Positions 1 through 64,000 of a stretch of DNA of 64,000 nt are shown here, one piece after another (the first letter of the stretch is position 1; every line of letters begins with the position of its first letter). A program made the translations under genes and the position numbers. The stretch spans positions 20,613-84,612 of the forward strand of contig JASFQL010000009.1 in the NCBI GenBank assembly GCA_050115475.1, written 5' to 3'. The notes below the pieces were generated by a model. It ran no database searches, was not told the DNA's origin, and was given only the letters and a program-made list of their open reading frames with translations. The DNA comes from Anaerolineales bacterium (lineage in GTDB: Bacteria; Chloroflexota; Anaerolineae; Anaerolineales; UBA11579).

Positions 1-48
1 TCCCGATCTTACCGACCTTCTCTAAGACGTAACTATTAAAGGTAGCAA

Positions 49-1596
49 ATGAGCAATAAATCAAAGTTAAACCGGCGAGAATTTGTCAAACTTTTCTCAC
101 TCCTTCCATTCACATATTTCCTCCCTGCTCAGGCGCAAACGCAATTAAGTCCAGATTCAAAGCAAAAAAACATATTAATCTTGGTGTTTGACGCGCTATC
201 CGCCTCAAACATCCCCCTCTTTGGCTATCGCCGAAACACAACACCGAAATTACTTGAATTAACAAAACAAGCGATCGTATATCACCGGCACTATGCTGGC
301 GGTAATTACACCACACCTGGAACAGCTTCTTTGCTCACGGGGACTTACCCATGGACGCATCGTGCCATCAAGATGAGGGATGAAGTGATAGAAAGTCTTC
401 GTTCACGAAATATCTTTAATTTGTTCTCAAACCATCATCGCTTTGCTTACACGCACAACGGCTTGGCCGACGTTCTTTTAAATCAGTTTGTAGAGGCAAT
501 CGAGTACAAAGTAAACCGGTGGCAATTATATTTAATTACAGGGCGGGTGATGAATTATCTATTCTCAAATGATGCCGATATGGCAGCAATCGTAGATAAT
601 GCTGCATTCAGTAAAAGTAGTGGGCATTCTTACTCTCTATTCCTTTCGAGATATATTACAAAAATTCTACATGAGATAGAGGCAGGAGTCACTAAAAATT
701 ACACAGACCTCTTTCCAAGAGGTCTTCCAGGTTTTAGAGAGGGAACCTGGCAAGCTTATATCCTGGAAGACGCCATAGATTGGATCAAAAACACAATTGA
801 TGGACTCCCACGCCCCTTTCTTGGATATGTCCATGTACTTCCCCCCCACTTCCCATACAGAACACGAAGAGATTTTATCGATATTTTCGATGATGGATGG
901 AAACCCCCAAAAAAGCCTAAACTTTTCTACAAAACCAAAGGATACTCAGAAGATAACGCAGGGGAATTTCGAAGACAATACGACGAATTTATTGCTTATG
1001 CTGATGCAGAATTCTACCGCTTATTCGATTTCCTTCGAGAATCAGGTTATCTTGAAAACACTATCGTCGTATTCACGACCGATCATGGGGAGATATTCGA
1101 GAGAGGACTGTATCGCCATGGGCATCCATTCTTATATGAACCTGCCATTCACATCCCATTGGTCATTTTCCACCCAGATCAAAAAGAAAGAATAGATGTA
1201 TTTTCGCCAACCAGCGCAGTAGACCTTCTGCCTACGCTTCTCCACTCTATCGGACAGCCCATCCCGGAGTGGTGTGAAGGCAAAGTTTTACCTCCATTCA
1301 ATGAGGAAACCTATTCTTCGGATAGAAACATATTTGCCCTGGAAGCTCGTGAGACTGCTAACCCCTCCTCGCCATTCAGATGCGCTTCAGGTATGATCGT
1401 AAAAGGAAGATATAAATTGACCAAGTATTTTGGCTACGAAGAGCTGCCAAACGGGGAACAGATCGTCGAATTGTTTGACATCGAAAACGACCCCGAAGAA
1501 CTCAATAACCTTTCACAAAAAACGGATTCTCTAACTCAAGACCTATTGAATGAATTAGAAACGAGAATGAGTGAAGCAGACAAGCCTTACATGTGA
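49..1596 (+). CDS. Tat-secreted sulfatase-family (alkaline-phosphatase superfamily, PF00884-like) hydrolase/transferase, Thr-nucleophile variant (paralogue A)
   Basis: Twin-arginine signal NRREFVKL followed by a hydrophobic stretch ending AQA. Sulfatase-like motifs are present: metal-binding region ILVFDALSASN, signature FTTPGTASLLTG aligned to sulfatase C-x-P-x-R-x-x-x-LTG but with Cys->Thr and Arg->Thr, and VVFTTDHGE. A Thr nucleophile is used by LtaS/EptA-type members of this fold. Roughly three quarters of residues are identical to the next ORF. Confidence 0.75.
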   Translation: MSNKSKLNRREFVKLFSLLPFTYFLPAQAQTQLSPDSKQKNILILVFDALSASNIPLFGYRRNTTPKLLELTKQAIVYHRHYAGGNYTTPGTASLLTGTYPWTHRAIKMRDEVIESLRSRNIFNLFSNHHRFAYTHNGLADVLLNQFVEAIEYKVNRWQLYLITGRVMNYLFSNDADMAAIVDNAAFSKSSGHSYSLFLSRYITKILHEIEAGVTKNYTDLFPRGLPGFREGTWQAYILEDAIDWIKNTIDGLPRPFLGYVHVLPPHFPYRTRRDFIDIFDDGWKPPKKPKLFYKTKGYSEDNAGEFRRQYDEFIAYADAEFYRLFDFLRESGYLENTIVVFTTDHGEIFERGLYRHGHPFLYEPAIHIPLVIFHPDQKERIDVFSPTSAVDLLPTLLHSIGQPIPEWCEGKVLPPFNEETYSSDRNIFALEARETANPSSPFRCASGMIVKGRYKLTKYFGYEELPNGEQIVELFDIENDPEELNNLSQKTDSLTQDLLNELETRMSEADKPYM

Positions 1597-1901
1597 ATTT
1601 ATTTCTCACAGCTATGATTTGATTTAAGTAATAACACGACTATATACTGGCGATAATTGGTCTCAGCAAACTTACCATAATGATTATAATCATAGGGGGT
1701 TAGCTATATATTTTGAATAAATGCAACACGCCAATCAAGATTATTATTAATGCAAGATGTATTTTTAGGAAAAGCCGCCCGCAAAACGAGTGCCATGACT
1801 TAGCTATTTGATGGAATTGGTATAATATCTCACAGGATTGTACATAATGGAAATTTACAGATTTCAGTAATCTAAGCAAAAGGATTTTATAGTGGTATCA
1901 A

Positions 1902-3452
1902 ATGGATAATAATCAAAAAATCAACCGGCGAGAATTTGTAAAACTTTGCTCACTCCTCCCTTTCACATATTTCCTCCCTGCACAAGTACAGAAGTCAATT
2001 CATTCGAGTCCAGATGAAAATCCAAAAAACATCTTAATCCTTGTCTTTGATGCGCTGTCTGCCTCAAACGTCCCCCTTTTTGGATATCGCCGAAACACAA
2101 CACCGAAATTATCTGAAATCCTAAATCAGGCCATTGTATACCACAGGCACTATGCCGGTGGTAGTTTCACAACCCCAGGAACAGCTTCTTTACTTACGGG
2201 GACTCATCCATGGACACATCGCGCCCTCAATAAAAGAGGAAGAGTAACTAATGATCTGGTATCACGGAATATCTTCAATTTATTCACAAACCACTATCGC
2301 TTTGCATACACGCACAACGGCTTAGTCGAAAGGCTCTTGGCACAGTTTGAAAATAAAATCGATTACAATGAAAATCGTTGGCAATTGTTTCTCGTGACAG
2401 GTCGGGTGTTGAATTACCTCTTTACAAAAGATGCCGATACGGTTGAACTCGTAGATAATGCAACATTCAATAAAAGTAGTGGATATTCATACTCTCTCTT
2501 CCTCTCAAGATATATTACAGAAATTTTACATGAGATAGAAGTGGGAATCACCAAGAACTACGTAGAATCCTTCCCAAGAGGCCTTCCCAGTTATGGGAGA
2601 TACCAATGGCCAGCTTTTATCCTGGAAGACGTTATTGACTGGATACAAGACACAATTGAAGGACTATCACCTCCTTTTCTTGGATATGTCCATGTACTTC
2701 CCCCACACTTCCCATACAGAACACGAAAAGACTTCATTGACATTTTCGATGATGGATGGGAACCTGCTGAAAAACCAAGAACGGTACTAATTCCAGGACA
2801 TTTAGAAGAAAAGGTCATTGAAAGTCGAAGGCATTATGATGAATTCGTCGCATACGCGGATGCAGAATTCTACCGACTATTCGATTCCCTTCGAGAATCG
2901 GGTTATCTTGAAAATACAATCGTCGTATTCACGACCGATCATGGAGAAATGTTCGAGAGGGGATTGGTTGGTCACATGTCCCCATTCTTCTACGAACCTG
3001 GAATTCACATCCCATTGGTCATTTTCCACCCAGATCAAAAGGAACGGATCGATATACACTCACCAACCAGCGCAGTAGACCTGCTACCTACCCTGCTACA
3101 TGCTACCGAACAACCCATCCCGGAGTGGTGCGAGGGTGATATTTTACCCCCATTCAATCTGGAACCTTATCCTTCTGATAGAAGTATTTTTGCCGTGGAT
3201 GCTAAAGATAATCCAAGCCCCACCTCTCCATTCACGCGTGCTTCAGGCATGATCGTAAAAGGCAAGTATAAATTAACCAAGTATTTTGGCTATGAAGGAC
3301 TGCCAGACAATGAACCCATTATCGAATTATATGACCTTGAAAATGACCCTGAGGAACTCAATGACCTTAGCCTTGAAAAAAGATCTCTTGTCCAAGACAT
3401 GCTGAATGAATTGGAAACGCGAATGAATGAGGCGGACGAACCTTACAGGTAA
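1902..3452 (+). CDS. Tat-secreted sulfatase-family hydrolase/transferase, Thr-nucleophile variant (paralogue B, tandem duplicate)
   Basis: Same architecture and motifs as 49..1596 (NRREFVKL Tat motif, FTTPGTASLLTG, VVFTTDHGE). Collinear along the full length. An extended -10 promoter (TGgTATAAT, about 1818-1826) lies roughly 75 nt upstream. Confidence 0.75.
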   Translation: MDNNQKINRREFVKLCSLLPFTYFLPAQVQKSIHSSPDENPKNILILVFDALSASNVPLFGYRRNTTPKLSEILNQAIVYHRHYAGGSFTTPGTASLLTGTHPWTHRALNKRGRVTNDLVSRNIFNLFTNHYRFAYTHNGLVERLLAQFENKIDYNENRWQLFLVTGRVLNYLFTKDADTVELVDNATFNKSSGYSYSLFLSRYITEILHEIEVGITKNYVESFPRGLPSYGRYQWPAFILEDVIDWIQDTIEGLSPPFLGYVHVLPPHFPYRTRKDFIDIFDDGWEPAEKPRTVLIPGHLEEKVIESRRHYDEFVAYADAEFYRLFDSLRESGYLENTIVVFTTDHGEMFERGLVGHMSPFFYEPGIHIPLVIFHPDQKERIDIHSPTSAVDLLPTLLHATEQPIPEWCEGDILPPFNLEPYPSDRSIFAVDAKDNPSPTSPFTRASGMIVKGKYKLTKYFGYEGLPDNEPIIELYDLENDPEELNDLSLEKRSLVQDMLNELETRMNEADEPYR

Positions 3453-3606
3453 TTTCGTTGCTTATGGCTAGGTCGATCGGCAAACTCAACAATACTAGGC
3501 TCTGGATAACCAGAGTCTTGTTGCTTCACCAGAATTGATTTAGTACTCAGTAAAGCTGTATTATAGTTACAGTCACGAACTTCAACGATTTACCATACAT
3601 AGAGTG

Positions 3607-3665
3607 TAATTAACCCGATGTGCAAGTTTTCATGAAACAACCAAACTTGCACATCGGGTTAATTA
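3607..3665. repeat. Perfect 23-bp inverted repeat (TAATTAACCCGATGTGCAAGTTT / AAACTTGCACATCGGGTTAATTA) with a 13-nt loop, followed by a T-rich run
   Basis: Read directly from the sequence. Arms at 3607-3629 and 3643-3665 are exact reverse complements. It sits between the intact sulfatase-family paralogue and a decayed third copy. Confidence 0.8.
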
Positions 3666-3701
3666 TTTATTTCCTAAGGTTGCCAATACGGTTTAAGTTT
3701 T

Positions 3702-3918
3702 AGACAATGCTGCATTCAATTCAATTAGAGGGTATTCTTACTCTCCCTTCATTTCAAGGTATATAACCAAAATCTTAGATCAATTAGAATTGAGAATGGC
3801 TAAAAACCATACAGACCTTTTTCCACGAGGTCTTCCCGGTTATAACAAAACCTCCTAACCTGCTTATCTCGTGGAAAATGCCATCGGTTGGATTCAAAAT
3901 ATCGTAGAGGAACTCCAG
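3702..3918 (+). pseudogene. Decayed fragment of a third sulfatase-family paralogue (corresponds to about aa 185-265 of the intact copies)
   Basis: Translation DNAAFNSIRGYSYSPFISRYITKILDQLELRMAKNHTDLFPRGLPGYNKTS* followed by ...ENAIGWIQNIVEEL matches VDNAAFSKSSGHSYSLFLSRYITKILHEIEAGVTKNYTDLFPRGLPGF ... EDAIDWIKNTIDGL of the intact genes. It carries an in-frame stop and a frame change, lacks the N- and C-terminal parts, and diverges after 3920. Confidence 0.6.
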
Positions 3919-4214
3919 GTGCGGCTCCTCTGGGATAACCATGCGCTGCTTTGCCTTCCACTCATACCGCAGATCGGTGTTCTCGATCAAATATGCACAT
4001 TTACTCTGATAGGCAGTAAGGATGGCATAACAAGTATCACAACCTCATTGTGAGGCATGTATTTCTCTACATAATCGAAATGTGGGAAAGAAGCAGCGAA
4101 ATTAGCGTGGAATTCCCCATTTTCTTCAGGTCGGATAGCTTCTTGAGTTACAAAAAATAGGATACCAAAGAATTAGGTAACTATCTATCAAAGAATTTTT
4201 GTGGAACTTAATTT

Positions 4215-6842
4215 CTATTCATAATCCCATGGATGAATGCGCCCTCGTAAGAACAACAAAGGCCATAGGATACAGGCAATTGGTAAAATTATATAATGAT
4301 AGCGGAATATACTGAACAGATTCCCAAAGGTAAATACAGCAAGATGAGCAAAAACAGCGACTCCGATAATTAGAAATCGCCAGTCTCTTTCGTATATCAA
4401 CCCGCGAAAAATCAACCCGACAATAATGACATATATATAAGGAGCAGCGCGCCAAGGCGCAGAAAACAGGCTTCTACTCCTGTTTGTTTTTGTTACATAT
4501 TCCCCAAGAATCCTTGCCAATGTGGGTATTTTTGAATCCTGAGAAACTCCAACGAGTTCAGCCAGTGCAGGTGTCACTTGATAGATCAGTTCCCCTGATT
4601 GAGGGTGTATTCGAATTGGAACCAACTGCTGGAATTCTTCAGCCCGTGGATATACACGGAAGAAAATCGAAAGATTACAAATCTGATGTCTCACCTCTAC
4701 CCATGGGGATCGGAAAATAAGAGGAAAATAAGCGCGTACTAATTCATCCAAGTTCTCAGGGTCAAACAGCATAGATTTGTAATAATAGAAATACCGATAG
4801 CCAAGAGAATTATGGCAATTATATTTGTCAAACACAGCCATAGTGGGTAATGCCCTGGATAATAAATCCTGTTCTGCTCGTTGGATTTCAGTTCCAGAGT
4901 AAATATGCGCCCGTACTCGGTGTTCAATAATACGCGCTCCGGCGCCTTCTGTTGCCTTTCCGTGAAAAACGGCTGGTTTCGGTAAATACCGATCAAAGGA
5001 AAAATTCGCGAAGGACATCAAAACAACTGCCGATACGCCAATTAAAACCCATCTACGCCAGTAATTTCTGTAAACAATTATTAGAAAAAATATCAAAGCG
5101 ATCATCTCAAACAAGCCGTTATATCGCAATAAGATAGCACAAGTAATCGTAAAGCCGAGTAAGATTATGTTCTTATTATTCATAATCCACCGACCGTTTG
5201 AATAATATATCTCGAACATAAAAACAGTAATCCAAAGGAATGTGATTGCGTATGGAATATCTTTACTCAGCGTTACTACATAAAACGCATTGGGAGGCAC
5301 AAGTGCTGCAATGACTGCAGCAGTGGTAAGAACAAACTTGGGGAGGCCTGCTTTTTCAAGACGATACAATGCATATCCGGTGGTCAAACTTAATCCAAGG
5401 ATCTGAGCAATTCCAACAGCAGCAGGACTCATCCATACACGTGTGATTAACCAATTTAACAGAGTATGAAAAATCGGGGTTGCTAGATCAAACTCAAACT
5501 CTGTTATTTGCCTCCATTGATCCAATGGAACTTGACTCATGACTCCCGGCCAAAACGCCAATAACATCACAAAACTCACGATTATCATGGGAAATGCGTA
5601 TATAACAGTCCAATATCGAGAAAGGGTCGGGTTTGGTTGATAAATCTTTTGAGTATCTGTCAATAATATAAATAATGCCCACAAGATAAGATCGAAAACA
5701 GCCATTTTCGCCAAAAGACTAGAATTACTTAGAATATTAGATATCGTAGAGGGGGAGACGATTCCAAATAATCCATTTGGTTGAAGTGGGATAAACAGAG
5801 ATAATATTATCGAAGTGCAAAAGGCGAAAATAACCACCTTTCCTAGGATCTTCGTATCTTCTAAGGTAGATATGATTCGGTCGGAAATGGCTCCAAGCGC
5901 CAGCCAGAACAAAATTGTAATAACAGGCCAAGTAAGTAAAGTTAGGAAAAGACTCAAATCGAGACATTGCGTAATCCACCCAGCGATCACCATGGATTGA
6001 ATCATTATTAATAGCGATTGAGTAGAAGAAGCTTTTATTTTTAGGAATCTATCCAGTAGCTGAAGGGCGCGATGAATCAAAGACAAAGAATACAAAGAAA
6101 ACACCACCGCTAAAACAATAAGAATAAACCACCTAACAATATATTGGAATATCGTCGCCCAGGTTAGGTTATACCCTGAAGCAGGGGTCAGTACGATTTT
6201 AGCTTGAATTTCATCCCCGGCATCCATATCAAGCACCGCGCCAGAATCATTGGCAGTGACTTGCACAGGCAAATATTCCTTCCCACCTATAAATTGAAAG
6301 GATATCTTTTTTAATTTTTCAGAATCGGTATAACGATAATATACACAGTCACGTATCTCTAACTCTTTCTCCTCCAACACCCAATGTTGTTCCCCATTTA
6401 TTTCAAAAAAATTTGAAATTTGGATATCCTCTTTCGTTACCCGATTGGTTACTTTCACAAGGATGGGATAGCTAGTCTTCTCCTTATCGTTTGACCAACC
6501 AGGGCAAATCCCAATTTCATGTTGAACCTCAAATATCCATAAGGATCGTCCAGAAGCTAAAACAACCCCCCAGACAGCGATTAAATAGACAATAGTCTTA
6601 ATCGTGTATGCTTTTCGTAAATTCTTTGATACCAATTGGTTTTTAACAAAGGTGAAGATTAATCCAATAGAAAAATAGAAGATCAAACATCCAACTACAA
6701 AAATCACCCCATGTAAAAATAAGGAAGTATTCCACCGCAAATATGTATATAGGGCTATGACTATACTGATGAACATGGCCACGGCAATCTTAAGTAGGAA
6801 CTCCGACCGGTTGGGATGATTATCTTTACAAGATATGGCCAT
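4215..6842 (-). CDS. Large polytopic membrane protein (875 aa, more than 15 predicted TM helices), function unknown; possibly a GT-C-like glycosyltransferase or envelope polymer protein
   Basis: Long ORF with many hydrophobic 20-residue segments. Low GC like the adjacent paralogues. Divergent from the glycosyltransferase genes at 7073. No specific catalytic motif recognised. Confidence 0.55.
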   Translation of the reverse strand: MAISCKDNHPNRSEFLLKIAVAMFISIVIALYTYLRWNTSLFLHGVIFVVGCLIFYFSIGLIFTFVKNQLVSKNLRKAYTIKTIVYLIAVWGVVLASGRSLWIFEVQHEIGICPGWSNDKEKTSYPILVKVTNRVTKEDIQISNFFEINGEQHWVLEEKELEIRDCVYYRYTDSEKLKKISFQFIGGKEYLPVQVTANDSGAVLDMDAGDEIQAKIVLTPASGYNLTWATIFQYIVRWFILIVLAVVFSLYSLSLIHRALQLLDRFLKIKASSTQSLLIMIQSMVIAGWITQCLDLSLFLTLLTWPVITILFWLALGAISDRIISTLEDTKILGKVVIFAFCTSIILSLFIPLQPNGLFGIVSPSTISNILSNSSLLAKMAVFDLILWALFILLTDTQKIYQPNPTLSRYWTVIYAFPMIIVSFVMLLAFWPGVMSQVPLDQWRQITEFEFDLATPIFHTLLNWLITRVWMSPAAVGIAQILGLSLTTGYALYRLEKAGLPKFVLTTAAVIAALVPPNAFYVVTLSKDIPYAITFLWITVFMFEIYYSNGRWIMNNKNIILLGFTITCAILLRYNGLFEMIALIFFLIIVYRNYWRRWVLIGVSAVVLMSFANFSFDRYLPKPAVFHGKATEGAGARIIEHRVRAHIYSGTEIQRAEQDLLSRALPTMAVFDKYNCHNSLGYRYFYYYKSMLFDPENLDELVRAYFPLIFRSPWVEVRHQICNLSIFFRVYPRAEEFQQLVPIRIHPQSGELIYQVTPALAELVGVSQDSKIPTLARILGEYVTKTNRSRSLFSAPWRAAPYIYVIIVGLIFRGLIYERDWRFLIIGVAVFAHLAVFTFGNLFSIFRYHYIILPIACILWPLLFLRGRIHPWDYE

Positions 6843-7072
6843 ACGACTCCTCGAATATCAGTGTTTACCGCACAATTATAAACAAAAATAAGAATAATCA
6901 AAACAAGACTTTAAGTGTCCAGAGCCTTTATTTATTTGCCTCAAACCGTCATGTCTAAAATGCATAGTAAAAGGGTTAGGTATAATATTAGACCAACGAA
7001 AAATACCATTCATGCCTCCTGAATAACAACCCAAACAGGAGAATGCTCTTATAGATTTTTGTCGAAAAAATT

Positions 7073-8833
7073 ATGGACCGATCAACTCATAACAACTTTG
7101 CACAATTAATGGAAACCCTCACCAGTACTTCACCCCACAATTGGGGGGAAATCGCTGAATTACTCGAAAGCCTACGAAATTCTGTCTCCCGCACTCCTTC
7201 TACGTGGGAAACCTTCCTCAAAAATTGTACAGGGGGGACAGCCTTCTTGACCTTCGATTACGGTGTGGATGGGGTCTCTATCGAGATCGCCAAATACGCC
7301 CAATCTCTGGAAGATTTGTACGCAGAGGTCGGGGAACCCGCCATCCACCTTATCGGTGGGGATTTCTACTCCCAGGCAGATACGGTGATGGATCCCGGAT
7401 GGCAGCGCTTCAAGATCGAGGGGATCAACGGCTGGTCGAAGTGGGCGGAGGGGAAATGGTTCGGGAAGCTATTCTATGAAGAGATGCCGGAGGGAAGTCA
7501 GCTCTCAGACGAGTTGGCGGTCGAGATGTATGCCCTGGCAGTGAGTATCGCTGAAAAATTAGGAGGGTATATCGTTGAGAATAACATCGGTCTGCTCATC
7601 CCCGTGAACGTGTCCTCCAACCCGGGCAACCTCGCCCTGGGTCTGGCGACAGCCATCGTGAGTGAAGGTCTGGGGATGTACGTTTTCAACTCGAACCACG
7701 ACTTCTTCTGGGATGGCGGGAAACCACCCTCTGAGCGAGAACCCGGAGAAGAACCCGGGGTGAGAGACCACTTTTTCAAGAATGCAGACAACCACTCGTT
7801 TTTCAGTCTATTCGAATCACTCTTCCCCTGGAATGGGCGGCGTTGGCTGCAGGTGAACATCAACCGCCTCCAGTCGGCTACCTTGATAGAAAAGTACGGC
7901 TTCTCCCCTAATCAGATCTATGAGTTATCTACAGCTGTGAGTAAACGCTTCTTCGAAGAATACGGACAGGCTGAAGTCAAGGTTGCCCGCCTGCGTATGG
8001 GCCACATCCTATCGGACGGAAAAGCCGTCATCCACCCCACTCCCATTGAAGAGTACCTGCAGGAGTTGGGAGAATGGATGCAGAATCAGATACCTCGTGT
8101 TGTAGGACGGCAGGATGGGTTGACATTGGACCCACAATCAGACAATCTCATCTATCTCCTGCAACCAACACGTGTGGTTGCTCGAAAACGGATCGAACGG
8201 GACTTCGAGCTATTGGAAGCCCTGCTGCAAAAAGGGTCACTGCGTGAAGCTTTCGAAGCAGATAAGGCCCTTCAGCTCGTGATGCACATCACCGGCCCGA
8301 CCCCCATCGAACACCAGGCGGATCTCGAAAACGTGCTAAACGCTTATGTGGACGTCCTCGCCTCCGTTCCGGATGAGATCGGGGACAGGCTCTTTACGGC
8401 TTTTTCGGTTGGAAACGAAGACCACCCCTCCTTCCGGGAGAAAGGTTTCAAACGCCTGACCATCGAGGAGATTTACCGGATGGCGACGGTTATCCTATTC
8501 CCCAGCGAAACGGAGGGGCGCGGCCTGCCCATCGTGGAGAGCAGCGCCAGCGGCGTGCCTATCGTTTGCAGCCGCTACCAGCCAGAGGAAGTTTTCGCCG
8601 GCGTGGTCGGGGAGGAGCTGCCGGAGGATAAACAAATCCAATACACGTTGTTTCCCGAAGGAGCCTTTACGGAAAACTTCCTCAATGAAGTGGCCGATTT
8701 ACTCTTACAACCTGAAAAATTCCAAGCGCGGCGAGAACACAACCGGAACGCTGTACGTTTGCGTTACAGCCGAGAGTCGCTAACACGGCGGTTCGAGGAG
8801 TTATTGAAAATCCTCCACGGACTAGTCCATTAA
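7073..8833 (+). CDS. GT4-family (GT-B) glycosyltransferase with an N-terminal extension of roughly 350 aa of unknown function
   Basis: C-terminal motif ILFPSETEGRGLPIVESSASGVPIVCS is the characteristic GT4/GT1 E-x7-E region. The N-terminal two thirds have no recognisable motif. Confidence 0.65.
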   Translation: MDRSTHNNFAQLMETLTSTSPHNWGEIAELLESLRNSVSRTPSTWETFLKNCTGGTAFLTFDYGVDGVSIEIAKYAQSLEDLYAEVGEPAIHLIGGDFYSQADTVMDPGWQRFKIEGINGWSKWAEGKWFGKLFYEEMPEGSQLSDELAVEMYALAVSIAEKLGGYIVENNIGLLIPVNVSSNPGNLALGLATAIVSEGLGMYVFNSNHDFFWDGGKPPSEREPGEEPGVRDHFFKNADNHSFFSLFESLFPWNGRRWLQVNINRLQSATLIEKYGFSPNQIYELSTAVSKRFFEEYGQAEVKVARLRMGHILSDGKAVIHPTPIEEYLQELGEWMQNQIPRVVGRQDGLTLDPQSDNLIYLLQPTRVVARKRIERDFELLEALLQKGSLREAFEADKALQLVMHITGPTPIEHQADLENVLNAYVDVLASVPDEIGDRLFTAFSVGNEDHPSFREKGFKRLTIEEIYRMATVILFPSETEGRGLPIVESSASGVPIVCSRYQPEEVFAGVVGEELPEDKQIQYTLFPEGAFTENFLNEVADLLLQPEKFQARREHNRNAVRLRYSRESLTRRFEELLKILHGLVH

Positions 8834-8850
8834 TCAAAAAGGAGACCATC

Positions 8851-9972
8851 GTGCGGATTGGATTCATCGAAGACACTCATTTACATGGAGGCACCCAGAT
8901 ATGGGTTGCTGAGGCGACACGCGCTTTCATGGACCGGGGCGAGGACGTGACCGTGATCACGCCACACCAAAGCTGGGTAGCACAACGCTGTGAGGAGGCC
9001 GGAGCACAGATCGCCGGATATGATTGGGATGAGGTGGTGGAAGAAAACGAAACGGACCAGGATATCTGGACGGAGGCCTTGGAGGAATGCGACGTGGCGG
9101 TGTGCACTGTCCACCCACCAAGGGAAGGCTTCCACTGCTCGGTGTTCGCGGCGAAATGTATACGGAAAGCGGGCTTGAAGACCCATTTGATCCCTAAAAC
9201 CGGCACCATCGTACCCGAATACGTCCGTGAGTTCTACCTGCCAGATGAACGCATCAAGTCCTCGGTGATCGCCATCGCCGATTTCACCCGCCGATACCTG
9301 ATTGAGACATATAAGATCCCATCGGAGAAGGTCACGCTTATCTACCAGGGCACAGAAGTCGAACGTTTCTATTCTACGCCAGGGGGGAAGGCTGAAGCGC
9401 TGAAACGCTATCCCCTACCGGAAAAGGCTACCCCCATCCTGGCAAGCGTGGGCTCTTTCGAACACCGCAAGGGTCACCCGGTCCTGTTCGAGGCGCTGGC
9501 TCAACTGGCATCCGGACCTTTGCCTAACATTCACCTAATGATGGTAGGAGATGGGCCGGACGAGGCTATGCTGAAAGAGATGGTCAAGCGGATGGCGATA
9601 GAAAACCAGGTGACTTTCTTCCCCTTCACGAATGAGCCGAAGTATGTGTTCGAACGCATCGACGCTACAGTTTTGCCCAGTTTGTATAAAGAGGGGCTGC
9701 CGAACGTTTTACTCGAGTCGATGTCGATGGATGTGCCGGTGGTGGCCTCAGATCTAGGGGGGGTAGGAGAGGTCGTAGTAGATGGGGAGACAGGCTACAA
9801 GGTCGAGCCGGGGGATATCCAGGGACTGGCAGAGGCTATCACTAAATTGTGGGAAGACCAGGAAGCCTATACGCGCATGCGCGCCAACGTACGAAAGCTG
9901 ATGGTGGAGAATTTCGACAAGGAGAAGCAGTTCGACGCGTTTTTGGAATATTTCAGGAAGGTAGTGAGTTAA
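8851..9972 (+). CDS. GT4-family glycosyltransferase
   Basis: N-terminal Rossmann region MRIGFIEDTHLHGGTQ and C-terminal KEGLPNVLLESMSMDVPVVASDLGGVGEVV (GT4 signature). Lies 18 nt after the previous glycosyltransferase, so probably an operon. Confidence 0.8.
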   Translation: MRIGFIEDTHLHGGTQIWVAEATRAFMDRGEDVTVITPHQSWVAQRCEEAGAQIAGYDWDEVVEENETDQDIWTEALEECDVAVCTVHPPREGFHCSVFAAKCIRKAGLKTHLIPKTGTIVPEYVREFYLPDERIKSSVIAIADFTRRYLIETYKIPSEKVTLIYQGTEVERFYSTPGGKAEALKRYPLPEKATPILASVGSFEHRKGHPVLFEALAQLASGPLPNIHLMMVGDGPDEAMLKEMVKRMAIENQVTFFPFTNEPKYVFERIDATVLPSLYKEGLPNVLLESMSMDVPVVASDLGGVGEVVVDGETGYKVEPGDIQGLAEAITKLWEDQEAYTRMRANVRKLMVENFDKEKQFDAFLEYFRKVVS

Positions 9973-10053
9973 CCTTTTTAACCACGAAAGTACAAAAACA
10001 CGAAGATAATAACGGAAAAACTTAAGACATTATTCCATGAGTAAGAGAATACT

Positions 10054-10082
10054 GTAGGGGAGGGTCTAAGACCCTCCCCTAC
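10054..10082. terminator. Intrinsic terminator hairpin GTAGGGGAGGGTC-TAA-GACCCTCCCCTAC followed by ATTTTAT
   Basis: Perfect 13-bp GC-rich stem with a 3-nt loop and a downstream T-run, about 80 nt after the stop of 8851..9972. Confidence 0.65.
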
Positions 10083-10169
10083 ATTTTATGGTTTGTATAA
10101 ATGAATTTTCTTCTTTACTTCTACCAACAATAGTGTGATAAATCCTTCGTGTTTTGGTGGTTCTAATGG

Positions 10170-10418
10170 TTATGGGAATGGGGGATGCACCCACCCATCT
10201 GGGTGCCCGTTTTCTTCCACCTTTTCTTCGTTTGAGGTCTCCAGCTGCGGCTGGGTTTTATGATTGAAGCGGAAGGGGTTCAACCACTTCAAAGGAATAC
10301 GCCAGTTGGTTTCCTTCTCTGGCATTGCCCCATCGCTACCGACAATTTCAATCTTGATCTTCATCATACCGGCGACCTCCGACAATACAATTGTATCAGA
10401 ACATTTGTTCTTAGTCAA
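10170..10418 (-). CDS. Small hypothetical protein (65-82 aa)
   Basis: ORF with good Shine-Dalgarno sequences (AGGTGA 5 nt before the ATG; GGAGG 8 nt before an internal ATG) in an otherwise gene-free 490-bp gap. No motif recognised. Confidence 0.3.
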   Translation of the reverse strand: MTKNKCSDTIVLSEVAGMMKIKIEIVGSDGAMPEKETNWRIPLKWLNPFRFNHKTQPQLETSNEEKVEENGHPDGWVHPPFP

Positions 10419-10458
10419 GGAAATATCACCTCACGGAGATAATAATCAAGACAAGTAC

Positions 10459-10956
10459 CTACAAAGTCAAAATCTTATGGATGTCATCCAAATGCCCATC
10501 CAGGTGATGGCACTGCATATCCACCACCCACCCAACACTCACCTCTTGTTCCTCTCCATTCGGCCAGCGGACATGTAGACACTTCCCCCATGCCTCCGGT
10601 ATACATTCCAATAATTGGACGATGTGATGACGACCAGCGCGATACAACGCCAGCGATGCATCTATTTCGCGCTCTCCATAAGCCCATAGTTTGACCCACT
10701 CATCTTGCAGGAACTGCCCATACCACTCTAAGGAAAAAATACTCCCGGGATTGCCGATGGCTTGTTTTAAGAAAATCCGCCAAATTTCATCACCATCTGC
10801 GAGGTGATGCACAATCTGCCGGATTGACCAGCTATCGCCACTCAGAGAAGCATTGAGATCATTTTCCGATAAGCCAGCCACAGCTGCCTCTAACCGGCGG
10901 GGGTCATCAGTATATTTCGTGATAATCTCTTTACTATCGTTCAAAGACTCACTCAT
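10459..10956 (-). CDS. DinB/YfiT-like (DinB_2) metal-dependent protein
   Basis: Motif IVHHLADGDEIW and overall four-helix DinB-like pattern. Size 165 aa. Confidence 0.55.
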   Translation of the reverse strand: MSESLNDSKEIITKYTDDPRRLEAAVAGLSENDLNASLSGDSWSIRQIVHHLADGDEIWRIFLKQAIGNPGSIFSLEWYGQFLQDEWVKLWAYGEREIDASLALYRAGRHHIVQLLECIPEAWGKCLHVRWPNGEEQEVSVGWVVDMQCHHLDGHLDDIHKILTL

Positions 10957-11117
10957 TTTTCCTCCTTCACTTCAGTTAGTATTCAATACCCTCACTCATA
11001 GAAAATCTATCTAATACCTTATTCTCCCTCGTAATACTAATAATTACATTAAGAACCATCAATTATCTACATATTGTCCCACTCTTAGAATGCGATTTTA
11101 GCATCCGGACTTATTAT

Positions 11118-11603
11118 TCAGCCAGTAGAAACGAGATGACGTACGCGTGTATACGACCCATCTACGACCGCATCCCGTACAATGCTTGGTCGAAGGTCGA
11201 CTTCACCTAAACCATCAAGCGGCAGCCAATGGTATTCCAAAGCAGGATTGGTCGAACGCAGGTCTTCAAGATCAAGAGTGACCTCGAAGTAATGCCCCAG
11301 GCCGTGCCGGATCTCTCCCTCATAGTGAAAGAAGTTTTCTACGACGAAAAGATACTCGGCCTGGAGGACCTCAGTTCCTATCTCTTCACGTATTTCCCGC
11401 CGGATACAATCCAGCATGGTCTCACCAACCTGAAGGCCACCTCCTAAGAAGTAGTAGAACGGATTCTCGATCTCTATATTCTTTTCTAATAGAATACACT
11501 CTCGATCTTTATTGAAGATAATCGCCCGTACGCCGGTGCGAATACTCCCCCCAGCCGCTAACCATTCGAAATATTCATTATCGTCACCCATAGAGTACTC
11601 CAT
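11118..11603 (-). CDS. NUDIX hydrolase
   Basis: Nudix box GGGLQVGETMLDCIRREIREEIG (G-x5-E-x7-REUxEExGU). Confidence 0.75.
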   Translation of the reverse strand: MEYSMGDDNEYFEWLAAGGSIRTGVRAIIFNKDRECILLEKNIEIENPFYYFLGGGLQVGETMLDCIRREIREEIGTEVLQAEYLFVVENFFHYEGEIRHGLGHYFEVTLDLEDLRSTNPALEYHWLPLDGLGEVDLRPSIVRDAVVDGSYTRVRHLVSTG

Positions 11604-11736
11604 AATTTATTATCACCGAAACGAAAGAAATCCGCCATACAATCTCACGAAAAGAGGCTGCCTTTTCAGACAGCCTCTTCATCATAGTCCTGTTAGATTT
11701 CAGATAAACTCGATGGAACTGATTTATATTTTTTCC

Positions 11737-12792
11737 CTATTCTTCCTTCTTTTGTTTATCAGCCTTCTTTGATTTACGCCAGCGGACAAGGGCCACAACA
11801 CCCCAGATAATGAGGCCGAAGAAGACCAACCACGGAAGGGTGGAGATACCGAAGAAGATCAGGAAGTCCACGAAGTCTTGGCCGCTATCAATCAAGCGTT
11901 CAATCGCATAGCGAACAGTCTCCGAAGGGTTCCATTTCGTATCGATGGGCTCATAGAGGATATTGGGTTCCAGTGTGACGCTGATGCGGGAGAGTTTGGC
12001 CGATTCACTCAAGAAACTGCGCCGTGCTTTCAACGCCTCGATTTCCGATTCCCTGATCGTCAATTGGGCTTCTGCCTGCAGAAGGTCTTCGGTGGTGTCG
12101 GCTTCTTCCATGATGGTCAATAAACGATCACGGGCAGATTCCAGGGATTCGATCCGGCTAGTGACGTCCACGTATTCTTCAGTTACGTCCTCTGACCATT
12201 CATTCGCATAGGTCACCTCAACAGCCATATCGGCGATTTTATCCATTACTATGTCGAACTCTTCGACAGGTACGCGGATGACCATCGAAATGTTGGGTGA
12301 AAGATCTTCCCCACGGCTGTTTTCTGTGCTGCTGACGACGAAAGCTCCCTTGTCCATCATGGTAACAATCAAGCTTTCGATATTGTCTCGGGCCTGGCGT
12401 GTATCCTCTACCTGCACCTGGATGTTACCCTCGCGGACAATCAGGCGTTCAGCGGGAATTACTACGGACGTTGACGCAGAAGCATTATCCATATCGACGG
12501 CGAGAAGTGAAGGCGCAGGCGCGTATGCCTTGTCTTCAGCAACCCCGTATTCCTCAACCCACTCGCCGTCATCATAGTAGTTTCCCCCGCCATAACCGAT
12601 ATCTGGCGCGGCCATGGAATATTCAGATCTCATTGACAACGGTGAAATGAAAACTATCAACAAGAATCCGACGATGCAGAGGGCAGGCACGCCAATAACG
12701 ACGCCCCAAAACACCGGCTTCTTTACCTTCCAACGATTGAAAAGATTGATTTCAGACATGATTTTCTCCATTCCTTTCTTTAGACGATTCAA
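11737..12792 (-). CDS. Membrane-anchored DUF4349-like protein
   Basis: N-terminal TM helix, central acidic/coiled-coil region and C-terminal TM helix. Motif recall only. Confidence 0.45.
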   Translation of the reverse strand: MNRLKKGMEKIMSEINLFNRWKVKKPVFWGVVIGVPALCIVGFLLIVFISPLSMRSEYSMAAPDIGYGGGNYYDDGEWVEEYGVAEDKAYAPAPSLLAVDMDNASASTSVVIPAERLIVREGNIQVQVEDTRQARDNIESLIVTMMDKGAFVVSSTENSRGEDLSPNISMVIRVPVEEFDIVMDKIADMAVEVTYANEWSEDVTEEYVDVTSRIESLESARDRLLTIMEEADTTEDLLQAEAQLTIRESEIEALKARRSFLSESAKLSRISVTLEPNILYEPIDTKWNPSETVRYAIERLIDSGQDFVDFLIFFGISTLPWLVFFGLIIWGVVALVRWRKSKKADKQKKEE

Positions 12793-12971
12793 TTGAGTAT
12801 ATCGGATTTCAAGATGGGATGCAACGAGTGCGGCAGTGTAATCCTAGCAGACGTTCCAACCTCTCTTTCAATCCATATCTGGTGATATAACGACGCAAAG
12901 ACGAAAAATGTTCCCACTAACGAACATCAGATGAAGGGAATATAGGTTTATCAGTTTTCTTTTATCTTGGA

Positions 12972-13364
12972 TCAACGCCTAAGGAAGCGGTTATCATAGC
13001 GGGGTTTTAATGGACCGGTGTCTGTGAGACTACGATCTAAAGCCCAATGTCCAATATCAGAAACGGGCTGGTAAAGATTTGGTCGTAAGGCTGAAAGGAT
13101 ATCTACGGCAAAGTCGCGGCGCCAATCGTTTGGCGCATTTATCGAGATGTAAATCATATAATACAGATGGGGAAGATGGGCGCGGTCTTCCCAATTCTTA
13201 ATCGTCTGGTAGGAAACACCTTCCCCCAAATCAGCAAGGATTTGATTGAGGGCAACAGCAAAATCACGAAGGGAAAGTGGATGACCGTTTTCTCCCAGAA
13301 TTTGCCGGTAAGCGTAAACGATGTCGGCAACAGCTCGTCTGATCGGCAGTGTGTGATCAATCAT
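12972..13364 (-). CDS. Hypothetical protein (possible HTH-containing)
   Basis: 130-aa ORF. Weak HTH-like segment VSYQTIKNWE. Confidence 0.35.
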   Translation of the reverse strand: MIDHTLPIRRAVADIVYAYRQILGENGHPLSLRDFAVALNQILADLGEGVSYQTIKNWEDRAHLPHLYYMIYISINAPNDWRRDFAVDILSALRPNLYQPVSDIGHWALDRSLTDTGPLKPRYDNRFLRR

Positions 13365-13520
13365 CAGTCTATTTATTTCATCAGAACGTTTGTTCTATTA
13401 TACATTGGTTTTTATCCCTTGGCAAGAGTTTCGATTGAAAATCGAAAGGCAAATATGAAGTGAATGACCCCTTATTATTTCACCACAAAGTCACATGGGA
13501 AAGAAGTCATTCAGTTGAAT

Positions 13521-13600
13521 AGTGGTCATTAATCAGGGATCAGGTAATCAGGGACTAGTAATCAGGTAATTAGGTGATTCGGTAACTACGTTACTATCCT
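13521..13600. repeat. Short direct repeats (GTAATCAGG variants) plus a GAATACGCAATAC motif at 13667-13690, flanking the tandem array
   Basis: taatcagggatcaggtaatcagggactagtaatcaggtaattagg read directly. The motifs are shared with the dispersed repeat family further right. Confidence 0.5.
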
Positions 13601-13687
13601 TTTTACATATCCGTGATTTCTATATTTAATTACGCTATTGAAAAGGAAACGAAAAAATACCAGTGACACGAAATACGGAATACGCAA

Positions 13688-14835
13688 TACTCTTTCCCCA
13701 ATTCTCTACTTAAATTTTTGGATTATTTGCCCGCAAACTGGTTTGATATTTAAAAGTAAGTCACCCATCAGGAGGAGGGCTAATGCTTCGCATTCGCTTG
13801 GGAGAATGGGGAAAAAGGCAGTTTGAAAATTAATTGTATTTTTTCCGAAGCTCTTCAATAGATGCTATCTTCTCCCATTCTCCACTTAATAATAATGGTA
13901 TTCGCCTAATGGGATTCTTTGCGGTTAAAAGTAAGTCGCCCATCAGGAGGAGGGCTAATGCTTCGCATTCGCTTGGGAGAATGGGGAAAAAGGCAGTTTG
14001 AAAATTAATTGTATTTTTTCCGAAGCTCTTCAATAGATGCTATCTTCTCCCATTCTCCACTTAATAATAATGGTATTCGCCTGATGGGATTCTTTGCGGT
14101 TAAAAGTAAGTCGCCCATCAGGAGGAGGGCTAATGCTTCGCATTCGCTTGGGAGAATGGGGAAAAAGGCAGTTTGAAAATTAATTGTATTTTTTCCGAAG
14201 ATCTTCAATAGATGCTATCTTCTCCCATTCTCCACTTAATAATAATGGTATTCGCCTGATGGGATTCTTTGCGATTAAAAGTAAGTCGCCCATCAGGAGG
14301 AGGGCTATTGCTTCGCATTCGCTTGGGAGAATGGGGAAAAAAGCAGTTTGAAAATTAATTGTATTTTTTCCGAAGCTCTTCAATAGATGCTATCTTCTCC
14401 AATTCTCCACTTAATAATAATGGTATTCGCCTGATGGGATTCTTTGCGGTTAAAAGTAAGTCGCCCATCAGGAGGAGGGCTATTGCTTCGCATTCGCTTG
14501 GGAGAATGGGGAAAAAGGTAATTTGGAAATCGGTTGTTTTTTTATGAAGCTCTTCAATAGATAGTATTTTTCCCCATTCTCCACTTAATATTTGGATTAT
14601 TTGCCCGCAAACTGGTTTGATTTTTAAAAGTAAGTCACCCATTAGGAGGAGGGCTAATGCTTCGCATTCGCTTGGGAGAATGGGGAAAAAAGCAGTTTGA
14701 AAATTAATTGTATTTTTTCCGAAGCTCTTCAATAGATGCTATCTTCTCCAATTCTCTACTTAAATATTTGGATTATTTGCCCGCAAACTGGTTTGATTTT
14801 TAAAAGCAAGTCGCCCATCAGGAGGAGGGCTGACG
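13688..14835. repeat. Tandem array of about 6.5 copies of a highly structured 175-bp unit (two unit variants). Each unit carries SD + ATG/TTG + 16-codon micro-ORF (MLRIRLGEWGKRQFEN).
   Basis: Period of exactly 175 bp (SD-ATG at 13783, 13958, 14133, 14308, 14483, 14657). Units are over 90% identical. Internal inverted repeats CCTGATGGG/CCCATCAGG, GGAGAATGGG/CCCATTCTCC and GCTTCG/CGAAGC. The overlapping 67-aa minus-strand ORFs are frame-shifted artefacts of the repeat. Confidence 0.9.
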
Positions 14836-15006
14836 GGCGACTCAGCACAAGGAGGAGATGTGCACTACGGAGTTGTCATTTGGATGACTCAGCGATGCAA
14901 CATCTTACACATATTATACTGATAATTAAGAGAAAGATTGTTAGAAAATTGTAAGAATCCCATGAAGATATCTATTTTTCTAGTCATGAAAGAGAGTAAG
15001 AAACAG

Positions 15007-15522
15007 TTATCCACTCTTACCTAAATCGCTGGTTTCGCGATAATCAACATGAAGTTCGTCACAAAATCGTTTAACTTTTTCTTCAGGTATCTGTTTGGAG
15101 ATAAACATGGGATCATCGAAGAAAGCATCGTGCCATTCCAAGAGGACCTGGTCTTGTTTATAGACATGCAGGTGGATGGCCACCTCAGGTGAAGCCCGAT
15201 TTTCTGTTAATTTAGACAAGGTTTCAATATGCGCAGGCGTCATGCGTATGTGGAAGATATTCGGCCGGGGCCAGATGGTCCCTACTGCGACCTTCACCGG
15301 ATTTTCAATGGTATGCTGTTCCAGGAAAGCTGATAGCTCTTTGTCCGGGTACCCCCCTTCTAAATACAGAATCACCTCTTGAGAAAAGATGAACTCCAGG
15401 GCACGCAGAAATATGGGAAAATCTTGAATGGGAGACACCTTCCAAGCAGGAGGATGTAAAGAGATTCCATCAGGATTCAACACCCATTCCAGCCCTAATA
15501 ATTTAAGCAGCCATGGCTTCAT
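15007..15522 (-). CDS. Hypothetical protein
   Basis: 171-aa ORF, no motif recognised. Stop/start junction with the M50 protease gene. Confidence 0.4.
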   Translation of the reverse strand: MKPWLLKLLGLEWVLNPDGISLHPPAWKVSPIQDFPIFLRALEFIFSQEVILYLEGGYPDKELSAFLEQHTIENPVKVAVGTIWPRPNIFHIRMTPAHIETLSKLTENRASPEVAIHLHVYKQDQVLLEWHDAFFDDPMFISKQIPEEKVKRFCDELHVDYRETSDLGKSG

Positions 15523-16286
15523 CAGAACAGTGTACGACTTCGCCCTTGAACGGTTAAATAACTTTGACCCGCTAAAATGGCAAACAAAAGCGCCATATAC
15601 ATACTATTTAGTAGAAATAGTCCGACGATTGATGCGAGTGCGCCAAATATCACAGAAAGCCAGAGGGAATTTCTCACGCCATCCCATGGATCAGCTTTCA
15701 AGAAAAGGTGACGGGCGACATTCCCACCGTCCAAGGGATAGACCGGAAGCAGGTTGATAATCCCCCAGAAAATACTCACCCAAAGGAAAGTACTCACAAA
15801 GGAATATACAAGGGAATATCCGCCGGGGAGAATCACCACGGGCATGGGGATAAAACCAAAAACCCAATTTATCCAGACCGCACCACCCGTAGCAAAGACC
15901 ACAATACTAATGACCACCGCCGAAAAAAAGCCTGCAAAAGGTCCCGCCAGCGAGACCAGGATTTCTTGGTTCGAAGTAAAGGATTCGCTGATTGTAGTCC
16001 CTCCCCATCGTGAAGGTATGGGGATCGTCAAACCACCAAAATGATATAGGAGAATATACGAAGGCTGCCCATACATCCACATGACAAGGGCATGTCCCAG
16101 TTCATGAATGAGAATGGCAATAAAGATAACCAAAATCCATACTAATAAAACTAGAATATCGGGAGAGTTGAGTCCGAAGAGGAGGGCCATGAGCCAAAAT
16201 AAGGGGTGGACTTGCACAGGGATCTTTCCGAGATTGAAAACGAGATCGTAGCGTGTTTGAGGTGGGGGTTGGAAAAATGTCATCAA
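15522..16286 (-). CDS. Site-2 protease family (peptidase M50-like) intramembrane zinc metalloprotease
   Basis: HExxH inside a TM helix (ILIHELGHALVMWMYG). Multi-TM. Confidence 0.65.
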   Translation of the reverse strand: MMTFFQPPPQTRYDLVFNLGKIPVQVHPLFWLMALLFGLNSPDILVLLVWILVIFIAILIHELGHALVMWMYGQPSYILLYHFGGLTIPIPSRWGGTTISESFTSNQEILVSLAGPFAGFFSAVVISIVVFATGGAVWINWVFGFIPMPVVILPGGYSLVYSFVSTFLWVSIFWGIINLLPVYPLDGGNVARHLFLKADPWDGVRNSLWLSVIFGALASIVGLFLLNSMYMALLFAILAGQSYLTVQGRSRTLF

Positions 16287-16453
16287 TTATCCTTTAGGGG
16301 TGGTTATTGCACCTAATAATAACCATTTGCGTGGGATTTTTCGAATAAATCAATCCATTGGTGATATTACCACACCAACAAATATCCATATGAAAATTGG
16401 TATGAAAAAAGACGCAGTTCGCTGCGTCTTTTCATATAAGCAGATTGATTTAT

Positions 16454-17611
16454 TTACAAATACTCCCGCAACTGTCGGGCGCGCATGGGGTGGCGCAGGC
16501 GGCGGAGAGCTTTACCTTCGATCTGGCGGATACGTTCGCGAGTCAAGCCGAACTTCTCGCCAACCTCCTCCAGGGTGTATGAACGTCCATTCTCCAGGCC
16601 GAAGCGCAGCCGCAGAATACGGGCTTCACGCGGTGTGAGTGAAGCCAGCACTTCTTCAATCTTTTCGCTGAGCAGCTTTTGATAAGTGGTTTGGCTTGGG
16701 AGTGGGGTCGTTTCATCCTCCACGAACATCCCCAATTCCGAATCCTCATCGTCACCGATGGGGCTTTCCAGCGACAGTGGCAGCCAAGAGACCTGCAGCA
16801 TCCATTGCACCTTGCGGATGTCCATTTCCATTTCTTCTGAGAGTTCCTCGACCTTAGGCGGGCGACCGAGCTGCTGCTCCAAACGGCGAGCAGACTTATA
16901 CAGTTGGCGGATACGGTCGATCATATGGACGGGAACACGGATCGTACGGCCCTGGTCGGCAATGGAGCGTGTGATGGTCTGCCGGATCCACCAGGTAGCG
17001 TAGGTGGAAAAGCGGAAGCCCCGCCGGTAATCGTATTTCTTTACAGCTTTCATCAAACCGAGGTTACCTTCCTGGATCAAGTCGAGGAAGGGGACGCCCC
17101 TTCCGAGGTACTTCTTGGCGATACTGACGACCAGGCGCGTATTTGCCTGGATGAGGTGATCGCGGGCGGCGCGCCCATCATCAATTAGGGCCCGCAAAGC
17201 TTCTTTTTCTTCAACCGGTGTAGTGCCGTTTAGTTTGGCGAGTTTCCTCTCGGCTTTCCTGGCTTTCTCGATCCTTTGCGCCAGGGATACTTCCTCTTCA
17301 TTGTTCAACAGCGGGACTCGAGACATCTCTTTGAGATATAAACCCACGGCGTCAATCGCCTCTCCGCGGAGAGGATCGAGTTGTGGAATGATTTCTTTAA
17401 TTTTCGGGGCAGTCCCATTCCCGTTGGATTTTTCTTTCTTCAGCTCTTCTTCGTCCGGCTCCTCCTCCATTATCTCCATATAGTGAAGGCGCAGACGTTC
17501 CATGGCGTTATCTCCCTTAGGGAAAAGTTCCACCAGGCTGTCGAGTTTCTCCTCATCGAAGAGGAGAGCGACGGTATCGGGATCTGAAATTTTACTTGAT
17601 GGGTAAGCCAT
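16454..17611 (-). CDS. rpoD: RNA polymerase primary sigma factor (sigma-70)
   Basis: Regions 2-4 are present: [31 protein letters not shown] and [30 protein letters not shown]. Acidic N-terminal region 1. Confidence 0.9.
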
Positions 17612-17643
17612 ACTCTTCTCCTTTTCACACGTTCAAAGTGTGG

Positions 17644-18162
17644 CTATTCTTCCTCATCCAATAAATCCTTTAGTATCGATAATCGTGGGTCGATATCCTC
17701 TGGCTTGCAATCGCATTGGGTGTGATTGCGGTTAACCCCACATTCTGGACAGAGACCTGCGCAATCTTCTTTACACAAGGGATTACGGGGCATGTCCAAG
17801 AGCAGGTATTCACGGATGATGGGTGCGAAATCAATATTGCCATCTTCTGGTATGATTAACTCCACATCGCTTTCTAATATTTCACCGAAGGAAAATAATT
17901 CGGTAAAATTGGACGTGATAGAGGTAAGGATCGGATCGAGACAACGGGCGCATTCCAAAGGGAAGGTTGCAGTGACGGTTGCTTCAGTAAGGATACCTTT
18001 TTGCGTGCGGCTGAATGTGATTCTGCCTTTGAAATCCTTGACCGAAAGGTCTTCCGAAAACTCAAGGTGAGGGAAGTCAAACTCGAAATCCCTGGTATAT
18101 CCCAGGTCTTCGTGGATGATAAATCCAACATTGAGCCGGAGTGGGTTTTGACGTTTGTTCAC
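17644..18162 (-). CDS. yceD: YceD/DUF177 family protein (large-ribosomal-subunit accumulation protein)
   Basis: 172 aa, C-terminal CxxC...CxxC pattern (CAGLCPECG...CDC). Typical position near housekeeping genes. Confidence 0.65.
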   Translation of the reverse strand: MNKRQNPLRLNVGFIIHEDLGYTRDFEFDFPHLEFSEDLSVKDFKGRITFSRTQKGILTEATVTATFPLECARCLDPILTSITSNFTELFSFGEILESDVELIIPEDGNIDFAPIIREYLLLDMPRNPLCKEDCAGLCPECGVNRNHTQCDCKPEDIDPRLSILKDLLDEEE

Positions 18163-18411
18163 AATCGATCAAACCCGGATTTTCGCATTTTGATCTCGCC
18201 TCGATATCAAATTATGCAAAAGTTTTTATTAAATATGGAGATATTATAACAAAAATTGCAAAACAGGTCAATCATATATTGGAATAATTTGACATAATAT
18301 ATATTCCTTATTCTTATCTATTCACCATATATATGGGTAAGTAATTTATATGACCCCCGTATATACGGCCAGGGGCTATGCGGATAGTACTTAAGTGCGA
18401 GTGAGGTACAA

Positions 18412-19038
18412 ATGCAAACTCAATTGCAAAAAGTTTTGTTAATTGCAACAAATAATCCAGGAAAGGGGAAAGAACTACGCCAATTACTGGCGGAACTTCC
18501 CCAAATCGAACTAGTTAACCCGAAAGAAATGGACATTATTCTCCAGATCAAGGAGACCGGGACCACCTATCGAGCCAATGCAGCGCTTAAAGCCCAAGCA
18601 TATGTGCAGGCGAGTGGACTGGTTACCCTAGCCGATGACAGCGGTTTGGAGGTGGATGCCCTGGATGGCGCCCCCGGCCTACACTCCGCCCGCTATTCAG
18701 ATAAGCCCGATGCAACAGATGGCGACCGCAGGGCCTTGTTATTGCAAAATCTGAAGGAACTCCCCCACCCCTGGACAGCCCGTTTCCAATCGGTCGTTGC
18801 CATAGCTGTGCCTGGTGAGGAGATCTATTTTACCGAGGGCGTTTGCAGTGGGGTGATCATCCCAACAGAGCATGGGGAGAATGGTTTTGGCTACGATCCC
18901 ATCTTCTACATGCCCGAGTTGGAACGCACGATGGCGGAGTTGAGTGACGAGTGGAAGAACAAAATCAGCCACAGAGGAAAGGCTGTGAGGGCGGCCTTGC
19001 CGGCAATACAGGAAGTGTTTGGATTGGATACCCCGTAA
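18412..19038 (+). CDS. rdgB: Non-canonical purine NTP pyrophosphatase (dITP/XTP pyrophosphatase, Ham1/RdgB)
   Basis: N-terminal ATNNPGKGKEL motif and FGYDPIF. Length 208 aa. Confidence 0.85.
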   Translation: MQTQLQKVLLIATNNPGKGKELRQLLAELPQIELVNPKEMDIILQIKETGTTYRANAALKAQAYVQASGLVTLADDSGLEVDALDGAPGLHSARYSDKPDATDGDRRALLLQNLKELPHPWTARFQSVVAIAVPGEEIYFTEGVCSGVIIPTEHGENGFGYDPIFYMPELERTMAELSDEWKNKISHRGKAVRAALPAIQEVFGLDTP

Positions 19039-19218
19039 GGTAGGGCAACCCTATCCTTACTACAGCTTGAACAGCACTTCCAAAGCCATAGAAGGAATTC
19101 TCACTATTCACTCATATAAATCCCTTGACAATCCTCCAGACTCAATATATACTTAAGGAAAGTTCTTTATAATGGAAAGTTCTTTCCGCCTATACAAACA
19201 AATAATCTGGAGGTTGTT

Positions 19219-19848
19219 GTGTCAAAAAATAATACACTCAAAGCCGCAGATCGCAAAATCTTCGCCACTTACTTCGAAGACGGGCTGATAGACTTTGGTC
19301 TTGTGGCCTTTGTCCTCATGTTCGTCGCTGCGCCGTTCCTCTCCGTCCCGCTGGGCGATTTTTGGGCCTCGGCGGTCTTCATCCCCTTCTGGGGTCTAGT
19401 CTACCTCATCCTGCGTTCCATCCGGAACCGAGTGGTCAAACCCCGGATGGGCAGCGTGGAATGGGGCGCGGCTCGAAAGAAAAGGCTGCGTATAGGAAGC
19501 ACTGTCCTGCTCATCATTAACGTCATATTCCTGGTCTTGGGGTTTGTGACGATGTTCATGCCGATCGGGTCCGGTATGGTTGTTTCGATCCGGTTTTCTG
19601 TCATGATGCTGATCCTTTTCAGCGCAGCAGGTTATATCATGGATTTCCCTATTCTATACGTATACGGCGTATTACTTGCCCTGGCCATACCGGTCGGAGA
19701 GTGGTTGTACCAGAACCACGGCTTCTCCCACCACGGCTATCCGATCGCCTTCGGGTTGATGGCCGTTATCATGTTCGCTCGAGGGTTATACAAGTTCATC
19801 ACATTCATAAAGGACACGCCTCATCCTGCCGAAGAACAGATGGGATGA
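19219..19848 (+). CDS. Integral membrane protein, unknown function
   Basis: Four to five TM segments. Immediately precedes (13-nt gap) the small wHTH regulator. Confidence 0.5.
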   Translation: MSKNNTLKAADRKIFATYFEDGLIDFGLVAFVLMFVAAPFLSVPLGDFWASAVFIPFWGLVYLILRSIRNRVVKPRMGSVEWGAARKKRLRIGSTVLLIINVIFLVLGFVTMFMPIGSGMVVSIRFSVMMLILFSAAGYIMDFPILYVYGVLLALAIPVGEWLYQNHGFSHHGYPIAFGLMAVIMFARGLYKFITFIKDTPHPAEEQMG

Positions 19849-19860
19849 CGGGAGCCGCTC

Positions 19861-20190
19861 ATGGATAAAGAACTCAAAGAAGACCAGGCGATCAAACAGC
19901 TCGAGGAGATCGACCCCCTGATCCACTCCCCGGCCCGCCTGAAGGTCATGACCTATTTGTACGTGGTCGAAAAGATCGACTTCGTCTACCTGCAGCGTGT
20001 CACCGCCCTCACCTGGGGCAACCTCTCTAAACACGTCACCAAGCTGGAAGAAGCCGGTTACCTCGAGACGGAAAAGGCCTTCGAGAACAAGAAACCGAAA
20101 ACGACCCTGTGGCTCACCACTCAAGGCCGGGAGGCATTTCAGAAATATAAAGATAATCTACAGGAGATTTTCGATCAACTAGAGGATTAA
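19861..20190 (+). CDS. Small winged-helix transcriptional regulator
   Basis: LIHSPARLKVMTYL...GNLSKHVTKLEEAGYL is a typical wHTH recognition helix/wing (PadR/ArsR-like small regulators). Confidence 0.6.
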   Translation: MDKELKEDQAIKQLEEIDPLIHSPARLKVMTYLYVVEKIDFVYLQRVTALTWGNLSKHVTKLEEAGYLETEKAFENKKPKTTLWLTTQGREAFQKYKDNLQEIFDQLED

Positions 20191-20324
20191 TCTCCAAATT
20201 ACATTGAACGCAATTGTTACTTTATTAAAGTTCATTATGCTACATATCTCAAGTAAATATCAAAATTGATGATCTTTTATAAAGCATATGGTTGAAGGAT
20301 TATTTTTCGGTTTTTCGCTAATCA

Positions 20325-20356
20325 ACACTTTGGGCGGCCAAGGCTGCCCAAAGTGT
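20325..20356. promoter_or_regulatory. Near-perfect 15-bp-arm palindrome ACACTTTGGGCGGCC-AA-GGCTGCCCAAAGTGT just upstream of the first CPBP gene
   Basis: Read from the sequence; one mismatch in the arms. Located 25 nt before the GTG start at 20380 and 135 nt after the regulator gene. Confidence 0.4.
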
Positions 20357-20379
20357 ATCTTTCATAATGGAGGAATGCA

Positions 20380-21192
20380 GTGACCAGCATAAATCAAACC
20401 CAATACAATTCAAAGTTGGCCAACTTTCCAAGACCAGCTATTGCTATAACGGCTGTAACCTACTTGTTGTTAGGCTACCTGGAACACCTACCAGGGACCG
20501 ATATTCCCGCCCTGCTCTACTTCTTTGCCTTGGGGGTTCTGGCATTGTATCTTATGCCCTATGTTATTGGGCTTCCCAATGGCCGCAAATCGTTACATGA
20601 TTACTGCCAAGATATTCGCCTAATACCTGTAACGCCTCTAGGCCGAAACATTTTGCTTGGCTTGTTGATGGCTGCACTTACCTTGTCCAGCATCTATTTG
20701 GCATCGCTGCTGACAGGACACTTCGTACTTGATTGGAGTACGGTGCCTGCGTTGCGGTGGGTGAAATGGCTCACCAGAGGAATCTGGGAAGAGGTCTTCT
20801 TTCGCGGAATAATCTTGGTCTTGTTCATGAGAGTATTTCCACTACGCAAGGCTGTGTTACGATCAACATTTCTGTTTGCTGTTGTGCATCTAAACCCAAT
20901 GGCAATAAACCTAGAAATGATAGTCGATGTGGTCAGCATTTTCTTTATAGGATTGCTCTTCACTTATCTCATACTCAAAACAGGATCGCTCTTGCCAGCT
21001 ATGGTTTTTCACTATGTACACGACATCTTTGTGCTGTTGTTGCAGAACACGCCAGGGGCAGATGAAACGCTCGCTTCAACCCTGTTGTATGCGTTTCTTT
21101 GGATTGCTCTTGTTATTGGAGCAATTCTTACAAAGTACATTGTTGAGCGTTGGCCCACGAAGGGGTCAAAGACATTGGCAGCTCAAGTATAA
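20380..21192 (+). CDS. CPBP-family (CAAX protease/Abi) intramembrane metalloprotease
   Basis: Motifs EEVFFRG (EExxxR), FAVVHL (FxxxH) and HYVHD in TM helices. Confidence 0.75.
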   Translation: MTSINQTQYNSKLANFPRPAIAITAVTYLLLGYLEHLPGTDIPALLYFFALGVLALYLMPYVIGLPNGRKSLHDYCQDIRLIPVTPLGRNILLGLLMAALTLSSIYLASLLTGHFVLDWSTVPALRWVKWLTRGIWEEVFFRGIILVLFMRVFPLRKAVLRSTFLFAVVHLNPMAINLEMIVDVVSIFFIGLLFTYLILKTGSLLPAMVFHYVHDIFVLLLQNTPGADETLASTLLYAFLWIALVIGAILTKYIVERWPTKGSKTLAAQV

Positions 21193-21386
21193 GCACATCG
21201 GATACCGCCCAACCACCGCAGCAATTGCCCCCCCATTGGCGCTCCAGAATAGCTCTCGTTTGCGACATTGAGAGCTTGACCAATGTTTATTGGTTAGCGA
21301 ATGATGGGACGGGCGGCGGGGCTTTTTCGTTGGGCCGAATTCGCCGTTTTAATAAAATCCAAAGTAATGTGTGAGGAAAAGGAAAA

Positions 21387-22244
21387 ATGATTATGAAGCC
21401 AATCCTCAGTGCTCTAGCTAAAGTAATTGGATATTTTGCTGCTGTTTTCACCAGTTTAGTTTTCGCATTAATACCTATGCAGTTGATTTTTGGTGATACA
21501 GAATCTTTTGAGACGAGGCTTGAGCTCTTGTGGTTCACAATTCCCGTCTTGGTTGGTGCAGCTGTTGTAAATTTGGGAATGGCGTGGTTCGGAAAATCAA
21601 TATTTGTAAGGTTGGGTTGGCCAGATCGTCGGGCGTTTTTACGGTGGTTTGGTATTGGCACTCTCATTGGATTGGTAATGGCGGGAGGTATTCTTATCTT
21701 CATTCGGGCGTTATGGGGTGGTCAATTCATCATCGAAAATGGAGAATTATCTCAATACTTGGGCTATGTATTACCGCTTTTGGGGTGTTTATTTATTTTG
21801 GCATTGTGCGAAGAGTGGATCTTTCGGGGATACCCATTATCCGTTCTCTCTCCAGTTATAGGTCGAGGATGGGCAAATCTGTTTGTGGCATTGTTCTTTA
21901 CATTATCGCACTGGGGCGACGATGGATGGAACCTGCTCGTGGTAGTCAACCTAATATTATTCTCTCTTATCAATGGTGCGCTTCGCTATTCACAAGGTGG
22001 AATCGTTGCAGCTTGGGCATTTCATTTTTCCTGGAATAGCATCCAGGTTTTGGCAGGCGCGATCATGAGCGGAGATGACTTCGAAGTGCCGTTCGTACAT
22101 TTCTCCAGCCAAGGGCCATCCTGGTTATCGGGTGGCGCTTTCGGACCTGAAGGAAGTATCATCACAACTGTGGTCGGGGTCTTTAGCTTTGTTCTAATAT
22201 GGAAATTCTTACAGCTTAAGAATAACAATGTTGATTCTGCTTGA
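21387..22244 (+). CDS. CPBP-family intramembrane metalloprotease (second, tandem)
   Basis: Motifs CEEWIFRG, FFTLSHW, AFHFSWN. Confidence 0.7.
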   Translation: MIMKPILSALAKVIGYFAAVFTSLVFALIPMQLIFGDTESFETRLELLWFTIPVLVGAAVVNLGMAWFGKSIFVRLGWPDRRAFLRWFGIGTLIGLVMAGGILIFIRALWGGQFIIENGELSQYLGYVLPLLGCLFILALCEEWIFRGYPLSVLSPVIGRGWANLFVALFFTLSHWGDDGWNLLVVVNLILFSLINGALRYSQGGIVAAWAFHFSWNSIQVLAGAIMSGDDFEVPFVHFSSQGPSWLSGGAFGPEGSIITTVVGVFSFVLIWKFLQLKNNNVDSA

Positions 22245-22465
22245 TATTAACTCCACAGCCTTTTAGCAGCTATACCAGCAGGTTTGTACGCATAAAGCCA
22301 TCCACTTCTGATACAGCCCACATCGAGGAAATGTAAAAACCCATGAGTGAATAGCCTTTCCTAAACAGACCTGTCAGCAAACAGGCGCCATCCGTTTGCT
22401 CAATACCTGACAGGTTTAATTATTTTCCCTAAACAAACAATTAAACCGAATAAAAATCGCGCCCA

Positions 22466-23071
22466 ATGCGTTATAGTGGTAGAGTATATCGAGGACACGT
22501 GGCCGAGCAAAACCTATTCTTGGAAAACGGTGAAGCCGAGTTGATCGCCCTGGCGCAGGGTGGCGACCGGCGCGCCTTTGGTGAACTGGTCTTGCGGCAC
22601 CAAAAGGGCGTAGTGAACGTTGCCTACCGCATGTGCGGGGATACACAACTGGCCGAGGATATGGCCCAAGAAGCTTTCATCCGCGCCTGGCAGAAACTCC
22701 CTGGCTACAAACTGCGTTCCCCTTTCCGCAACTGGCTGTACCGTATCGTCACGAACGCCACACTGGACGTCCTCCGGCGCGAGCGGGAGATCGTGGATAT
22801 CGAGGCGTTCCCTCTAGCGGGACCGGGAAAAGGGCTGGAAGCTTCCATCGAAGCCAAAGACCGGGCGGTAAGTGTCCGGCAAGCTGTACTCGCCCTGCCG
22901 CCCTCCAGCCGGGGGGTGTTGGTCTTGCGTGAGTATGAAGGGCTATCTTATAAGGAAATCAGCGAAACACTCGACATCCCCATCGGCACGGTCATGTCTC
23001 GCCTGAACTACGCCCGTCAACGTTTGAGTGTAGATTTAGAATCCCTGATAAAGGAAAAAGACGATGAGTGA
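22466..23071 (+). CDS. ECF-type RNA polymerase sigma factor (sigma-70 family)
   Basis: Region 2 (LVLRHQKGVVNVAYRMCGD...AQEAFIRAW) and region 4 (LSYKEISETLDIPIGTVMSRL). The real start is probably internal to the listed ORF. Confidence 0.8.
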   Translation: MRYSGRVYRGHVAEQNLFLENGEAELIALAQGGDRRAFGELVLRHQKGVVNVAYRMCGDTQLAEDMAQEAFIRAWQKLPGYKLRSPFRNWLYRIVTNATLDVLRREREIVDIEAFPLAGPGKGLEASIEAKDRAVSVRQAVLALPPSSRGVLVLREYEGLSYKEISETLDIPIGTVMSRLNYARQRLSVDLESLIKEKDDE

Positions 23072-23594
23072 ACACATCAATGGATGGCTGGCCGCATACT
23101 TCGACGGCCAATTGGGGGAACAGCGTACCCGAAAGGTAGAGGAACATTTAGAGGAATGCGAAGAATGCCGACGGGAACTGGCAAGACTCGATCGCCTGAG
23201 AAATGTGCTGCAAGAGAACCCCGAGGCCAGCGACCTGACGGCGCCAGACCGATTCGCCTCCCAAGTAGGATTACGCCTGCAAGCACGACCTGAACGCCCG
23301 TTTTCCCAAAGGGCGCTTTCTGCGGTGTGGCTCTCAATTCCTGTGGTGATGTTTGGGATTTGGGCGTTTTCCCGAACTTTGTTCTCCCTGACCGGCCTCA
23401 CAGAACTAGCGATAAAAGCAGGTCTGTGGAGTGATATCGCCAGGCGCTTTTCAACTGCCCCACAAACCGATCTGTTAGACATCATTACCTGGAGAATCGT
23501 GATCTCACTATTCATCGGTTTGATCTCGTTGAGCTGGCTGGCCAGCTGGTGGATCAACCAGCAGAACCAGCTACGTTATAAGGAGACCGAATAA
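23064..23594 (+). CDS. Anti-sigma factor with zf-HC2 (ZAS-like) motif and C-terminal TM helices
   Basis: HLEECEECRRELARL (H-x3-C-x2-C). Overlaps the sigma-factor stop by 8 nt. Hydrophobic C-terminal half. Confidence 0.65.
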   Translation: MSEHINGWLAAYFDGQLGEQRTRKVEEHLEECEECRRELARLDRLRNVLQENPEASDLTAPDRFASQVGLRLQARPERPFSQRALSAVWLSIPVVMFGIWAFSRTLFSLTGLTELAIKAGLWSDIARRFSTAPQTDLLDIITWRIVISLFIGLISLSWLASWWINQQNQLRYKETE

Positions 23595-23672
23595 AAAGCC
23601 TCCCTCATCCGTTGATTAGTTAATGACAGCAATCATTCCCACACATTTAGTGGACTGTTAAGGAGATTTGAA

Positions 23673-24812
23673 ATGGATTACACAAAGGTATTGAAACAAG
23701 CGTGGAAAAATGTCGTCAATTACCGGGCGCTGTGGATCTTCGGGATCATCCTCGCTTTGACCACCGCATCCACGACCAACACGGCGGTTTCCCAGAGCAG
23801 CAAACAACGAACCGAATCCAGGGAAGGCATCATGGGCACAGGCGTAAGCATACAGCCGTTGGAAGGAGAAAGCATCTGGGATGCTGCCCAGCGCGCCTTC
23901 AGGGAGACCGGGGAAGTGCTTGGGCAAGAATTCGAGCAAGCCGATGAAGAGATGACCCACTTCTACCAGGAAGACTTGGGCCTGGATATCACCAGCAACG
24001 TCATCAAACTCATCACCACCCTGATATGGGTCTTTATCGTTTTCCTGATATTCGGCACGTTCCTCCGATACATCAGCGAGACAGCCCTCATCTCAATGGT
24101 GGATGACAGAGAGGAAAGCGGAGAACAGCTTCGAGTACGTGACGGCTTCCGTTTGGGCTGGTCACGGACCTCCTGGCGGCTGTTCCTCATCGACGTCATC
24201 ATCTTCGTCCCCGTCGCTTTGGTCTTCATCCTACTTTTCGCCATCATCTTTGCTCCCCTACTTCTACTAGCCTTTGGCATCAAAGAAGTGAGTATTTTCA
24301 GCGGGGTGCTTACGGCCGGATTGTTCTTCATTTTCGTCTTCCTGGCCATCATCGCCGACCAACTCATCCGGGTGTTGAAACAATTTGCCCGGCGGGAATG
24401 CGTGGTGAACAAACAAACCCCAATCGACGCCATCCGCAACGGTTTCAATTTAGCGAAGAGCAACATCAAAGATGTGGGGATCATCTGGCTGGTTCTCGTC
24501 GGTGTGAACGTCGGCTGGCCGATCGTTATGGCCCTATGCACCATCCTGATTGTCGCTTTGGACATCGTCATCAGCGGCATCTTGGGGCTGCTTGTCGGAT
24601 TGACGGCCAGTCTGGCAGGGGCTGCCGAACCGGTTGTGACGGGCTTCCTCGTCGGGGTCCCCCTGTTCCTGCTGCTCTTAGGCATTCCTATGGCAATCCT
24701 GGCGGGGTTGAAGGAAGTGTTCACATCCAGCACCTGGACGTTGACCTACCGGGAACTCCTTGCCCTATCCGGCATGAAAGCTGAAGCCCTCCCGGAACCT
24801 GAAGAAGCCTAG
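23673..24812 (+). CDS. Integral membrane protein, unknown function
   Basis: 379 aa, multiple TM helices. Downstream of the sigma/anti-sigma pair. Confidence 0.5.
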   Translation: MDYTKVLKQAWKNVVNYRALWIFGIILALTTASTTNTAVSQSSKQRTESREGIMGTGVSIQPLEGESIWDAAQRAFRETGEVLGQEFEQADEEMTHFYQEDLGLDITSNVIKLITTLIWVFIVFLIFGTFLRYISETALISMVDDREESGEQLRVRDGFRLGWSRTSWRLFLIDVIIFVPVALVFILLFAIIFAPLLLLAFGIKEVSIFSGVLTAGLFFIFVFLAIIADQLIRVLKQFARRECVVNKQTPIDAIRNGFNLAKSNIKDVGIIWLVLVGVNVGWPIVMALCTILIVALDIVISGILGLLVGLTASLAGAAEPVVTGFLVGVPLFLLLLGIPMAILAGLKEVFTSSTWTLTYRELLALSGMKAEALPEPEEA

Positions 24813-24849
24813 GCGAACGACACAAGTAAATTAAATCAGTCTTACCGGA

Positions 24850-24889
24850 AAAGTGCCCTGTCCCGTTAGTAATGGGAAGGGCACTTTTA
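24850..24889. terminator. Bidirectional terminator hairpin AAAGTGCCCT...AGGGCACTTT + TTTAT
   Basis: 10-bp perfect stem between convergent genes (24812 + end, 24919 - end), T-run after it. Confidence 0.55.
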
Positions 24890-24918
24890 TATTTACACGA
24901 ATATCGAGGGACGAAAAC

Positions 24919-25932
24919 TTAAAGCGCGATCAACGCTTTCCAGGTATCCGGTCCAACGATGCCATCTGCAGGTAGACCATAAGTGGTTTGGAAATCTATG
25001 ACCGCCTGCTTCGTACTTGAGCCAAAGACTCCATCGATGGTGAGGCTGTAGCCAAACTTATTTACCAAAAGGTATTGAGCGGCTCTTACGGCATCACTCG
25101 AGTCGCCCTTTTTCACGGTTTTCCCGCTGATTAGGGTGTTCCAGGTGGTTGGGCCGACAATGCCATCCGCCGATAGGCTTTTTGAGGATTGGAAATTCAA
25201 GACAGTGCTACGAGTTCCTGGCCCAAAAATGCCATCAGCAGTCAATGCATATCCATGGGATCTCAATAGGTATTGGAGTGCGGCAACCTCGTCACCGCTA
25301 TTCCCTTGTTTCAGTGTCGGCCAGCCGGGGATCACCACCGTTGTGGACGATGGGGATTTGACTTTCACCTCCACCCAAAAGGGATTACCGCCCGCCAGCG
25401 CAAATATAACATTCTCTGCATTGCGGAGTTTGAAGTAACCTTTGTACGTGCCGTCAGAATTAGGGGCAGTGAGGTCTACGGAAAGGTCCACTTCGGCGCC
25501 GGGTAAGACAGTCCCATTCGTGAATTGGACGGCAGCAGGTGCGCTCATCTGGTCGCCACTCGAGAACACAAGGCGGTAATCCGCCGTCCAGGTACAGCTC
25601 CCAACGTTCTTCAAGCGCCAGGTTTTCGTGAAGTTCTGCCCAGGATCGACTTTGGAGCCATCCGGTACGGTGATATCATCGATGAAGCCTGCCAGATCGC
25701 AGGTTGTTGTGGCGCCTGGCTCAATAGTATCAGTGGGTATATCGGTATCGGCTGGCAATGAGGATGTGTCGGTTTGGATAAGAGAAGATTGGGAGGTATT
25801 TGTCGGCGCTGATGGTTCGGTTTCCAATGGAGATGCCACCTCCGTCCCTGGAAAACTGCAAGCCAGGGAGACAATAAGAATAATTACGAAGAAAAGTAAA
25901 ACTTTATATTGTTTGATTTGTCTCATGATCAT
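24919..25932 (-). CDS. Lipoprotein with an N-terminal Ig-like (NBR1-type, tentative) domain and three peptidoglycan-binding (PG_binding_1) domains
   Basis: Lipobox IVSLAC. Three repeats of the GxxGxxVxxLQxxLxxxGYxxxxDGxFGxxT pattern. TKTWRLKNVGSCTW region resembles the bacterial NBR1-like Ig domain. Confidence 0.7.
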   Translation of the reverse strand: MIMRQIKQYKVLLFFVIILIVSLACSFPGTEVASPLETEPSAPTNTSQSSLIQTDTSSLPADTDIPTDTIEPGATTTCDLAGFIDDITVPDGSKVDPGQNFTKTWRLKNVGSCTWTADYRLVFSSGDQMSAPAAVQFTNGTVLPGAEVDLSVDLTAPNSDGTYKGYFKLRNAENVIFALAGGNPFWVEVKVKSPSSTTVVIPGWPTLKQGNSGDEVAALQYLLRSHGYALTADGIFGPGTRSTVLNFQSSKSLSADGIVGPTTWNTLISGKTVKKGDSSDAVRAAQYLLVNKFGYSLTIDGVFGSSTKQAVIDFQTTYGLPADGIVGPDTWKALIAL

Positions 25933-26121
25933 CGATTTCTCTTATTTGCGGATGTAAAAGGTTTTATAAATTAGGTGCATTATACAGTAATTATTATCAC
26001 CGAGTGAGACTACTCTACAGAAAAAACGATAGCCATATTTCCTATTAGTCCGTTATGGATATATATGGTATGATTAGTGGGAATATATTTCGCTACACCC
26101 ATTAAGGATAAAAATATTCCC

Positions 26122-26571
26122 ATGCAATCCGAAGCTGAAACCATCGAGCAGTATATCAAGGAACTGCCTGAAGACCGCCGAGAAGCCATCAAAGCCGTCC
26201 GTAAGGTCATCCTGGAGAATTTGACGGAGGGCTACGAAGAAGTCATGAACTGGGGGATGATCACCTACCAGGTGCCTCTGACGACCTACCCAGATACCTA
26301 TAACGGTAAGCCCCTCATGTACGCCGCCCTCGCTTCCCAGAAAAACCATATGGCCGTTTACCTCTCAGGAATCTATTCATCCGAAGTAAGACGGGGTGCT
26401 TTCGAAAGCGCCTACAAAGCCTCCGGGAAGCGCTACGACGTCGGAAAGTCCTGTATACGATTCCGGAAATTGGACGATCTCCCCCTCCCCCTCATCGGCG
26501 AGACAATCGCTTCCATGGACGTTGACGACTTCATCCGCCAATATGAGGACGCTCGGGGGATTAGGAAATAA
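26122..26571 (+). CDS. DUF1801 (YdhG-like) domain protein
   Basis: Pattern IEQYIKELPEDRREAIKAVRKVILENLTEGYEEVMNWGMITY. Start chosen at the internal ATG (26122); the ORF track begins at GTG 26077. Confidence 0.55.
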   Translation: MQSEAETIEQYIKELPEDRREAIKAVRKVILENLTEGYEEVMNWGMITYQVPLTTYPDTYNGKPLMYAALASQKNHMAVYLSGIYSSEVRRGAFESAYKASGKRYDVGKSCIRFRKLDDLPLPLIGETIASMDVDDFIRQYEDARGIRK

Positions 26572-26779
26572 TACGTATAAAATCCTGATAACTTCCAGTT
26601 ATCGGTACTCTATCGCCTTACAAAATCCTTAATCTCCTATCATAGTTACCAGGATACTCCTGTCTTACCCCAAGATTATAATTAAAAGCCTGTGGTTATT
26701 TTTCTCAGGGTTCGGCTTAACCACTAGGACAAGCCGGTACCATTACACAGAAAGTAATATAACTTTCCGTGGAGACACA

Positions 26780-29026
26780 ATGATTCTAAAAAATCTGCTT
26801 CGCAGAAAAGGGCGCACCGTCCTCACAATACTGAGTATTGCCATCGGAGTATTTGCCATTGTGATTATCAGCGCGTTGGCCGATGGGCTGGCCAGCGGTT
26901 ACGACGCGCTCATTACCGGCAGCAAAGCGGATTTAGTCCTTAACCAACCCGATGCCTTAGACATCAGTATGGCAGGGATAGAAGAATCGGCCATCGATCA
27001 ACTGGAAAATATGCCGGAGGTTTATCAGGTCAGCGGAATGGTCGAGGGAATCGTAACCGCAGATGAATCCCCATACTTCTTCATATTTGGATATCCGACA
27101 GATAGTTTTGTCCTCGAACGTTTTCAGATAGTCGAAGGCTATGAATTGGACAGTAGAGAGGCCAAACGAGCCAAAGGAAAGCCCATCATCCTGGGGAAAG
27201 CCGCTGCAGAGGCATTGAACAAAAAGGTGGGGGATTCGATCCGCATCACAGCAACTGCCTTCCGAATTGTCGGCATCTATGAAACTGGTTCCACCTTCGA
27301 GGACGGCGGTGGCGTTATTCCACTCGACGAAGCCCAACTGCTGTTGGGCCGCCAGCGGCAGGTCAACATCGTCTACATTCAATTGAAAGATCCCAACCTG
27401 GCCGACCGGATCATCACTCGAGCAGAGCGTCTATGGCCCGACCTTAAAATAAGCCCGACCGGCGAGTTCGCCGACAACCAGATCATGGGTGATGCCATGG
27501 AAGTCTACGTGGTCATGATCGCCGGGATGGCGATTGTGATCGGCGGGGTCGCCATTACCAATTCACAGCTCATGGCGGTTTACGAACGCACCCGCGAGAT
27601 CGGCGTACTGCGTGCCATCGGGTGGTCGAGTCAACGAGTGATGTATCTGATTTTCAGCGAATCGGTCCTCGTCAGTCTGATGGGAGGCGTTCTCGGCGTA
27701 CTCCTCGGTTTTATGACACTCTCGTCATTATCTGCCGCTCTGATCGCTTTCGGCGCTTCTGCCGATAATATCGACGTGGCCTTATTATTTAAAGCGTTTT
27801 TCGTCGTCGTCATCTTGGGCATTGGCGGCGGTATCTTGCCTGCTCGTAGAGCAGCCCAATTGGAACCCATCGAAGCTTTACGTTATGAAGGAGGGAGCAC
27901 CGGCTCAACTCCCAAACGCCTTCCCTTCGGCGGGATGCCCGTCCAAAGCCTTTACCAGCGAACAACCCGCACCCTGCTTACCGCCGGGATGATCGCCATC
28001 ACGATTGCCTCCATCATGACCCTAGAGGGATTCATCGAAGGCGCTAAAGAGATATTCAACAGCATGGTCGCAAGCACCGGAGCGGAAATCGTCCTGCGGC
28101 AGGCCAATTTATCAGATACCTCCCAAAGTGTTATCGATGAAATTATGCTCAACCGAATCGAAGCCCTCCCAGAAGTCGAGGCGACCAGCGGTTTCATCTT
28201 CACAGCTGTTGGGATGCCTGAGACTTTATTCTTCATCGTGCAGGGGTTAGAGCCAAACAATTTTGGCATCCGGCGTTTCAAGATCGTGGAAGGGGGACCG
28301 TTACGCACCAACCGGCAGATTATCATTGGAAGCACTGCGGCGGAAGCATTTAATAAAGGACCCGGCGACACATTGGAGGTCGGCGGCAGCCGCTTCAAGA
28401 TCGTTGGAATCTACGATATGGCCACCGAGTGGGAAAATGTCGGTGGGGTTGTTTCCCTTCGTGATGGGCAGATTCTCGCCGGACGGCCGCGCAAAGTCAC
28501 CATGGCTTACGTCAAACTCGTCGACCCACGATCGGCCAATGAAGTCGTAGACTTAATCAACACTCGTTTCGAAGACGTACATGCTGCCTTGAGTGGTGAA
28601 TTTGCCGACCAGATGCCGGATATGGAAGCCGCCAACCAGATGCTGATGACAATCTCTATGATGGCTTTACTCATTGGCGGGTTCGGTATCATGAACACGA
28701 TGTTGATGGCCGTTCACGAACGCACCAAAGAGATCGGCGCGCTGCGCGCACTCGGCTGGCGCCAGCGGGAAGTAATAAAATTAATCATGAAAGAAGCCCT
28801 TATCCTAGGGATATTTGGCGGCCTCCTCGGAATCCCCCTGGCAATCTTTTTCATGGTGGTCGTCAACAACCTGCCCATTATGGAAGATTTTGGTGTATTG
28901 ACATTGAATTTCGGGATCTACTTACGGGCTATCTTTGTCGCTTTATTCTTAGGCGCCGTCGGCGGGATCTACCCCGCCTGGCGAGCAACCAAAATGCAGC
29001 CCGTGGAGGCCCTCAGGTATGAATAA
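26780..29026 (+). CDS. ABC transporter permease with two FtsX-like domains (MacB/LolCE-type)
   Basis: 748 aa. Two repeats of a large extracytoplasmic domain followed by three TM helices. C-terminal EALRYE repeated. Confidence 0.8.
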   Translation: MILKNLLRRKGRTVLTILSIAIGVFAIVIISALADGLASGYDALITGSKADLVLNQPDALDISMAGIEESAIDQLENMPEVYQVSGMVEGIVTADESPYFFIFGYPTDSFVLERFQIVEGYELDSREAKRAKGKPIILGKAAAEALNKKVGDSIRITATAFRIVGIYETGSTFEDGGGVIPLDEAQLLLGRQRQVNIVYIQLKDPNLADRIITRAERLWPDLKISPTGEFADNQIMGDAMEVYVVMIAGMAIVIGGVAITNSQLMAVYERTREIGVLRAIGWSSQRVMYLIFSESVLVSLMGGVLGVLLGFMTLSSLSAALIAFGASADNIDVALLFKAFFVVVILGIGGGILPARRAAQLEPIEALRYEGGSTGSTPKRLPFGGMPVQSLYQRTTRTLLTAGMIAITIASIMTLEGFIEGAKEIFNSMVASTGAEIVLRQANLSDTSQSVIDEIMLNRIEALPEVEATSGFIFTAVGMPETLFFIVQGLEPNNFGIRRFKIVEGGPLRTNRQIIIGSTAAEAFNKGPGDTLEVGGSRFKIVGIYDMATEWENVGGVVSLRDGQILAGRPRKVTMAYVKLVDPRSANEVVDLINTRFEDVHAALSGEFADQMPDMEAANQMLMTISMMALLIGGFGIMNTMLMAVHERTKEIGALRALGWRQREVIKLIMKEALILGIFGGLLGIPLAIFFMVVVNNLPIMEDFGVLTLNFGIYLRAIFVALFLGAVGGIYPAWRATKMQPVEALRYE

Positions 29027-29107
29027 TGGACATTGACCAGTAGCCTGGTCAATGTTTAAGAGAATGCCTGCAGTATTCTCTACTAGTAAAACAAGGAGTA
29101 CGAAGAC

Positions 29108-30304
29108 ATGAAAATTACCCTGGACAAGAAAATCAGATTCTTAGCGATGTGGATGATAGTCATTGCGATCGTCATCTCAGGCTGCAGCAACGACAATGCA
29201 AATGCTGCCGCTACTCAGACAGAAGACCCTTTTGAAGACTTTATCCCCATCATTGCTGCCACCGGGAAAATCGTGCCCCACGATCGGGCTACTTTAAGTG
29301 TGCCCACAGGTGGTATCGTGGACGAATTGCTTGTCGAGGAAAACGACAAGGTGAAATCCGGCACCATTTTACTTGTACTCAGTGGAGTCAAACAGATGGA
29401 AGCCGCCGTTGCTGCTGCTAAACTGGAGCTTCTCTCGGCACAACAAGCCCTCGACGACCTTCTGCTATACAGCGACGTGACCTCGGCAGAAGCACAGCAA
29501 ACGCTTGCCCGGGCGAATAATGAGGTCAGAGATGCCGAAGTCACCGTTAGCAGCTTGAAGAACCCGGGGACAAAAGATGAAGTCAACGCCGCATACGCCA
29601 GTTTGATCCTCGCCGCAGATAAACTGGACAAAGTAGAAAACCTATATAAAAGGGTCAAAAACAAACCCAAAGACAATCTTAAACGCGCTGAGGCTGAAGT
29701 TGCCCTGGATGCTGCCAGCGACGTATACGACGCTGCACTACGCAGGTACAATTACCTCAGTGGGTCGGCAAACGAATACGATATCGCCATTGGTGAAGCC
29801 GACCTGGTCTGGGCGCAGGCCATGGCTGAGGTAGCGCAAGCCGAGTTGGAGAAAATTGGGGATGGGCCAGACCCGGACGAACTGGCAATTGCGCAAGCCC
29901 GTCTCGAAAACGCCCAGGCGCAGTTCGATTCTGCATCGGCGGCATTAGAAGACATGCGGTTGAAAGCGCCTTTCAACGGGATTGTGAGCCAGATCTTCGT
30001 GAGGGAAAACGAGTGGGTCACCCCAGGCACACCGGTCATTGCATTTGGCGACTTCACCAATCTACATGTAGAGACGACCGATTTGAATGAGATCGACGTC
30101 ACCCGTATCGAAGTAGGCAGCCGGGCGACGATCACCTTCGACGCCCTCCCAGAAATCGTCGTGGATGCCACTGTCGTCAGTATCGCCAGCAAATCTTCAC
30201 CCGGCTCCGGTGTGAACTACACTGTCATCCTAGAATTCGATGAAATTCCCGAAGGCTTGCTGTGGGACATGACTGCCTTCGTCGACATACAAATTGAAGA
30301 ATAG
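29108..30304 (+). CDS. HlyD-family periplasmic adaptor (membrane fusion protein) lipoprotein
   Basis: Lipobox ISGCS, long coiled-coil and biotinyl/lipoyl-like beta regions (KSGTILLVL...LKAPFNGIVSQIFV). Confidence 0.75.
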   Translation: MKITLDKKIRFLAMWMIVIAIVISGCSNDNANAAATQTEDPFEDFIPIIAATGKIVPHDRATLSVPTGGIVDELLVEENDKVKSGTILLVLSGVKQMEAAVAAAKLELLSAQQALDDLLLYSDVTSAEAQQTLARANNEVRDAEVTVSSLKNPGTKDEVNAAYASLILAADKLDKVENLYKRVKNKPKDNLKRAEAEVALDAASDVYDAALRRYNYLSGSANEYDIAIGEADLVWAQAMAEVAQAELEKIGDGPDPDELAIAQARLENAQAQFDSASAALEDMRLKAPFNGIVSQIFVRENEWVTPGTPVIAFGDFTNLHVETTDLNEIDVTRIEVGSRATITFDALPEIVVDATVVSIASKSSPGSGVNYTVILEFDEIPEGLLWDMTAFVDIQIEE

Positions 30305-30314
30305 CCACTGAGGT

Positions 30315-31151
30315 ATGCTGATGAGTGAATGGCTGATTGAAACCCAAGACCTGACGAAGATATACGATGAGGGGGCGGTCGTCGCCTTGAAGGATGTGAA
30401 CATCAAGATTGCCTCCGGAGAATTGGTCTCCATCATGGGGCCTTCTGGCAGCGGCAAGAGCACCCTCTTGAACATGATTGGCGCTCTCGACCAACCCACG
30501 GAGGGGAAAGTGATTATCAACGGAGAAGACCTCTCCGAGATCGAAGACGTGGACACCTTCCGGGCAAAGATGGTTGGGTTCGTGTTCCAGATGCACAACC
30601 TGCTGCCCACACTCAACGCCCGTGAGAACGTAGAGATTCCCATGATGGGCCATGCCCACGCCAAAGAGCGTAAAGAACGGGCTGAACATCTCCTCGGACT
30701 GGTCGGGCTTGCTGATCGAGCCGACCACCTCCCCAGCCAGCTTTCCGGCGGGCAGCGCCAACGCGTGGCCGTTGCCAGGGGGTTGGCAAACAATCCACCT
30801 TTGGTTTTGGCGGATGAACCAACCGGCAACCTGGATACTGAAGCCGGCAGGGAGCTTATCCTCCTCCTGCACGAACTCAACGAAACACAGGGGACGACCT
30901 TCATCGTCGTGACCCACGATGCCGCCGTTGCCCGCCAAACCAACCGGGTCATGGCGATGAAAGACGGTGAAATCGTTCGGGAAGACATTATCGGTTCTCC
31001 CATCGAAGAAGACCTGAAGATGTGGCAGCATTCCGGCCTGGGACGAAGGATACTCGCCGGTGAGAAGAAAGAACTCGAGCCTCTCAAAATCAGCACCCAA
31101 CAGATCAAGGCTATCAAGAAGCTGCTGGATAATCACAATCAAAAATCATAA
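30315..31151 (+). CDS. ABC transporter ATP-binding protein (MacB/LolD-type)
   Basis: Walker A GPSGSGKSTLLN, signature LSGGQRQRVAVARGL, Walker B LVLADEPTGNLD, H-loop. Confidence 0.9.
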   Translation: MLMSEWLIETQDLTKIYDEGAVVALKDVNIKIASGELVSIMGPSGSGKSTLLNMIGALDQPTEGKVIINGEDLSEIEDVDTFRAKMVGFVFQMHNLLPTLNARENVEIPMMGHAHAKERKERAEHLLGLVGLADRADHLPSQLSGGQRQRVAVARGLANNPPLVLADEPTGNLDTEAGRELILLLHELNETQGTTFIVVTHDAAVARQTNRVMAMKDGEIVREDIIGSPIEEDLKMWQHSGLGRRILAGEKKELEPLKISTQQIKAIKKLLDNHNQKS

Positions 31152-31196
31152 AAAGAAAAAGCAGGACTGGTCGGTCCTGCTTTTTCTTTTTTCCCT
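31152..31196. terminator. Bidirectional intrinsic terminator AGCAGGAC-TGGTC-GGTCCTGCT flanked by A/T runs
   Basis: Perfect 8-bp stem, A-run upstream and T-run downstream, between convergent genes. Confidence 0.7.
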
Positions 31197-31264
31197 TGTA
31201 AGGGTATAGATTCGTTACATTAGAGTCGAACGATAGGGGTTAATCATGAAATCATGTCAGACAT

Positions 31265-32737
31265 TTACTTTTTCGCCGGTGCACCTTTATCAGATTTTCC
31301 TGTGCCCTTTGCCTTATTATCTGGAACCTGTTTAGGTGCTGGACCATCCGACTGATTATCCTTTACTTTTCCCAGATATTCCGGCAACTCGAATCCCGCC
31401 ATCTCAGAGATTTCTTGTAAGGGTGGAAGACTCTTGAACAGATTGGAGATGAAATTTGATGTAGAGGAGCCGTGGCTATTGTTGCCTGAATCCCACACGG
31501 TGATTTTATCGATCTTCAAGTTGCTGATCGCTTCAACCTGCCGTGATACTAACTCTTCTAACTTCTCAATCATGAGCAGCGTGGCAGCCGCTTGCGGGTC
31601 GCCGTCGACACTTTGAACCAATTTCTTATATCCCTCTGCCTTTGAGCTTAACAGCTTCTGTACACCTTCAGCTTCTGCCTCATATTTTGCCAGGATACCA
31701 TCTGCAATACCTTTGGCTTCCCGCCTGACTCGTTCAGCTTCCGCCTCGGCGGCGATTTCGATCTTATTTTTTTCAATTTCTTGGCGGACGATCTCCTCTG
31801 CCCGTAAACGTTCTTGCTCTGACTGGTAGAATGCTTTCTGGATATCCACCTGGGCTTCGAATCTGGCAACTTCGCCTTTTTTCAATGCATCTGCACGTTT
31901 CACTTCTAACTCAGCATTGTACTTGGCGATGTTGGCATTGGCGACATTCTCACCTTGTACAGCTTCCGCTTCTTGCTCTTGAACCTTCTTGCGCTGGTTC
32001 GCCTGTGCGGTTTTTCGGCCGATCTCTGCTTCGGCCAATGCCTCTGCAACCCTGATCTCTTGTTCCCGCAGGGCTTGTGCTTCACCGATCTCACCGTGTT
32101 TAGTCTGTTCGGCCACGTCGATTTTTGCTTGATTGATGGCTTCAGCTGCAGCTTTCTTCCCGATACTCTCGATATAATCCGATTCATCTGTAATGTCTGT
32201 GATGTTCACATTGATCAAGTGAAGCCCTATCTTATTCAATTCGGGTTCAACGTTGTGCCTGATCGCTTCCAAGAAGCTTTCTCGGTCTTGGTTAATCTGC
32301 TCGATGGTCAGCGATGCTACCGTTAAACGCAGCTGACCAAAGATGATTTCTTTGGCCATTTCCTCTATGGCTGGCTGTTGTAAATGGAGGATACGTTCTG
32401 CTGCATTACTCATAATTTCAGGCGAAGTGCTGACCCCAACAGTAAATGTACTCGGCACGTGGATGCGGATATTTTGTAATGATAATGCATTTTCTAAGGG
32501 AATATTGATTGTGATAGGTGTGAGACTCAGAAAAGAAAAATCTTGTATGAGAGGCCAAATAAAAGCGCCTCCGCCGTGCAAGGTCTTACTCGATCGTCCT
32601 TTCTCCACTCGCCCAAAAACCACAAGAACCTTATCAGATGGGCAGCGCTTATAACGACTCGCCATGAACACAATCGTAAAGAATACAAGTACGACCAAGG
32701 CAACAAGCGCCAGCATGCCGAATTCAAAAGCTTCCAT
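31265..32737 (-). CDS. Flotillin-like SPFH/band-7 protein
   Basis: N-terminal TM, SPFH domain, then a long Ala/Glu-rich coiled coil (EAEAE repeats) typical of FloT/YqiK. Confidence 0.8.
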   Translation of the reverse strand: MEAFEFGMLALVALVVLVFFTIVFMASRYKRCPSDKVLVVFGRVEKGRSSKTLHGGGAFIWPLIQDFSFLSLTPITINIPLENALSLQNIRIHVPSTFTVGVSTSPEIMSNAAERILHLQQPAIEEMAKEIIFGQLRLTVASLTIEQINQDRESFLEAIRHNVEPELNKIGLHLINVNITDITDESDYIESIGKKAAAEAINQAKIDVAEQTKHGEIGEAQALREQEIRVAEALAEAEIGRKTAQANQRKKVQEQEAEAVQGENVANANIAKYNAELEVKRADALKKGEVARFEAQVDIQKAFYQSEQERLRAEEIVRQEIEKNKIEIAAEAEAERVRREAKGIADGILAKYEAEAEGVQKLLSSKAEGYKKLVQSVDGDPQAAATLLMIEKLEELVSRQVEAISNLKIDKITVWDSGNNSHGSSTSNFISNLFKSLPPLQEISEMAGFELPEYLGKVKDNQSDGPAPKQVPDNKAKGTGKSDKGAPAKK

Positions 32738-32762
32738 TTCATTCCTCCATTGAGCAGTGCGT

Positions 32763-33368
32763 TTATATTTCTTCTACGACCAAGGTTTTATTGTCAACGA
32801 TTCCTGTGACTCGAACCTTCTTTCCGGTTTTTATATTTTTCCCGTCTTTCGAGACCGCGTCGAATATTCTTAACGCGCCTTGAACCGGGACTTGAACCTG
32901 ACCACTTCCTTTCGGGGGAATAACCAAATACACTGAACCGTTTTGACCAATTGCATTCTTAATATTTACAGTGCCATCAGATTGAAGGCGTTTTAATTGA
33001 GAAAACACCACACTGATGACCCATACTGCAAACAGTCCAGCCAAGCCTCCCCCCATAATTGTTATCAGGATTGCAAAATTCGCCTTTAACAATGCCAAAC
33101 CCACCAAACCAAACAACATGAAGAAACCTGTCAATCCCTGCATCGATAGGAGCTTGAAATCGAAATCGGAATCCGAATACGTATCTGTATAGTCTGCGTC
33201 GAACTGAAGATCATGTTCGACATGTAAATCGCCTTCGACATGGAGATCAAAATCATCGTGATCAACGCCTCCCCCCACAAGAAGCAGTATAGTTCGCAGG
33301 ATAAAGAGTGTGCCACCAATAATCGTCGCCCCCCAATAGATTGTCTCGATCCACGTAGTATCGCCCAT
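32763..33368 (-). CDS. NfeD-like membrane protein (flotillin partner, YuaF-like)
   Basis: N-terminal TM helices plus a C-terminal OB-fold beta region (VRVTGIVDNKTLVVEEI). 25 nt upstream of the flotillin gene on the same strand. Confidence 0.7.
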   Translation of the reverse strand: MGDTTWIETIYWGATIIGGTLFILRTILLLVGGGVDHDDFDLHVEGDLHVEHDLQFDADYTDTYSDSDFDFKLLSMQGLTGFFMLFGLVGLALLKANFAILITIMGGGLAGLFAVWVISVVFSQLKRLQSDGTVNIKNAIGQNGSVYLVIPPKGSGQVQVPVQGALRIFDAVSKDGKNIKTGKKVRVTGIVDNKTLVVEEI

Positions 33369-33567
33369 GGTTTCCCTTACCTATTTCGATGATCGTCAAA
33401 TTCTACCCTAGTTTTCGTGAAAAATGACATATTACTAAGTACTATGATAGTTTTTCGTACTCATATCCTAAAGTATAATAATGCCGCCCGAATTTCCGAC
33501 CAGCATACCCATTCCAAGGGCGAAGTAATTTTTTAATGAAATATATCCTATCCGGAAAAATCTAGAT

Positions 33568-34344
33568 ATGAAAACCATTTATCTCGCAGTCGAGTCTATA
33601 ATCGATTTCCTCCGGCAAACAATCAAGAGAGATTCGTGGTTGTGGAAAATGCTGAGATCTATCCATGAAGCCTTCGAAATACTCCAGAACAATCCCGTCA
33701 ATAAACTCATCTGGAAGATCAATCACAAAAGATTTGAAAACCTCATCGAGAAGTATTCACGAGAAAGAGAGGATTTTTTCGTTCTCCAAATCGGCGCTTG
33801 TGATGGCGTTACTTACGATCCAATCCATAATTGGATCAAGAAATGCGGATGGCACGGCATCCTCGTTGAGCCGCAGAAGGAAATGTTTGAAAAACTGAAA
33901 GAGAATTACGCCAATAACCATAATCTTGTATTCGAAAACCTGGCAATCGCAGAAGACGACCAGGACCGAATTTTATACACGATCAGAGGAGAGAACATAA
34001 ATGAGGAATGGCAATACGCCGTTGGGTCTCTCGTCCCTGACTTTTACGGCAACAACGGCCAGAAAAAATTGAAAACCGAGATGGTGCACTGCACCACCTT
34101 CGATGCCCTCCTGGATCGCCACCAAGTCTCTCGCATCGACTTGCTGCAGATGGACGTTGATGGTTATGACCTTGAACTTATCAGATTATTCGACTTTGAG
34201 CGGATAAAACCACAGTTACTTCGCTACGAACACCTCCACTTAAAACCATCTGAGAAACTGGTATGTAAAAAGCAATTAGCGCAATTAGGCTATAAAACCA
34301 TGGAAATGGAATGGGATACCGGGGCTGTCCTTCAGCAAAACTAG
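33568..34344 (+). CDS. FkbM-family SAM-dependent methyltransferase
   Basis: VLQIGACDGVTYDPI...GWHGILVEPQKEMFEKL is the characteristic FkbM (Methyltransf_21) motif. Low GC. Confidence 0.65.
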   Translation: MKTIYLAVESIIDFLRQTIKRDSWLWKMLRSIHEAFEILQNNPVNKLIWKINHKRFENLIEKYSREREDFFVLQIGACDGVTYDPIHNWIKKCGWHGILVEPQKEMFEKLKENYANNHNLVFENLAIAEDDQDRILYTIRGENINEEWQYAVGSLVPDFYGNNGQKKLKTEMVHCTTFDALLDRHQVSRIDLLQMDVDGYDLELIRLFDFERIKPQLLRYEHLHLKPSEKLVCKKQLAQLGYKTMEMEWDTGAVLQQN

Positions 34345-34517
34345 TCATTGGAGGGCAGTTCGGAGTCTGATTTTTAGTGATTATCCAGCAGAAAATTCCT
34401 GCATTCGGATTGAACGAATAGGATTGATTTCCTATTAATATTGTTATACTATTCTAAAAATATAATGCTAAAATGTGGTTAGGTATTTTAAGTCAATCTT
34501 TTCGAGGAGATAAGGTA

Positions 34518-34748
34518 ATGGATGAAAAACAAAAGAAACTTAATCTAATGAAGTATTGGCTGTTTGGCTCGTATGCGATTATAGCCGCAGCAATTTCAAC
34601 TTTTCTTTTCATTCTCTTTGTGGGGCTGGGGGGATCCGCTGCTGACATCTTAAAACTGCCGGTATTCTGGATATTCCTGGTTGGATTAGCCCTTCTGTTC
34701 GTCATCGTCTATCTTATCTATAAAGCAATTGTCGACAAAAAAGAATAA
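34518..34748 (+). CDS. Small membrane protein, hypothetical
   Basis: Two hydrophobic helices. SD GGAGA before the ATG at 34518 (ORF track starts earlier at 34473). Confidence 0.3.
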   Translation: MDEKQKKLNLMKYWLFGSYAIIAAAISTFLFILFVGLGGSAADILKLPVFWIFLVGLALLFVIVYLIYKAIVDKKE

Positions 34749-35053
34749 AGCCAATACAGAACAAGCGCAGCGGATAGGAAAAATTTCATCGCTCCGGGAA
34801 AATATAACTAAGCCATCAGCACCCACAATCGCTGATATAAAACCAGGGTGGAGTTAATTTCAATCACCCTGATAATAAATTGATTCTATATAGATGATGA
34901 CTTTCCCTCCAGGTTCAAGTCATCATCTAGTTTTGAATCCACTTGTCAGTATGACTCACATTTCTGGAAAGTCTGAAATAAACCAAAAAATGGGGAATAT
35001 GGAACTGATTAGGATAAAGTAAACCAAATTTCATCACAATTCAGATCGCCATA

Positions 35054-35096
35054 TTTACAACATGTAATATGATATAATCCTCTAGAACAATTGTGC
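35054..35096 (+). promoter_or_regulatory. uvrA promoter (TTTACA ... extended -10 TGATATAAT at 35070-35078) with a candidate Gram-positive-type LexA (Cheo-like) box GAACAATTGTGC at 35085-35096
   Basis: Read from the sequence. GAAC-N4-GTTC-type box with one mismatch immediately downstream of the -10. SOS control of uvrA is established biology; the box assignment is an inference. Confidence 0.35.
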
Positions 35097-35136
35097 TGAA
35101 AATTAAGTATCAATTTGTCGAGGAGGAAGCGATAAC

Positions 35137-38034
35137 TTGACTGGTGAACACAGAAATCACAGCGATGGTATTGGCGACATTATCATACGCGGTGCGCGGC
35201 AGCATAATTTAAAGAATGTTGATCTGGTCATCCCAAGGCAGAAATTTGTCGTTATCACAGGCGTCAGTGGAAGCGGGAAGTCTTCCCTGGCCTTCGATAC
35301 TATCTATGCAGAGGGCCAGCGTCGCTACGTCGAGAGCCTTTCTTCCTTCGCCAAGCAGTTCATGGAGATGATGGAAAAACCCCAGGTCGACCAGATATCT
35401 GGCCTCAGCCCTGCGATCGCCATCGAACAGAAGACGATCAGCCGAAATCCCCGCTCTACAGTCGGGACTGTCACAGAAATATTGGATTACTTGCGAGTCC
35501 TGTACGCCCGCGTTGGTACAGCACACTGCCCAAATTGCGGTCGTGAAGTGATTCCCCAATCTGCCCATCAAATCACCAGGCAGCTCATGGAACTAAGTCC
35601 AGGAAAACGCTTCCAACTACTCGCCCCCATTGCCCGGAATCGGAAAGGGACTCACCTCAAGACTATGCAGAAAGCATCCAGGGATGGTTTCACCCGTGCT
35701 CGCGTGGATGGGGAAATCGCAGACCTGAGCGACGTCAATTCAATTCCAGAATTGGACAAAAAGAAAAAACACAATATCGAGCTTGTCGTCGACCGCATGG
35801 TCGTCCCACAAGAAGATGATGCCGGTGAGTTCCAAACCCGTCTATTTGATTCCGTTGAGACCGCACTGCGTTCAGGAGAGGGAACGCTTATCGTGAAACT
35901 CGATGATGAAGAGATTATCTTGAGCGAACACAACGCCTGCCCAGATTGTGAGGTCAGCTTTCACGAACTCCAGCCCCCATTATTTAGCTTCAACTCTCCA
36001 CTGGGGATGTGCCCGGAGTGCAACGGATTGGGTATCAAACTCCAGGTCGATCCAGACTTGATCATAAGCAAACCAAACCTGTCCCTGATGGATGGCGCTT
36101 CTGCATACTATGGAAACCTGAGGAAGAAAAGCAAGGGCTGGTCTATCCAACAGCTTCAAGTTATTGCGGACCACTATCACGCCGACCTGGAACAACCCTG
36201 GAGCGTACTACCAAAAGACTTCCGCCATGCACTCCTTCATGGGTCCGGGGAAGAGAAATTACATTTTTCCTATAAATCCGAAGATGGTTCCTGGGCGGGA
36301 CAAAGCCACCGGCCTGTGCGGGGGATGATTTATCACATCAACCGCCTCTTCAGACAAACAAAATCTGAAAGCGCCAAACGCTACTACATGCAGTTTATGA
36401 GTAGGCTCCCCTGCCCCGCTTGCGAGGGAGAACGATTGAATCCTGAAGCGCGTTTCGTAACCCTTGATGGGAAACGCCTCCCTGAACTCACCTCCTGGAA
36501 CATCGAAGCCATTCACGATTGGGTCGGGCAGTTATCCGACAAGCTGAACGAAGAACAACGACAGATCGCAGATGAACTCATTGATGAAATCTACCAACGG
36601 TTGAACTTCATCCGCAATGTGGGTCTGCATTACCTCAACCTGGACCGGTCTGCACCAACCCTATCAGGCGGCGAAGGACAGCGAATCCGACTGGCCAGCC
36701 AGATCGGCAGTGGGCTGGTAGGCGTCATTTATATCCTGGATGAACCATCCATCGGTCTGCATACCCGCGACCATCGAGCCTTGCTGGAAACCCTCATGCA
36801 CCTCAGGGATATCGGGAACACTGTATTGGTCGTCGAACACGACGAAGCCACCATGCGCGCTGCAGATTGGATCATCGACCTGGGTCCGGGGGCAGGCGTG
36901 TTAGGCGGGGATATCGTGGCAGCAGGTTCCCCCGCTGAAGTCATGGCCCACGCCGATTCCCTCACCGGGCAATATCTCTCCGGTAAATTGGAAGTTACAG
37001 CCCCTAATGGACGGGAACGGCGAAAATCCCAAGGGGAATTGATCATCCATAGCGCTTCTTTGCACAACCTGAAAAATATCGACGTACATTTCCCCCTCGG
37101 CACGCTGACCTGTGTCACCGGCGTAAGCGGATCAGGCAAGAGCAGCCTGATCGCCCAGACACTCCACCCGGCTTTAGCTCGCGCCCTGCATAATGCCCAG
37201 TCGATCCCCGGAAAACACGAATCGATTGAGGGGATCGAACAAATCAACAAAGTGATCAATATCACACAGTCACCCATCGGGCGCAACCCGCGTTCCAATC
37301 CGGGCACCTACGTAGGTGTGCTCGGCGAGATCCGCAAAGTCTTCGCCATGACAAAAGAAGCCAAAGCGTTGGGATACAAAGCAGGGCGTTTTAGTTTCAA
37401 CGTTAAAGGCGGGCGATGTGAAGCATGCAAAGGCTACGGATATAAAAAAGTAGAACTGCACTTCCTGGCGGATGTGTGGGTGAAATGTAAAGAATGTGAT
37501 GGACAACGGTTCAACCACCAAACCCTCGAAATCAAATACAAAGAAAAGAACATCGCCGATGTCCTCGACATGGACATTCAAGAAGCGATGATCTTCTTCG
37601 AGAACCATCCCAAGATCCACCGCATCTTGAAGACCCTCCACGATGTCGGGCTGGATTACATCAAATTAGGGCAAAGCGCACTCACACTCAGCGGGGGGGA
37701 GGCGCAGCGAGTCAAACTGGCTAAGGAACTCAGCCGGGTTGCCACCGGAAAGACCATCTACTTCCTGGACGAGCCCACTACCGGCTTACACTTCGCAGAT
37801 ATCCAGCGATTACTCGACGTCCTCCATCGATTGGTGGACGCGGGGAATACTGTCATCATCATCGAGCACAACCTGGATGTGATTAAGACAGCCGACTGGA
37901 TCATCGATTTGGGGCCTGAAGGCGGAGAAAAGGGCGGATATGTGGTGGCGGCAGGCACACCCGAAGAGGTTGCCCTCGTCGAGGAAAGCCATACGGGTAA
38001 ATACCTAAAAAACATGGTTCAAGCCAAAGCATAA
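35137..38034 (+). CDS. uvrA: Excinuclease ABC subunit A
   Basis: Two ABC modules (GVSGSGKSSLAFDTIYAEGQRRYVESLS; LSGGEGQRIRLA; second GVSGSGKSSL...LSGGEAQRVKLA), zinc-finger Cys clusters. 965 aa. SD GAGGAGG 9 nt before the TTG start. Confidence 0.95.
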   Translation: MTGEHRNHSDGIGDIIIRGARQHNLKNVDLVIPRQKFVVITGVSGSGKSSLAFDTIYAEGQRRYVESLSSFAKQFMEMMEKPQVDQISGLSPAIAIEQKTISRNPRSTVGTVTEILDYLRVLYARVGTAHCPNCGREVIPQSAHQITRQLMELSPGKRFQLLAPIARNRKGTHLKTMQKASRDGFTRARVDGEIADLSDVNSIPELDKKKKHNIELVVDRMVVPQEDDAGEFQTRLFDSVETALRSGEGTLIVKLDDEEIILSEHNACPDCEVSFHELQPPLFSFNSPLGMCPECNGLGIKLQVDPDLIISKPNLSLMDGASAYYGNLRKKSKGWSIQQLQVIADHYHADLEQPWSVLPKDFRHALLHGSGEEKLHFSYKSEDGSWAGQSHRPVRGMIYHINRLFRQTKSESAKRYYMQFMSRLPCPACEGERLNPEARFVTLDGKRLPELTSWNIEAIHDWVGQLSDKLNEEQRQIADELIDEIYQRLNFIRNVGLHYLNLDRSAPTLSGGEGQRIRLASQIGSGLVGVIYILDEPSIGLHTRDHRALLETLMHLRDIGNTVLVVEHDEATMRAADWIIDLGPGAGVLGGDIVAAGSPAEVMAHADSLTGQYLSGKLEVTAPNGRERRKSQGELIIHSASLHNLKNIDVHFPLGTLTCVTGVSGSGKSSLIAQTLHPALARALHNAQSIPGKHESIEGIEQINKVINITQSPIGRNPRSNPGTYVGVLGEIRKVFAMTKEAKALGYKAGRFSFNVKGGRCEACKGYGYKKVELHFLADVWVKCKECDGQRFNHQTLEIKYKEKNIADVLDMDIQEAMIFFENHPKIHRILKTLHDVGLDYIKLGQSALTLSGGEAQRVKLAKELSRVATGKTIYFLDEPTTGLHFADIQRLLDVLHRLVDAGNTVIIIEHNLDVIKTADWIIDLGPEGGEKGGYVVAAGTPEEVALVEESHTGKYLKNMVQAKA

Positions 38035-38078
38035 ATATGATATCGAAGTCCCTTCTATCTTCTTGAGAGGAAGCACTT

Positions 38079-38684
38079 ATGGGCAAGTTGATTACGGTCG
38101 TTGGGAATAGCGGGATAGGGAAAACAACGCTGGCAACAAAGCTGTGTGAAGCTGCTCCTTTCATCGCATTTCTTGAGAAAACGGACGAGAGACCGTTTCA
38201 AAGGAAATTTCAAGATGACTTAAAAAGTTACTCCCTCCCGAATCAGGTGGACTTTCTCTTATTTCGAGCCGAACAGGAAATATATATAAGGGAGCACGAT
38301 ATCGTTGGTGTTCAGGATGGCGGGTTAGACCAGGATTTTCACGTTTTCACCAAACACTTTCATCGCAAAACTTTTCTGGATGCCGAAGAGTATCGCTTAT
38401 GTGGTCGTTTGTATTCAACCTTACGCCGGTCTCTGCCCCCGCCTGATCTCATCATTCATCTCACTGCGCCAGTTCCTATTCTCACTGCAAGAATGGCAAA
38501 AAGGGAACGCAATATAGAAATCGCAAAATCAAAAGACCTGGCTGCACTTCAAAACCTGATCGAAGAGTGGCTGTCGAAAAACTCGTCAATCCCCGCCATC
38601 CACGTCGATGCGACTGGGGATGATCCCTCTTATTCAAGTATCATAGAAGACCTGATTGTTGAAATTAATTCCCATCTCAAATAA
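38079..38684 (+). CDS. Deoxynucleoside kinase-family P-loop kinase
   Basis: P-loop VVGNSGIGKTTLATKL, downstream E-R-x motif region (FLEKTDERPFQRKF) and LID-like basic stretch (RMAKRERNIE). 201 aa. Confidence 0.55.
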   Translation: MGKLITVVGNSGIGKTTLATKLCEAAPFIAFLEKTDERPFQRKFQDDLKSYSLPNQVDFLLFRAEQEIYIREHDIVGVQDGGLDQDFHVFTKHFHRKTFLDAEEYRLCGRLYSTLRRSLPPPDLIIHLTAPVPILTARMAKRERNIEIAKSKDLAALQNLIEEWLSKNSSIPAIHVDATGDDPSYSSIIEDLIVEINSHLK

Positions 38685-38889
38685 ACAACTCCGTGAATTA
38701 TGAGGAAACAATAATTGCGTAATTTCCCTCCAAGCTGACAATGCAATCGAGAGGAGATTTTTATTAACGCAGAAATTATCTATACAGGTTTGTCTTTATT
38801 CAAATTTGATTAATCAGACGCGGTTATTGACTTATCTGATACCTGATTGCTACTTTCGCCTCTACCATAAAAGAGAGGGAAGAGAGTCT

Positions 38890-39870
38890 CTAGAGAACAT
38901 ACGTTGTCCCGACGATGCCCTCAATGAATTCATCAGGCATTTCCTGCGCAAATCTACTAATCGCTTGAAAACCCGTGCAGTGGCTGGGCACGACATACAT
39001 TGGTTTCTCTTTTTTGATGAAATCGATGGTTTTCTTAATTTCATCTGCACTAGCCCGCGCCAGATGGAAGCCGCCGACAATGGCATAGATTGTGTCGATT
39101 CCCGTAAACTCTTTTGCGTGATTAATAGTGTTCACGATACCTGAATGGGCACAGCCAGACAGCACAACCAACCCCTTGTCTTTTACATTGATGACAATGG
39201 CTTGGTCTTCATCCAAATCATCGGGCAGGAAATCAGATCCATTCCGGTAAAATAACCGGGTCGGCCTGCCGATTTTCTCAAAACTTTTCCTGGGAACATA
39301 TCCGGTTGTCCAACAACCATGACCCAGTCGATACGGTTCGGGTGATAAGATAATTTTCGCGCCCACTGCCTCCCACTCTTGTGTCGGGGGGGATGGAAAA
39401 GGTCCCTCAAGTACACCATCGTCTTTTTTACTCCAGCGTTCCCGAAATGCAGCAGGATGAGCCACGATGGGGATTTTACTATCCTCAATATAGTCCTCGA
39501 TCTCTTTTTGGGAGGCTTTTTTCCCCCACTCTTTTGCCTCGGGGGTCAGGTCCATTTCCTTCAACAAGGTAGTCATACCGGCGAAATGGTCAAAGTGACC
39601 ATGACTGAGCGCAATGATCGAAATATCCCGAGGGTCCAACCGCATACGGTGCATATTCTCTATGAGCGCTTTTTCAGACACGCCCGCATCCCAGAGTATT
39701 TTCTCGTTTGCCCTATCAAGCTGTATCAAAGCAGAAAAGCCATGTTCGGCCAACAATGGCTTTTCTGTAAAGTACACGACGGTATCATTTGATTTCACGA
39801 TAATATCAGCCTTGTTATCTATCAGGATAGTTATCGATACATTCTCAACATAATCCTTGTCTTTCGTCAT
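38890..39870 (-). CDS. MBL-fold metallo-hydrolase
   Basis: HxHxDH motif (LSHGHFDHFAGM). Confidence 0.75.
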   Translation of the reverse strand: MTKDKDYVENVSITILIDNKADIIVKSNDTVVYFTEKPLLAEHGFSALIQLDRANEKILWDAGVSEKALIENMHRMRLDPRDISIIALSHGHFDHFAGMTTLLKEMDLTPEAKEWGKKASQKEIEDYIEDSKIPIVAHPAAFRERWSKKDDGVLEGPFPSPPTQEWEAVGAKIILSPEPYRLGHGCWTTGYVPRKSFEKIGRPTRLFYRNGSDFLPDDLDEDQAIVINVKDKGLVVLSGCAHSGIVNTINHAKEFTGIDTIYAIVGGFHLARASADEIKKTIDFIKKEKPMYVVPSHCTGFQAISRFAQEMPDEFIEGIVGTTYVL

Positions 39871-40380
39871 GATTTTCCTGCCTTTCTATATTAAATTATC
39901 AGCATAATAAATGTTCGAACAATATTTTACCTGAAGACGATTTGTTCAGTAGATTTGTTTGTTGATATGCTTGCCCGAGTGGATAATGGCTCCATGGAGT
40001 ATGAGACCAGAAAAGGATGGGAAATCATAGGAATATCTACTGATGAAGGATTTACTTGAAATCACTCTATCCTTTTTCAGGTAATAATTATTCTTTGGAT
40101 TTCCTTTTTTATAAATTTCCCAAAAATTGTTGAAATTCTCAATTTATTCTATATACATCCATGAAATTGTATCTCAATGGTAAATTAGGAGATCATTAGA
40201 ACCCACTTATCGCACGATTATGGTCTGTATTCTAAAAAACAACATTAGAATTGTTGAATTGAAATGATGTAGAAGCGCTAATATCATATATAATAGAAAA
40301 AACAAATATCGACAATCGAACAGGTTTAGCAGAACAGAATTCACAGTGCCTGTGGGGGGTGGTTTCGCCATGTAGGAAGT

Positions 40381-41811
40381 GTGAAAATGTCACTGTTAGA
40401 AAGATTGGGAAAAAACCAGGAACCAGAAAAGCGTTCTGAATCAAGTGGTCAGCAAGGGGAAACACGACTTGGTGACGGATCGGGGGGTTCGCGCCTTTCG
40501 TCATTGCAGTCTCGAAGGTCTGCTTCACAAAGGAAAGACACGAAACTGGATCTTTATTCTGACCTGAAAACTCGCATTCAAAACAGACTCTATGGAGAGG
40601 TGGACTTAGAGACGGACGTGACTCGTGTGGATGAGATACGGAAGACTATCCTCAATATCTTCGAGGAAACGTTATCAAGAGAGAGAATTGTACTAAGCCG
40701 GCAAGAAAAACACCGTCTCTTTGAAGCGATCGCCGCTGAGATTATTGGCTATGGTCCTTTGCAGCCCTTCCTTGAGGATGAGTCAATAACGGAGATAATG
40801 GTCAACGGGGCGAAGAATATTTATATTGAACGTAAAGGTAAACTGGTCCGTGTGCCAACATCTTTTGATAGCGATGATCATGTAAAACGGATTATCAGCC
40901 GGATCGTATCTCCTTTGGGACGCCGGATTGATGAATCCAGCCCATTTGTGGACGCTCGTTTGCCTGATGGCTCCCGTGTAAACGCAGTGATACCACCCAT
41001 ATCCCTGGTTGGACCATCGCTTACCATACGAATATTCTCCAAAGTGCCAATTACATTCGAACAGCTAGTAGAATGGGGTTCTATCACACCAGAATGTTTG
41101 GAATTCCTCAAGGCCTGTGTTAAAAACCGCCTGAACATAATTATTTCGGGGGGCACCGGCTCTGGTAAGACCACTTTTCTCAATATTTTATCCAGCTTCA
41201 TCCCTAGTGAGGAAAGAATCGTCACTATTGAGAATGCAGCTGAGCTTCAATTGCGGCAGGAGCATGTGATTACTCTTGAATCTCGACCACCCAATATCGA
41301 AGAAGAAGGTGAAGTTACCATCCAGGACCTGGTGGTAAATTCACTACATATGCGTCCCGACCGAATCGTGGTCGGTGAGATCCGTGATGGCGCTGCTTTG
41401 GCCATGCTCCAGGCGATGAACACCGGCCATGATGGCTCAATGACGACTGCCCACTCCAACTCGCCCCGCGATACTATTGCGCGCATCGAGACGATGACCC
41501 TTATGGCCGGGGTTGACCTTCCCATGCGAGCCATTCGCGAACAAATCGCATCAGCAATCGATTTGATCTGCCACACAGACCGGCTGCAGGATGGCACACG
41601 GAAGGTCACATATGTTACTGAAGTTGAAGGTATGGAAGGCGATGTCATTACCCTGACCGATATTTTCGCTTTCGAGCAGACAGGGTACGAGGACGGCAAG
41701 GTGATGGGGCGCCTACGCCCAACGGGGTTGCGGCCCAAGTGCATGGATGTCATTGAAGCTGCCGGCACCCGCCTTTCCCCAAAAATCTTCGGGCTTGGCA
41801 GCCGCCAATAA
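40381..41811 (+). CDS. cpaF: CpaF/TadA-family type II/IV secretion ATPase (standalone)
   Basis: ITEIMVNGAKNIYIERKGKL, Walker A GGTGSGKTTFLN, Asp/His boxes (DRIVVGEIRDGAA...HDGSMTTAHSNS). Confidence 0.85.
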   Translation: MKMSLLERLGKNQEPEKRSESSGQQGETRLGDGSGGSRLSSLQSRRSASQRKDTKLDLYSDLKTRIQNRLYGEVDLETDVTRVDEIRKTILNIFEETLSRERIVLSRQEKHRLFEAIAAEIIGYGPLQPFLEDESITEIMVNGAKNIYIERKGKLVRVPTSFDSDDHVKRIISRIVSPLGRRIDESSPFVDARLPDGSRVNAVIPPISLVGPSLTIRIFSKVPITFEQLVEWGSITPECLEFLKACVKNRLNIIISGGTGSGKTTFLNILSSFIPSEERIVTIENAAELQLRQEHVITLESRPPNIEEEGEVTIQDLVVNSLHMRPDRIVVGEIRDGAALAMLQAMNTGHDGSMTTAHSNSPRDTIARIETMTLMAGVDLPMRAIREQIASAIDLICHTDRLQDGTRKVTYVTEVEGMEGDVITLTDIFAFEQTGYEDGKVMGRLRPTGLRPKCMDVIEAAGTRLSPKIFGLGSRQ

Positions 41812-41924
41812 GTAATTTGTTTGGGGGTAAATGACAAGAACTCCTTGAAAAACTAAAAGAAACACTTCCTCCCCCCTTTCCTTCATATACATCTCTATCC
41901 TTTACGATCAAATCAGAATCCTTA

Positions 41925-43442
41925 TCAGGGGCAGTAAACCTCTTGGCCAGGTTTGCAATATTCTGTATTCCCACCCACCATCGTCATCAAGACCACATTA
42001 TCCATGAGGTCGTCAGGATCGGCTAAGAGCGGGTTTTTATCTATGATAATCAAATCCGCAAATTTGTCCGGTTCAATGCTGCCCAGATATTCTTCCTGAG
42101 AAACCGCGTAAGCCGGTTCAATCGTCATCATTGCCAGCGCCAATTTAGTCGAGATAGCATGGTCTGAAGATACAACCGGAGGGGGATCACAGATGTTACC
42201 GATGTTGTTTTGATCACGTTGCTTGAGTGTGACCAGACCCCACAAATTGACAAAGGGATCGAACGGCTTGTAAATCCACCGACCCCAGCCAAAATCGGTT
42301 TCCAGGTATGTATGGACACCCAGCCCCGGTAGTGCATATCTGTTGAGAAACATTTCCCAATCGTATCCATAAGAATAGCATGAATGGAAATGCCCCCGAA
42401 TGGAACTCAACACGCCCATTTCTACGTATCGATTCAACATAGCCTCGTCCCGGATCAAGGTGCTGTGCTGTATCTGGTGGCGGAAGTGATCGTTCGACTG
42501 ACCGTCCAGCGCGTATTCGATCGCATCAAGCGTATCTTCGATAGCCTGATCTCCCACGGCGTGGAAAGCGACGCGGTATCCCGCCGCCTGGGCATCCGCC
42601 ACAACTTGGTTGAGTGTCAACCCATGATAAAGAAAAGTATGTTCTCCATGGATGTGATTAAAATACAAATCACCATACTCGCTAAAACAACATTCTTGGA
42701 ACCATTCTTCCTGCTGGCGTTCCTCGGAATAGGGTTCGCTCATGGCAGCGCAGCCGCGCCCGGGAGAATTTCCCCCATCCACAAAGACCTTGATTCCGGG
42801 AATCCGTACCATACGGTCATGGTCGAGAATGGGATTATTTGCTGGATACCATTCCTCGGTGATCAAAGTCTCGCCATCTTCGTTCAGTACCCCTTCGTTA
42901 TACATAGGGAAAATATTCAGTCGAATACGAAGTTCGCCATTCGACTCTGCCGTTAGCATATCGTCGATATACTCCTCATATCCGGCCATCTCGGTCATTG
43001 AAGTATAGCCATACATGAGGGCAAACTCTTGTGCTCCCTCCAGGTTCACACGTCCCATATTTTGCGACAAAAAATGATTATGCCCATCGGCAAATCCCGG
43101 CATAAGTGTTTTCCCCTGGAGGTCGATCGTGATGGTATTCTCCCATTGATGGTCGAGGATTTCTTCATCGGATCCAACCGCCAAGATTTTGTTCCCCTTG
43201 ATTGCCACAGCTTCCGCCATGGAGAAGTTATCATCGATGGTCAAGACTGTGCCGTTGTAGAAGATGATCGAGGCAGCCTGTGCAATTGGTTGAAGTTCTA
43301 ATTGCGCTGAATTTGCATCAGGGGTGGGTGCGCCCCATTCAAAATCTTCATAAGGGGCGGTTGTTGCCTCTCCAGGGCCGCATCCTGTAAAGGACAGGAC
43401 GCATAGGATAGATAAAACACAAAGATAAACGAGCTTATTCAT
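41925..43442 (-). CDS. Amidohydrolase-family (Amidohydro_3-like) metal-dependent hydrolase, lipoprotein
   Basis: LMPGFADGHNHF metal-binding motif. Signal peptide with lipobox (SFTGC). Start placed at MNKLVYL; the ORF track extends to 43493. Confidence 0.7.
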   Translation of the reverse strand: MNKLVYLCVLSILCVLSFTGCGPGEATTAPYEDFEWGAPTPDANSAQLELQPIAQAASIIFYNGTVLTIDDNFSMAEAVAIKGNKILAVGSDEEILDHQWENTITIDLQGKTLMPGFADGHNHFLSQNMGRVNLEGAQEFALMYGYTSMTEMAGYEEYIDDMLTAESNGELRIRLNIFPMYNEGVLNEDGETLITEEWYPANNPILDHDRMVRIPGIKVFVDGGNSPGRGCAAMSEPYSEERQQEEWFQECCFSEYGDLYFNHIHGEHTFLYHGLTLNQVVADAQAAGYRVAFHAVGDQAIEDTLDAIEYALDGQSNDHFRHQIQHSTLIRDEAMLNRYVEMGVLSSIRGHFHSCYSYGYDWEMFLNRYALPGLGVHTYLETDFGWGRWIYKPFDPFVNLWGLVTLKQRDQNNIGNICDPPPVVSSDHAISTKLALAMMTIEPAYAVSQEEYLGSIEPDKFADLIIIDKNPLLADPDDLMDNVVLMTMVGGNTEYCKPGQEVYCP

Positions 43443-43686
43443 AGGTTTTCCTCCACAAAGACAGCATAAGTTACCCACCAAACAAAAGCTCACTAAACCT
43501 GTTAGTGAGCTTCAATGACTTCACGCTATGATATTGCTATAAGGTTGCCGTGAGAAAAAAGAATCGTGACTAATTTGCATTATACAGCGAAATACTTATT
43601 TTGCGATATCAGTTCCTTCTTGCCGACCTTATATATCCATGATTCCTCAAAATAAATCCACCTCCCAAATGTGATATCCTTGAGTC

Positions 43687-44568
43687 ATGCCTGTGCAGAA
43701 AACTTTCACCGCCCCGCGTTGGGAGAGCTACGCACTCCTCGACAGCGGGAAAGGGCGCAAACTGGAGCAGTTTGGGCCATACCGCCTGGTGCGTCCCGAG
43801 CCGCGGGCCGTCTGGCGCCCCGCCCTACCTGAGAGTGAGTGGACAAAAACAGAAGCAGAGTATATCCCCAATGAAGTGGGCGGTGGGGGTGAATGGGTCT
43901 TCAGGGAGGAGATCGAAACCAAATGGGCGATGAATTACCGGGGACTGCGGTTCTGGTGCCAGGTGGATGTCTCCAAGCAGGTGGGCGTCTTCCCGGAGAA
44001 TGCCGTCCATTGGGACTGGATCGAGGAATTGGTCTGGGGTGCAGGGCAGCGAATCCGTGTCCTAAACCTGTTCGGGTATACCGGGTTAGCGAGTCTGGCT
44101 TCTGCCCGCGCCGGCGCGGCGGTGACCCACGTTGACGCATCCCAAAGGGCTGTCCGATTGGGACGGGAAAATCAGGTTTTGAATGGTCTCGAAGATCGCC
44201 CCATTCGCTGGATCGTCGAAGACGCCTTTACATACACCCGCCGGGAGGTGAAGCGCGGCAGCCGCTACGAAGGGCTAATCCTTGACCCGCCCAAGTACGG
44301 GCTAGGACCCAAGAAGGAGCGCTGGGAGTTCTTTAAAGGTTTTGGGACGCTGTGCGAAACCCTAGGGGAAGTGCTGAGTGATTCTCCACTATTCATGGTC
44401 GTAACCGCTTACGCCCTGGAACGATCACCCGAAGTCCTTGTTCCTTATATCGAAGCGATGATGAAAGGCTTCGGTGGGAAATTGGAATACGGGGATTTAG
44501 TCAGTACCGAAGTGAGTGCCGGCAGAAAGATCAGCCAGGCTATCACGGCACGCTGGAAGGCTGGATAA
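43687..44568 (+). CDS. Class I SAM-dependent methyltransferase (RlmI/YccW-like rRNA methyltransferase family)
   Basis: VLNLFGYTGLASLASARAGAAVTHVDAS (SAM motif I) and ILDPPKYG (motif IV). 4 nt before the pseudouridine synthase gene. Confidence 0.6.
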   Translation: MPVQKTFTAPRWESYALLDSGKGRKLEQFGPYRLVRPEPRAVWRPALPESEWTKTEAEYIPNEVGGGGEWVFREEIETKWAMNYRGLRFWCQVDVSKQVGVFPENAVHWDWIEELVWGAGQRIRVLNLFGYTGLASLASARAGAAVTHVDASQRAVRLGRENQVLNGLEDRPIRWIVEDAFTYTRREVKRGSRYEGLILDPPKYGLGPKKERWEFFKGFGTLCETLGEVLSDSPLFMVVTAYALERSPEVLVPYIEAMMKGFGGKLEYGDLVSTEVSAGRKISQAITARWKAG

Positions 44569-44571
44569 ATC

Positions 44572-45465
44572 TTGGGTGAAAAAGTCGAATTTGTGGTGAA
44601 GGGATTGGGGGCATCAACTCGCCTGGATAAAGTCCTGAGGGCGCAGTTCCCCCATTGGGGACGACGGGCAATAAAAACCACCCTGAACGCCCGGAAAGTG
44701 AAGGTCAACAGGAAAACCGTCTGGCTGGGCTCATGGGAGGTGATGGATGGAGATCAGATCACCGTCACCGACCCACCCAAAGACAAGCCCCGTATCCTAA
44801 AGACCTTCGATAGTGCCTGGATCGTGGCCGAAGAAGAAGACCTCATCATCGTGAACAAACCCGCCGGGCTGCGCTCTCAGGCGACCCGCGCCGGGGGTGG
44901 TGGGAACCTTCTTTCTCTGGCGGAAACACGTTTCGGGGAAGTGCACCTCTTTCACCGCCTGGACCGGGACACGTCCGGGATATGTCTGCTGACCCGCCCC
45001 GGCCCCATGAACGCTTATCTCGACCGGGCTTTCAAGGAAGGAACGGTTGAAAAGGAATACCTGGCTGTGGTGAAGGGAGGTAATCGCCTGGATATACAAG
45101 GCGTTATCTCCACCCGTATGGACACTGACCCCAAACGCCGGGACAGGATGGTGGTAGTCGAAAAGGGAGGGAAACACGCCGAGACCCGTTATAAGGTCAT
45201 CGAAAGCCGGGATAAGAGGACATTGGTAGGATTGTGGCCGGTGACCGGCCGCACACACCAGTTGCGCGTCCACATGCAATACTTAGGTACGCCTATCCTG
45301 GGAGACCTTTTGTACGGCGGCGGGGAAGAAGAAGCCCCCCGATTGATACTCCACGCCTACAAGATTGTTTTACCGGAAGGGGATGGCTTTCCAAAGAGGA
45401 AGTATCAGGCGGAAGTGCCGGATGATTTTCCGGGGGAATTCAAGCATATATACGTAGACAGATAA
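44572..45465 (+). CDS. RluA-family pseudouridine synthase (RluD-like, with S4 domain)
   Basis: HRLDRDTSGICLL catalytic motif and an N-terminal S4-like region (STRLDKVL). Confidence 0.8.
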   Translation: MGEKVEFVVKGLGASTRLDKVLRAQFPHWGRRAIKTTLNARKVKVNRKTVWLGSWEVMDGDQITVTDPPKDKPRILKTFDSAWIVAEEEDLIIVNKPAGLRSQATRAGGGGNLLSLAETRFGEVHLFHRLDRDTSGICLLTRPGPMNAYLDRAFKEGTVEKEYLAVVKGGNRLDIQGVISTRMDTDPKRRDRMVVVEKGGKHAETRYKVIESRDKRTLVGLWPVTGRTHQLRVHMQYLGTPILGDLLYGGGEEEAPRLILHAYKIVLPEGDGFPKRKYQAEVPDDFPGEFKHIYVDR

Positions 45466-45507
45466 TAGACATTTATCTATTCTAAATAAGCCTTCTCTTT
45501 TGAAATG

Positions 45508-46245
45508 TTAGCTTTCTTTTCCCAACCGGAAAAGGTCCCGGGCGACCAATATGAACCAAATCAAATACAGCGTCCCGGCGATCATCATAATGATTTCCCC
45601 GGCCTGTGGGGAAAAAGCGCCAACGATAAAGTGAGAGATATCAAGCCCATACGTGATAATACCCACAACGGCAGTTCCCTTGCTGAAGACACCGCTGTAC
45701 AACATGATGACCGACAAAGCCAACTCAGCGATAAACAAAAGGATACCGCCAAGCATGGCCCCGGTGCCATGCCACATATCTGAAGCGAGAAGCACCTCTC
45801 CGGCCGCCAACAACTGCGATTGTTCGGCAGCTGTCGTCGCTGCTGCATATTGATCGCTCAGTGGGATCAAAGAAAAGACAGATGGGGTCGCCAGAAAAAG
45901 TGTAATACCTGCAAAAGCGAGAAGGGCGGCAAGCGTCGTGTATGATACGTGGTTTTTCCTAAGTGCAATACATATACTCAAGAACAGTGGATAGTATAGG
46001 GGGATGAAGATGACTGTTAACACATCCATGCGCAGCAGGCCGATGATCCTATTCTCCTGCAATAGATCGAAAATTTCAGAGACGGTTTCAGGTTGAAATC
46101 CAATCGAAAAGGCGATTATCAAGGTAGTCAATGAATACACGATGAAGATCAAGGCGGCGATACCGCCGATACGATAAAGGGGTTTCCAATTTGTATCCAT
46201 ATTAGTTTTCATTTCTCCTCTGGTTATTTTTGAGGGGCAGCCCAA
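45508..46245 (-). CDS. Integral membrane protein (about 6 TM), unknown function
   Basis: Hydrophobicity pattern only. Confidence 0.5.
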   Translation of the reverse strand: MGCPSKITRGEMKTNMDTNWKPLYRIGGIAALIFIVYSLTTLIIAFSIGFQPETVSEIFDLLQENRIIGLLRMDVLTVIFIPLYYPLFLSICIALRKNHVSYTTLAALLAFAGITLFLATPSVFSLIPLSDQYAAATTAAEQSQLLAAGEVLLASDMWHGTGAMLGGILLFIAELALSVIMLYSGVFSKGTAVVGIITYGLDISHFIVGAFSPQAGEIIMMIAGTLYLIWFILVARDLFRLGKES

Positions 46246-46362
46246 ATTTAGGGGTTTTATAGCAGCTTGCCTATATCTTCCACTGTACTAAATATGGTAA
46301 TAAAGCCAATCAATGCCTATCCTTTTCGCGTCCGAGTGGTTATTTCTAGAAAAACCTCACCT

Positions 46363-46953
46363 CTACCCTTCAGTTTCCTTTTCTCCCTCCAAGCGCCAAT
46401 AGATGCCTTTCTCCCTGGCCATCAGTTTGTGGTCGATCAACATTCGGCGCAGTGAAGCCACGTCTTCGTGGAACTCTAATAACATCTGGTTGACCTGCTT
46501 CTCCGTGTACCGCTGGTCGGGTTCGAACTCATCCGCCAGCTTCTCCAGGATTATCAACTGCTTCTTATACTGCGCCGGGATCTGGACGAGCTGCCCATGC
46601 TTGAAAAAGCTCCGCAGCACTTTCTTGCGGTAGGCATCCTCTTCCACCCCCACGGATAAATCCATTTGGGGGATGTGGACGACTTCCTGCAACGACCTGT
46701 CCAGCACGCGCCTGACGAGGGAATAGGTCTGGTAATATTGGTCCTTTTTGGCGGTCAGCAGTCCTGCTTCGGTGAGTTTGCCGAGGTGATGGGAGATAGT
46801 CGCCGGTTTGAGGCGCAGGATCTCGGCAAGCTCTTCCCCGTGCCTGGGCTTCATCTTGATCAGGTTGAGGATCAGCAGACGGGCAGGGTGCCCCAATGCT
46901 TTAAAGAGCTGCGCTCTGGCTTCCAGATTCTCTTCGGACGTGGTTTTACTCAT
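46363..46953 (-). CDS. ArsR-family transcriptional regulator with a C-terminal DUF2087-like domain
   Basis: LFKALGHPARLLILNLI...GEELAEILRLKPATISHHLGKLTEAGLL (ArsR HTH). Confidence 0.7.
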   Translation of the reverse strand: MSKTTSEENLEARAQLFKALGHPARLLILNLIKMKPRHGEELAEILRLKPATISHHLGKLTEAGLLTAKKDQYYQTYSLVRRVLDRSLQEVVHIPQMDLSVGVEEDAYRKKVLRSFFKHGQLVQIPAQYKKQLIILEKLADEFEPDQRYTEKQVNQMLLEFHEDVASLRRMLIDHKLMAREKGIYWRLEGEKETEG

Positions 46954-47227
46954 CCCAGGCGCTCCTTCCCATCACTCGAGTATAGGCCTGGTTGAAGACG
47001 CCCCGCGCAAACCGGATGGTCTCCAGCTTGATCTGTTCTTTGACCAGCGACTCCTTATCGCTCATGGCTTTGTACATCTCCAGGTCCTTTTGTCCACTTT
47101 CCAGGACTTGCCCTGTGACCATGTCGAAAGCCCTGGCGACCTTCTCGAGCTCCGATAAATCAGATTCAAAGATGTGCATATACTGCTCATGTTCGCTGCA
47201 AAATTCCGTGTTGCCTCTTCCTTCCAT
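46946..47227 (-). CDS. Small hypothetical protein, co-transcribed with the ArsR-family regulator (8-nt overlap)
   Basis: 93-aa ORF, no motif. Confidence 0.4.
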   Translation of the reverse strand: MEGRGNTEFCSEHEQYMHIFESDLSELEKVARAFDMVTGQVLESGQKDLEMYKAMSDKESLVKEQIKLETIRFARGVFNQAYTRVMGRSAWDE

Positions 47228-47501
47228 TTGAAATACCTCGAATTAATATTGATTTTCTATTTTGATATCCTGCTAATCAGATTGTATCCTCTATTTTGAC
47301 ATTTGTCAAATCATTTTTAGAGGAATTAAAGGGTAGGCTTTCACATTCCATACCTGTTTATGATTGACGCAAAAGAAATTCGTCTTTACAATCAAGAGGA
47401 ACAATCAGGATGCCAAAAGTTAGGGCATCGAAAAACCCGCAGACGGGTGTAACGTTTCCCCCAAACCCCCGTCATAACTACTAGAAAATATCGAACACAG
47501 A

Positions 47502-48050
47502 ATGACCATCCCAGACGCAAAATTAGTCGATCAGGCTGCCAAAGGTGATAAAGGCGCTTTTGGAAATTTGTACGAACGTTATCTGGATGAAATTTACCGT
47601 TATGTTTTTTTCCGGCTGTTCAACCACCAGGAGGCTGAAGACCTGACCGAAATGACTTTCCTCAAAGCCTGGGAAGCACTGCCCAAGAGCCGGAAGAAGA
47701 TAAAAAATTTCCGGGCATGGATTTACAGGATCGCACACAACCTTATCGTTGATGAGATTCGGAAAAATCACCCGGAAATGCTGGAAGACAATGCCGTGTT
47801 TCAAGATAACAATTTCAACATTGAAAACCTCGTAGAGAGGGAACAGGAGAACCAGACTTTGGTACGTGCAATCGCCCAATTGGAGAATAATTACCGCCAG
47901 GTCATCGTATTGAGATTCTTCAACCAGATCAGCCATGCAGAAGCGGCTGAAATCCTCGACATCGATGAAGGCCACGTGAGAGTACTCCAATACCGCGGCT
48001 TGAAAAGACTGCGAAAATTATTGGAAAAGGGATCGGCCGATGACGGATAA
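47502..48050 (+). CDS. ECF-type RNA polymerase sigma factor
   Basis: Region 2 (FGNLYERYLDEIYRYVFFRL...EAEDLTEMTFLKAWEAL) and region 4 (SHAEAAEILDIDEGHVRVLQYRGLKRLR). Confidence 0.8.
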   Translation: MTIPDAKLVDQAAKGDKGAFGNLYERYLDEIYRYVFFRLFNHQEAEDLTEMTFLKAWEALPKSRKKIKNFRAWIYRIAHNLIVDEIRKNHPEMLEDNAVFQDNNFNIENLVEREQENQTLVRAIAQLENNYRQVIVLRFFNQISHAEAAEILDIDEGHVRVLQYRGLKRLRKLLEKGSADDG

Positions 48051-49230
48051 ACAGATTTCAAAACTATTCGCTGAATGCCTGGAAGCGATTGAAAAACGAG
48101 GGGCCACCGTCGAACAGTGTCTGGCCCGTTATCCCGCGCACCGAGACGAACTGCGTGAACTGCTCTCCACATTCCAAACGATTCAAGACTCCCCTCCCAT
48201 CTCCCCCCGCCCGGTTTTTCGACAAGTCGCCCGGATAAGATTGGAAAACCTTTTACCCGATCACCCCCAACCTGTAACGTTTTCACGTTCTATCCGTCGT
48301 AAGGGTCGTAAGGAACGAACCGGAAAACAATCTTATCGAAGGAGATTATCAATGAATTGGTTACTTATCATAGCATTTACGGCTTCTTTATTTGCCGGGG
48401 GGACCGGCGTTGCCTATGCTTCTGAAGATTCTCTGCCTGGCGACACCCTCTATGGGGTTAAAAACGCCGTGGAGGATTTACAGTTGGCTTTGTCCGGAGA
48501 CGAAGGCGACGTCGACCTCTTATTGGATTTCATGGGAGAGGACATCAAAGAAATCGAAGCCCTGACCGAGATGGGCAATTACAAATGGATTGAGACGGCA
48601 CTGGACGAATATAACGAGGACATGGATCAACTCACCCAGACCCGGTCACGGATCAGCTACGAGGATGCAGGCTCCGAGGAGTCCCTCAACACTCGCATTC
48701 AAACACAGATTAGCTCTCAACTACAAGACCTGCTGCAGCTTCAAACACGTCTACAGGACCAAACCCAGATCCAGGATAAGCTGCAAGAGACCATCTGCGT
48801 CGCAGAGAACGGCGCCGGATACGGACCTGGTGAGGGTGGACCCAATGAGGAGCCCGGCAGCCCCAACGGTGCCGGCCCAGGAGAACCGCAGGGTGAAGGT
48901 CAGCAGGACCAAGATCAGCCCGGTAAGCCCGAAGACGCTGGTGGACAGAACCAGGACCCCGGCAGCGGGGGACAGGGGGAAGGTCAAGGCGCTGGACAGG
49001 GTGCTGGTCAAGGTGACGGACAGGGAGCGGGAACAGGCGATGGCGTTCCCCAGCTCGGAGGCACCTGTGATCCCACATTGGCAGGGGAAGTCGTTGAAGG
49101 CCAGAACGAAGACGGCAGCGGAGACGGCGTATACTGGACCTGTGATGGCGGGTACTGGCAGTATTACCAGGGACAGGGTGGGAACGGACAAGGACAAGGG
49201 CAAGGGCAGGGACAGGGAGGCAAGCCCTAA
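48040..49230 (+). CDS. Putative anti-sigma factor: N-terminal cytoplasmic domain, one TM helix, DUF5667-like domain, and a Gly/Gln/Pro-rich low-complexity tail
   Basis: Overlaps the sigma gene by 11 nt. TM MNWLLIIAFTASLFAGG. SEDSLPGDTLYGVKNAVEDLQLAL is DUF5667-like. C-terminus GQGEGQGAGQGAGQGDGQGAG...GQGQGQGQGQGG. Confidence 0.6.
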   Translation: MTDKQISKLFAECLEAIEKRGATVEQCLARYPAHRDELRELLSTFQTIQDSPPISPRPVFRQVARIRLENLLPDHPQPVTFSRSIRRKGRKERTGKQSYRRRLSMNWLLIIAFTASLFAGGTGVAYASEDSLPGDTLYGVKNAVEDLQLALSGDEGDVDLLLDFMGEDIKEIEALTEMGNYKWIETALDEYNEDMDQLTQTRSRISYEDAGSEESLNTRIQTQISSQLQDLLQLQTRLQDQTQIQDKLQETICVAENGAGYGPGEGGPNEEPGSPNGAGPGEPQGEGQQDQDQPGKPEDAGGQNQDPGSGGQGEGQGAGQGAGQGDGQGAGTGDGVPQLGGTCDPTLAGEVVEGQNEDGSGDGVYWTCDGGYWQYYQGQGGNGQGQGQGQGQGGKP

Positions 49231-49395
49231 TCTTATCGGTAAATTCCTTCCCTTTATATTCAAAAAACTCTAAGACCTGACGGGTTACCGTCAGGTCTTT
49301 TTTAATATTGTGTGCTATCAAATCATTATTGTGGAAGCAATATCCTGTGCTAAAATCCATCCTTAGTAAACGAAAGGAAACTCAGGGAGTTTAGC

Positions 49396-50160
49396 ATGGA
49401 ACAAAAATTCACATGGCCCGACCAGATCCAGGGCGCTGTTACACTTTCATACGATGACGGCCTTCCCGTTCATTACACATTCGTCGAACCGCTCCTGCGC
49501 CGTCACGACCTGCACGCCAGTTTCTTTCCCATGACACTGAGTGACCTGTGCCAGCAACCCGACGAGTGGAAGCGCCTTGCGGAAGCCGGCCACGAACTCG
49601 GCAACCATTCGATCTTCCATCCCTGCCGCCAGGGGGTCCCCGAGCCTTACCCCTGGCTGGACGACCGCTACGACCTCAGCCGCTACACACTCGAACACAT
49701 GCGCGCCGAACTGGAAGTGGCCAATCTTGCCCTGCACCTGCTGGATGGGCGAAGGACCCGCAGTTATGCCAGCACCTGCGGAGACATGTCCGTTGGACGG
49801 GGTGATGAGGAAGAATCTATTGAACCCCTGCTGCAAGAGTTGTTTTTCGCCGTGCGCGGGGTGATGACAAACCGGATCGTGCAGCCGGATCACGAACTAA
49901 ATTTCTTCAACGTAGGGTGCATCATGGGTGACAGGCGTCCGCTGGAAGGTTTGAAGCAGATTGTAGAACAGGCCCGTGAGAGCGGGGGATGGGCGGCCCT
50001 GGTATTCCACGGCGTGGGGGCAGGAACGCACGAACTGTACTCGGATACAGAGGTACATAAGCAGTTTATCGAGTGGTTGGCTCGACAGCAGGAAATCTGG
50101 ACGGCCCCCTTCCGGACAATCGTGCAATACATCAAGGATAACTTGCCAGCCAACACTTAG
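49396..50160 (+). CDS. Polysaccharide deacetylase family (NodB homology, CE4)
   Basis: VTLSYDDGL (TFDDG-type motif 1), HELGNHSIFH (motif 2). Confidence 0.7.
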   Translation: MEQKFTWPDQIQGAVTLSYDDGLPVHYTFVEPLLRRHDLHASFFPMTLSDLCQQPDEWKRLAEAGHELGNHSIFHPCRQGVPEPYPWLDDRYDLSRYTLEHMRAELEVANLALHLLDGRRTRSYASTCGDMSVGRGDEEESIEPLLQELFFAVRGVMTNRIVQPDHELNFFNVGCIMGDRRPLEGLKQIVEQARESGGWAALVFHGVGAGTHELYSDTEVHKQFIEWLARQQEIWTAPFRTIVQYIKDNLPANT

Positions 50161-50356
50161 ACTAACAGTGCAATCTGGGAGAAAAAGTCAGGTTATTATT
50201 ATATCGATCCCTAATTACATAATCCCCAATCAACTGATTGCCAATCCCCATACTTAATGAGACTTGTTATTTCCCATTGGTATTGTAAGATGTAGCAATC
50301 GAACCTTCTTGTTTTAAGAAAGGTCTCGATGAATAAACAGGAGGATATTTCTTACA

Positions 50357-51340
50357 ATGGAGGAGGAAAAGCGTTCCTTTACAAGTCTGGCAAAGTTTGT
50401 TGGCTGGGTGATTCTTTTAGATATTTTCACAATTATCGTGACAGGTGTGTACTTCTTGGCTGAGGGTAAAGGTGACCTGCATGATTATGGGGAGATGGTT
50501 ATAGGTGCAGGCGCGATTGTCAGTATGATTGGGGTATTCATTGTGGGAATCAGTCACGATAATCCGCGTACAGCTTCAAAACTCTACACAATTAGAAAAG
50601 CAAGCCAGAGTTATTTCCAAGAGAACAGATTGAAGAAGTTTTTTGCCGAGCAGAAAATAATGGCAAGAGCCAGATTGATCGTCGTCTTGGCAGGTCTATC
50701 GACCATCTTGATAGGACTCGGTTTTTTCCAATTTGGTTATTCACCCGAAGAATTACAGAAAATCGATGAATTCCATAAGATTGAAGTACTTTCAGTAAAA
50801 GAGATATTCACGGAAGCAAATAAAATCGCTATGTCATGGAGTGATAAAGCACAATTAATTTCAATTCATATCCCAATCATTGGGCCAAATAATCGTGGGG
50901 AAGAAAAAGATGTAGTTTTCTTATTTAAATTTCCCAAAAATACTGATGTTTATATGTCTGTAAAGTGTTTGAATTCACACTGTACAAAGACGACAACTAC
51001 AGATCCCAATTTATACTTGCCTGTAAAATGTATTGGTTTTAACTGTTCAAGTACGACAACCGAATATTATTGTAGCAATTCAATCCCAATAGAATTCGAC
51101 TCAGTCGAAATCGATAGTGTCGAAATAGCACAAATTGGTTTAGAGAATGGGGGAGATAGAAAACTCTATCATCCAGGGGGCACCGGCCAAATGACATTGG
51201 GCTGGTGTAATGAAAATGAGTTTGAAGAAAATACACTCGATTGGGTAGTTTCTTTTGCTACATGTTCTGACCATCGTTGTTACAATTACTTGCACATATA
51301 CATTAATCCCAACACTGGAGAGGTCATCGATAAAGAATAA
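50357..51340 (+). CDS. Membrane-anchored hypothetical protein with Cys-x-x-x-Cys repeats
   Basis: N-terminal TM helices. VKCLNSHCTKTTTTD / VKCIGFNCSSTTTEYYCSN repeats. Confidence 0.45.
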   Translation: MEEEKRSFTSLAKFVGWVILLDIFTIIVTGVYFLAEGKGDLHDYGEMVIGAGAIVSMIGVFIVGISHDNPRTASKLYTIRKASQSYFQENRLKKFFAEQKIMARARLIVVLAGLSTILIGLGFFQFGYSPEELQKIDEFHKIEVLSVKEIFTEANKIAMSWSDKAQLISIHIPIIGPNNRGEEKDVVFLFKFPKNTDVYMSVKCLNSHCTKTTTTDPNLYLPVKCIGFNCSSTTTEYYCSNSIPIEFDSVEIDSVEIAQIGLENGGDRKLYHPGGTGQMTLGWCNENEFEENTLDWVVSFATCSDHRCYNYLHIYINPNTGEVIDKE

Positions 51341-51401
51341 ACCTGACAGGCTTTCATCATTTGTTAGGTTTATTAATTCTATAGTATCGTAGCTCCCTAC
51401 T

Positions 51402-52838
51402 TCACAACATCTCCACCAAGCGCCATATCTGAGCCACAAAGAAGGTAACGATGAAGCCCATGACCAGGGGCAGGAGAGCCGAAACAACCGTCCACTTGAG
51501 GCTGCCGGTCTCCTTGTAGATGGTGTAGATGGTCGTCGAGCAGGGATTGTGGATCAGGCTGAAGAGCATCAAGTTGACAGCCGTTAGCAACGTCCAGCCC
51601 CCAACATGGAATACGTCCAGGGTGGCTGCAGTTGACTCCAGCTCGAACATCACCCCCGCACCAGCCCCCACGCCCCCCAGGTTGGAGAACAAGACGGTGA
51701 ACATCAAAATCGTAGGGATGACAATCTCATTAGCCGGGATCGCTACGACGTAAGCCAGCAGGATAACGCCGTTCAGACCGAGGAGCAGCCCGAAGGGGTT
51801 CAGCCATTGGATAAGGTGCTCGGCGATGCTGACGCCCCCGATGGTGATATTGGCGCTCAACCAGATGAGTGCCCCGGCAGGCATGGCGAAAACAATCGCC
51901 CGCCACAGCACGTAGATGGTGCGGTCGATGAGAGAAGTATACAGCGTTTGGAGGATGCGCGGCGGCCGGTAAGGCGGCAGTTCCAGGCTGAAGGTCGAGA
52001 CCTCGCCCCGCAGCACCGAGCGCGACAAGACCCAGTTAAAGAACAGGGTCAGCAGCACCCCTAGGAGGGCAATCGCCACGACAGAGAGAGCTGAAATAAT
52101 CCCCGCTAGATAGGCAGGGACCATCCCGCCGATGAAGAGGGTGGCGATGAGGATCTGCGTCGGCCAACGCCCGTTGCACAGGGCAAAGTTGTTCGTGATG
52201 ATGGCGATGAGTCGCTCTCGTGGGCTGTCGATGATGCGGGTGGCGATCACCCCGGCGGCATTGCAACCGAAGCCCATCATCATGCTGAGGGCCTGCTTGC
52301 CGTGCGCTCCGGTCTTGCGGAAGATGTTGTCGAGGTTGAAAGCCATCCGAGGCAGATAGCCGAAATCCTCCAATAAGGTAAAGAGGGGAAAGAAGATCGC
52401 CATGGGTGGGAGCATCACGCTCACGACCCAGGCAGTCGCCAGGTACATCCCGTCGATGAGCAGGCCGTCCAGCCACCAGGGCATCCCGATACTGGCTGCC
52501 AATCCTTTCAGCCAGGGATGGACGGTATCCAGCAACAGGTTGGCGAGTAGGGAGGAGGGAACGTTGGCCCCGGAGATGGTCAGCCAAAAGACGAGGGTGA
52601 ACAGCAGGAGCATGATGAGGAACCCCCACGTCCGGCTGGTGACAACTTTATCGATCGTGCGGTCCAAGTCGAAACGGAGTGGTTTTTCCGGTCGAGTTAT
52701 AGCCCGGTCGGCTATGCGGGAGGCATCGGTGTAGATGGATTCCACCAGCTTTTCGTGGAAATCCACTCCCACCTGGGCACGAAGCTGCTGTGCAGATCTT
52801 AAGATATCTGTTGGTGAAAGTTTACTTTTATCACTCAT
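51402..52838 (-). CDS. feoB: Ferrous iron transporter FeoB, membrane (permease) portion, encoded as a separate ORF
   Basis: Starts with the post-GTPase helical region ([11 protein letters not shown]...[11 protein letters not shown]), then gate/nucleoside-recognition-type TM domains. Start ATG overlaps the upstream TGA stop (ATGA). Confidence 0.8.
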
Positions 52839-53695
52839 ACAGCTGCCTCCTTGAGGGACATCTCTTCCAGATCCTCAAGCTGCCCGTCTAAGTTTAGCAG
52901 TTCGCCCAACTCGCCGCTTTGCAGCGCCTGGATGATTTCCTCGTCCCCATCCAATAGGCGTAAAGCCAGCCAACGCGGGTTAGGGAGGTCGGGATAGAGG
53001 GTATGGATCTGATCCGAGAGAGTCGTAATGGCATGCTTGAGGGCTGGTGATTCGGCCTTGATGCGGTAGGGTTTGGCGCGCACCCTGCCCAAGGCAACGT
53101 CGTGGATGGCCTCCAGCAGTTCGGGGATGCCTACTCCATAGCGAGCGGAAGCAGGCACGACCGGTACGCCCAAATCCCGCGCCAGGCGACGGTCGTCCAC
53201 TTGCAGACCGTGGCGTTTGGCCTCGTCCATCAGGTTGAGGCACACGACCACCCGGTCGGTGATCTCCAATATTTGGAGGACGAGGTTGAGGTTGCGCTCC
53301 AGGCGATTAGCGTCCACGACCACGACGGTCACGTCCGGTTGGCCGAAGAGGATAAAGTTACGGGCCACCTCTTCATCCAGGCTGGTCGCCAGGAGGGAAT
53401 AGGTCCCCGGCAGGTCGACGATCTTGTAACGGGCATCGCCGTACTCGAAGCCCCCTTCGGCGCGGGTGACGGTCTTCCCCGGCCAGTTGCCGGTATGCTG
53501 GCGAAGGCCGGTGAGGGCGTTGAAGACGGTGCTCTTGCCCACGTTGGGGTTGCCAGCCAGGGCAACGACGTAATCCCAATCTTGCATATCGACTCCCAGC
53601 TTGAGGAGGTTGGTAGCCCGGTGGGCCGGACAGCCCACGCAGGGGTCGGCGGTCTGTAATGTGTTGATGCTTTCTTCGCTCATGATATTCCTCAT
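52835..53695 (-). CDS. feoB: Ferrous iron transporter FeoB, N-terminal GTPase (G-domain + GDI helical) portion, separate ORF
   Basis: G1 [10 protein letters not shown]2/G3 region TVTRAEG...DLPG, G4 NLMD. Confidence 0.85.
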
Positions 53696-53781
53696 TTACG
53701 TGTCATTCCAAATCATTGAAGATGGAAATAACACGATCTTTTATGATTGCAAACTCTGCATTTTGTAAATAACGTTACTTT

Positions 53782-53814
53782 ACTAAAGACTAACGACTAT
53801 AGACTAAAGACTAT
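53782..53814. repeat. Short dispersed repeat cluster (ACTAAAGACTAACGACTATAGACTAAAGACTA) between the regulator gene and feoB
   Basis: Read from the sequence. Member of the GACTAA-rich intergenic repeat family also present at 56.5, 57.2, 59.8, 61.0 and 61.8 kb. Confidence 0.6.
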
Positions 53815-53818
53815 CAAA

Positions 53819-54841
53819 CTACCCGACCGGCTCCACCCGAATCCACTGCGCCTGGTCGCCGCGGATGGCGATCAAGGCATCACGGATGCGGTAAGCGGTC
53901 GGATCCCCACCCGGACTGATGAACTCCGGCGAAATGACCGTGCCGGGAAGGATACCCAGGTCCATCATACGGCGGCGTTCCGCCCCACGGATGCGGGGGG
54001 AAAGGGAAACCACCTGCCCCTTCTCTCCAGGCTTGAGGCCGTTCAGAGGTTGGCCCATCGACACATCCTCAGGGACTTCGTCCTCGATGGGGACGACGGC
54101 GATGTTCGCCGCCAGGATTGGGGCCAGGACATGCTCCTCTTCCCCCACCCAGAAACGCACCCGTTGGGCATCGTTTTCAGTGACCCGCACGACCATTCCG
54201 GGGTACAAACCTTCAGCAACAATCTGGGCTGCCACGGTCTCAGGCTCGTCGCTTACGTGTACGATACGGCCCAAGGTGTTCACTCCAATTTTGGAAAGCG
54301 GTTCCCCCACCTGTTCCCACACCTCACCCTCCTGGGAAGGGATGGGATCCCCATGGGGGTCGAAAACCGGATGCCCCAGGCTGATGGCCAGTTCGTCGAT
54401 CTGCTCCGGCGTGAGGGTGTGCTCGATCTCGTCGGCAATGAGGTGCCATTCCGTCTCATCAAATCCGCTATGCTCGGCGAGGTACTGCTCCCACAATCGG
54501 TGGGCGCGGATGAGGTTCAGCGCGATCGACTCGCCATCCGGAGTCAGCCGGATGGTCTCCCCTTCACACACCAGTAGGCCGCTCTCTTCAAGATCGGTGA
54601 GGACCTGCATAGCCAGATTGCGGTCTACCCCGATGGCTCCGGCGACATTCATCAGCGTGGGATTCTTCCCGGCGTGCACCATTTTCTGGATGTGCTTGAG
54701 GGTATCTTCGCGCAGCACACGCCCGGTGACCCTACGCATCGACCGCCAGCGGGGGATCACGCCCGTCGCCGGCCAGAACAAGACCAGGCTGGCTCCGATC
54801 ACTGCAGCAGCGATAATCATCAACAATAATGGATTGAGCAT
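53819..54841 (-). CDS. DtxR/MntR-family metal-dependent transcriptional regulator fused to two FeoA (SH3-like) domains
   Basis: wHTH TLMNVAGAIGVDRNLAMQVLTDLEESGLLV, dimerisation helix LIRAHRLWEQYLAEH. Two FeoA-like segments (LSKIGVNTLGRIVHV...VVRVTE; LKPGEKGQVVSLS...WIRVEPV). The first 24 residues are strongly hydrophobic, so the start is uncertain (possibly at MRRVTG). Confidence 0.7.
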   Translation of the reverse strand: MLNPLLLMIIAAAVIGASLVLFWPATGVIPRWRSMRRVTGRVLREDTLKHIQKMVHAGKNPTLMNVAGAIGVDRNLAMQVLTDLEESGLLVCEGETIRLTPDGESIALNLIRAHRLWEQYLAEHSGFDETEWHLIADEIEHTLTPEQIDELAISLGHPVFDPHGDPIPSQEGEVWEQVGEPLSKIGVNTLGRIVHVSDEPETVAAQIVAEGLYPGMVVRVTENDAQRVRFWVGEEEHVLAPILAANIAVVPIEDEVPEDVSMGQPLNGLKPGEKGQVVSLSPRIRGAERRRMMDLGILPGTVISPEFISPGGDPTAYRIRDALIAIRGDQAQWIRVEPVG

Positions 54842-54878
54842 ACTTCCTCCAAGTCAGATTTAGACCTATAAGGTAATA

Positions 54879-54913
54879 TTTCGCTAAATTATAATTTAGG
54901 TAAAGCTAAATGT
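54879..54913. promoter_or_regulatory. Candidate DtxR/iron box (TTAGGTAAAGCTAAAT; arms ATTTAG-N6-CTAAAT) in the promoter region of the dtxR-feoAB operon
   Basis: Matches the TWAGGTWAGSCTWACCTWA consensus at about 13 of 19 positions. About 40-70 nt upstream of the regulator ORF. Confidence 0.3.
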
Positions 54914-55049
54914 CAAGCACTCATTTCATTCCTAATGGGTAGACTGAACCTTTTTTGCTTTTCTTACTTTTAGGGAATGCCAATCAAGTGAGAAAGGCTG
55001 TATAAACACCTATGCCAACCAAAGCCTAAAATATCCAGGCGTGGCCGTA

Positions 55050-55376
55050 TTATTTCCAATCCACTCCATCATAATAGCGTGTCCCCCGGTGGCCCTGGCG
55101 TGGGATAGGTTCCGCCAGGCGCTCTCCCGGAGTGGCGACGAAGATAAGGCTGCGCGGTTTTCCCGATTGGGGATTAACGGCCCCGGTTTCGATGCGGGTG
55201 ATGGTCAAACGCCCGATCAACATATTGTCCCAGATGGTGTAAACGTAATCGCCGACCTTCAATTTAGAGGGTTTCCCCGCCATGTGGAATTCGAACTCCC
55301 CCACCGGCCCATCGTACAGCGTGTTAACGGCTTCGATCCCGTGTTTTTGGGGGATGGTTTTTGTTATACCACTCAT
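55050..55376 (-). CDS. Hypothetical protein (possible PUA/ASCH-like beta-barrel)
   Basis: 108-aa ORF, weak resemblance only. Confidence 0.35.
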   Translation of the reverse strand: MSGITKTIPQKHGIEAVNTLYDGPVGEFEFHMAGKPSKLKVGDYVYTIWDNMLIGRLTITRIETGAVNPQSGKPRSLIFVATPGERLAEPIPRQGHRGTRYYDGVDWK

Positions 55377-55459
55377 GTCTTTTCACCTCGAAATGATTAT
55401 ACCGGAGGATTGAGCGCCAACTACGCACCTCTATTGGGTATTGACAGATTACAGGATGC

Positions 55460-56479
55460 CTAATCCCCATCAAGATACTTTGCCAAACCAAACGAGGCTG
55501 CGCCCATCAATGCGGCTTTGGGGTTGAGGACAACGTGCACCGGAATATCGACCAGGAGATCGCGGAAGCGCCCCTTTCCTTGTAAGGCTTCGAGGAAAGT
55601 GGGTTTCTGCAGCTCCGGCAGGATGCGCGGCGGCAAACCACCCCCCAGGTATATCCCCCCCGTCGCCAGGATTTTGAGTGCCAGGTTGCCCGCTTCAGCT
55701 CCCAAGATGGCGGCAAACAAGTCAAGGACGGCGGCAGCCAGTTCACAGGGACGGCTGCTGTCATTGGCGGCGGATAAGATCACAGGAGTGGGATCTTCGG
55801 CCCCTGACAACTGTGCTGCCAGCCAATCCGGTTCGGGCATACCGGTCGATTTCAGGTAAGTATACAGGGTGGGGATCCCCAGGCCGCCGGAACAGACCCG
55901 CTCGAAGCCGACGTGGTCGAAACCCTGTTGGTTGAGGTAAGTCAACAAACCAATCTGCAAAGCACCCACCGGGGCAAACGAGGCGTGACCGCCCTCCGAG
56001 GCATGGACTTCACAGCGCCCCCCCTTGAAGGTCAGGAAGGCCTCTCCCAGACCCGTACCCGGTGCGATCACGGCGACATTCCCCCCGGCCACCGGCAAGC
56101 CCTCGCTGAGTGTGTGAATATCCTCCGGACCCAAAGCGGTTACGGCGTGGGCAAGTGCTTCCAGGTCGTTCAACAGCGCCACGCCCGACCAGCCGAAAGC
56201 TGCTTTGAGGCTGGCGGCATCCACCGTCCAGGGAAGGTTGGTGACCTGGGCTCGCCCGGCGATGACAGGCCCCGCCACCGCAAAACAAGCCCGTTCGACC
56301 GTCAACCCGGTCTCTGCCAGAAACTCGGTGACAATCGCCTCCAGGTTCTCATAGTCCCCACTTTGAAAAGACCGTTCGACCAGCAGCATGTGGGGGATCG
56401 AACCAGCGGAAAAAATCGCCAGGAGGGATTTGGTCCCGCCAATATCGCCTACGAGTACATTCATAAATCCGCCTGCCAA
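55460..56479 (-). CDS. glk: Glucokinase (Glk family)
   Basis: N-terminal LVGDIGGTKS (compare E. coli Glk LVGDVGGTNAR), central VIAPGTGLGEAFL. Confidence 0.75.
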   Translation of the reverse strand: MAGGFMNVLVGDIGGTKSLLAIFSAGSIPHMLLVERSFQSGDYENLEAIVTEFLAETGLTVERACFAVAGPVIAGRAQVTNLPWTVDAASLKAAFGWSGVALLNDLEALAHAVTALGPEDIHTLSEGLPVAGGNVAVIAPGTGLGEAFLTFKGGRCEVHASEGGHASFAPVGALQIGLLTYLNQQGFDHVGFERVCSGGLGIPTLYTYLKSTGMPEPDWLAAQLSGAEDPTPVILSAANDSSRPCELAAAVLDLFAAILGAEAGNLALKILATGGIYLGGGLPPRILPELQKPTFLEALQGKGRFRDLLVDIPVHVVLNPKAALMGAASFGLAKYLDGD

Positions 56480-56565
56480 AGAGCAACCATCAGGTTTGGT
56501 GAGTATCGCTATTTAATCTAGACACCATAAATATACACTATTTCCCTTGCCTTGTTGTCTGGTTG

Positions 56566-56612
56566 GGTAGTCTCTAGTCGCTAGTCTTTAGTCTTTAGTT
56601 GTCAGTCGATCG
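56566..56612. repeat. Dispersed repeat cluster (TAGTCTCTAGTCGCTAGTCTTTAGTCTTTAGTTGTCAGTCG), reverse orientation of the CTAAAGACTA family
   Basis: Read from the sequence. Confidence 0.6.
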
Positions 56613-56682
56613 GGCGGACAGGATATTTAGGTTTGGTGGGAAGTACAAAGATGGGAGAGTGGATGTATAATAGTATATAGAG

Positions 56683-57195
56683 GTGTTTATGGATGATCCC
56701 GATGTCGAGGAAATCAAGACTATTTTATTGAAACACGAGCAGTATCAGTTTTCAGATGCAGAACTCTACCAATTCCACGTGTTGGGGGCATCCTTGATGG
56801 ACCCCATCTTCGAATTAATCGACGCCAGCCGCCCGGATGACGCTGAACCGACAGAACGTAATTCCGCCCTATCGGAGAAAAGCGGGCAAATCACGGCATA
56901 CTTCGTGCGCTCGTCGTTCATACTGGGCCTTGAATATTTCGATGAAATCACGGACAACAATTTGGATTTGGAGAATTACGAAGATATCCCCTCCCAGGCA
57001 GTCAAGCTGTTGGGCATCATTTATAAACCCATGGATAACCTGTTCTTGGAACTGATGAACGAGGTCTACGATCTGGGAAACAAAAGCAAAGAAGAAATGC
57101 AGGCGATGATTGATAACTGCCGGCAGGCTGCCGTGGGGGTGCAGATGAACAGCTTCCGCTTAGGGGTCGCCTCAGGGGAAACAAACCAGGGGTGA
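56683..57195 (+). CDS. Hypothetical protein
   Basis: 170-aa ORF, acidic, no motif. Confidence 0.4.
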   Translation: MFMDDPDVEEIKTILLKHEQYQFSDAELYQFHVLGASLMDPIFELIDASRPDDAEPTERNSALSEKSGQITAYFVRSSFILGLEYFDEITDNNLDLENYEDIPSQAVKLLGIIYKPMDNLFLELMNEVYDLGNKSKEEMQAMIDNCRQAAVGVQMNSFRLGVASGETNQG

Positions 57196-57206
57196 ACTGG
57201 GGTGGA

Positions 57207-57320
57207 GATAGTTAGGTAGTTAGATAGTTGGGTAGTCGTTGGTCGTTAGTCAAATCGTTAGCCCGGGAGTGCGTATTGTGTGTTGCGGTCGCACGATTAC
57301 GAAATACGCAATACGCAATT
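57207..57320. repeat. Dispersed repeat cluster containing GTAGTCGTTGGTCGTTAGTCAAA (reverse complement of TTTGACTAACGACCAACGACTAC) and CGAAATACGCAATACGCAAT
   Basis: 20-nt exact reverse-complement match to 61838-61857. Confidence 0.65.
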
Positions 57321-57550
57321 CTTATCACAACGACAAGGGGGATTTCCCATCCCCGCCTATTGGCTCCATCATCAAAATCAGCCTATATCATGTATAATAA
57401 TATTCAGAAGAGGTTGATACAGGGGGGAACTTACATAACACTTCGTCAGCCCGACACTACGACCGTTGAAACTTTCCATCCCTGTTCTCTCTTCCTACCG
57501 CTCTATTCCATGTTCTAATAGGCAAAGGTATTTACCTGGAGGAGGTAAAC

Positions 57551-58975
57551 GTGGCAAAGATTGCGAAGTGTATCCTTTTTATTCTCATTCCTGCAGTTTT
57601 GTTCCTATCGGGGTGTAGTTCAGATCCACCTACGAATGTGACCATCACCGACATCAGTTGGGAGAGTGATAGTAATCCCCTTCACTGCGGTGAAACAGGC
57701 ATTGTCACCGCGAAAGTTTCCTTGGAGGTAGGATCGCCGGGCGAGCAATCGATTAGATTTAAAATCTCGCTGTGGGATCACGATGGTTGGTTTGATAGTG
57801 ACGATGAGTTAGCTGAAGCGGCGAATCGCCCCGTACTTCGAGCGACGACAGGCAGGGTAACGAAACAGCAGTTGTCGGAGCCTATCGAGGTTTTCTGCTC
57901 AGAGGCACCGGACTGCGAGTTAGAAGGTGCCTCAGATTCATCGGGTGAAATGGTCGCTGAACCCTACGTCTACGTTCAATGGGCGGACAACAACGCAGAG
58001 ATCAAGGGTTGGGAGAAGAAGCCAATGGACTTCGAGTGTGTCGTCCCCATTGAAGACGAAGACGACACGGATGTCGAAGAGATAGAAACGCCAGAACCGA
58101 TTTCCGAAGAAGAAACAGAAGAACCGCAACCCGCTGGGGTTGTCGTTGTGGGTTCTCTCTTTAAGGATATGAACGTCAACGGCGTCAAAGATGCGGATGA
58201 ACCCGTCGCGCCGGACCTGGAAGTCCGTATCATAGAACTGGAATGTGGGGATGCCTGCGACCCGGTCGCCGAGGTGACAAGCGATGATGAAGGCAACTAT
58301 ACGCTCGAATACGTCCCCCAGGTAGACACGAACTATACGCTCGATGTCGATTGGGTCGGCTGGCAGGCTTATTTAACATTGCTGCCTACCGACAATTTCG
58401 TCGACCTTTTGGGGGCCGCGTCACCCGGTGACACGGTCTCGATTCTACCTGTCGGCTGGGTCCCCATGGAGAGAACCTTTACTGACCCCACCGGAGATAA
58501 TGTAATAGTTGGCACGGATGACCCGATCGATAACCCGAACGGGGATATTGAGTCGGTGACGGTTGAGGTGACCCTCGATGGTTCGATCAGAATCCAGATC
58601 GATCTCGCCGACAACGATTTGCTAGATAGCGCTTACAGCTGGGGGCAGTTCGTCACCGAGAATCGCAATGGAACGATAACGACCTACACACATCATAAGT
58701 CGCCTGAGGGCTTTATCGATAAAGGCCAGATGGACGGGGGAAGTGGTGGCCGCCCAAACATCGTCGAATCCGATGCCGAAGTAGAGTTGGGTAGTTACTA
58801 CCTACCAGCGAGGGAAATCCCCTCCGGACCGCCGCCGTTTTATGAAGTCGATGTCGATTGGTATTACCAACCTGGTGAAGGGGACGGTATGAGCCATGAC
58901 TCAAGTGAAATCCCCGAAGGGAATCTTGACTTTGTTGAGTTTTGGTTGGATATCTTTCCAACGACCCTCGAATAG
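57551..58975 (+). CDS. Secreted lipoprotein, acidic, unknown function
   Basis: Signal peptide with lipobox LSGCSS. Asp/Glu-rich segments. SD GGAGGAGG before the GTG/ATG. Confidence 0.55.
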   Translation: MAKIAKCILFILIPAVLFLSGCSSDPPTNVTITDISWESDSNPLHCGETGIVTAKVSLEVGSPGEQSIRFKISLWDHDGWFDSDDELAEAANRPVLRATTGRVTKQQLSEPIEVFCSEAPDCELEGASDSSGEMVAEPYVYVQWADNNAEIKGWEKKPMDFECVVPIEDEDDTDVEEIETPEPISEEETEEPQPAGVVVVGSLFKDMNVNGVKDADEPVAPDLEVRIIELECGDACDPVAEVTSDDEGNYTLEYVPQVDTNYTLDVDWVGWQAYLTLLPTDNFVDLLGAASPGDTVSILPVGWVPMERTFTDPTGDNVIVGTDDPIDNPNGDIESVTVEVTLDGSIRIQIDLADNDLLDSAYSWGQFVTENRNGTITTYTHHKSPEGFIDKGQMDGGSGGRPNIVESDAEVELGSYYLPAREIPSGPPPFYEVDVDWYYQPGEGDGMSHDSSEIPEGNLDFVEFWLDIFPTTLE

Positions 58976-59248
58976 TCAAGAGATTAGGCAGGCTTATCGG
59001 GACGGGTGCTGCCCGTCCCGTTTTTTTCACCGCGGCCTCACCGGCTGGGTCTTGGACGCTGATAGGGAAAGGTATTGGGGTGGGGACCTACTTTCTCACC
59101 ACCAACCCACTAAAGCACGAAGAAAAGCAATCAAGCCTCTATGGGGAGTGACTTCTCGCCCTTGACAAAAGTTTTTCTATGGGGTGGGGAAGAGAGGGGG
59201 TAGTAATAACTGCTTCTATTGATGAAGTGTTAGGATAACTATTATTAA

Positions 59249-59500
59249 TTAAGGAGTAAGTTCTGACCCATTCGAATATGCCATTTCCGGTGGAAGCAAA
59301 TTGTAATTAATTATTATTTCGCCCCAATCTTCTAAACCTAAAGCAACGGAAATTACAGCCTTATCATGTAGAAGTTGGTCTTCATTTGAATTGAGTATAT
59401 CAATTATATCATCGTCTTTATGCCCTTTAGATGATAAATGTACTATATTTAATAATCCTCCACCCTCATTCCCAATCAGTACCAAAGAACCAAAGTACAA
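59249..59500 (-). CDS. Small hypothetical ORF within an AT-rich island
   Basis: 83-aa ORF in a markedly AT-rich 350-bp stretch; may be spurious. Confidence 0.2.
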   Translation of the reverse strand: MYFGSLVLIGNEGGGLLNIVHLSSKGHKDDDIIDILNSNEDQLLHDKAVISVALGLEDWGEIIINYNLLPPEMAYSNGSELTP

Positions 59501-59792
59501 TTATCCTGTTTTCTGCTATAATCGAATTGGCGCGTCCCCGGGGTGCCCCCCTCACCTCGGGGCGTGCTATTTTTATTCACGGAAGCGCCATTCTCATCAC
59601 ACGTAATGTATCCCAGGGGGTAGGTAACGGGTTCATGGTCTGTTCATCCGGACCAAAATCAATCAACCTGCGGATGGCTCCCGCCTGATTCTTCCCATTT
59701 CCGCCCATATCCCAATCATAGCACATTTGTTCTTTTTAGGCAAGTAAATACTTAGGAATGTTAAGTTTAGGGTAGAAATGTTATCAACCCCA

Positions 59793-59892
59793 TCTATTGC
59801 GTATTCCGTATTGCGTAAATAGCCTCACGGAATACGCAATCCCAAGTTGACTACCGACCAACGACTAGAAACTAAAGACTAATGACTAACGC
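59793..59892. repeat. Dispersed repeat cluster: inverted pair ATTGCGTATTCCG / CGGAATACGCAAT, then GAATACGCAATCCCAAGTTGACTACCGACCAACGACTAGAAACTAAAGACTAATGACTAAC
   Basis: About 45 nt is roughly 85% identical to 61812-61857. Overlaps the 3' end of the LVIVD gene. Confidence 0.65.
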
Positions 59893-60904
59893 CTATCCGT
59901 AAAACCGCCAATCCCTCGAACGGAGTCGCATACACCAGGCCGTTCATGCAGGTCACGTCGTGGACGCCATCGCCCACCTCGTAGGAACCCACCTCGACCG
60001 GCGCCGCCATATCAGCCAGGTCAAAGACCGACACCAACCCACGGGTCAGGCTGGCGCACAGGTAACCGCCGGATACCGACAGGCCTGAGACCTCCTCCCC
60101 GATAAGGAGTTCCCGGACGAGTCTGGGGGAGGCCGGGTCTGCCAGGTCGTAGATTTTGACGCCCCCGCTGAACAGTCCCAGGAACAGATACCCGCCAGAT
60201 ATCTCGACCTTACGCGCCCCCGAGGTCCCCGGGACGACTGTAATTTCACGCGGTGAGGAGATGTCCGTGATATCGAGGACCAGCAGACCACGTTTGCTGT
60301 TGGCCAGATAGGCGTAATCGCCCTCCACGTCCAGGCCCCACAGTCCCCCGCCGTCCGTGTAACTACCAACCTGCACCGGCGCAGACGGGTCGGAGATATC
60401 GACGATCTCCAGCCCCTCCTCGATGTCCGCCAGGTAAGTATACGCCCCCTCGACCCGGACGTTGTAAATCGAGCCGCTGTCTGTGTAACGGCCCAGCACT
60501 ACGGGATGCGCTGGGCCGGAAATATCCACGATCATCAGGTCTCCCCCGCTGTCGCCCGCGTAAGCTCGGTCGTCGACTGCCAGGACGGCAAAGGAGGGTT
60601 GTCCGGTGGCGATCTCGGCGATCAACGCCGGCCGAGCCGGGTCGCTCATGTCCAGCACAGCGACCCCATCGTTGTTCGTTACGTAGGCGTATTTGCCCCA
60701 GACGGATATACCGTAAGAAATGCCCAACTGCAGGGTTGAAAGCTCCTCCAACGCGCCGAAAGCCTGTCCCTGCAGGGGATGGCAGGATGCAGCCGTGAGA
60801 GAGAATAAAGCCGCTAAGGCCAGGACCGCCCACTTCTTGGCCCTCTTTGTTGACCGGGATCGGAGCCTGTCTGCGCCTGAGCGTGTCTCATGCAAAACGT
60901 CCAT
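59879..60904 (-). CDS. Secreted LVIVD-repeat beta-propeller protein
   Basis: Repeats of G-Y-A-Y-L-A...GL-V-L/V-D-I-S-D-P-S-x-P (YAYVTNNDGVAVLDMSDPARP, YTYLADIEEGLEIVDISDPSAP, YAYLANSKRGLLVLDITDISSP). N-terminal signal peptide. Confidence 0.65.
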   Translation of the reverse strand: MDVLHETRSGADRLRSRSTKRAKKWAVLALAALFSLTAASCHPLQGQAFGALEELSTLQLGISYGISVWGKYAYVTNNDGVAVLDMSDPARPALIAEIATGQPSFAVLAVDDRAYAGDSGGDLMIVDISGPAHPVVLGRYTDSGSIYNVRVEGAYTYLADIEEGLEIVDISDPSAPVQVGSYTDGGGLWGLDVEGDYAYLANSKRGLLVLDITDISSPREITVVPGTSGARKVEISGGYLFLGLFSGGVKIYDLADPASPRLVRELLIGEEVSGLSVSGGYLCASLTRGLVSVFDLADMAAPVEVGSYEVGDGVHDVTCMNGLVYATPFEGLAVLRIGVSH

Positions 60905-60947
60905 AGAAGAAATCCTCCGTCAGACGATTATAAGTGAAAAAAACAAG

Positions 60948-61115
60948 CGTGATCAGTGATCAGTCGCCCAGGAATCAGGATGAAATCCCTTACTGATGAC
61001 TGATCCCCCACTCACTGATTACTAATTACCTGAGTGACTTGTTGCCTGATTACTGGTTGACCAACGACTAAAGACTAATGACCACTCGACGAATGACTAA
61101 GCTCCCTGATGACCC
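60948..61115. repeat. Dispersed repeat cluster (TGATCAGTGATCAGTCGCC...TACTGATGACTGATCC...TTGACCAACGACTAAAGACTAATGACCACTCGACGAATGACTAAGC)
   Basis: Read from the sequence. Extends into the 3' end of the acetyltransferase gene, so the C-terminal tail SHSSSGH is repeat-encoded. Confidence 0.55.
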
Positions 61116-61680
61116 TGGCCGGATTCCCCGCTGCAATCGTGTTCGTGAGGACATTTTTGGTGACGACCGCCCCCGCCCCCACCACGGCGTTCCGCCCGAT
61201 CGTCACCCCCGGCAGGAGGATGGCCCCACCCCCGATCCACACGTTGTCCCCGATGGTGATGGGTTTGGCCACCTCCAACCCCCGGTTCCGTTCCTCCGCG
61301 TCCAGCGAGTGGGCCGCCGTCAGGAACTGGACGGCAGGCCCGACCATGACGTGGTTCCCAAAGCGCACTTCGTTGTTATCCAGGATTGTACACATGTAGT
61401 TCAAAAAGACGTGGTCGCCGAGATAGATATTCTTCCCATAGGTGAAATAGAAAGGCGGCCAGACGAGTGAGTTCTTCCCCACCCCGCCCAACATCTGCGG
61501 CAGAAGCGCCTGGCGTTGGTCTTCGCTTTCTACTCGGTTGTAGCGCAGCATTAGTTCCTTGGCTTTTTGGCGTTCAGCTTCCAGGTCTGGGTCGAGGAAG
61601 CTGTACATCTCCCCAGCCAGCATCTTCTTTTTTTCGCTTCTTTTCGGCATCACGCCTCTCCTTTTCGACCAGATGAACAT
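61075..61680 (-). CDS. Sugar O-acetyltransferase (maltose/galactoside acetyltransferase family, left-handed beta-helix)
   Basis: Hexapeptide repeats ITIGDNVWIGGGAILLPGVTIGRNAVVGAGAVVTKNV and an N-terminal Mac-like segment. Confidence 0.8.
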   Translation of the reverse strand: MFIWSKRRGVMPKRSEKKKMLAGEMYSFLDPDLEAERQKAKELMLRYNRVESEDQRQALLPQMLGGVGKNSLVWPPFYFTYGKNIYLGDHVFLNYMCTILDNNEVRFGNHVMVGPAVQFLTAAHSLDAEERNRGLEVAKPITIGDNVWIGGGAILLPGVTIGRNAVVGAGAVVTKNVLTNTIAAGNPARVIRELSHSSSGH

Positions 61681-61756
61681 TTTATTTATTATTCAACCAG
61701 AAGCACCAAAATGTCAAGTTATGGGGGGAAAGTTAACTCTTTTACGCTGCAGCACG

Positions 61757-61870
61757 ATAGTCCTTTGTCTTTAGTCACTAGTCTTTAGTCTGGTCGTCGA
61801 AAAGTTGTATGCAATACGCAATCCTAAGTTGACTAATGACTAACGACCAACGACTACTTGACTACTATTA
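61757..61870. repeat. Dispersed repeat cluster (TAGTCCTTTGTCTTTAGTCACTAGTCTTTAGTC ... TGCAATACGCAATCCTAAGTTGACTAATGACTAACGACCAACGACTACTTGACTAC) in the divergent promoter region between the acetyltransferase gene and sodN
   Basis: Contains the 20-nt GACTAACGACCAACGACTAC that is also found reverse-complemented at 57232-57251. Confidence 0.65.
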
Positions 61871-61978
61871 ACATTTTGTCTAAATCCCCTCCCTGCCCCC
61901 CATTTGTGAACCTTTTGTACCCGATTTGTGATATATTTGTGCCAACCATTACTCATTATCCTTTAGGAGGAACAAAAA

Positions 61979-62449
61979 ATGAAACCCCTGACCCAAATGA
62001 TTAGCAATACCTTCCCGGCCAACGAGGCCCACGCTCACTGCGACGGCCCCTGCGGCGTCTACGACCCCGCCTCCGCCCGTATCGCCGCCGAAGCTGTCCT
62101 CTCCATGACCAAGAAGATCCTGGCCCTCAAAGCCCCGGAAAGCAAAGACGACATGGCCTGGGCTGCTTACCGCAATTCGATGGTGCGCTACATCCAGATC
62201 AAAGAAGAGCAGGCCCAGATCGCCAAGGACGAACTCCTCATCCTGTGGACGGACTACTTCAAACCCGCCCACCTGGAGAAATACCCCGACCTCCACGACA
62301 CCTTCTGGCAGGCCGCCAAGCTGTGCTCCGCCGTCAAGGTCGAGGTCAGCCTGGAGAAAGCCGAAGCCCTCATGGAGACCTGCAAGAAGGTCCACGAGAT
62401 CTTCTGGGCGACCAAAGGCAAGCAGGTCGCATACTACACAGCCAGCTAA
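61979..62449 (+). CDS. sodN: Nickel-containing superoxide dismutase precursor
   Basis: Ni-hook HCDGPCGVYDPA directly after a short propeptide (…ANEAHA|HCDGPCG). Four-helix-bundle length (156 aa). Confidence 0.85.
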   Translation: MKPLTQMISNTFPANEAHAHCDGPCGVYDPASARIAAEAVLSMTKKILALKAPESKDDMAWAAYRNSMVRYIQIKEEQAQIAKDELLILWTDYFKPAHLEKYPDLHDTFWQAAKLCSAVKVEVSLEKAEALMETCKKVHEIFWATKGKQVAYYTAS

Positions 62450-62824
62450 TTGACGTATAAACAACCATCGGAAGAGTTATCCCCTGCTGGGCTGGTAGAG
62501 CTGGCCTTATGGCTGGTGGGACGGCGGAAACGAGTCCGCATTGCCGGGACGTCGATGGCCCCCCACCTCCACGATGGGGATGAGATCCTCGTCGACCTCC
62601 ACGCATACAGGCGGACTACCCCCCAACCTGGGGACGTTGTCCTCGCCCAACACCCCTATCGGCGGGACCTCAGGCTGGTCAAGCGGGTGGAGGCTGTGCT
62701 GGAAAGGGACCGCTACAAACTCTGGGGGGATAACCCTTCCGAAAGTAGCGACAGCCGGACCTTTGGCGATATGCCCCGCTCGCACATCCTGGGGCGGGTG
62801 ACGTGTATCTTCACAAGGAGGTAG
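62450..62824 (+). CDS. sodX: NiSOD maturation peptidase (S26 signal-peptidase-like, SodX)
   Basis: GTSMAP (GxSMxP catalytic Ser motif) and LVKRV (catalytic Lys region). 124 aa. Starts 1 nt after the sodN stop. Confidence 0.7.
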   Translation: MTYKQPSEELSPAGLVELALWLVGRRKRVRIAGTSMAPHLHDGDEILVDLHAYRRTTPQPGDVVLAQHPYRRDLRLVKRVEAVLERDRYKLWGDNPSESSDSRTFGDMPRSHILGRVTCIFTRR

Positions 62825-62828
62825 AGGC

Positions 62829-63491
62829 GTGAAATTGGAAGACCTTCAGAAAAATCGAACGACCATTCGAATCCTGTTTTGGGTCTTCCTGCTTTCAACG
62901 CTCTGCCTGTGTGTATTCTGTGTTTTCGCCTTCTTACCTTTTGGCTTCATCGACTTCCCTTGCTTCGTGGGGGCCGAAGATGGCTACCTGGTCAATGAGG
63001 GTTATATTCCTGATGGTATGGATGAGAGTGCTGGCGCGCTGGTCTTCATCACCACAGGGATGGCGCATGCCAGCGGCGGCGGCTGCCTGAGCCAATCCTT
63101 ACAAGATGGGGAGGAACTCGATATCGATCCCTACCAACTCAGGCTCGCCGGTGAGCAGGTTACCATCGATAACGATGTACAACTGGGAATGGGGGATTCG
63201 ACGAAGTTGGAAAAGAAACGCATGAGTCTCAACCCCTGGATCCACTATATCGACTATCTCTACCTGACCAACGAAGGCTACGTTCGAGGCGAAATCGACC
63301 ATGAGGGCAACCGCACGGAATATGAAGAACAGGTTTTGGTCCTCATCGGCGCGGCGGGTGACCGCTTTGAGATTAATACGATCACAGCCGTGATTTTCGT
63401 CCTCAGTATCTTCGGTATGATCGGCACTTTCATCCTCAAGAGACTGATTGCGAGGTCCATCAAAAAGGAAGCCGTTGAAAAGCCCTCTTGA
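62829..63491 (+). CDS. Membrane protein, unknown function (possibly co-transcribed with sodN-sodX)
   Basis: N-terminal and C-terminal TM helices. 4 nt after sodX. Confidence 0.45.
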   Translation: MKLEDLQKNRTTIRILFWVFLLSTLCLCVFCVFAFLPFGFIDFPCFVGAEDGYLVNEGYIPDGMDESAGALVFITTGMAHASGGGCLSQSLQDGEELDIDPYQLRLAGEQVTIDNDVQLGMGDSTKLEKKRMSLNPWIHYIDYLYLTNEGYVRGEIDHEGNRTEYEEQVLVLIGAAGDRFEINTITAVIFVLSIFGMIGTFILKRLIARSIKKEAVEKPS

Positions 63492-63705
63492 TATGCCCCG
63501 TCCAAGATCGTCCACCACACTCCTGCTATGGCTGGAAAATCGATATAGCACCGTTTATTAGCATATAGGGTTTTGATAAATAGAAATTCTGTTATCATCC
63601 ACGTTCCTGCTGCCTTTGCAGTCATGAAAGGATGTTACAGAATCACAATTTTCAAGATGAGTTCTCATCTATCTAAATTGATTGTTGAGGAGGCTATCAA
63701 AACAA

Positions 63706-64000
63706 TGTCAGCATCTTCATTTCTATTACCTCTCTGTTTGATCGTCGTAATCGGTTTAGCTTTCCTCATCTGGCTGATGGTCACCCATGCCCGCGACCGG
63801 AAAGACGCCAGAGAAGTCGTCGAAATGGAAGTGACCGCCTGTATTCTCAAGACAGACGGCGACCTCCTCATCCGCCAACGGCGTTTCAGGAGCCTGATCG
63901 GGCTGGTCGTCGGCGTCTCCCTCGTTTTGGGAAGCCTGCTGATTATGGTAAATGAGCTTACCGACCCGGCCGCCTACTGGATGGAGATGCTGGAATTACT
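63706..64000 (+). CDS. Membrane protein, 5' partial (runs off the window end)
   Basis: GAGGAGG SD 8 nt before ATG 63706. Open frame to the window end (MSASSFLLPLCLIVVIGLAFLIW...). Not in the ORF track because no stop lies inside the window. Confidence 0.45.

Follow-up and report, generated by a model that had tools for sequence, protein, structure and literature searches.

One question raised by this DNA is what kind of element a 175-bp tandem array in an intergenic gap of an uncultured Anaerolineales bacterium may be, and which of its two strands matters. We analyzed a window of 64,000 nucleotides around the array, for which the first-pass annotation had described head-to-tail repeats carrying short ORFs and had offered three candidates: small structured RNAs, a micro-protein or leader-peptide array, or a satellite-like repeat. 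It was found that the array is real and comprises ~6.5 copies (13688-14835) when the partial copies at both ends are counted. Tandem Repeats Finder places it at 13750-14763 with a period of 175, 5.8 copies, 92% matches and a score of 1700, the repeat search of the window gives start-to-start spacings of 175, 175, 175, 174 and 175, and the pattern CCCATYAGGAGGAGGGCT occurs seven times inside the array and nowhere else in the 64 kb (0.06 expected). As had been described, the array lies in a gap of low GC (~0.42-0.45), 1642 bp long between bounding ORFs that end at 13364 and 15007, and its unit contains internal inverted repeats. The two spacer variants, A and B, do not alternate as was claimed, their order on the plus strand being B, A, A, A, A, B, B. 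Since three of the units are 98-99% identical to one another, the exact copy number is uncertain in a metagenome assembly; in other samples, two independent contigs (L001 and L057) of this strain end exactly at the array's two edges, which fits with a genuine repeat there.

The neighbouring genes encode an M50 peptidase, a 171-aa protein and a 130-aa protein. The 130-aa gene (13364-12972) is found downstream of the array, or of the small RNA described below, in five of six loci and is preceded by the promoter TTGCCA-17-TATAAT (13397..13425, minus strand; 11/12 matches in the promoter scan), which is also present in the related locus L056. Neither the 130-aa nor the 171-aa protein gave a match in Pfam or PDB. 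At L069, where the 130-aa protein is 73% identical, there is no sRNA upstream, and where the 171-aa upstream gene has a homolog of less than 74% identity, the neighbourhood differs and likewise contains no sRNA. An exact search for the CCCATYAGGAGGAGGGCT pattern in 185,579 species genomes gave 52 single chance matches, mostly in Streptomyces contigs and none with the second unit motif, while the same kind of scan of the JGI metagenomes gave one chance match in GC-rich, apparently coding sequence.

The best-conserved element of the locus is found at ~14800-14906, where a degenerate last copy of the repeat had been proposed; it is not a decayed unit. Sequence comparison gives good support for regarding it as a conserved ~107-nt sRNA gene on the minus strand (14800..14906), which we call the founder and which may act in trans. 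Its predicted structure consists of an imperfect 5' hairpin, a single-stranded CUCCUCCU stretch and a terminator-like hairpin with a U-rich tail, and the fold has an MFE of -44.7 kcal/mol (z = -7.0). The first anti-Shine-Dalgarno (anti-SD) motif, CUCCUCCU (14850..14857, minus strand), forms the linker between the two hairpins, is unpaired in both the MFE and the consensus structures (predicted P(unpaired) 0.74) and is invariant in all six homologs, including the diverged L073; in an alternative fold it lies in the 9-nt loop of a 5-bp hairpin, GCACA/UGUGC. The terminator-like hairpin GUCGCCCGUCAG / CUGAUGGGCGAC, followed by UUGCUUUUAA (14810..14841, minus strand), has a stem of 12-15 bp and an 8-nt loop, CCCUCCUC (14822-14829, minus strand; P(unpaired) 1.00). 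Upstream, a TATAAT box (14913..14918, minus strand) lies 6 nt before the start of sRNA conservation, is invariant in the window, L056, L066, L067 and L072, and may be the -10 element of the founder's promoter. A further block, TTTCTAACAAT (14937..14947, minus strand), is nearly invariant across five orthologous loci while the adjacent intergenic DNA has diverged (alignment A1), which makes it a candidate promoter or operator element; it is not a sigma-70 -35 box at 17 nt and was not flagged by the promoter scan. The promoter scan of the window also missed the founder's TATAAT, and a simple terminator scan did not flag its terminator-like hairpin.

Four related metagenomic loci (L056, L066, L067 and L072) contain the founder at 92-99% identity, and over five loci its mean column identity is 97%, whereas in these relatives the adjacent proteins show only 74-85% identity and the flanking intergenic DNA has diverged far more. 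With the covariance model R1, the four close relatives reach 124-135 bits, and L073, a fifth, diverged homolog that retains both CCUCCUC motifs, reaches 63 bits (E 7e-17). In L073 the terminator stem has been rewritten and still pairs: on alignment A4 both sides have changed in 7/15 pairs, and 99% of cells remain paired. The covariation of the founder comes from this one diverged sequence. The strand is indicated by several G.U pairs of the consensus structure that would be A.C on the plus strand, and by changes on one side of a pair to G.U, which only the minus strand allows. A search of viral contigs with the founder core gave no matches.

Downstream of the founder, the repeats can be read on the minus strand as six full units, whose boundaries we defined by their GATGGG[CT]GAC ends. 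Units 1 (14634..14809; a weak R1 match of 15.4 bits) and 2 (14460..14633; a diverged loop between long-hairpin arms that form a perfect 16 bp) have B-type spacers, and units 3 (14285..14459), 4 (14110..14284), 5 (13935..14109, the reference unit) and 6 (13760..13934) have A-type spacers. They are followed by a trailing partial unit (13693..13759) with only a B-type spacer and the 5' arm AGAGAAUUGGGG, and a partial unit of the same kind is found in L056 and L066. Each unit contains a long hairpin, in which conserved arms (GGAGAAUGGG/CCCAUUCUCC; 14049-14058 and 13976-13985 in unit 5) enclose a variable loop, followed by a small 8-bp hairpin (13954-13972) and another CCCUCCUC(C/A) motif (CCCUCCUCC, 13946-13954). 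Units and founder end in a common 22-nt 3' module, CUGAUGGGCGAC-UUACUUUUAA, which in unit 5 comprises CUGAUGGGCGAC at 13935-13946 and the tail UUACUUUUAA at 13925-13934, the latter being the first bases of unit 6. These features, all on the minus strand, were defined from alignment A2, pair counts, the consensus fold and per-segment conservation. The founder has no counterpart of the long-hairpin arms, and the units have no 5' arm able to pair with their 3' module. The CCUCCUC of the units is predicted to be unpaired in the sense transcript with a probability of 0.55-0.71, against a background of 0.46. No sigma-70-type promoter and no canonical terminator was detected inside the units by the same scans that missed the founder's signals, and inspection of the unit alignment revealed no conserved -10 in the spacers.

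The number of full units varies between the related loci, with six in the window, two each in L067 and L072, one in L066 and none in L056 and L073, where the conserved sRNA is present. Unit length is held at 174-178 nt across genomes, and the conservation is mosaic: in the comparison sample of only 4-6 genomes, the between-genome identity is 0.43 in the loop, 0.52 in the spacer, 0.87-0.88 in the arms, 0.94 in CCUCCUC and 0.98 in the 3' module. Compensatory changes on both sides are seen in 5/8 pairs of the small hairpin; units 1 and 2 of L072 carry differing perfect palindromes within a single genome, and so do the units of L067. The overall covariation of the units exceeds that of all 500 shuffles and every slid control, and the long-hairpin arms are conserved in sequence without covariation. 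The 98% conservation of the 3' module in units that lack the 5' arm with which it would pair counts against the reading given below.

Among the three candidates of the first-pass annotation the evidence favours the array of small structured RNAs. We suggest that this is probably a minus-strand small-RNA locus, in which the founder sRNA is accompanied by an array of sibling anti-SD modules. The founder would expose two copies of a 16S-like anti-Shine-Dalgarno sequence, CUCCUCCU in the linker and CCCUCCUC in the terminator loop, and, if it acts as other C/U-rich sRNAs do, it would base-pair with ribosome-binding sites (GGAGG) in target mRNAs and prevent the initiation of translation. As the scans detected neither a promoter nor a terminator within the units, their modules would most likely be released from a read-through precursor that is cut at the conserved AU-rich tails, as in CcsR1-4, although read-through of a 12-15-bp GC-rich founder terminator would be inefficient. 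Unequal recombination between units would alter their number (0, 1 and 2 in relatives, 6 here), and this number would set the dose of anti-SD seeds. What the sequences show is conservation, covariation, the architecture of the locus and the variation in copy number; transcription and processing, the strand of the units and the translational repression of targets are steps that we infer. The minus-strand assignment of the units draws on a few sequence features: the module that they have in common with the founder, a small number of transitions that create G.U pairs, and a weak spacer helix, of which 74% is paired (12 G.U against 3 A.C). The window units fold equally well on either strand; the raw MFE favours the plus strand by ~12 kcal/mol, an effect of base composition according to shuffle-normalised z-scores (-2.2 sense, -1.6 antisense), which do not separate the strands. 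A duplex-energy scan for targets at the 120 ORF starts in the window did not rise above random positions, the best site having -22.4 kcal/mol and the background minimum being -24.5.

One possible option is that only the founder functions, and that the units are decaying partial duplicates of its 3' end which gene conversion homogenises and unequal crossing-over expands or contracts. Such an origin would agree with a copy number of 0 to 6 among close relatives, with units that cluster by genome (0.74-0.98 identity within against 0.53-0.66 between genomes), with their lack of promoters and terminators in the scans and with a 3' module identical to that of the founder, as is expected from gene conversion. 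Yet decay does not fit well with arms that are missing from the founder and nevertheless conserved at 0.87-0.88 around a loop at 0.43, with a small hairpin whose pairing is maintained through double changes in 5/8 pairs, or with the constant unit length. We regard functionless units as unlikely. A neutral satellite, which had been named as the fallback, is also not favoured in view of the mosaic conservation across genomes.

A somewhat less likely possibility is that the units, instead of being further copies of an ordinary sRNA, are an undescribed modular RNA in their own right. Each module would be a fixed scaffold, in which the arms and the 22-nt tail are conserved, the loop is free and the hairpin covaries, and would display one anti-SD seed; the modules would follow one another in a long transcript with many seeds, and recombination would tune their number (0-6). 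If so, this RNA could be a stoichiometric sink for SD-containing mRNAs or, if the plus strand is used, for the founder sRNA or 30S subunits.

The reading that gave the array its first headline, micro-ORFs or leader peptides of ~16 aa that are translated from the plus strand behind the strong SD AGGAGGAGGG, appears improbable. The ORFs themselves exist as described: six copies begin 3 nt after GAGGAGGG, four with ATG and two with TTG, and encode MLRIRLGEWGKRQFEN three times, its R12K variant twice and one peptide stopped at codon 13. The SD-like motif with ATG or TTG at a constant spacing recurs in all six window units and in 5/5 units of relatives, most copies keep the N-terminus M-x-x-I/S-x-x-G-E-W, and the change of ATG to TTG retains a start codon while breaking a hairpin pair. 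Against translation, the length of the ORF is not conserved (2, 12, 15, 16, 36, 48 and 98 aa overall, the equivalent start codon in related genomes opening ORFs of 2, 15, 36, 48 and 98 aa), and the variable sites by codon position 1/2/3 (2/5/4) have no third-position bias; pN/pS ranges from 0.13 to 1.1 over only 9 comparable codons, so that the rate test alone is weak. Neither the conserved length nor the synonymous-site bias of a small-protein array was found. The AUG lies directly after the SD in the 5' arm of the covarying 8-bp hairpin, the substitutions in codons 2-5 are non-conservative (L/R, R/S, R/C/D and L/S) and are the compensatory changes of that hairpin, and GEW is encoded by an invariant hairpin arm. 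The promoter scan finds no plus-strand promoter inside the units. L056 and L073 lack an ORF of this kind, and although the motif is present in their sRNA, it is not followed by a start codon; in a search of 5.8 billion proteins the translated repeat ORF matched only itself. On the opposite strand AGGAGGAGGG reads CCCUCCUCCU, which in the founder lies in a hairpin loop, and it is most likely that the apparent ribosome-binding sites and micro-ORFs are the mirror image of CCUCC (anti-Shine-Dalgarno) motifs. The micro-ORFs are not supported as a coding feature, and annotated hypothetical proteins that coincide with these repeats, or with their homologous counterparts on a related contig, are almost certainly spurious. 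An anti-SD sRNA can cast such a shadow on the opposite strand, in the form of a strong SD with an ATG behind it.

It is very unlikely that the plus strand instead gives an antisense or sponge RNA that titrates the founder, or 30S subunits through its SD repeats. Such a transcript would carry six sites perfectly complementary to 20-30 nt of the founder (seed and 3' arm); GUCGCCCAUCAGGAGGAGGG matches the founder's loop and 3' arm with perfect complementarity, and a weak promoter-like GTGACA-17-AATACT (13663-13691, plus strand) lies just before the array. This site scores only 9/12 in the window sequence alone, GAGGAGG is predicted to be mostly paired in a plus-strand transcript (0.28-0.62), and the conserved hairpin arms and the orientation of the U-rich tail would be left unexplained. 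Hardly credible is a DNA-level element whose palindromes serve as recombination sites or bind a regulator such as the 130-aa protein: the position directly upstream of that gene, the arms conserved without covariation and a distant homolog (P0178) of the protein labelled an XRE-family HTH regulator by JGI would suit it, but two differing perfect palindromes per genome (L072 and L067) point to base-pairing rather than one half-site, the 130-aa gene is still present at L056, L069 and L073, which have no units, and its protein has no Pfam or PDB match. The palindromes concerned are xxxAATGC-N3-GCATTxxx and GGAGAATGGG...CCCATTCTCC.

Several known classes of repeats were also weighed and rejected. 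The array is not a CRISPR, as had been noted, since the whole 175-bp unit repeats with only two recurring spacer types, A and B, and not ~24-48 bp repeats with unique spacers of similar length. A MITE or IS has no transposase here, and homologous units occupy the corresponding place in different genomes; iterons were likewise set aside. A type III toxin-antitoxin RNA array (ToxI-like, with ~34-45 nt repeats directly upstream of a co-transcribed endoribonuclease toxin gene) was rejected on the period of 175 nt, on the strong promoter that the downstream 130-aa gene has of its own, and on the retention of this gene at the unit-less loci L056, L069 and L073.

The small-RNA locus can also be compared with known systems. 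No Rfam family matches the window at gathering thresholds, which leaves a conserved sRNA family of uncultured Anaerolineales without an Rfam family. The only families scoring at all are the CCUCCUCCC sRNAs ar14 (RF02344; 24.8 bits on the minus strand of the window and 20.7 bits in L073, cut-off 58.8) and CcsR1 (RF02791; 14.3 bits, cut-off 65.3), on the minus strand of the window and L073. The statement that the array matches no nameable element class was too strong, as multicopy anti-SD sRNAs are its closest analogues. One full-text literature search on anti-SD-motif sRNAs in Chloroflexi found nothing relevant, and our reading would mean that the placing of an anti-Shine-Dalgarno seed within a loop, a design of Alphaproteobacteria and Firmicutes, also arose, or persisted, in a very distant phylum. 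The array of modules, present in 0-6 copies in close relatives with specific parts kept, would be a case of sRNA locus growth by duplication, possibly with dosage tuning of the seed through module copy number.

With the Rhodobacter CcsR1-4 sRNAs, which are clustered on a co-transcribed precursor that RNase E cuts next to U residues (PMC8034643), and the related cuckoo family, the locus has in common a CCUCCUC-type anti-SD motif in hairpin loops, several homologous modules side by side, and stems that vary freely around a fixed loop motif. The cuckoo family is defined by 2-4 adjacent hairpins, each with CCUCCUCCC in a 9-27 nt loop (PMC4615179), whereas the founder's terminator loop CCCUCCUC has 8 nt. 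The exact nonamer CCUCCUCCC is absent from the locus, the motif being CCCUCCUC/CUCCUCCU with only one copy clearly in a hairpin loop. Furthermore, the host is a Chloroflexota (Anaerolineales) MAG and not an alphaproteobacterium, there is no upstream DUF1127 gene of the kind that often lies beside cuckoo RNAs (CIN1 locus), and it is not the founder that is repeated, the units being longer chimeric modules of 175 nt with a large variable-loop hairpin.

LhrC1-5 of Listeria monocytogenes use seeds that bind the G-rich SD region and block translation, the copies being additive (PMC4132741). They resemble our locus in their multiple copies and in the C/U-rich motif exposed in loops or linker, which structure prediction finds here as well (0.74 in the linker, 1.00 in the loop and 0.55-0.71 in the units), but there is no sequence or Rfam relationship and their motif is UCCC, not CCUCCUC. 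Every copy of lhrC is complete in itself, including a promoter and a terminator, whereas our units have no detectable promoter or terminator and it is the founder that has a conserved TATAAT, hairpin and U-tail. NsiR1 of the Nostocales is encoded by a head-to-tail intergenic array of direct repeats whose copy number varies between strains, as it does here; each of its repeats has its own regulated promoter and terminator and no anti-SD motif, which sets it apart from our locus, as does the lack of an Rfam match to NsiR1. By these comparisons the locus is best read as a new family of sRNAs, accompanied by sibling modules in an array of variable size, to which CcsR1-4/cuckoo and LhrC1-5 would be analogous, the family itself belonging to neither.

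The 175-bp tandem array described by the first-pass annotation is real. Tandem Repeats Finder reports a period of 175 bp at 13750-14763 (5.8 copies, 92% matches, score 1700), the spacings between unit starts agree with it (175, 175, 175, 174 and 175), and once the incomplete copies at its two ends are counted, the array spans 13688-14835. The 18-mer CCCATYAGGAGGAGGGCT occurs seven times in the window, always inside the array, against 0.06 occurrences expected. The source contig measures 128 kb and belongs to a MAG labelled Anaerolineales bacterium; in it the array occupies a 1.6-kb gap flanked by two minus-strand ORFs. Other samples yielded two contigs of this strain that terminate precisely at the two edges of the array, which supports a real repeat and leaves the exact copy number uncertain. 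Spacers come in two variants, A and B, that had been said to alternate; their actual order is B, A, A, A, A, B, B.

When genome, metagenome and viral collections were scanned for DNA patterns, the only matches were due to chance, and a translated-ORF search returned only the query itself; relatives were therefore located through the flanking proteins, and their contigs were compared. In four related metagenomic loci (L056, L066, L067 and L072) the adjacent proteins are 74-85% identical to those of the window, and the counterpart of 14963-14796 (minus strand) shows 92% identity. Within it lies a candidate founder sRNA gene (14906-14800, minus strand), which is 97% identical over 107 nt, whereas the surrounding intergenic DNA has diverged far more; this is the stretch that had been described as a degenerate last copy. 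Ahead of the sRNA on the same strand, two elements are invariant or nearly so in the related loci: a TATAAT box (14918-14913) and, further upstream, the block TTTCTAACAAT.

The founder RNA is predicted to fold (z = -7.0) into three parts: an imperfect hairpin at the 5' end, an unpaired CUCCUCCU stretch, and a GC-rich hairpin of 12-15 bp, whose loop contains CCCUCCUC and after which comes UUGCUUUUAA. Several pairs of its consensus structure are G.U, one-sided changes also lead to G.U, and on the plus strand these would be A.C mismatches. A covariance model built from the five founder sequences recovered a sixth, diverged homolog in locus L073 (63 bits, E 7e-17), where the terminator stem is rewritten as GCUGCUCGCUGU/ACAGCGAGCAGC with its pairing retained, and both CCUCCUC in the loop and the core AACUCCGUAGUGCACAUCUCCUCCUUGUGC persist. 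With this homolog aligned, 7 of the 15 terminator pairs are doubly changed and 99% of cells are paired. Conservation, predicted fold and the rewritten yet paired stem support a genuine structured sRNA under selection, carrying two anti-Shine-Dalgarno (anti-SD) motifs, at the minus-strand 5' end of the array.

The number of full units differs widely between loci. L073 has none, L056 has none beyond a trailing partial, L066 has one and a trailing partial, L067 and L072 have two each, the second stopping straight after its CCUCCUC motif, and the window has six and a trailing partial. Unit length is constant (174-178 nt), and both spacer types recur in several genomes. Units of one genome resemble each other (identity 0.74-0.98) more closely than units of different genomes do (0.53-0.66), a pattern consistent with concerted evolution or repeated expansion. 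Between genomes the conservation is a mosaic, rising from the long-hairpin loop (0.43), the spacer (0.52) and the small hairpin (0.59) to the long-hairpin arms GGAGAAUGGG and CCCAUUCUCC (0.87-0.88), the tail (0.93), CCUCCUC (0.94) and the 3' module CUGAUGGGCGAC-UUACUUUUAA (0.98). In the small hairpin five of the eight pairs carry double changes that keep the pairing: GCGAAUGC/GCAUUAGC in the window, GUCAAUGC/GCAUUGAC in L067, ACAAAUGC/GCAUUUGU in L066, and both GCAAUGGC/GCCAUUGC and GCAAAUGC/GCAUUUGC within L072. Covariation across the units exceeds that of all 500 shuffles and of every slid control. From these alignments, mosaic conservation together with covariation indicates that the units are selected for specific parts, and the mosaic and the compensatory hairpin changes speak against a neutral satellite. 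The otherwise unalignable loops share a single conserved piece in all genomes, TCTAYYGAA, which is also found in an inverted copy of a unit-loop segment at the distal flank of the array (13635-13660, against 13836-13861 and its copies in other units; 26 nt, 73-77% complementary).

Another reading is that the plus strand encodes a series of micro-ORFs. Their description was accurate: six copies in the window have an ATG or TTG placed 3 nt past the SD-like GAGGAGGG and would give MLRIRLGEWGK(R/K)QFEN, one ending after 12 codons. The start codon is retained in 10 of 11 units, with ORF lengths of 2, 12, 15, 16, 36, 48 and 98 aa, and the founder sRNA is retained in L056 and L073, where such an ORF is missing. 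Variable sites at codon positions 1, 2 and 3 number 2, 5 and 4, and pN/pS ranges from 0.13 to 1.1 over just nine comparable codons. The substitutions in codons 2-5 are the compensatory changes of the small hairpin, and the "GEW" of the peptide is the product of an invariant hairpin arm. Moreover, an 8-bp hairpin immediately past the SD contains the AUG in its 5' arm, which would hinder initiation. Translation of these ORFs is thus improbable; the suggestion of a structured RNA array holds, and that of a micro-ORF array probably fails on the variable ORF length and the hairpin-driven changes. Longer gene calls over the repeats (67-aa and 125-aa ORFs at 13830-14732 on the minus strand, one of them matched at 99% identity by a JGI "hypothetical protein" in the database, and 98-aa and 48-aa genes at 3444-3740 and 3771-3917 of L067, on the window-plus-equivalent strand) are almost certainly spurious, because a 175-bp period is not divisible by 3.

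The structured RNA units would act on the minus strand. There the claimed RBS, AGGAGGAGGG, reads CCCUCCUCCU, the 16S-like anti-SD sequence. This strand is favoured because the motif, the 3' arm and the U-rich tail are common to units and founder, because a few point changes in putative helices yield G.U there, and because CCUCCUC is predicted to be more exposed (0.55-0.71) than plus-strand GAGGAGG (0.28-0.62). Folding z-scores are alike on both strands and do not discriminate, and base composition accounts for the lower raw folding energy on the plus strand. A promoter and terminator scan within the units detected none, and the conserved 3' module of the units has no 5' arm there to pair with. 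Most economically, transcription from the founder promoter would read through into the units and the transcript would be cleaved at the conserved AU-rich tails, much as CcsR1-4 are cleaved beside U residues (PMC8034643). Scanned as possible targets, ORF starts in the window gave duplexes no better than background.

Directly downstream of the sRNA or array in five loci is the gene of a 130-aa protein (12972-13364, minus strand), with a near-consensus TTGCCA-17-TATAAT promoter (13397-13425) and a short leader that has no obvious SD. The protein has no Pfam or PDB match; its few named homologs all come from Anaerolineales/Chloroflexota MAGs, and a single distant homolog bears the label of an XRE-family HTH regulator. 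Between this promoter and the array lie short direct repeats, TAATCAGGGATCAGG / ATCAGGTAATCAGG (13530-13574, TRF period 14), a possible operator site; their motif CCTGATCCCTGATTA is kept in L056 (about 1080-1110). On the other side, the gene at 15007-15522 (minus strand) encodes a 171-aa protein without a Pfam domain; its homologs number over 100, some of them under the labels Elusimicrobia, Phycisphaerae or Nitrospira. Only in the window and L056/L057 does this gene separate the sRNA from an M50 peptidase gene; L066 and L067 lack it there. Elsewhere in the window, a 24-bp tandem repeat, GGACAGGGGGAAGGTCAAGGCGAC (2.3 copies, 48970-49025), falls inside the span of the 48040-49230 ORF, and GC steps from about 0.40-0.44 (1-8000) to 0.54 (8001-10000) and back to 0.45, which may reflect a patchwork of genes that differ in composition, around a glycosyltransferase-like ORF.

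The locus functionally resembles two known systems. One is the CcsR/"cuckoo" RNAs, which are co-transcribed from clusters and form 2-4 hairpins with the CCUCCUCCC motif in a loop (PMC4615179). The other is LhrC1-5 of Listeria monocytogenes, multicopy CU-rich sRNAs that target the G-rich SD region, block translation and act additively (PMC4132741). No Rfam family matches at curated thresholds. A permissive scan gave a sub-threshold match (14806-14903, minus strand; 24.8 bits against a cut-off of 58.8) to ar14, an alphaproteobacterial sRNA with CCUCCUCCC in its hairpin loops, and the best scores of L073 are likewise ar14 and CcsR1, on the minus-equivalent strand and far under threshold. A full-text literature search for anti-SD-motif sRNAs in Chloroflexi yielded nothing beyond an unrelated review. 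Membership in either system is rejected: the Rfam scores are below half the thresholds, the anti-SD motif and the phylum are not the same, and the repeats are chimeric 175-nt modules rather than complete sRNA gene copies. The locus is best read as a new family of sRNAs in an uncultured Anaerolineales lineage, joined to an unusual array of sibling modules that varies in copy number; the mechanism set out above is a proposal.

Follow-up and report, generated by a model that had tools for sequence, protein, structure and literature searches.

Among the long simple-sequence repeats of bacteria, heptamers are the commonest, and polymerase slippage has been proposed as the cause of such repeats (Mrazek 2007, as cited in PMC4679880 and PMC4692102). 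The STRR sequences of heterocystous cyanobacteria were described as three tandem heptanucleotides in Calothrix PCC 7601 (Mazel et al. 1990, as cited in PMC4692102). The GGGAATC and GGGGA(C/T)T repeats of Xanthomonas and Nostoc are 89-93% intergenic (Rehm et al. 2015, PMC4692102), lie 28 nt from one neighbouring ORF as against 160 nt from the other, and pair in an "always convergent" arrangement in which the G-rich array comes first; in Xanthomonas, the GGGAATC repeats follow both polarity rules given below, are mostly transcribed, and have a function reported as unknown (PMC4692102). TAACTGA direct repeats occur in marine Beggiatoaceae, cyanobacteria and Bacteroidetes, and these arrays have been proposed as ribosome standby or S1/Csp sites (MacGregor 2015, PMC4679880); Cyanothece strains differ by 7-nt indels (PMC4679880).

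We analysed a 64,000-nt stretch of an Anaerolineales MAG (the window) and a 9.5-kb extension, 73.5 kb in all. The sequence-only reading of this DNA had reported seven sites sharing three motifs, and all seven were present, with motif counts that shuffled sequence never attained. TTGACTAACGACCAACGACTAC was found as an exact 22-mer at 57232-57253 (-), with one mismatch at 61836-61857 (+), and with two at 59847-59868 (+), whereas 100 shuffles gave an expectation of none. Allowing up to one mismatch, CTAAAGACTA matched 15 times (2.5 expected in shuffles), with 13 of the 15 matches within 53783-61842, and GAATACGCAAT matched 7 times (1.3 expected). The motifs are real but are not separate words: each is a fragment of an imperfect tandem array whose period is 7 nt, sometimes 8 nt. 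TRF detected period-7 arrays at 13 places (2.3-4.9 copies, 74-100% matches), and a period scan returned 10 tracts for period 7 and 0-5 for each of the other periods from 4 to 12. Single arrays are short; significance rests on the whole family.

Nine of the 10 period-7 tracts are intergenic, the remaining one lying inside a doubtful 96-aa ORF, and intergenic DNA has 4-7 times the unit-word density of coding DNA, in agreement with the earlier description of a dispersed intergenic repeat family in both orientations. Arrays were found in 11 intergenic regions of the 73.5 kb, and they are clustered: 10 of the 15 intergenic regions at 53.7-73 kb carry them, compared with 1 among the 35 that precede 53.6 kb (p about 3e-6), giving a dense region of ~20 kb.

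The units belong to three families, T (GACTAAN/GACCAAC), H1 (ATACGCA) and H2 (xxATCAG(G)), which are laid out as a module of GT-rich T array, H1 or H2 hairpin, and AC-rich T array, or as half of it. At 13530-13589 (+), an unpaired H2-type array of 7/8-nt units (TAATCAGG, GATCAGG, TAATCAGG, GACTAG, TAATCAGG, TAATTAGG, TGATTCGG and TAAC; TRF periods 7, 8 and 14) showed no significant fold. The H1-type array at 13668-13691 (+; ACGAAAT ACGGAAT ACGCAAT), supported by TRF period 7, a GAATACGCAAT match and the H1 alignment, is without a partner arm and adjoins a 175-bp tandem array.

The last, degenerate unit of the T array at 53782-53821 (+; ACTAAAG ACTAACG ACTATAG ACTAAAG ACTATCA AACTAcc; TRF period 7, 4.6 copies) provides the TAG stop codon (53819-53821) of a DtxR/FeoA gene on the - strand. 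The T array at 56567-56609 (-; GACTGAC AACTAAA GACTAAA GACTAGC GACTAGA GACTAC; TRF periods 7 and 21), which is AC-rich on the - strand and unstructured in the fold test, lies in a divergent intergenic region ~85 nt upstream of the glucokinase gene (-). At 57206-57253 (-), 8-nt units run into a T array carrying the exact 22-mer (TAGTTAGG 3.5 times, then GTAGTCG TTGGTCG TTAGTCAA; TRF periods 8, 16 and 7); this tract, whose GT-rich strand is the + (sense) strand, begins 10 nt past the stop codon of a 170-aa gene. An H1 hairpin at 57265-57323 (GTGCGTATTGTGTGTT...AAATACGCAATACGCAA) was identified by RNA folding of 57200-57330 and by TRF (TACGCAA, 3.1 copies).

The inverted pair noted earlier near 59794-59841 folds as an H1 hairpin with a perfect 14-bp stem at 59796-59840 (ATTGCGTATTCCG.../...CGGAATACGCAAT). 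The T array at 59847-59891 (+; TTGACTACC GACCAAC GACTAGA AACTAAA GACTAAT GACTAAC) encodes the stop codon (59879-59881) and the last residues (...GVSH*) of the LVIVD gene (- strand). An H2 hairpin at 60949-61022 (GTGATCAGTGATCAGT...GGAATCAGG / CCTTACTGATGACTGATC; TRF GTGATCA, fold) is linked by H2-type units at 61023-61056 (+; CACTGATTACTAATTACCTGAG...CCTGATTACTGG), a junction found again at 13230-13269 of L246, to the T array at 61057-61101 (+; TTGACCAAC GACTAAA GACTAAT GACCACT CGACGAA TGACTAA). This array encodes the stop codon (61075-61077) and the extra tail SHSSSGH of the acetyltransferase gene (- strand), whose product extends 7 residues beyond the end of the solved homologues, into the array. 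Copies thus do reach into gene 3' ends, as had been proposed for these two genes. A long imperfect hairpin is formed by the T arrays at 61758-61799 (-; left arm, TRF TAGTCTT, 4.9 copies) and 61829-61868 (+; right arm, TTGACTAAT GACTAAC GACCAAC GACTACT TGACTAC), with an H1 half-site, GTATGCAATACGCAAT, at 61806-61822 (+) in the loop separating the two arms. The left array, AC-rich on the - strand, precedes the acetyltransferase start by 77 nt and is farther upstream than the predicted promoter (promoter-like site 61717-61688), and the right one precedes the NiSOD gene by ~110 nt.

At 8 gene 3' ends in the window and extension, a GT-rich array lies on the sense strand within 0-12 nt downstream, and the arrays adjoin the stop codons or include them. 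Most arrays of this genome follow stop codons, and those on the 5' side of genes are 77-110 nt from the start codon. Two polarity rules hold here: the AC-rich strand reads 5'->3' strictly toward whichever gene end is nearest, and every inverted pair has the form 5'-GT-rich...AC-rich-3'. The orientation had appeared inconsistent because it was scored against the gene strand and not against the nearest gene end.

Both rules also held in about 600 arrays from other sequences. The pair polarity was 35:1, with 53:1 and 52:1 for the GACYA family and 23:5 and 17:5 for other heptamers. The gene-end polarity was followed by 209 of 257 arrays (other heptamers, 95:42), and a gene 3' end lay within 15 nt of the 3' side of the AC-rich strand in 103/141 cases, compared with 21/147 for the other side. 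Elsewhere 141/257 arrays face gene 3' ends, as do most arrays in this genome.

Contrary to the earlier suggestion, the heptamers are not genome-specific. More than 120 metagenome contigs, with GC contents of 0.34-0.70, carry the very same 20-mer, and the same heptamers are also present in cyanobacteria, Terriglobia, Bacteroidia and further groups; matches to a generic 4-unit pattern come mostly from filamentous cyanobacteria (Microcoleus, Nostoc, Anabaena, Nodularia). The strain pair L173/L240 is separated by 7-nt indels. Point changes, not unit number, make up the differences within most homologous strain pairs. In L213/L235 both arms are identical while the flanking coding DNA is ~8% different, which hints at constraint; uncompensated changes are present in L134/L241.

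In the fold test, the hairpins at 59796-59840, 57265-57323, 60949-61022 and 61758-61868 gave z-scores of -2 to -4 (-3.97 and -3.83 on the + and - strands for the first, -2.9 and -2.3 for 60949-61022, and -3.3 at -35.8 kcal/mol for 61758-61868), whereas single arrays showed no structure. The H1 and H2 hairpins carry no U-tract, and no intrinsic terminator site (GC-rich stem plus U-tract) coincides with an array or with these hairpins. The array-bearing 3' ends within the window are without canonical terminators, which are used elsewhere in the genome (e.g., 58998-59027 and 10053-10083). A covariance-model search of the whole window against Rfam gave no match that reached the gathering threshold, and 53600-62100 gave none at E<=1. 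The elements are neither members of an Rfam family nor canonical terminators.

The arrays are best read as STRR-type heptanucleotide simple-sequence repeats with 7-nt, occasionally 8-nt, units. Like STRR, they consist of 7-nt units repeated in tandem in non-coding sequence and mix several unit families within one intergenic region, and one STRR unit, TTGGTCA, is the reverse complement of TGACCAA, a unit of these arrays. In contrast to the original STRR definition, the host belongs to the Anaerolineales (Chloroflexota) and is not a heterocystous cyanobacterium, and the arrays are short, imperfect and strongly clustered within 20 kb. The host assignment is supported by the glucokinase, which has 100% identity to a protein named "MAG: glucokinase [Anaerolineales bacterium]". 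With the GGGAATC-type repeats they share the intergenic location, the pair polarity, a position far nearer to one adjacent ORF than to the other, and the strand rule at gene starts and ends. Those units, however, are G-rich and quadruplex-forming, whereas units here have at most two consecutive G, so that a quadruplex would be unlikely; the host phylum is another, and mixing with families like H1 and H2 is not described there. The TAACTGA repeats resemble them as intergenic heptamer arrays (2-6 copies) with one unit across distant phyla, stop codons within units, and strain variation in 7-nt steps, and the near-variants TTACTGA and TGACTGA occur at 60991-61004. Yet the TAACTGA repeats are mostly perfect single-unit copies a few nt upstream of start codons, whereas here the units vary, the 5'-side arrays are far from the start and most arrays follow stops, which places them outside that family.

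The sequence-only reading had also suggested a REP/MITE-like family, of which the REP part stands to the extent that several copies form REP-like stem-loops, a kind of element proposed to act as a 3'-end stabiliser or insulator. The REP/BIME and REPIN (PMC3116915) elements of proteobacteria are likewise extragenic stem-loops; they come as inverted doublets whose polarity is fixed, and co-directional or convergent genes often flank them. A REP, however, is a single conserved palindrome of about 20-40 nt mobilised by RAYT, whereas the arms here are variable tandem 7-mers. The MITE part fails: the copies have no defined ends and share a vocabulary of units, not an alignable sequence (51-52% mean column identity), and a scan of 50 window proteins revealed no transposase or RAYT.

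We consider it reasonably probable that these are heptanucleotide arrays arising from slippage, filtered for orientation, and forming REP-like stem-loops at mRNA 3' ends. They would originate in non-coding DNA, through slipped-strand mispairing together with local template switching. Expansion of a 7-nt unit within a gene would shift the frame, and GACTAAC-type units, with TAA on one strand and TAG on the other, would place stops in all frames, so that array growth would halt only at coding sequence; this would account for arrays that are flush with stop codons or substitute for them. Orientation beside genes would be filtered such that the AC-rich strand always reads toward the gene, and two arrays in one intergenic region would consequently always form the GT-rich...AC-rich inverted pair. 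The transcript of a two-armed array may then form a stable AT-rich stem-loop directly past the stop codon, which may act like REP/BIME as a 3'-end barrier or an insulator between neighbouring transcription units, with single arrays probably being tolerated by-products.

Some observations go against slippage in its pure form, which predicts arbitrary units: GACTAAC, GACCAAC and GACTAAT recur across contigs over the whole GC range of 0.34-0.70. Neither polarity rule is explained by slippage alone, and the regional clustering is not predicted by it. Imperfect (74-93% matches) and short (3-6 units) as they are, the arrays do not show that slippage is active in this genome.

Fixed pair polarity and local clustering would also be expected of mobile hairpins of the REPIN/MITE type, in which the inverted pair with its H1/H2 core is copied in trans, for example by a RAYT-type HUH transposase encoded elsewhere, and single arrays are decayed halves. 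The cores GGAATACGCAAT and CCAGGAATCAGG are conserved in several intergenic regions, in this genome only; strain-variant homology stops precisely at array edges (L185/L186 and L173/L240), and the glucokinase gene context is rearranged relative to six relatives. The H1/H2 hairpins fold well and share these cores, with arms reshuffled unit by unit between copies. Such mobility is nevertheless unlikely: the scan of 50 window proteins gave no integrase or reverse-transcriptase domain either, the copies cannot be aligned end to end, with large indels and with array lengths and spacers (0-45 nt and more) that vary, no target-site duplication was seen by eye at array edges, and unrelated heptamers obey the same polarity, which is unexpected for a single element family.

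The polarity would also suit cis RNA sites for a general RNA-binding factor, since polymerase entering a gene from either side would always yield AC-rich RNA. The AC-rich, G-poor, unstructured arrays would then serve as ribosome standby or S1/Csp sites ahead of starts, or as Rho-loading sites for transcription entering the gene. In loci elsewhere, AC-rich arrays on the sense strand precede start codons by a median of 17.5 nt, those of L163, L138 and L207 being directly ahead of RBS and ATG, a placement shared by the Beggiatoaceae TAACTGA repeats (PMC4679880). In this genome, however, the 5'-side arrays keep their 77-110 nt distance, the best promoter-like site at the acetyltransferase gene is downstream of its array, and most arrays face gene 3' ends. 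The neighbouring genes have no class in common, and arrays of 20-45 nt are too short for a typical rut site. We therefore regard this possibility as quite unlikely. The absence of a common gene class, the location of most copies after stop codons and the variable array length also count against the regulator-binding motif proposed earlier. A promoter role, in which the TTGAC found at the inner edges of T arrays would be the -35 box, and an operator role of the arrays for a local regulator such as the DtxR-family protein are together highly improbable, even though six T arrays begin with TTGACT or TTGACC, some lie in divergent intergenic regions, and a DtxR-like gene is adjacent. Only one marginal 9/12 site (56599-56627, +) touches an array edge, and the strong promoter-like sites are outside the arrays, in line with the earlier argument against a simple promoter; many arrays are located behind stop codons or between convergent genes, they are not palindromic operators, and identical sequences occur in unrelated phyla.

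Overall, heptamer repeat tracts are an already known class of intergenic DNA in bacteria, whose first description came from cyanobacteria. The present analysis adds their occurrence in the genome of an uncultured member of the Chloroflexi (Anaerolineales), where they border directly on gene ends, with a fixed orientation, and are often paired as hairpins.

At each of the seven intergenic sites that the sequence-only reading had described (13521-13690, 53782-53814, 56566-56612, 57207-57320, 59793-59892, 60948-61115 and 61757-61870), the sequence matched the description. The 22-mer TTGACTAACGACCAACGACTAC was found exactly at 57232-57253 on the reverse strand, and with one and two mismatches at 61836-61857 and 59847-59868, respectively, on the forward strand, and had no match in any shuffled sequence. 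With at most one mismatch allowed, CTAAAGACTA gave 15 matches versus 2.5 expected, 13 of them within 53783-61842, and GAATACGCAAT gave 7 versus 1.3 expected. Tandem Repeats Finder detected period-7 arrays at all seven sites, and an autocorrelation scan returned 10 tracts for period 7, compared to 0-5 for the other periods between 4 and 12. Nine of the 10 tracts are intergenic, and the remaining one lies inside a doubtful 96-aa ORF. The three motifs originally listed are parts of these arrays, not separate words. The units fall into three heptanucleotide families, T (GACTAAN/GACCAAC), H1 (ATACGCA/ATACGGA) and H2 (TGATCAG/TAATCAG(G)). A 175-bp tandem array at 13750-14763 (5.8 copies, 92% matches), each unit of which carries AGGAGG and a 16-codon ORF (MLRIRLGEWGKRQFEN, then a stop codon), adjoins H1/H2-type heptamer tracts at 13530-13691.

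The units are organized into modules consisting of a GT-rich T array, an H1 or H2 hairpin and an AC-rich T array, or half thereof, the GT-rich and AC-rich sequences being the two strands of one type of array. Fold prediction gave a perfect 14-bp stem at 59796-59840 (z about -4), stable hairpins at 57265-57323 and 60949-61022, and a long imperfect hairpin at 61758-61868 (-35.8 kcal/mol, z -3.3), whereas no structure was predicted in single arrays. The cores GGAATACGCAAT and CCAGGAATCAGG, and TTGAC at the inner edge of the T arrays, are conserved across copies; outside these cores the copies are reshuffled versions of the same units, with a column identity of 51-52%. The H1 and H2 cores were absent from all other loci fetched.

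The Logan assembly of SRR12150545 contains a contig that is identical over the final 6.3 kb of the window and prolongs it to a window-equivalent position of 73.5 kb (contig positions 6299-15789 correspond to 64-73.5 kb). Of the six intergenic regions of appreciable size in this extension, four contain the same modules. In total, arrays are present in 10 of the 15 intergenic regions at 53.7-73 kb versus 1 of the 35 at 0-53.6 kb (Fisher p about 3e-6). In the array-poor part the genes are those of an ordinary core genome, among them the genes for UvrA, Ham1, YceD and an RpoD-like sigma factor, and the array-rich and array-poor parts alike carry ordinary chromosomal genes. Gene GC content is 0.51-0.61 in the array-rich part versus 0.38-0.58 in the array-poor part, and transposase, integrase and phage domains were detected in neither. 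In this window, the FeoB gene (51402-53695, reverse strand) is split into two ORFs overlapping by 4 nt, which encode the N-terminal GTPase part (52835-53695, reverse strand) and the Gate/FeoB_C membrane part (51402-52838, reverse strand). At 61979-62824 of the window, this Anaerolineales genome has a gene for nickel superoxide dismutase and, after it, a short gene for an S26-family peptidase resembling the SodX maturation protease.

The glucokinase gene (55460-56479, reverse strand) stands alone between array-bearing intergenic regions. In six relatives with a glucokinase 66-74% identical to it, no period-7 tracts were found in the 2-21 kb available for each, and the gene order differs from that of the window: glucokinase lies downstream of a GFO_IDH_MocA gene in five of them, and is itself followed by a glycoside hydrolase family 3 gene in three of these; in the sixth its context is different again. 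Relative to them, the glucokinase region of the window has undergone rearrangement.

In the window and its extension, T arrays whose sense strand is the GT-rich one follow eight gene 3' ends at a distance of 0-12 nt, namely those of the DtxR/FeoA, 170-aa, LVIVD and Mac-family acetyltransferase genes and of four genes of the extension; in three of these cases the stop codon lies within the array. The acetyltransferase terminates in GNPARVIRELSHSSSGH followed by the stop codon, and its tail SHSSSGH (61075-61101) extends seven residues beyond the end of all solved homologues. In those homologues the last residue falls 1-2 positions past the one aligned to REL, so that the array encodes both the seven-residue tail and the stop codon. 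In the divergent intergenic regions here, 77-110 nt separate the arrays from the start codons downstream, and the sense strand is the AC-rich one.

The sequence-only reading had suggested a genome-specific, REP- or MITE-like family or a regulator-binding motif. The likeness to REP elements, which are extragenic stem-loops, holds in location and hairpins, whereas genome specificity, the MITE assignment and the regulator motif do not. The same units occur in other phyla. A degenerate four-unit pattern was found in at least 120 stretches of species-representative genomes; the matches listed were mostly from Microcoleus, Nostoc, Anabaena and Nodularia, and also included Terriglobia, Bacteroidia, Gemmatimonadales and Planctomycetota. 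At least 120 metagenome contigs share the exact 20-mer TGACTAMCGACCAACGACTA, with a GC content of 0.34-0.70 among the matches listed. A phage vector was also considered, and the 20-mer was absent from 2.9 million viral contigs, in which the generic pattern gave only 101 stretches. In three metagenome contigs (L149, L152 and L164; GC about 0.42), GACTAAC-type arrays lie on both sides of a tRNA gene and touch its 3' end. As for MITEs, which are defined by a transposase, no transposase, integrase, RAYT or reverse-transcriptase domain was found in the 50 window proteins scanned, and the low column identity of the copies likewise argues against this assignment.

Two general polarity rules emerged. 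The first concerns inverted pairs: of 87 contexts, 35 have an inverted partner on the 5' side of the AC-rich array and one has it on the 3' side. In a set of 615 distinct period-7 tracts, ratios of 53:1 in the GACYA family and 23:5 in other heptamers favour the GT-rich arm as the 5' one, and the AC-rich arm is the 3' arm at 52:1 and 17:5, respectively. The second concerns gene ends: in 209 of 257 arrays, the nearer gene is the one 3' of the AC-rich strand, and the rule also holds among other heptamers (95:42, p = 7e-6). A facing stop codon on this side is at a median distance of 4 nt, and a start codon at 17.5 nt, compared to 76 and 116 nt on the opposite side. In 103 of 141 cases a gene 3' end facing the array is no more than 15 nt away, versus 21 of 147 on the opposite side, and the stop codon is inside the array for 61 of the 141 gene ends facing one. 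There was no preference relative to the gene strand per se.

Several accounts of the arrays and their polarity were considered. Bracketing of genes, or pairing of mRNA 5' and 3' ends, would place inward-pointing arrays at both ends of a gene; this arrangement was seen just once in 878 genes, and the account was rejected. An origin of pair polarity in divergent 5'-UTRs was likewise rejected, as composites are found largely between co-directional genes. Selection to place stop codons in each of the six frames would suit GACTAAC, in which one strand contains TAA and the opposite one TAG. However, among the other heptamer families, stops fall on both, one or neither strand in 23/45/32%, versus 17/42/40% in random heptamers of the same composition, and this slight excess led us to reject such selection as the driver. 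For a promoter role, the sole match at an array edge in a consensus scan is a marginal 9-of-12 one at 56599-56627, whereas all good promoter-like sites lie outside the arrays. The hairpins lack a following U-tract, and no terminator-like consensus site coincides with an array, which argues against canonical terminators; canonical GC-rich terminators are in use elsewhere in the same genome. Rfam gave no match at the gathering threshold in the whole window, and none at E<=1 in 53600-62100, which argues against a known RNA family, and no tRNA genes were found. A gene-poor stretch of 900 nt (58976-59878) contains a canonical terminator at 58998-59027 and an extended -10-like element, TGCTATAAT (59514-59522), followed about 14 nt on by a GC-rich hairpin with a T-run (59536-59572); these signals mark a candidate transcript of about 50 nt, which has no Rfam match.

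The arrays belong to a known class of intergenic heptanucleotide repeats, which according to PMC4692102 have been known since 1990. Its members include the STRR heptanucleotide repeats of cyanobacteria, the TAACTGA and GGGAATC repeats, and long simple-sequence repeats (Mrazek 2007, as cited in PMC4679880), among which heptanucleotides are the commonest in bacteria (Mrazek 2007, as cited in PMC4679880 and PMC4692102). We favour a reading in which slippage would generate the arrays, which would lengthen until coding sequence stops them, their orientation beside genes would be filtered, and inverted pairs may form stem-loops at mRNA 3' ends that behave like REP elements. Comparison of strain variants gave mixed signals. 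One homologous contig pair (L173/L240) differs by 7-nt indels, and indels in 7-nt steps have been described between Cyanothece strains (MacGregor, PMC4679880). In this pair and in L185/L186, homology stops exactly at the outer edge of the array. In L213/L235 both arms are identical despite a difference of about 8% in the coding DNA around them, and in L134/L241 uncompensated substitutions build up in the arms.

The favoured reading does not account for the recurrence of units across phyla, the polarity rules or the regional clustering, so that a more interesting mechanism may yet be involved. It seems to us unlikely, though worth stating, that polarity shared by unrelated units and many phyla is the footprint of one conserved process acting on intergenic DNA or transcripts, rather than of passive slippage. 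Such a process could be break repair or hairpin processing that leaves GT-rich 3' ends on both sides, matching the polarity of healed-and-fused ends and of the 3' tails favoured by Chi or RecA. It could also be the action of a hairpin-specific enzyme, or a general insulator, with any polymerase entering a gene making C-rich, G-poor RNA. If so, the dense 20-kb cluster would be a region of unusually high activity of the process.

Taken alone, the window is an ordinary, though tidy, case of the known class, to which it adds an unusually dense and modular example from the Chloroflexi. The outward survey indicates that the same few units recur in very different genomes, and the acetyltransferase illustrates that an array can take the place of a gene's native stop codon. 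The GGGAATC repeats of Xanthomonas have been reported to follow both polarity rules ('always convergent'; 28 versus 160 nt), with no explanation given (PMC4692102). The present results extend the rules from that one G-rich family to AC/GT-type heptamers and mixed unit families. If a real mechanism lies behind them, cultured cyanobacteria or Xanthomonas would allow it to be tested.
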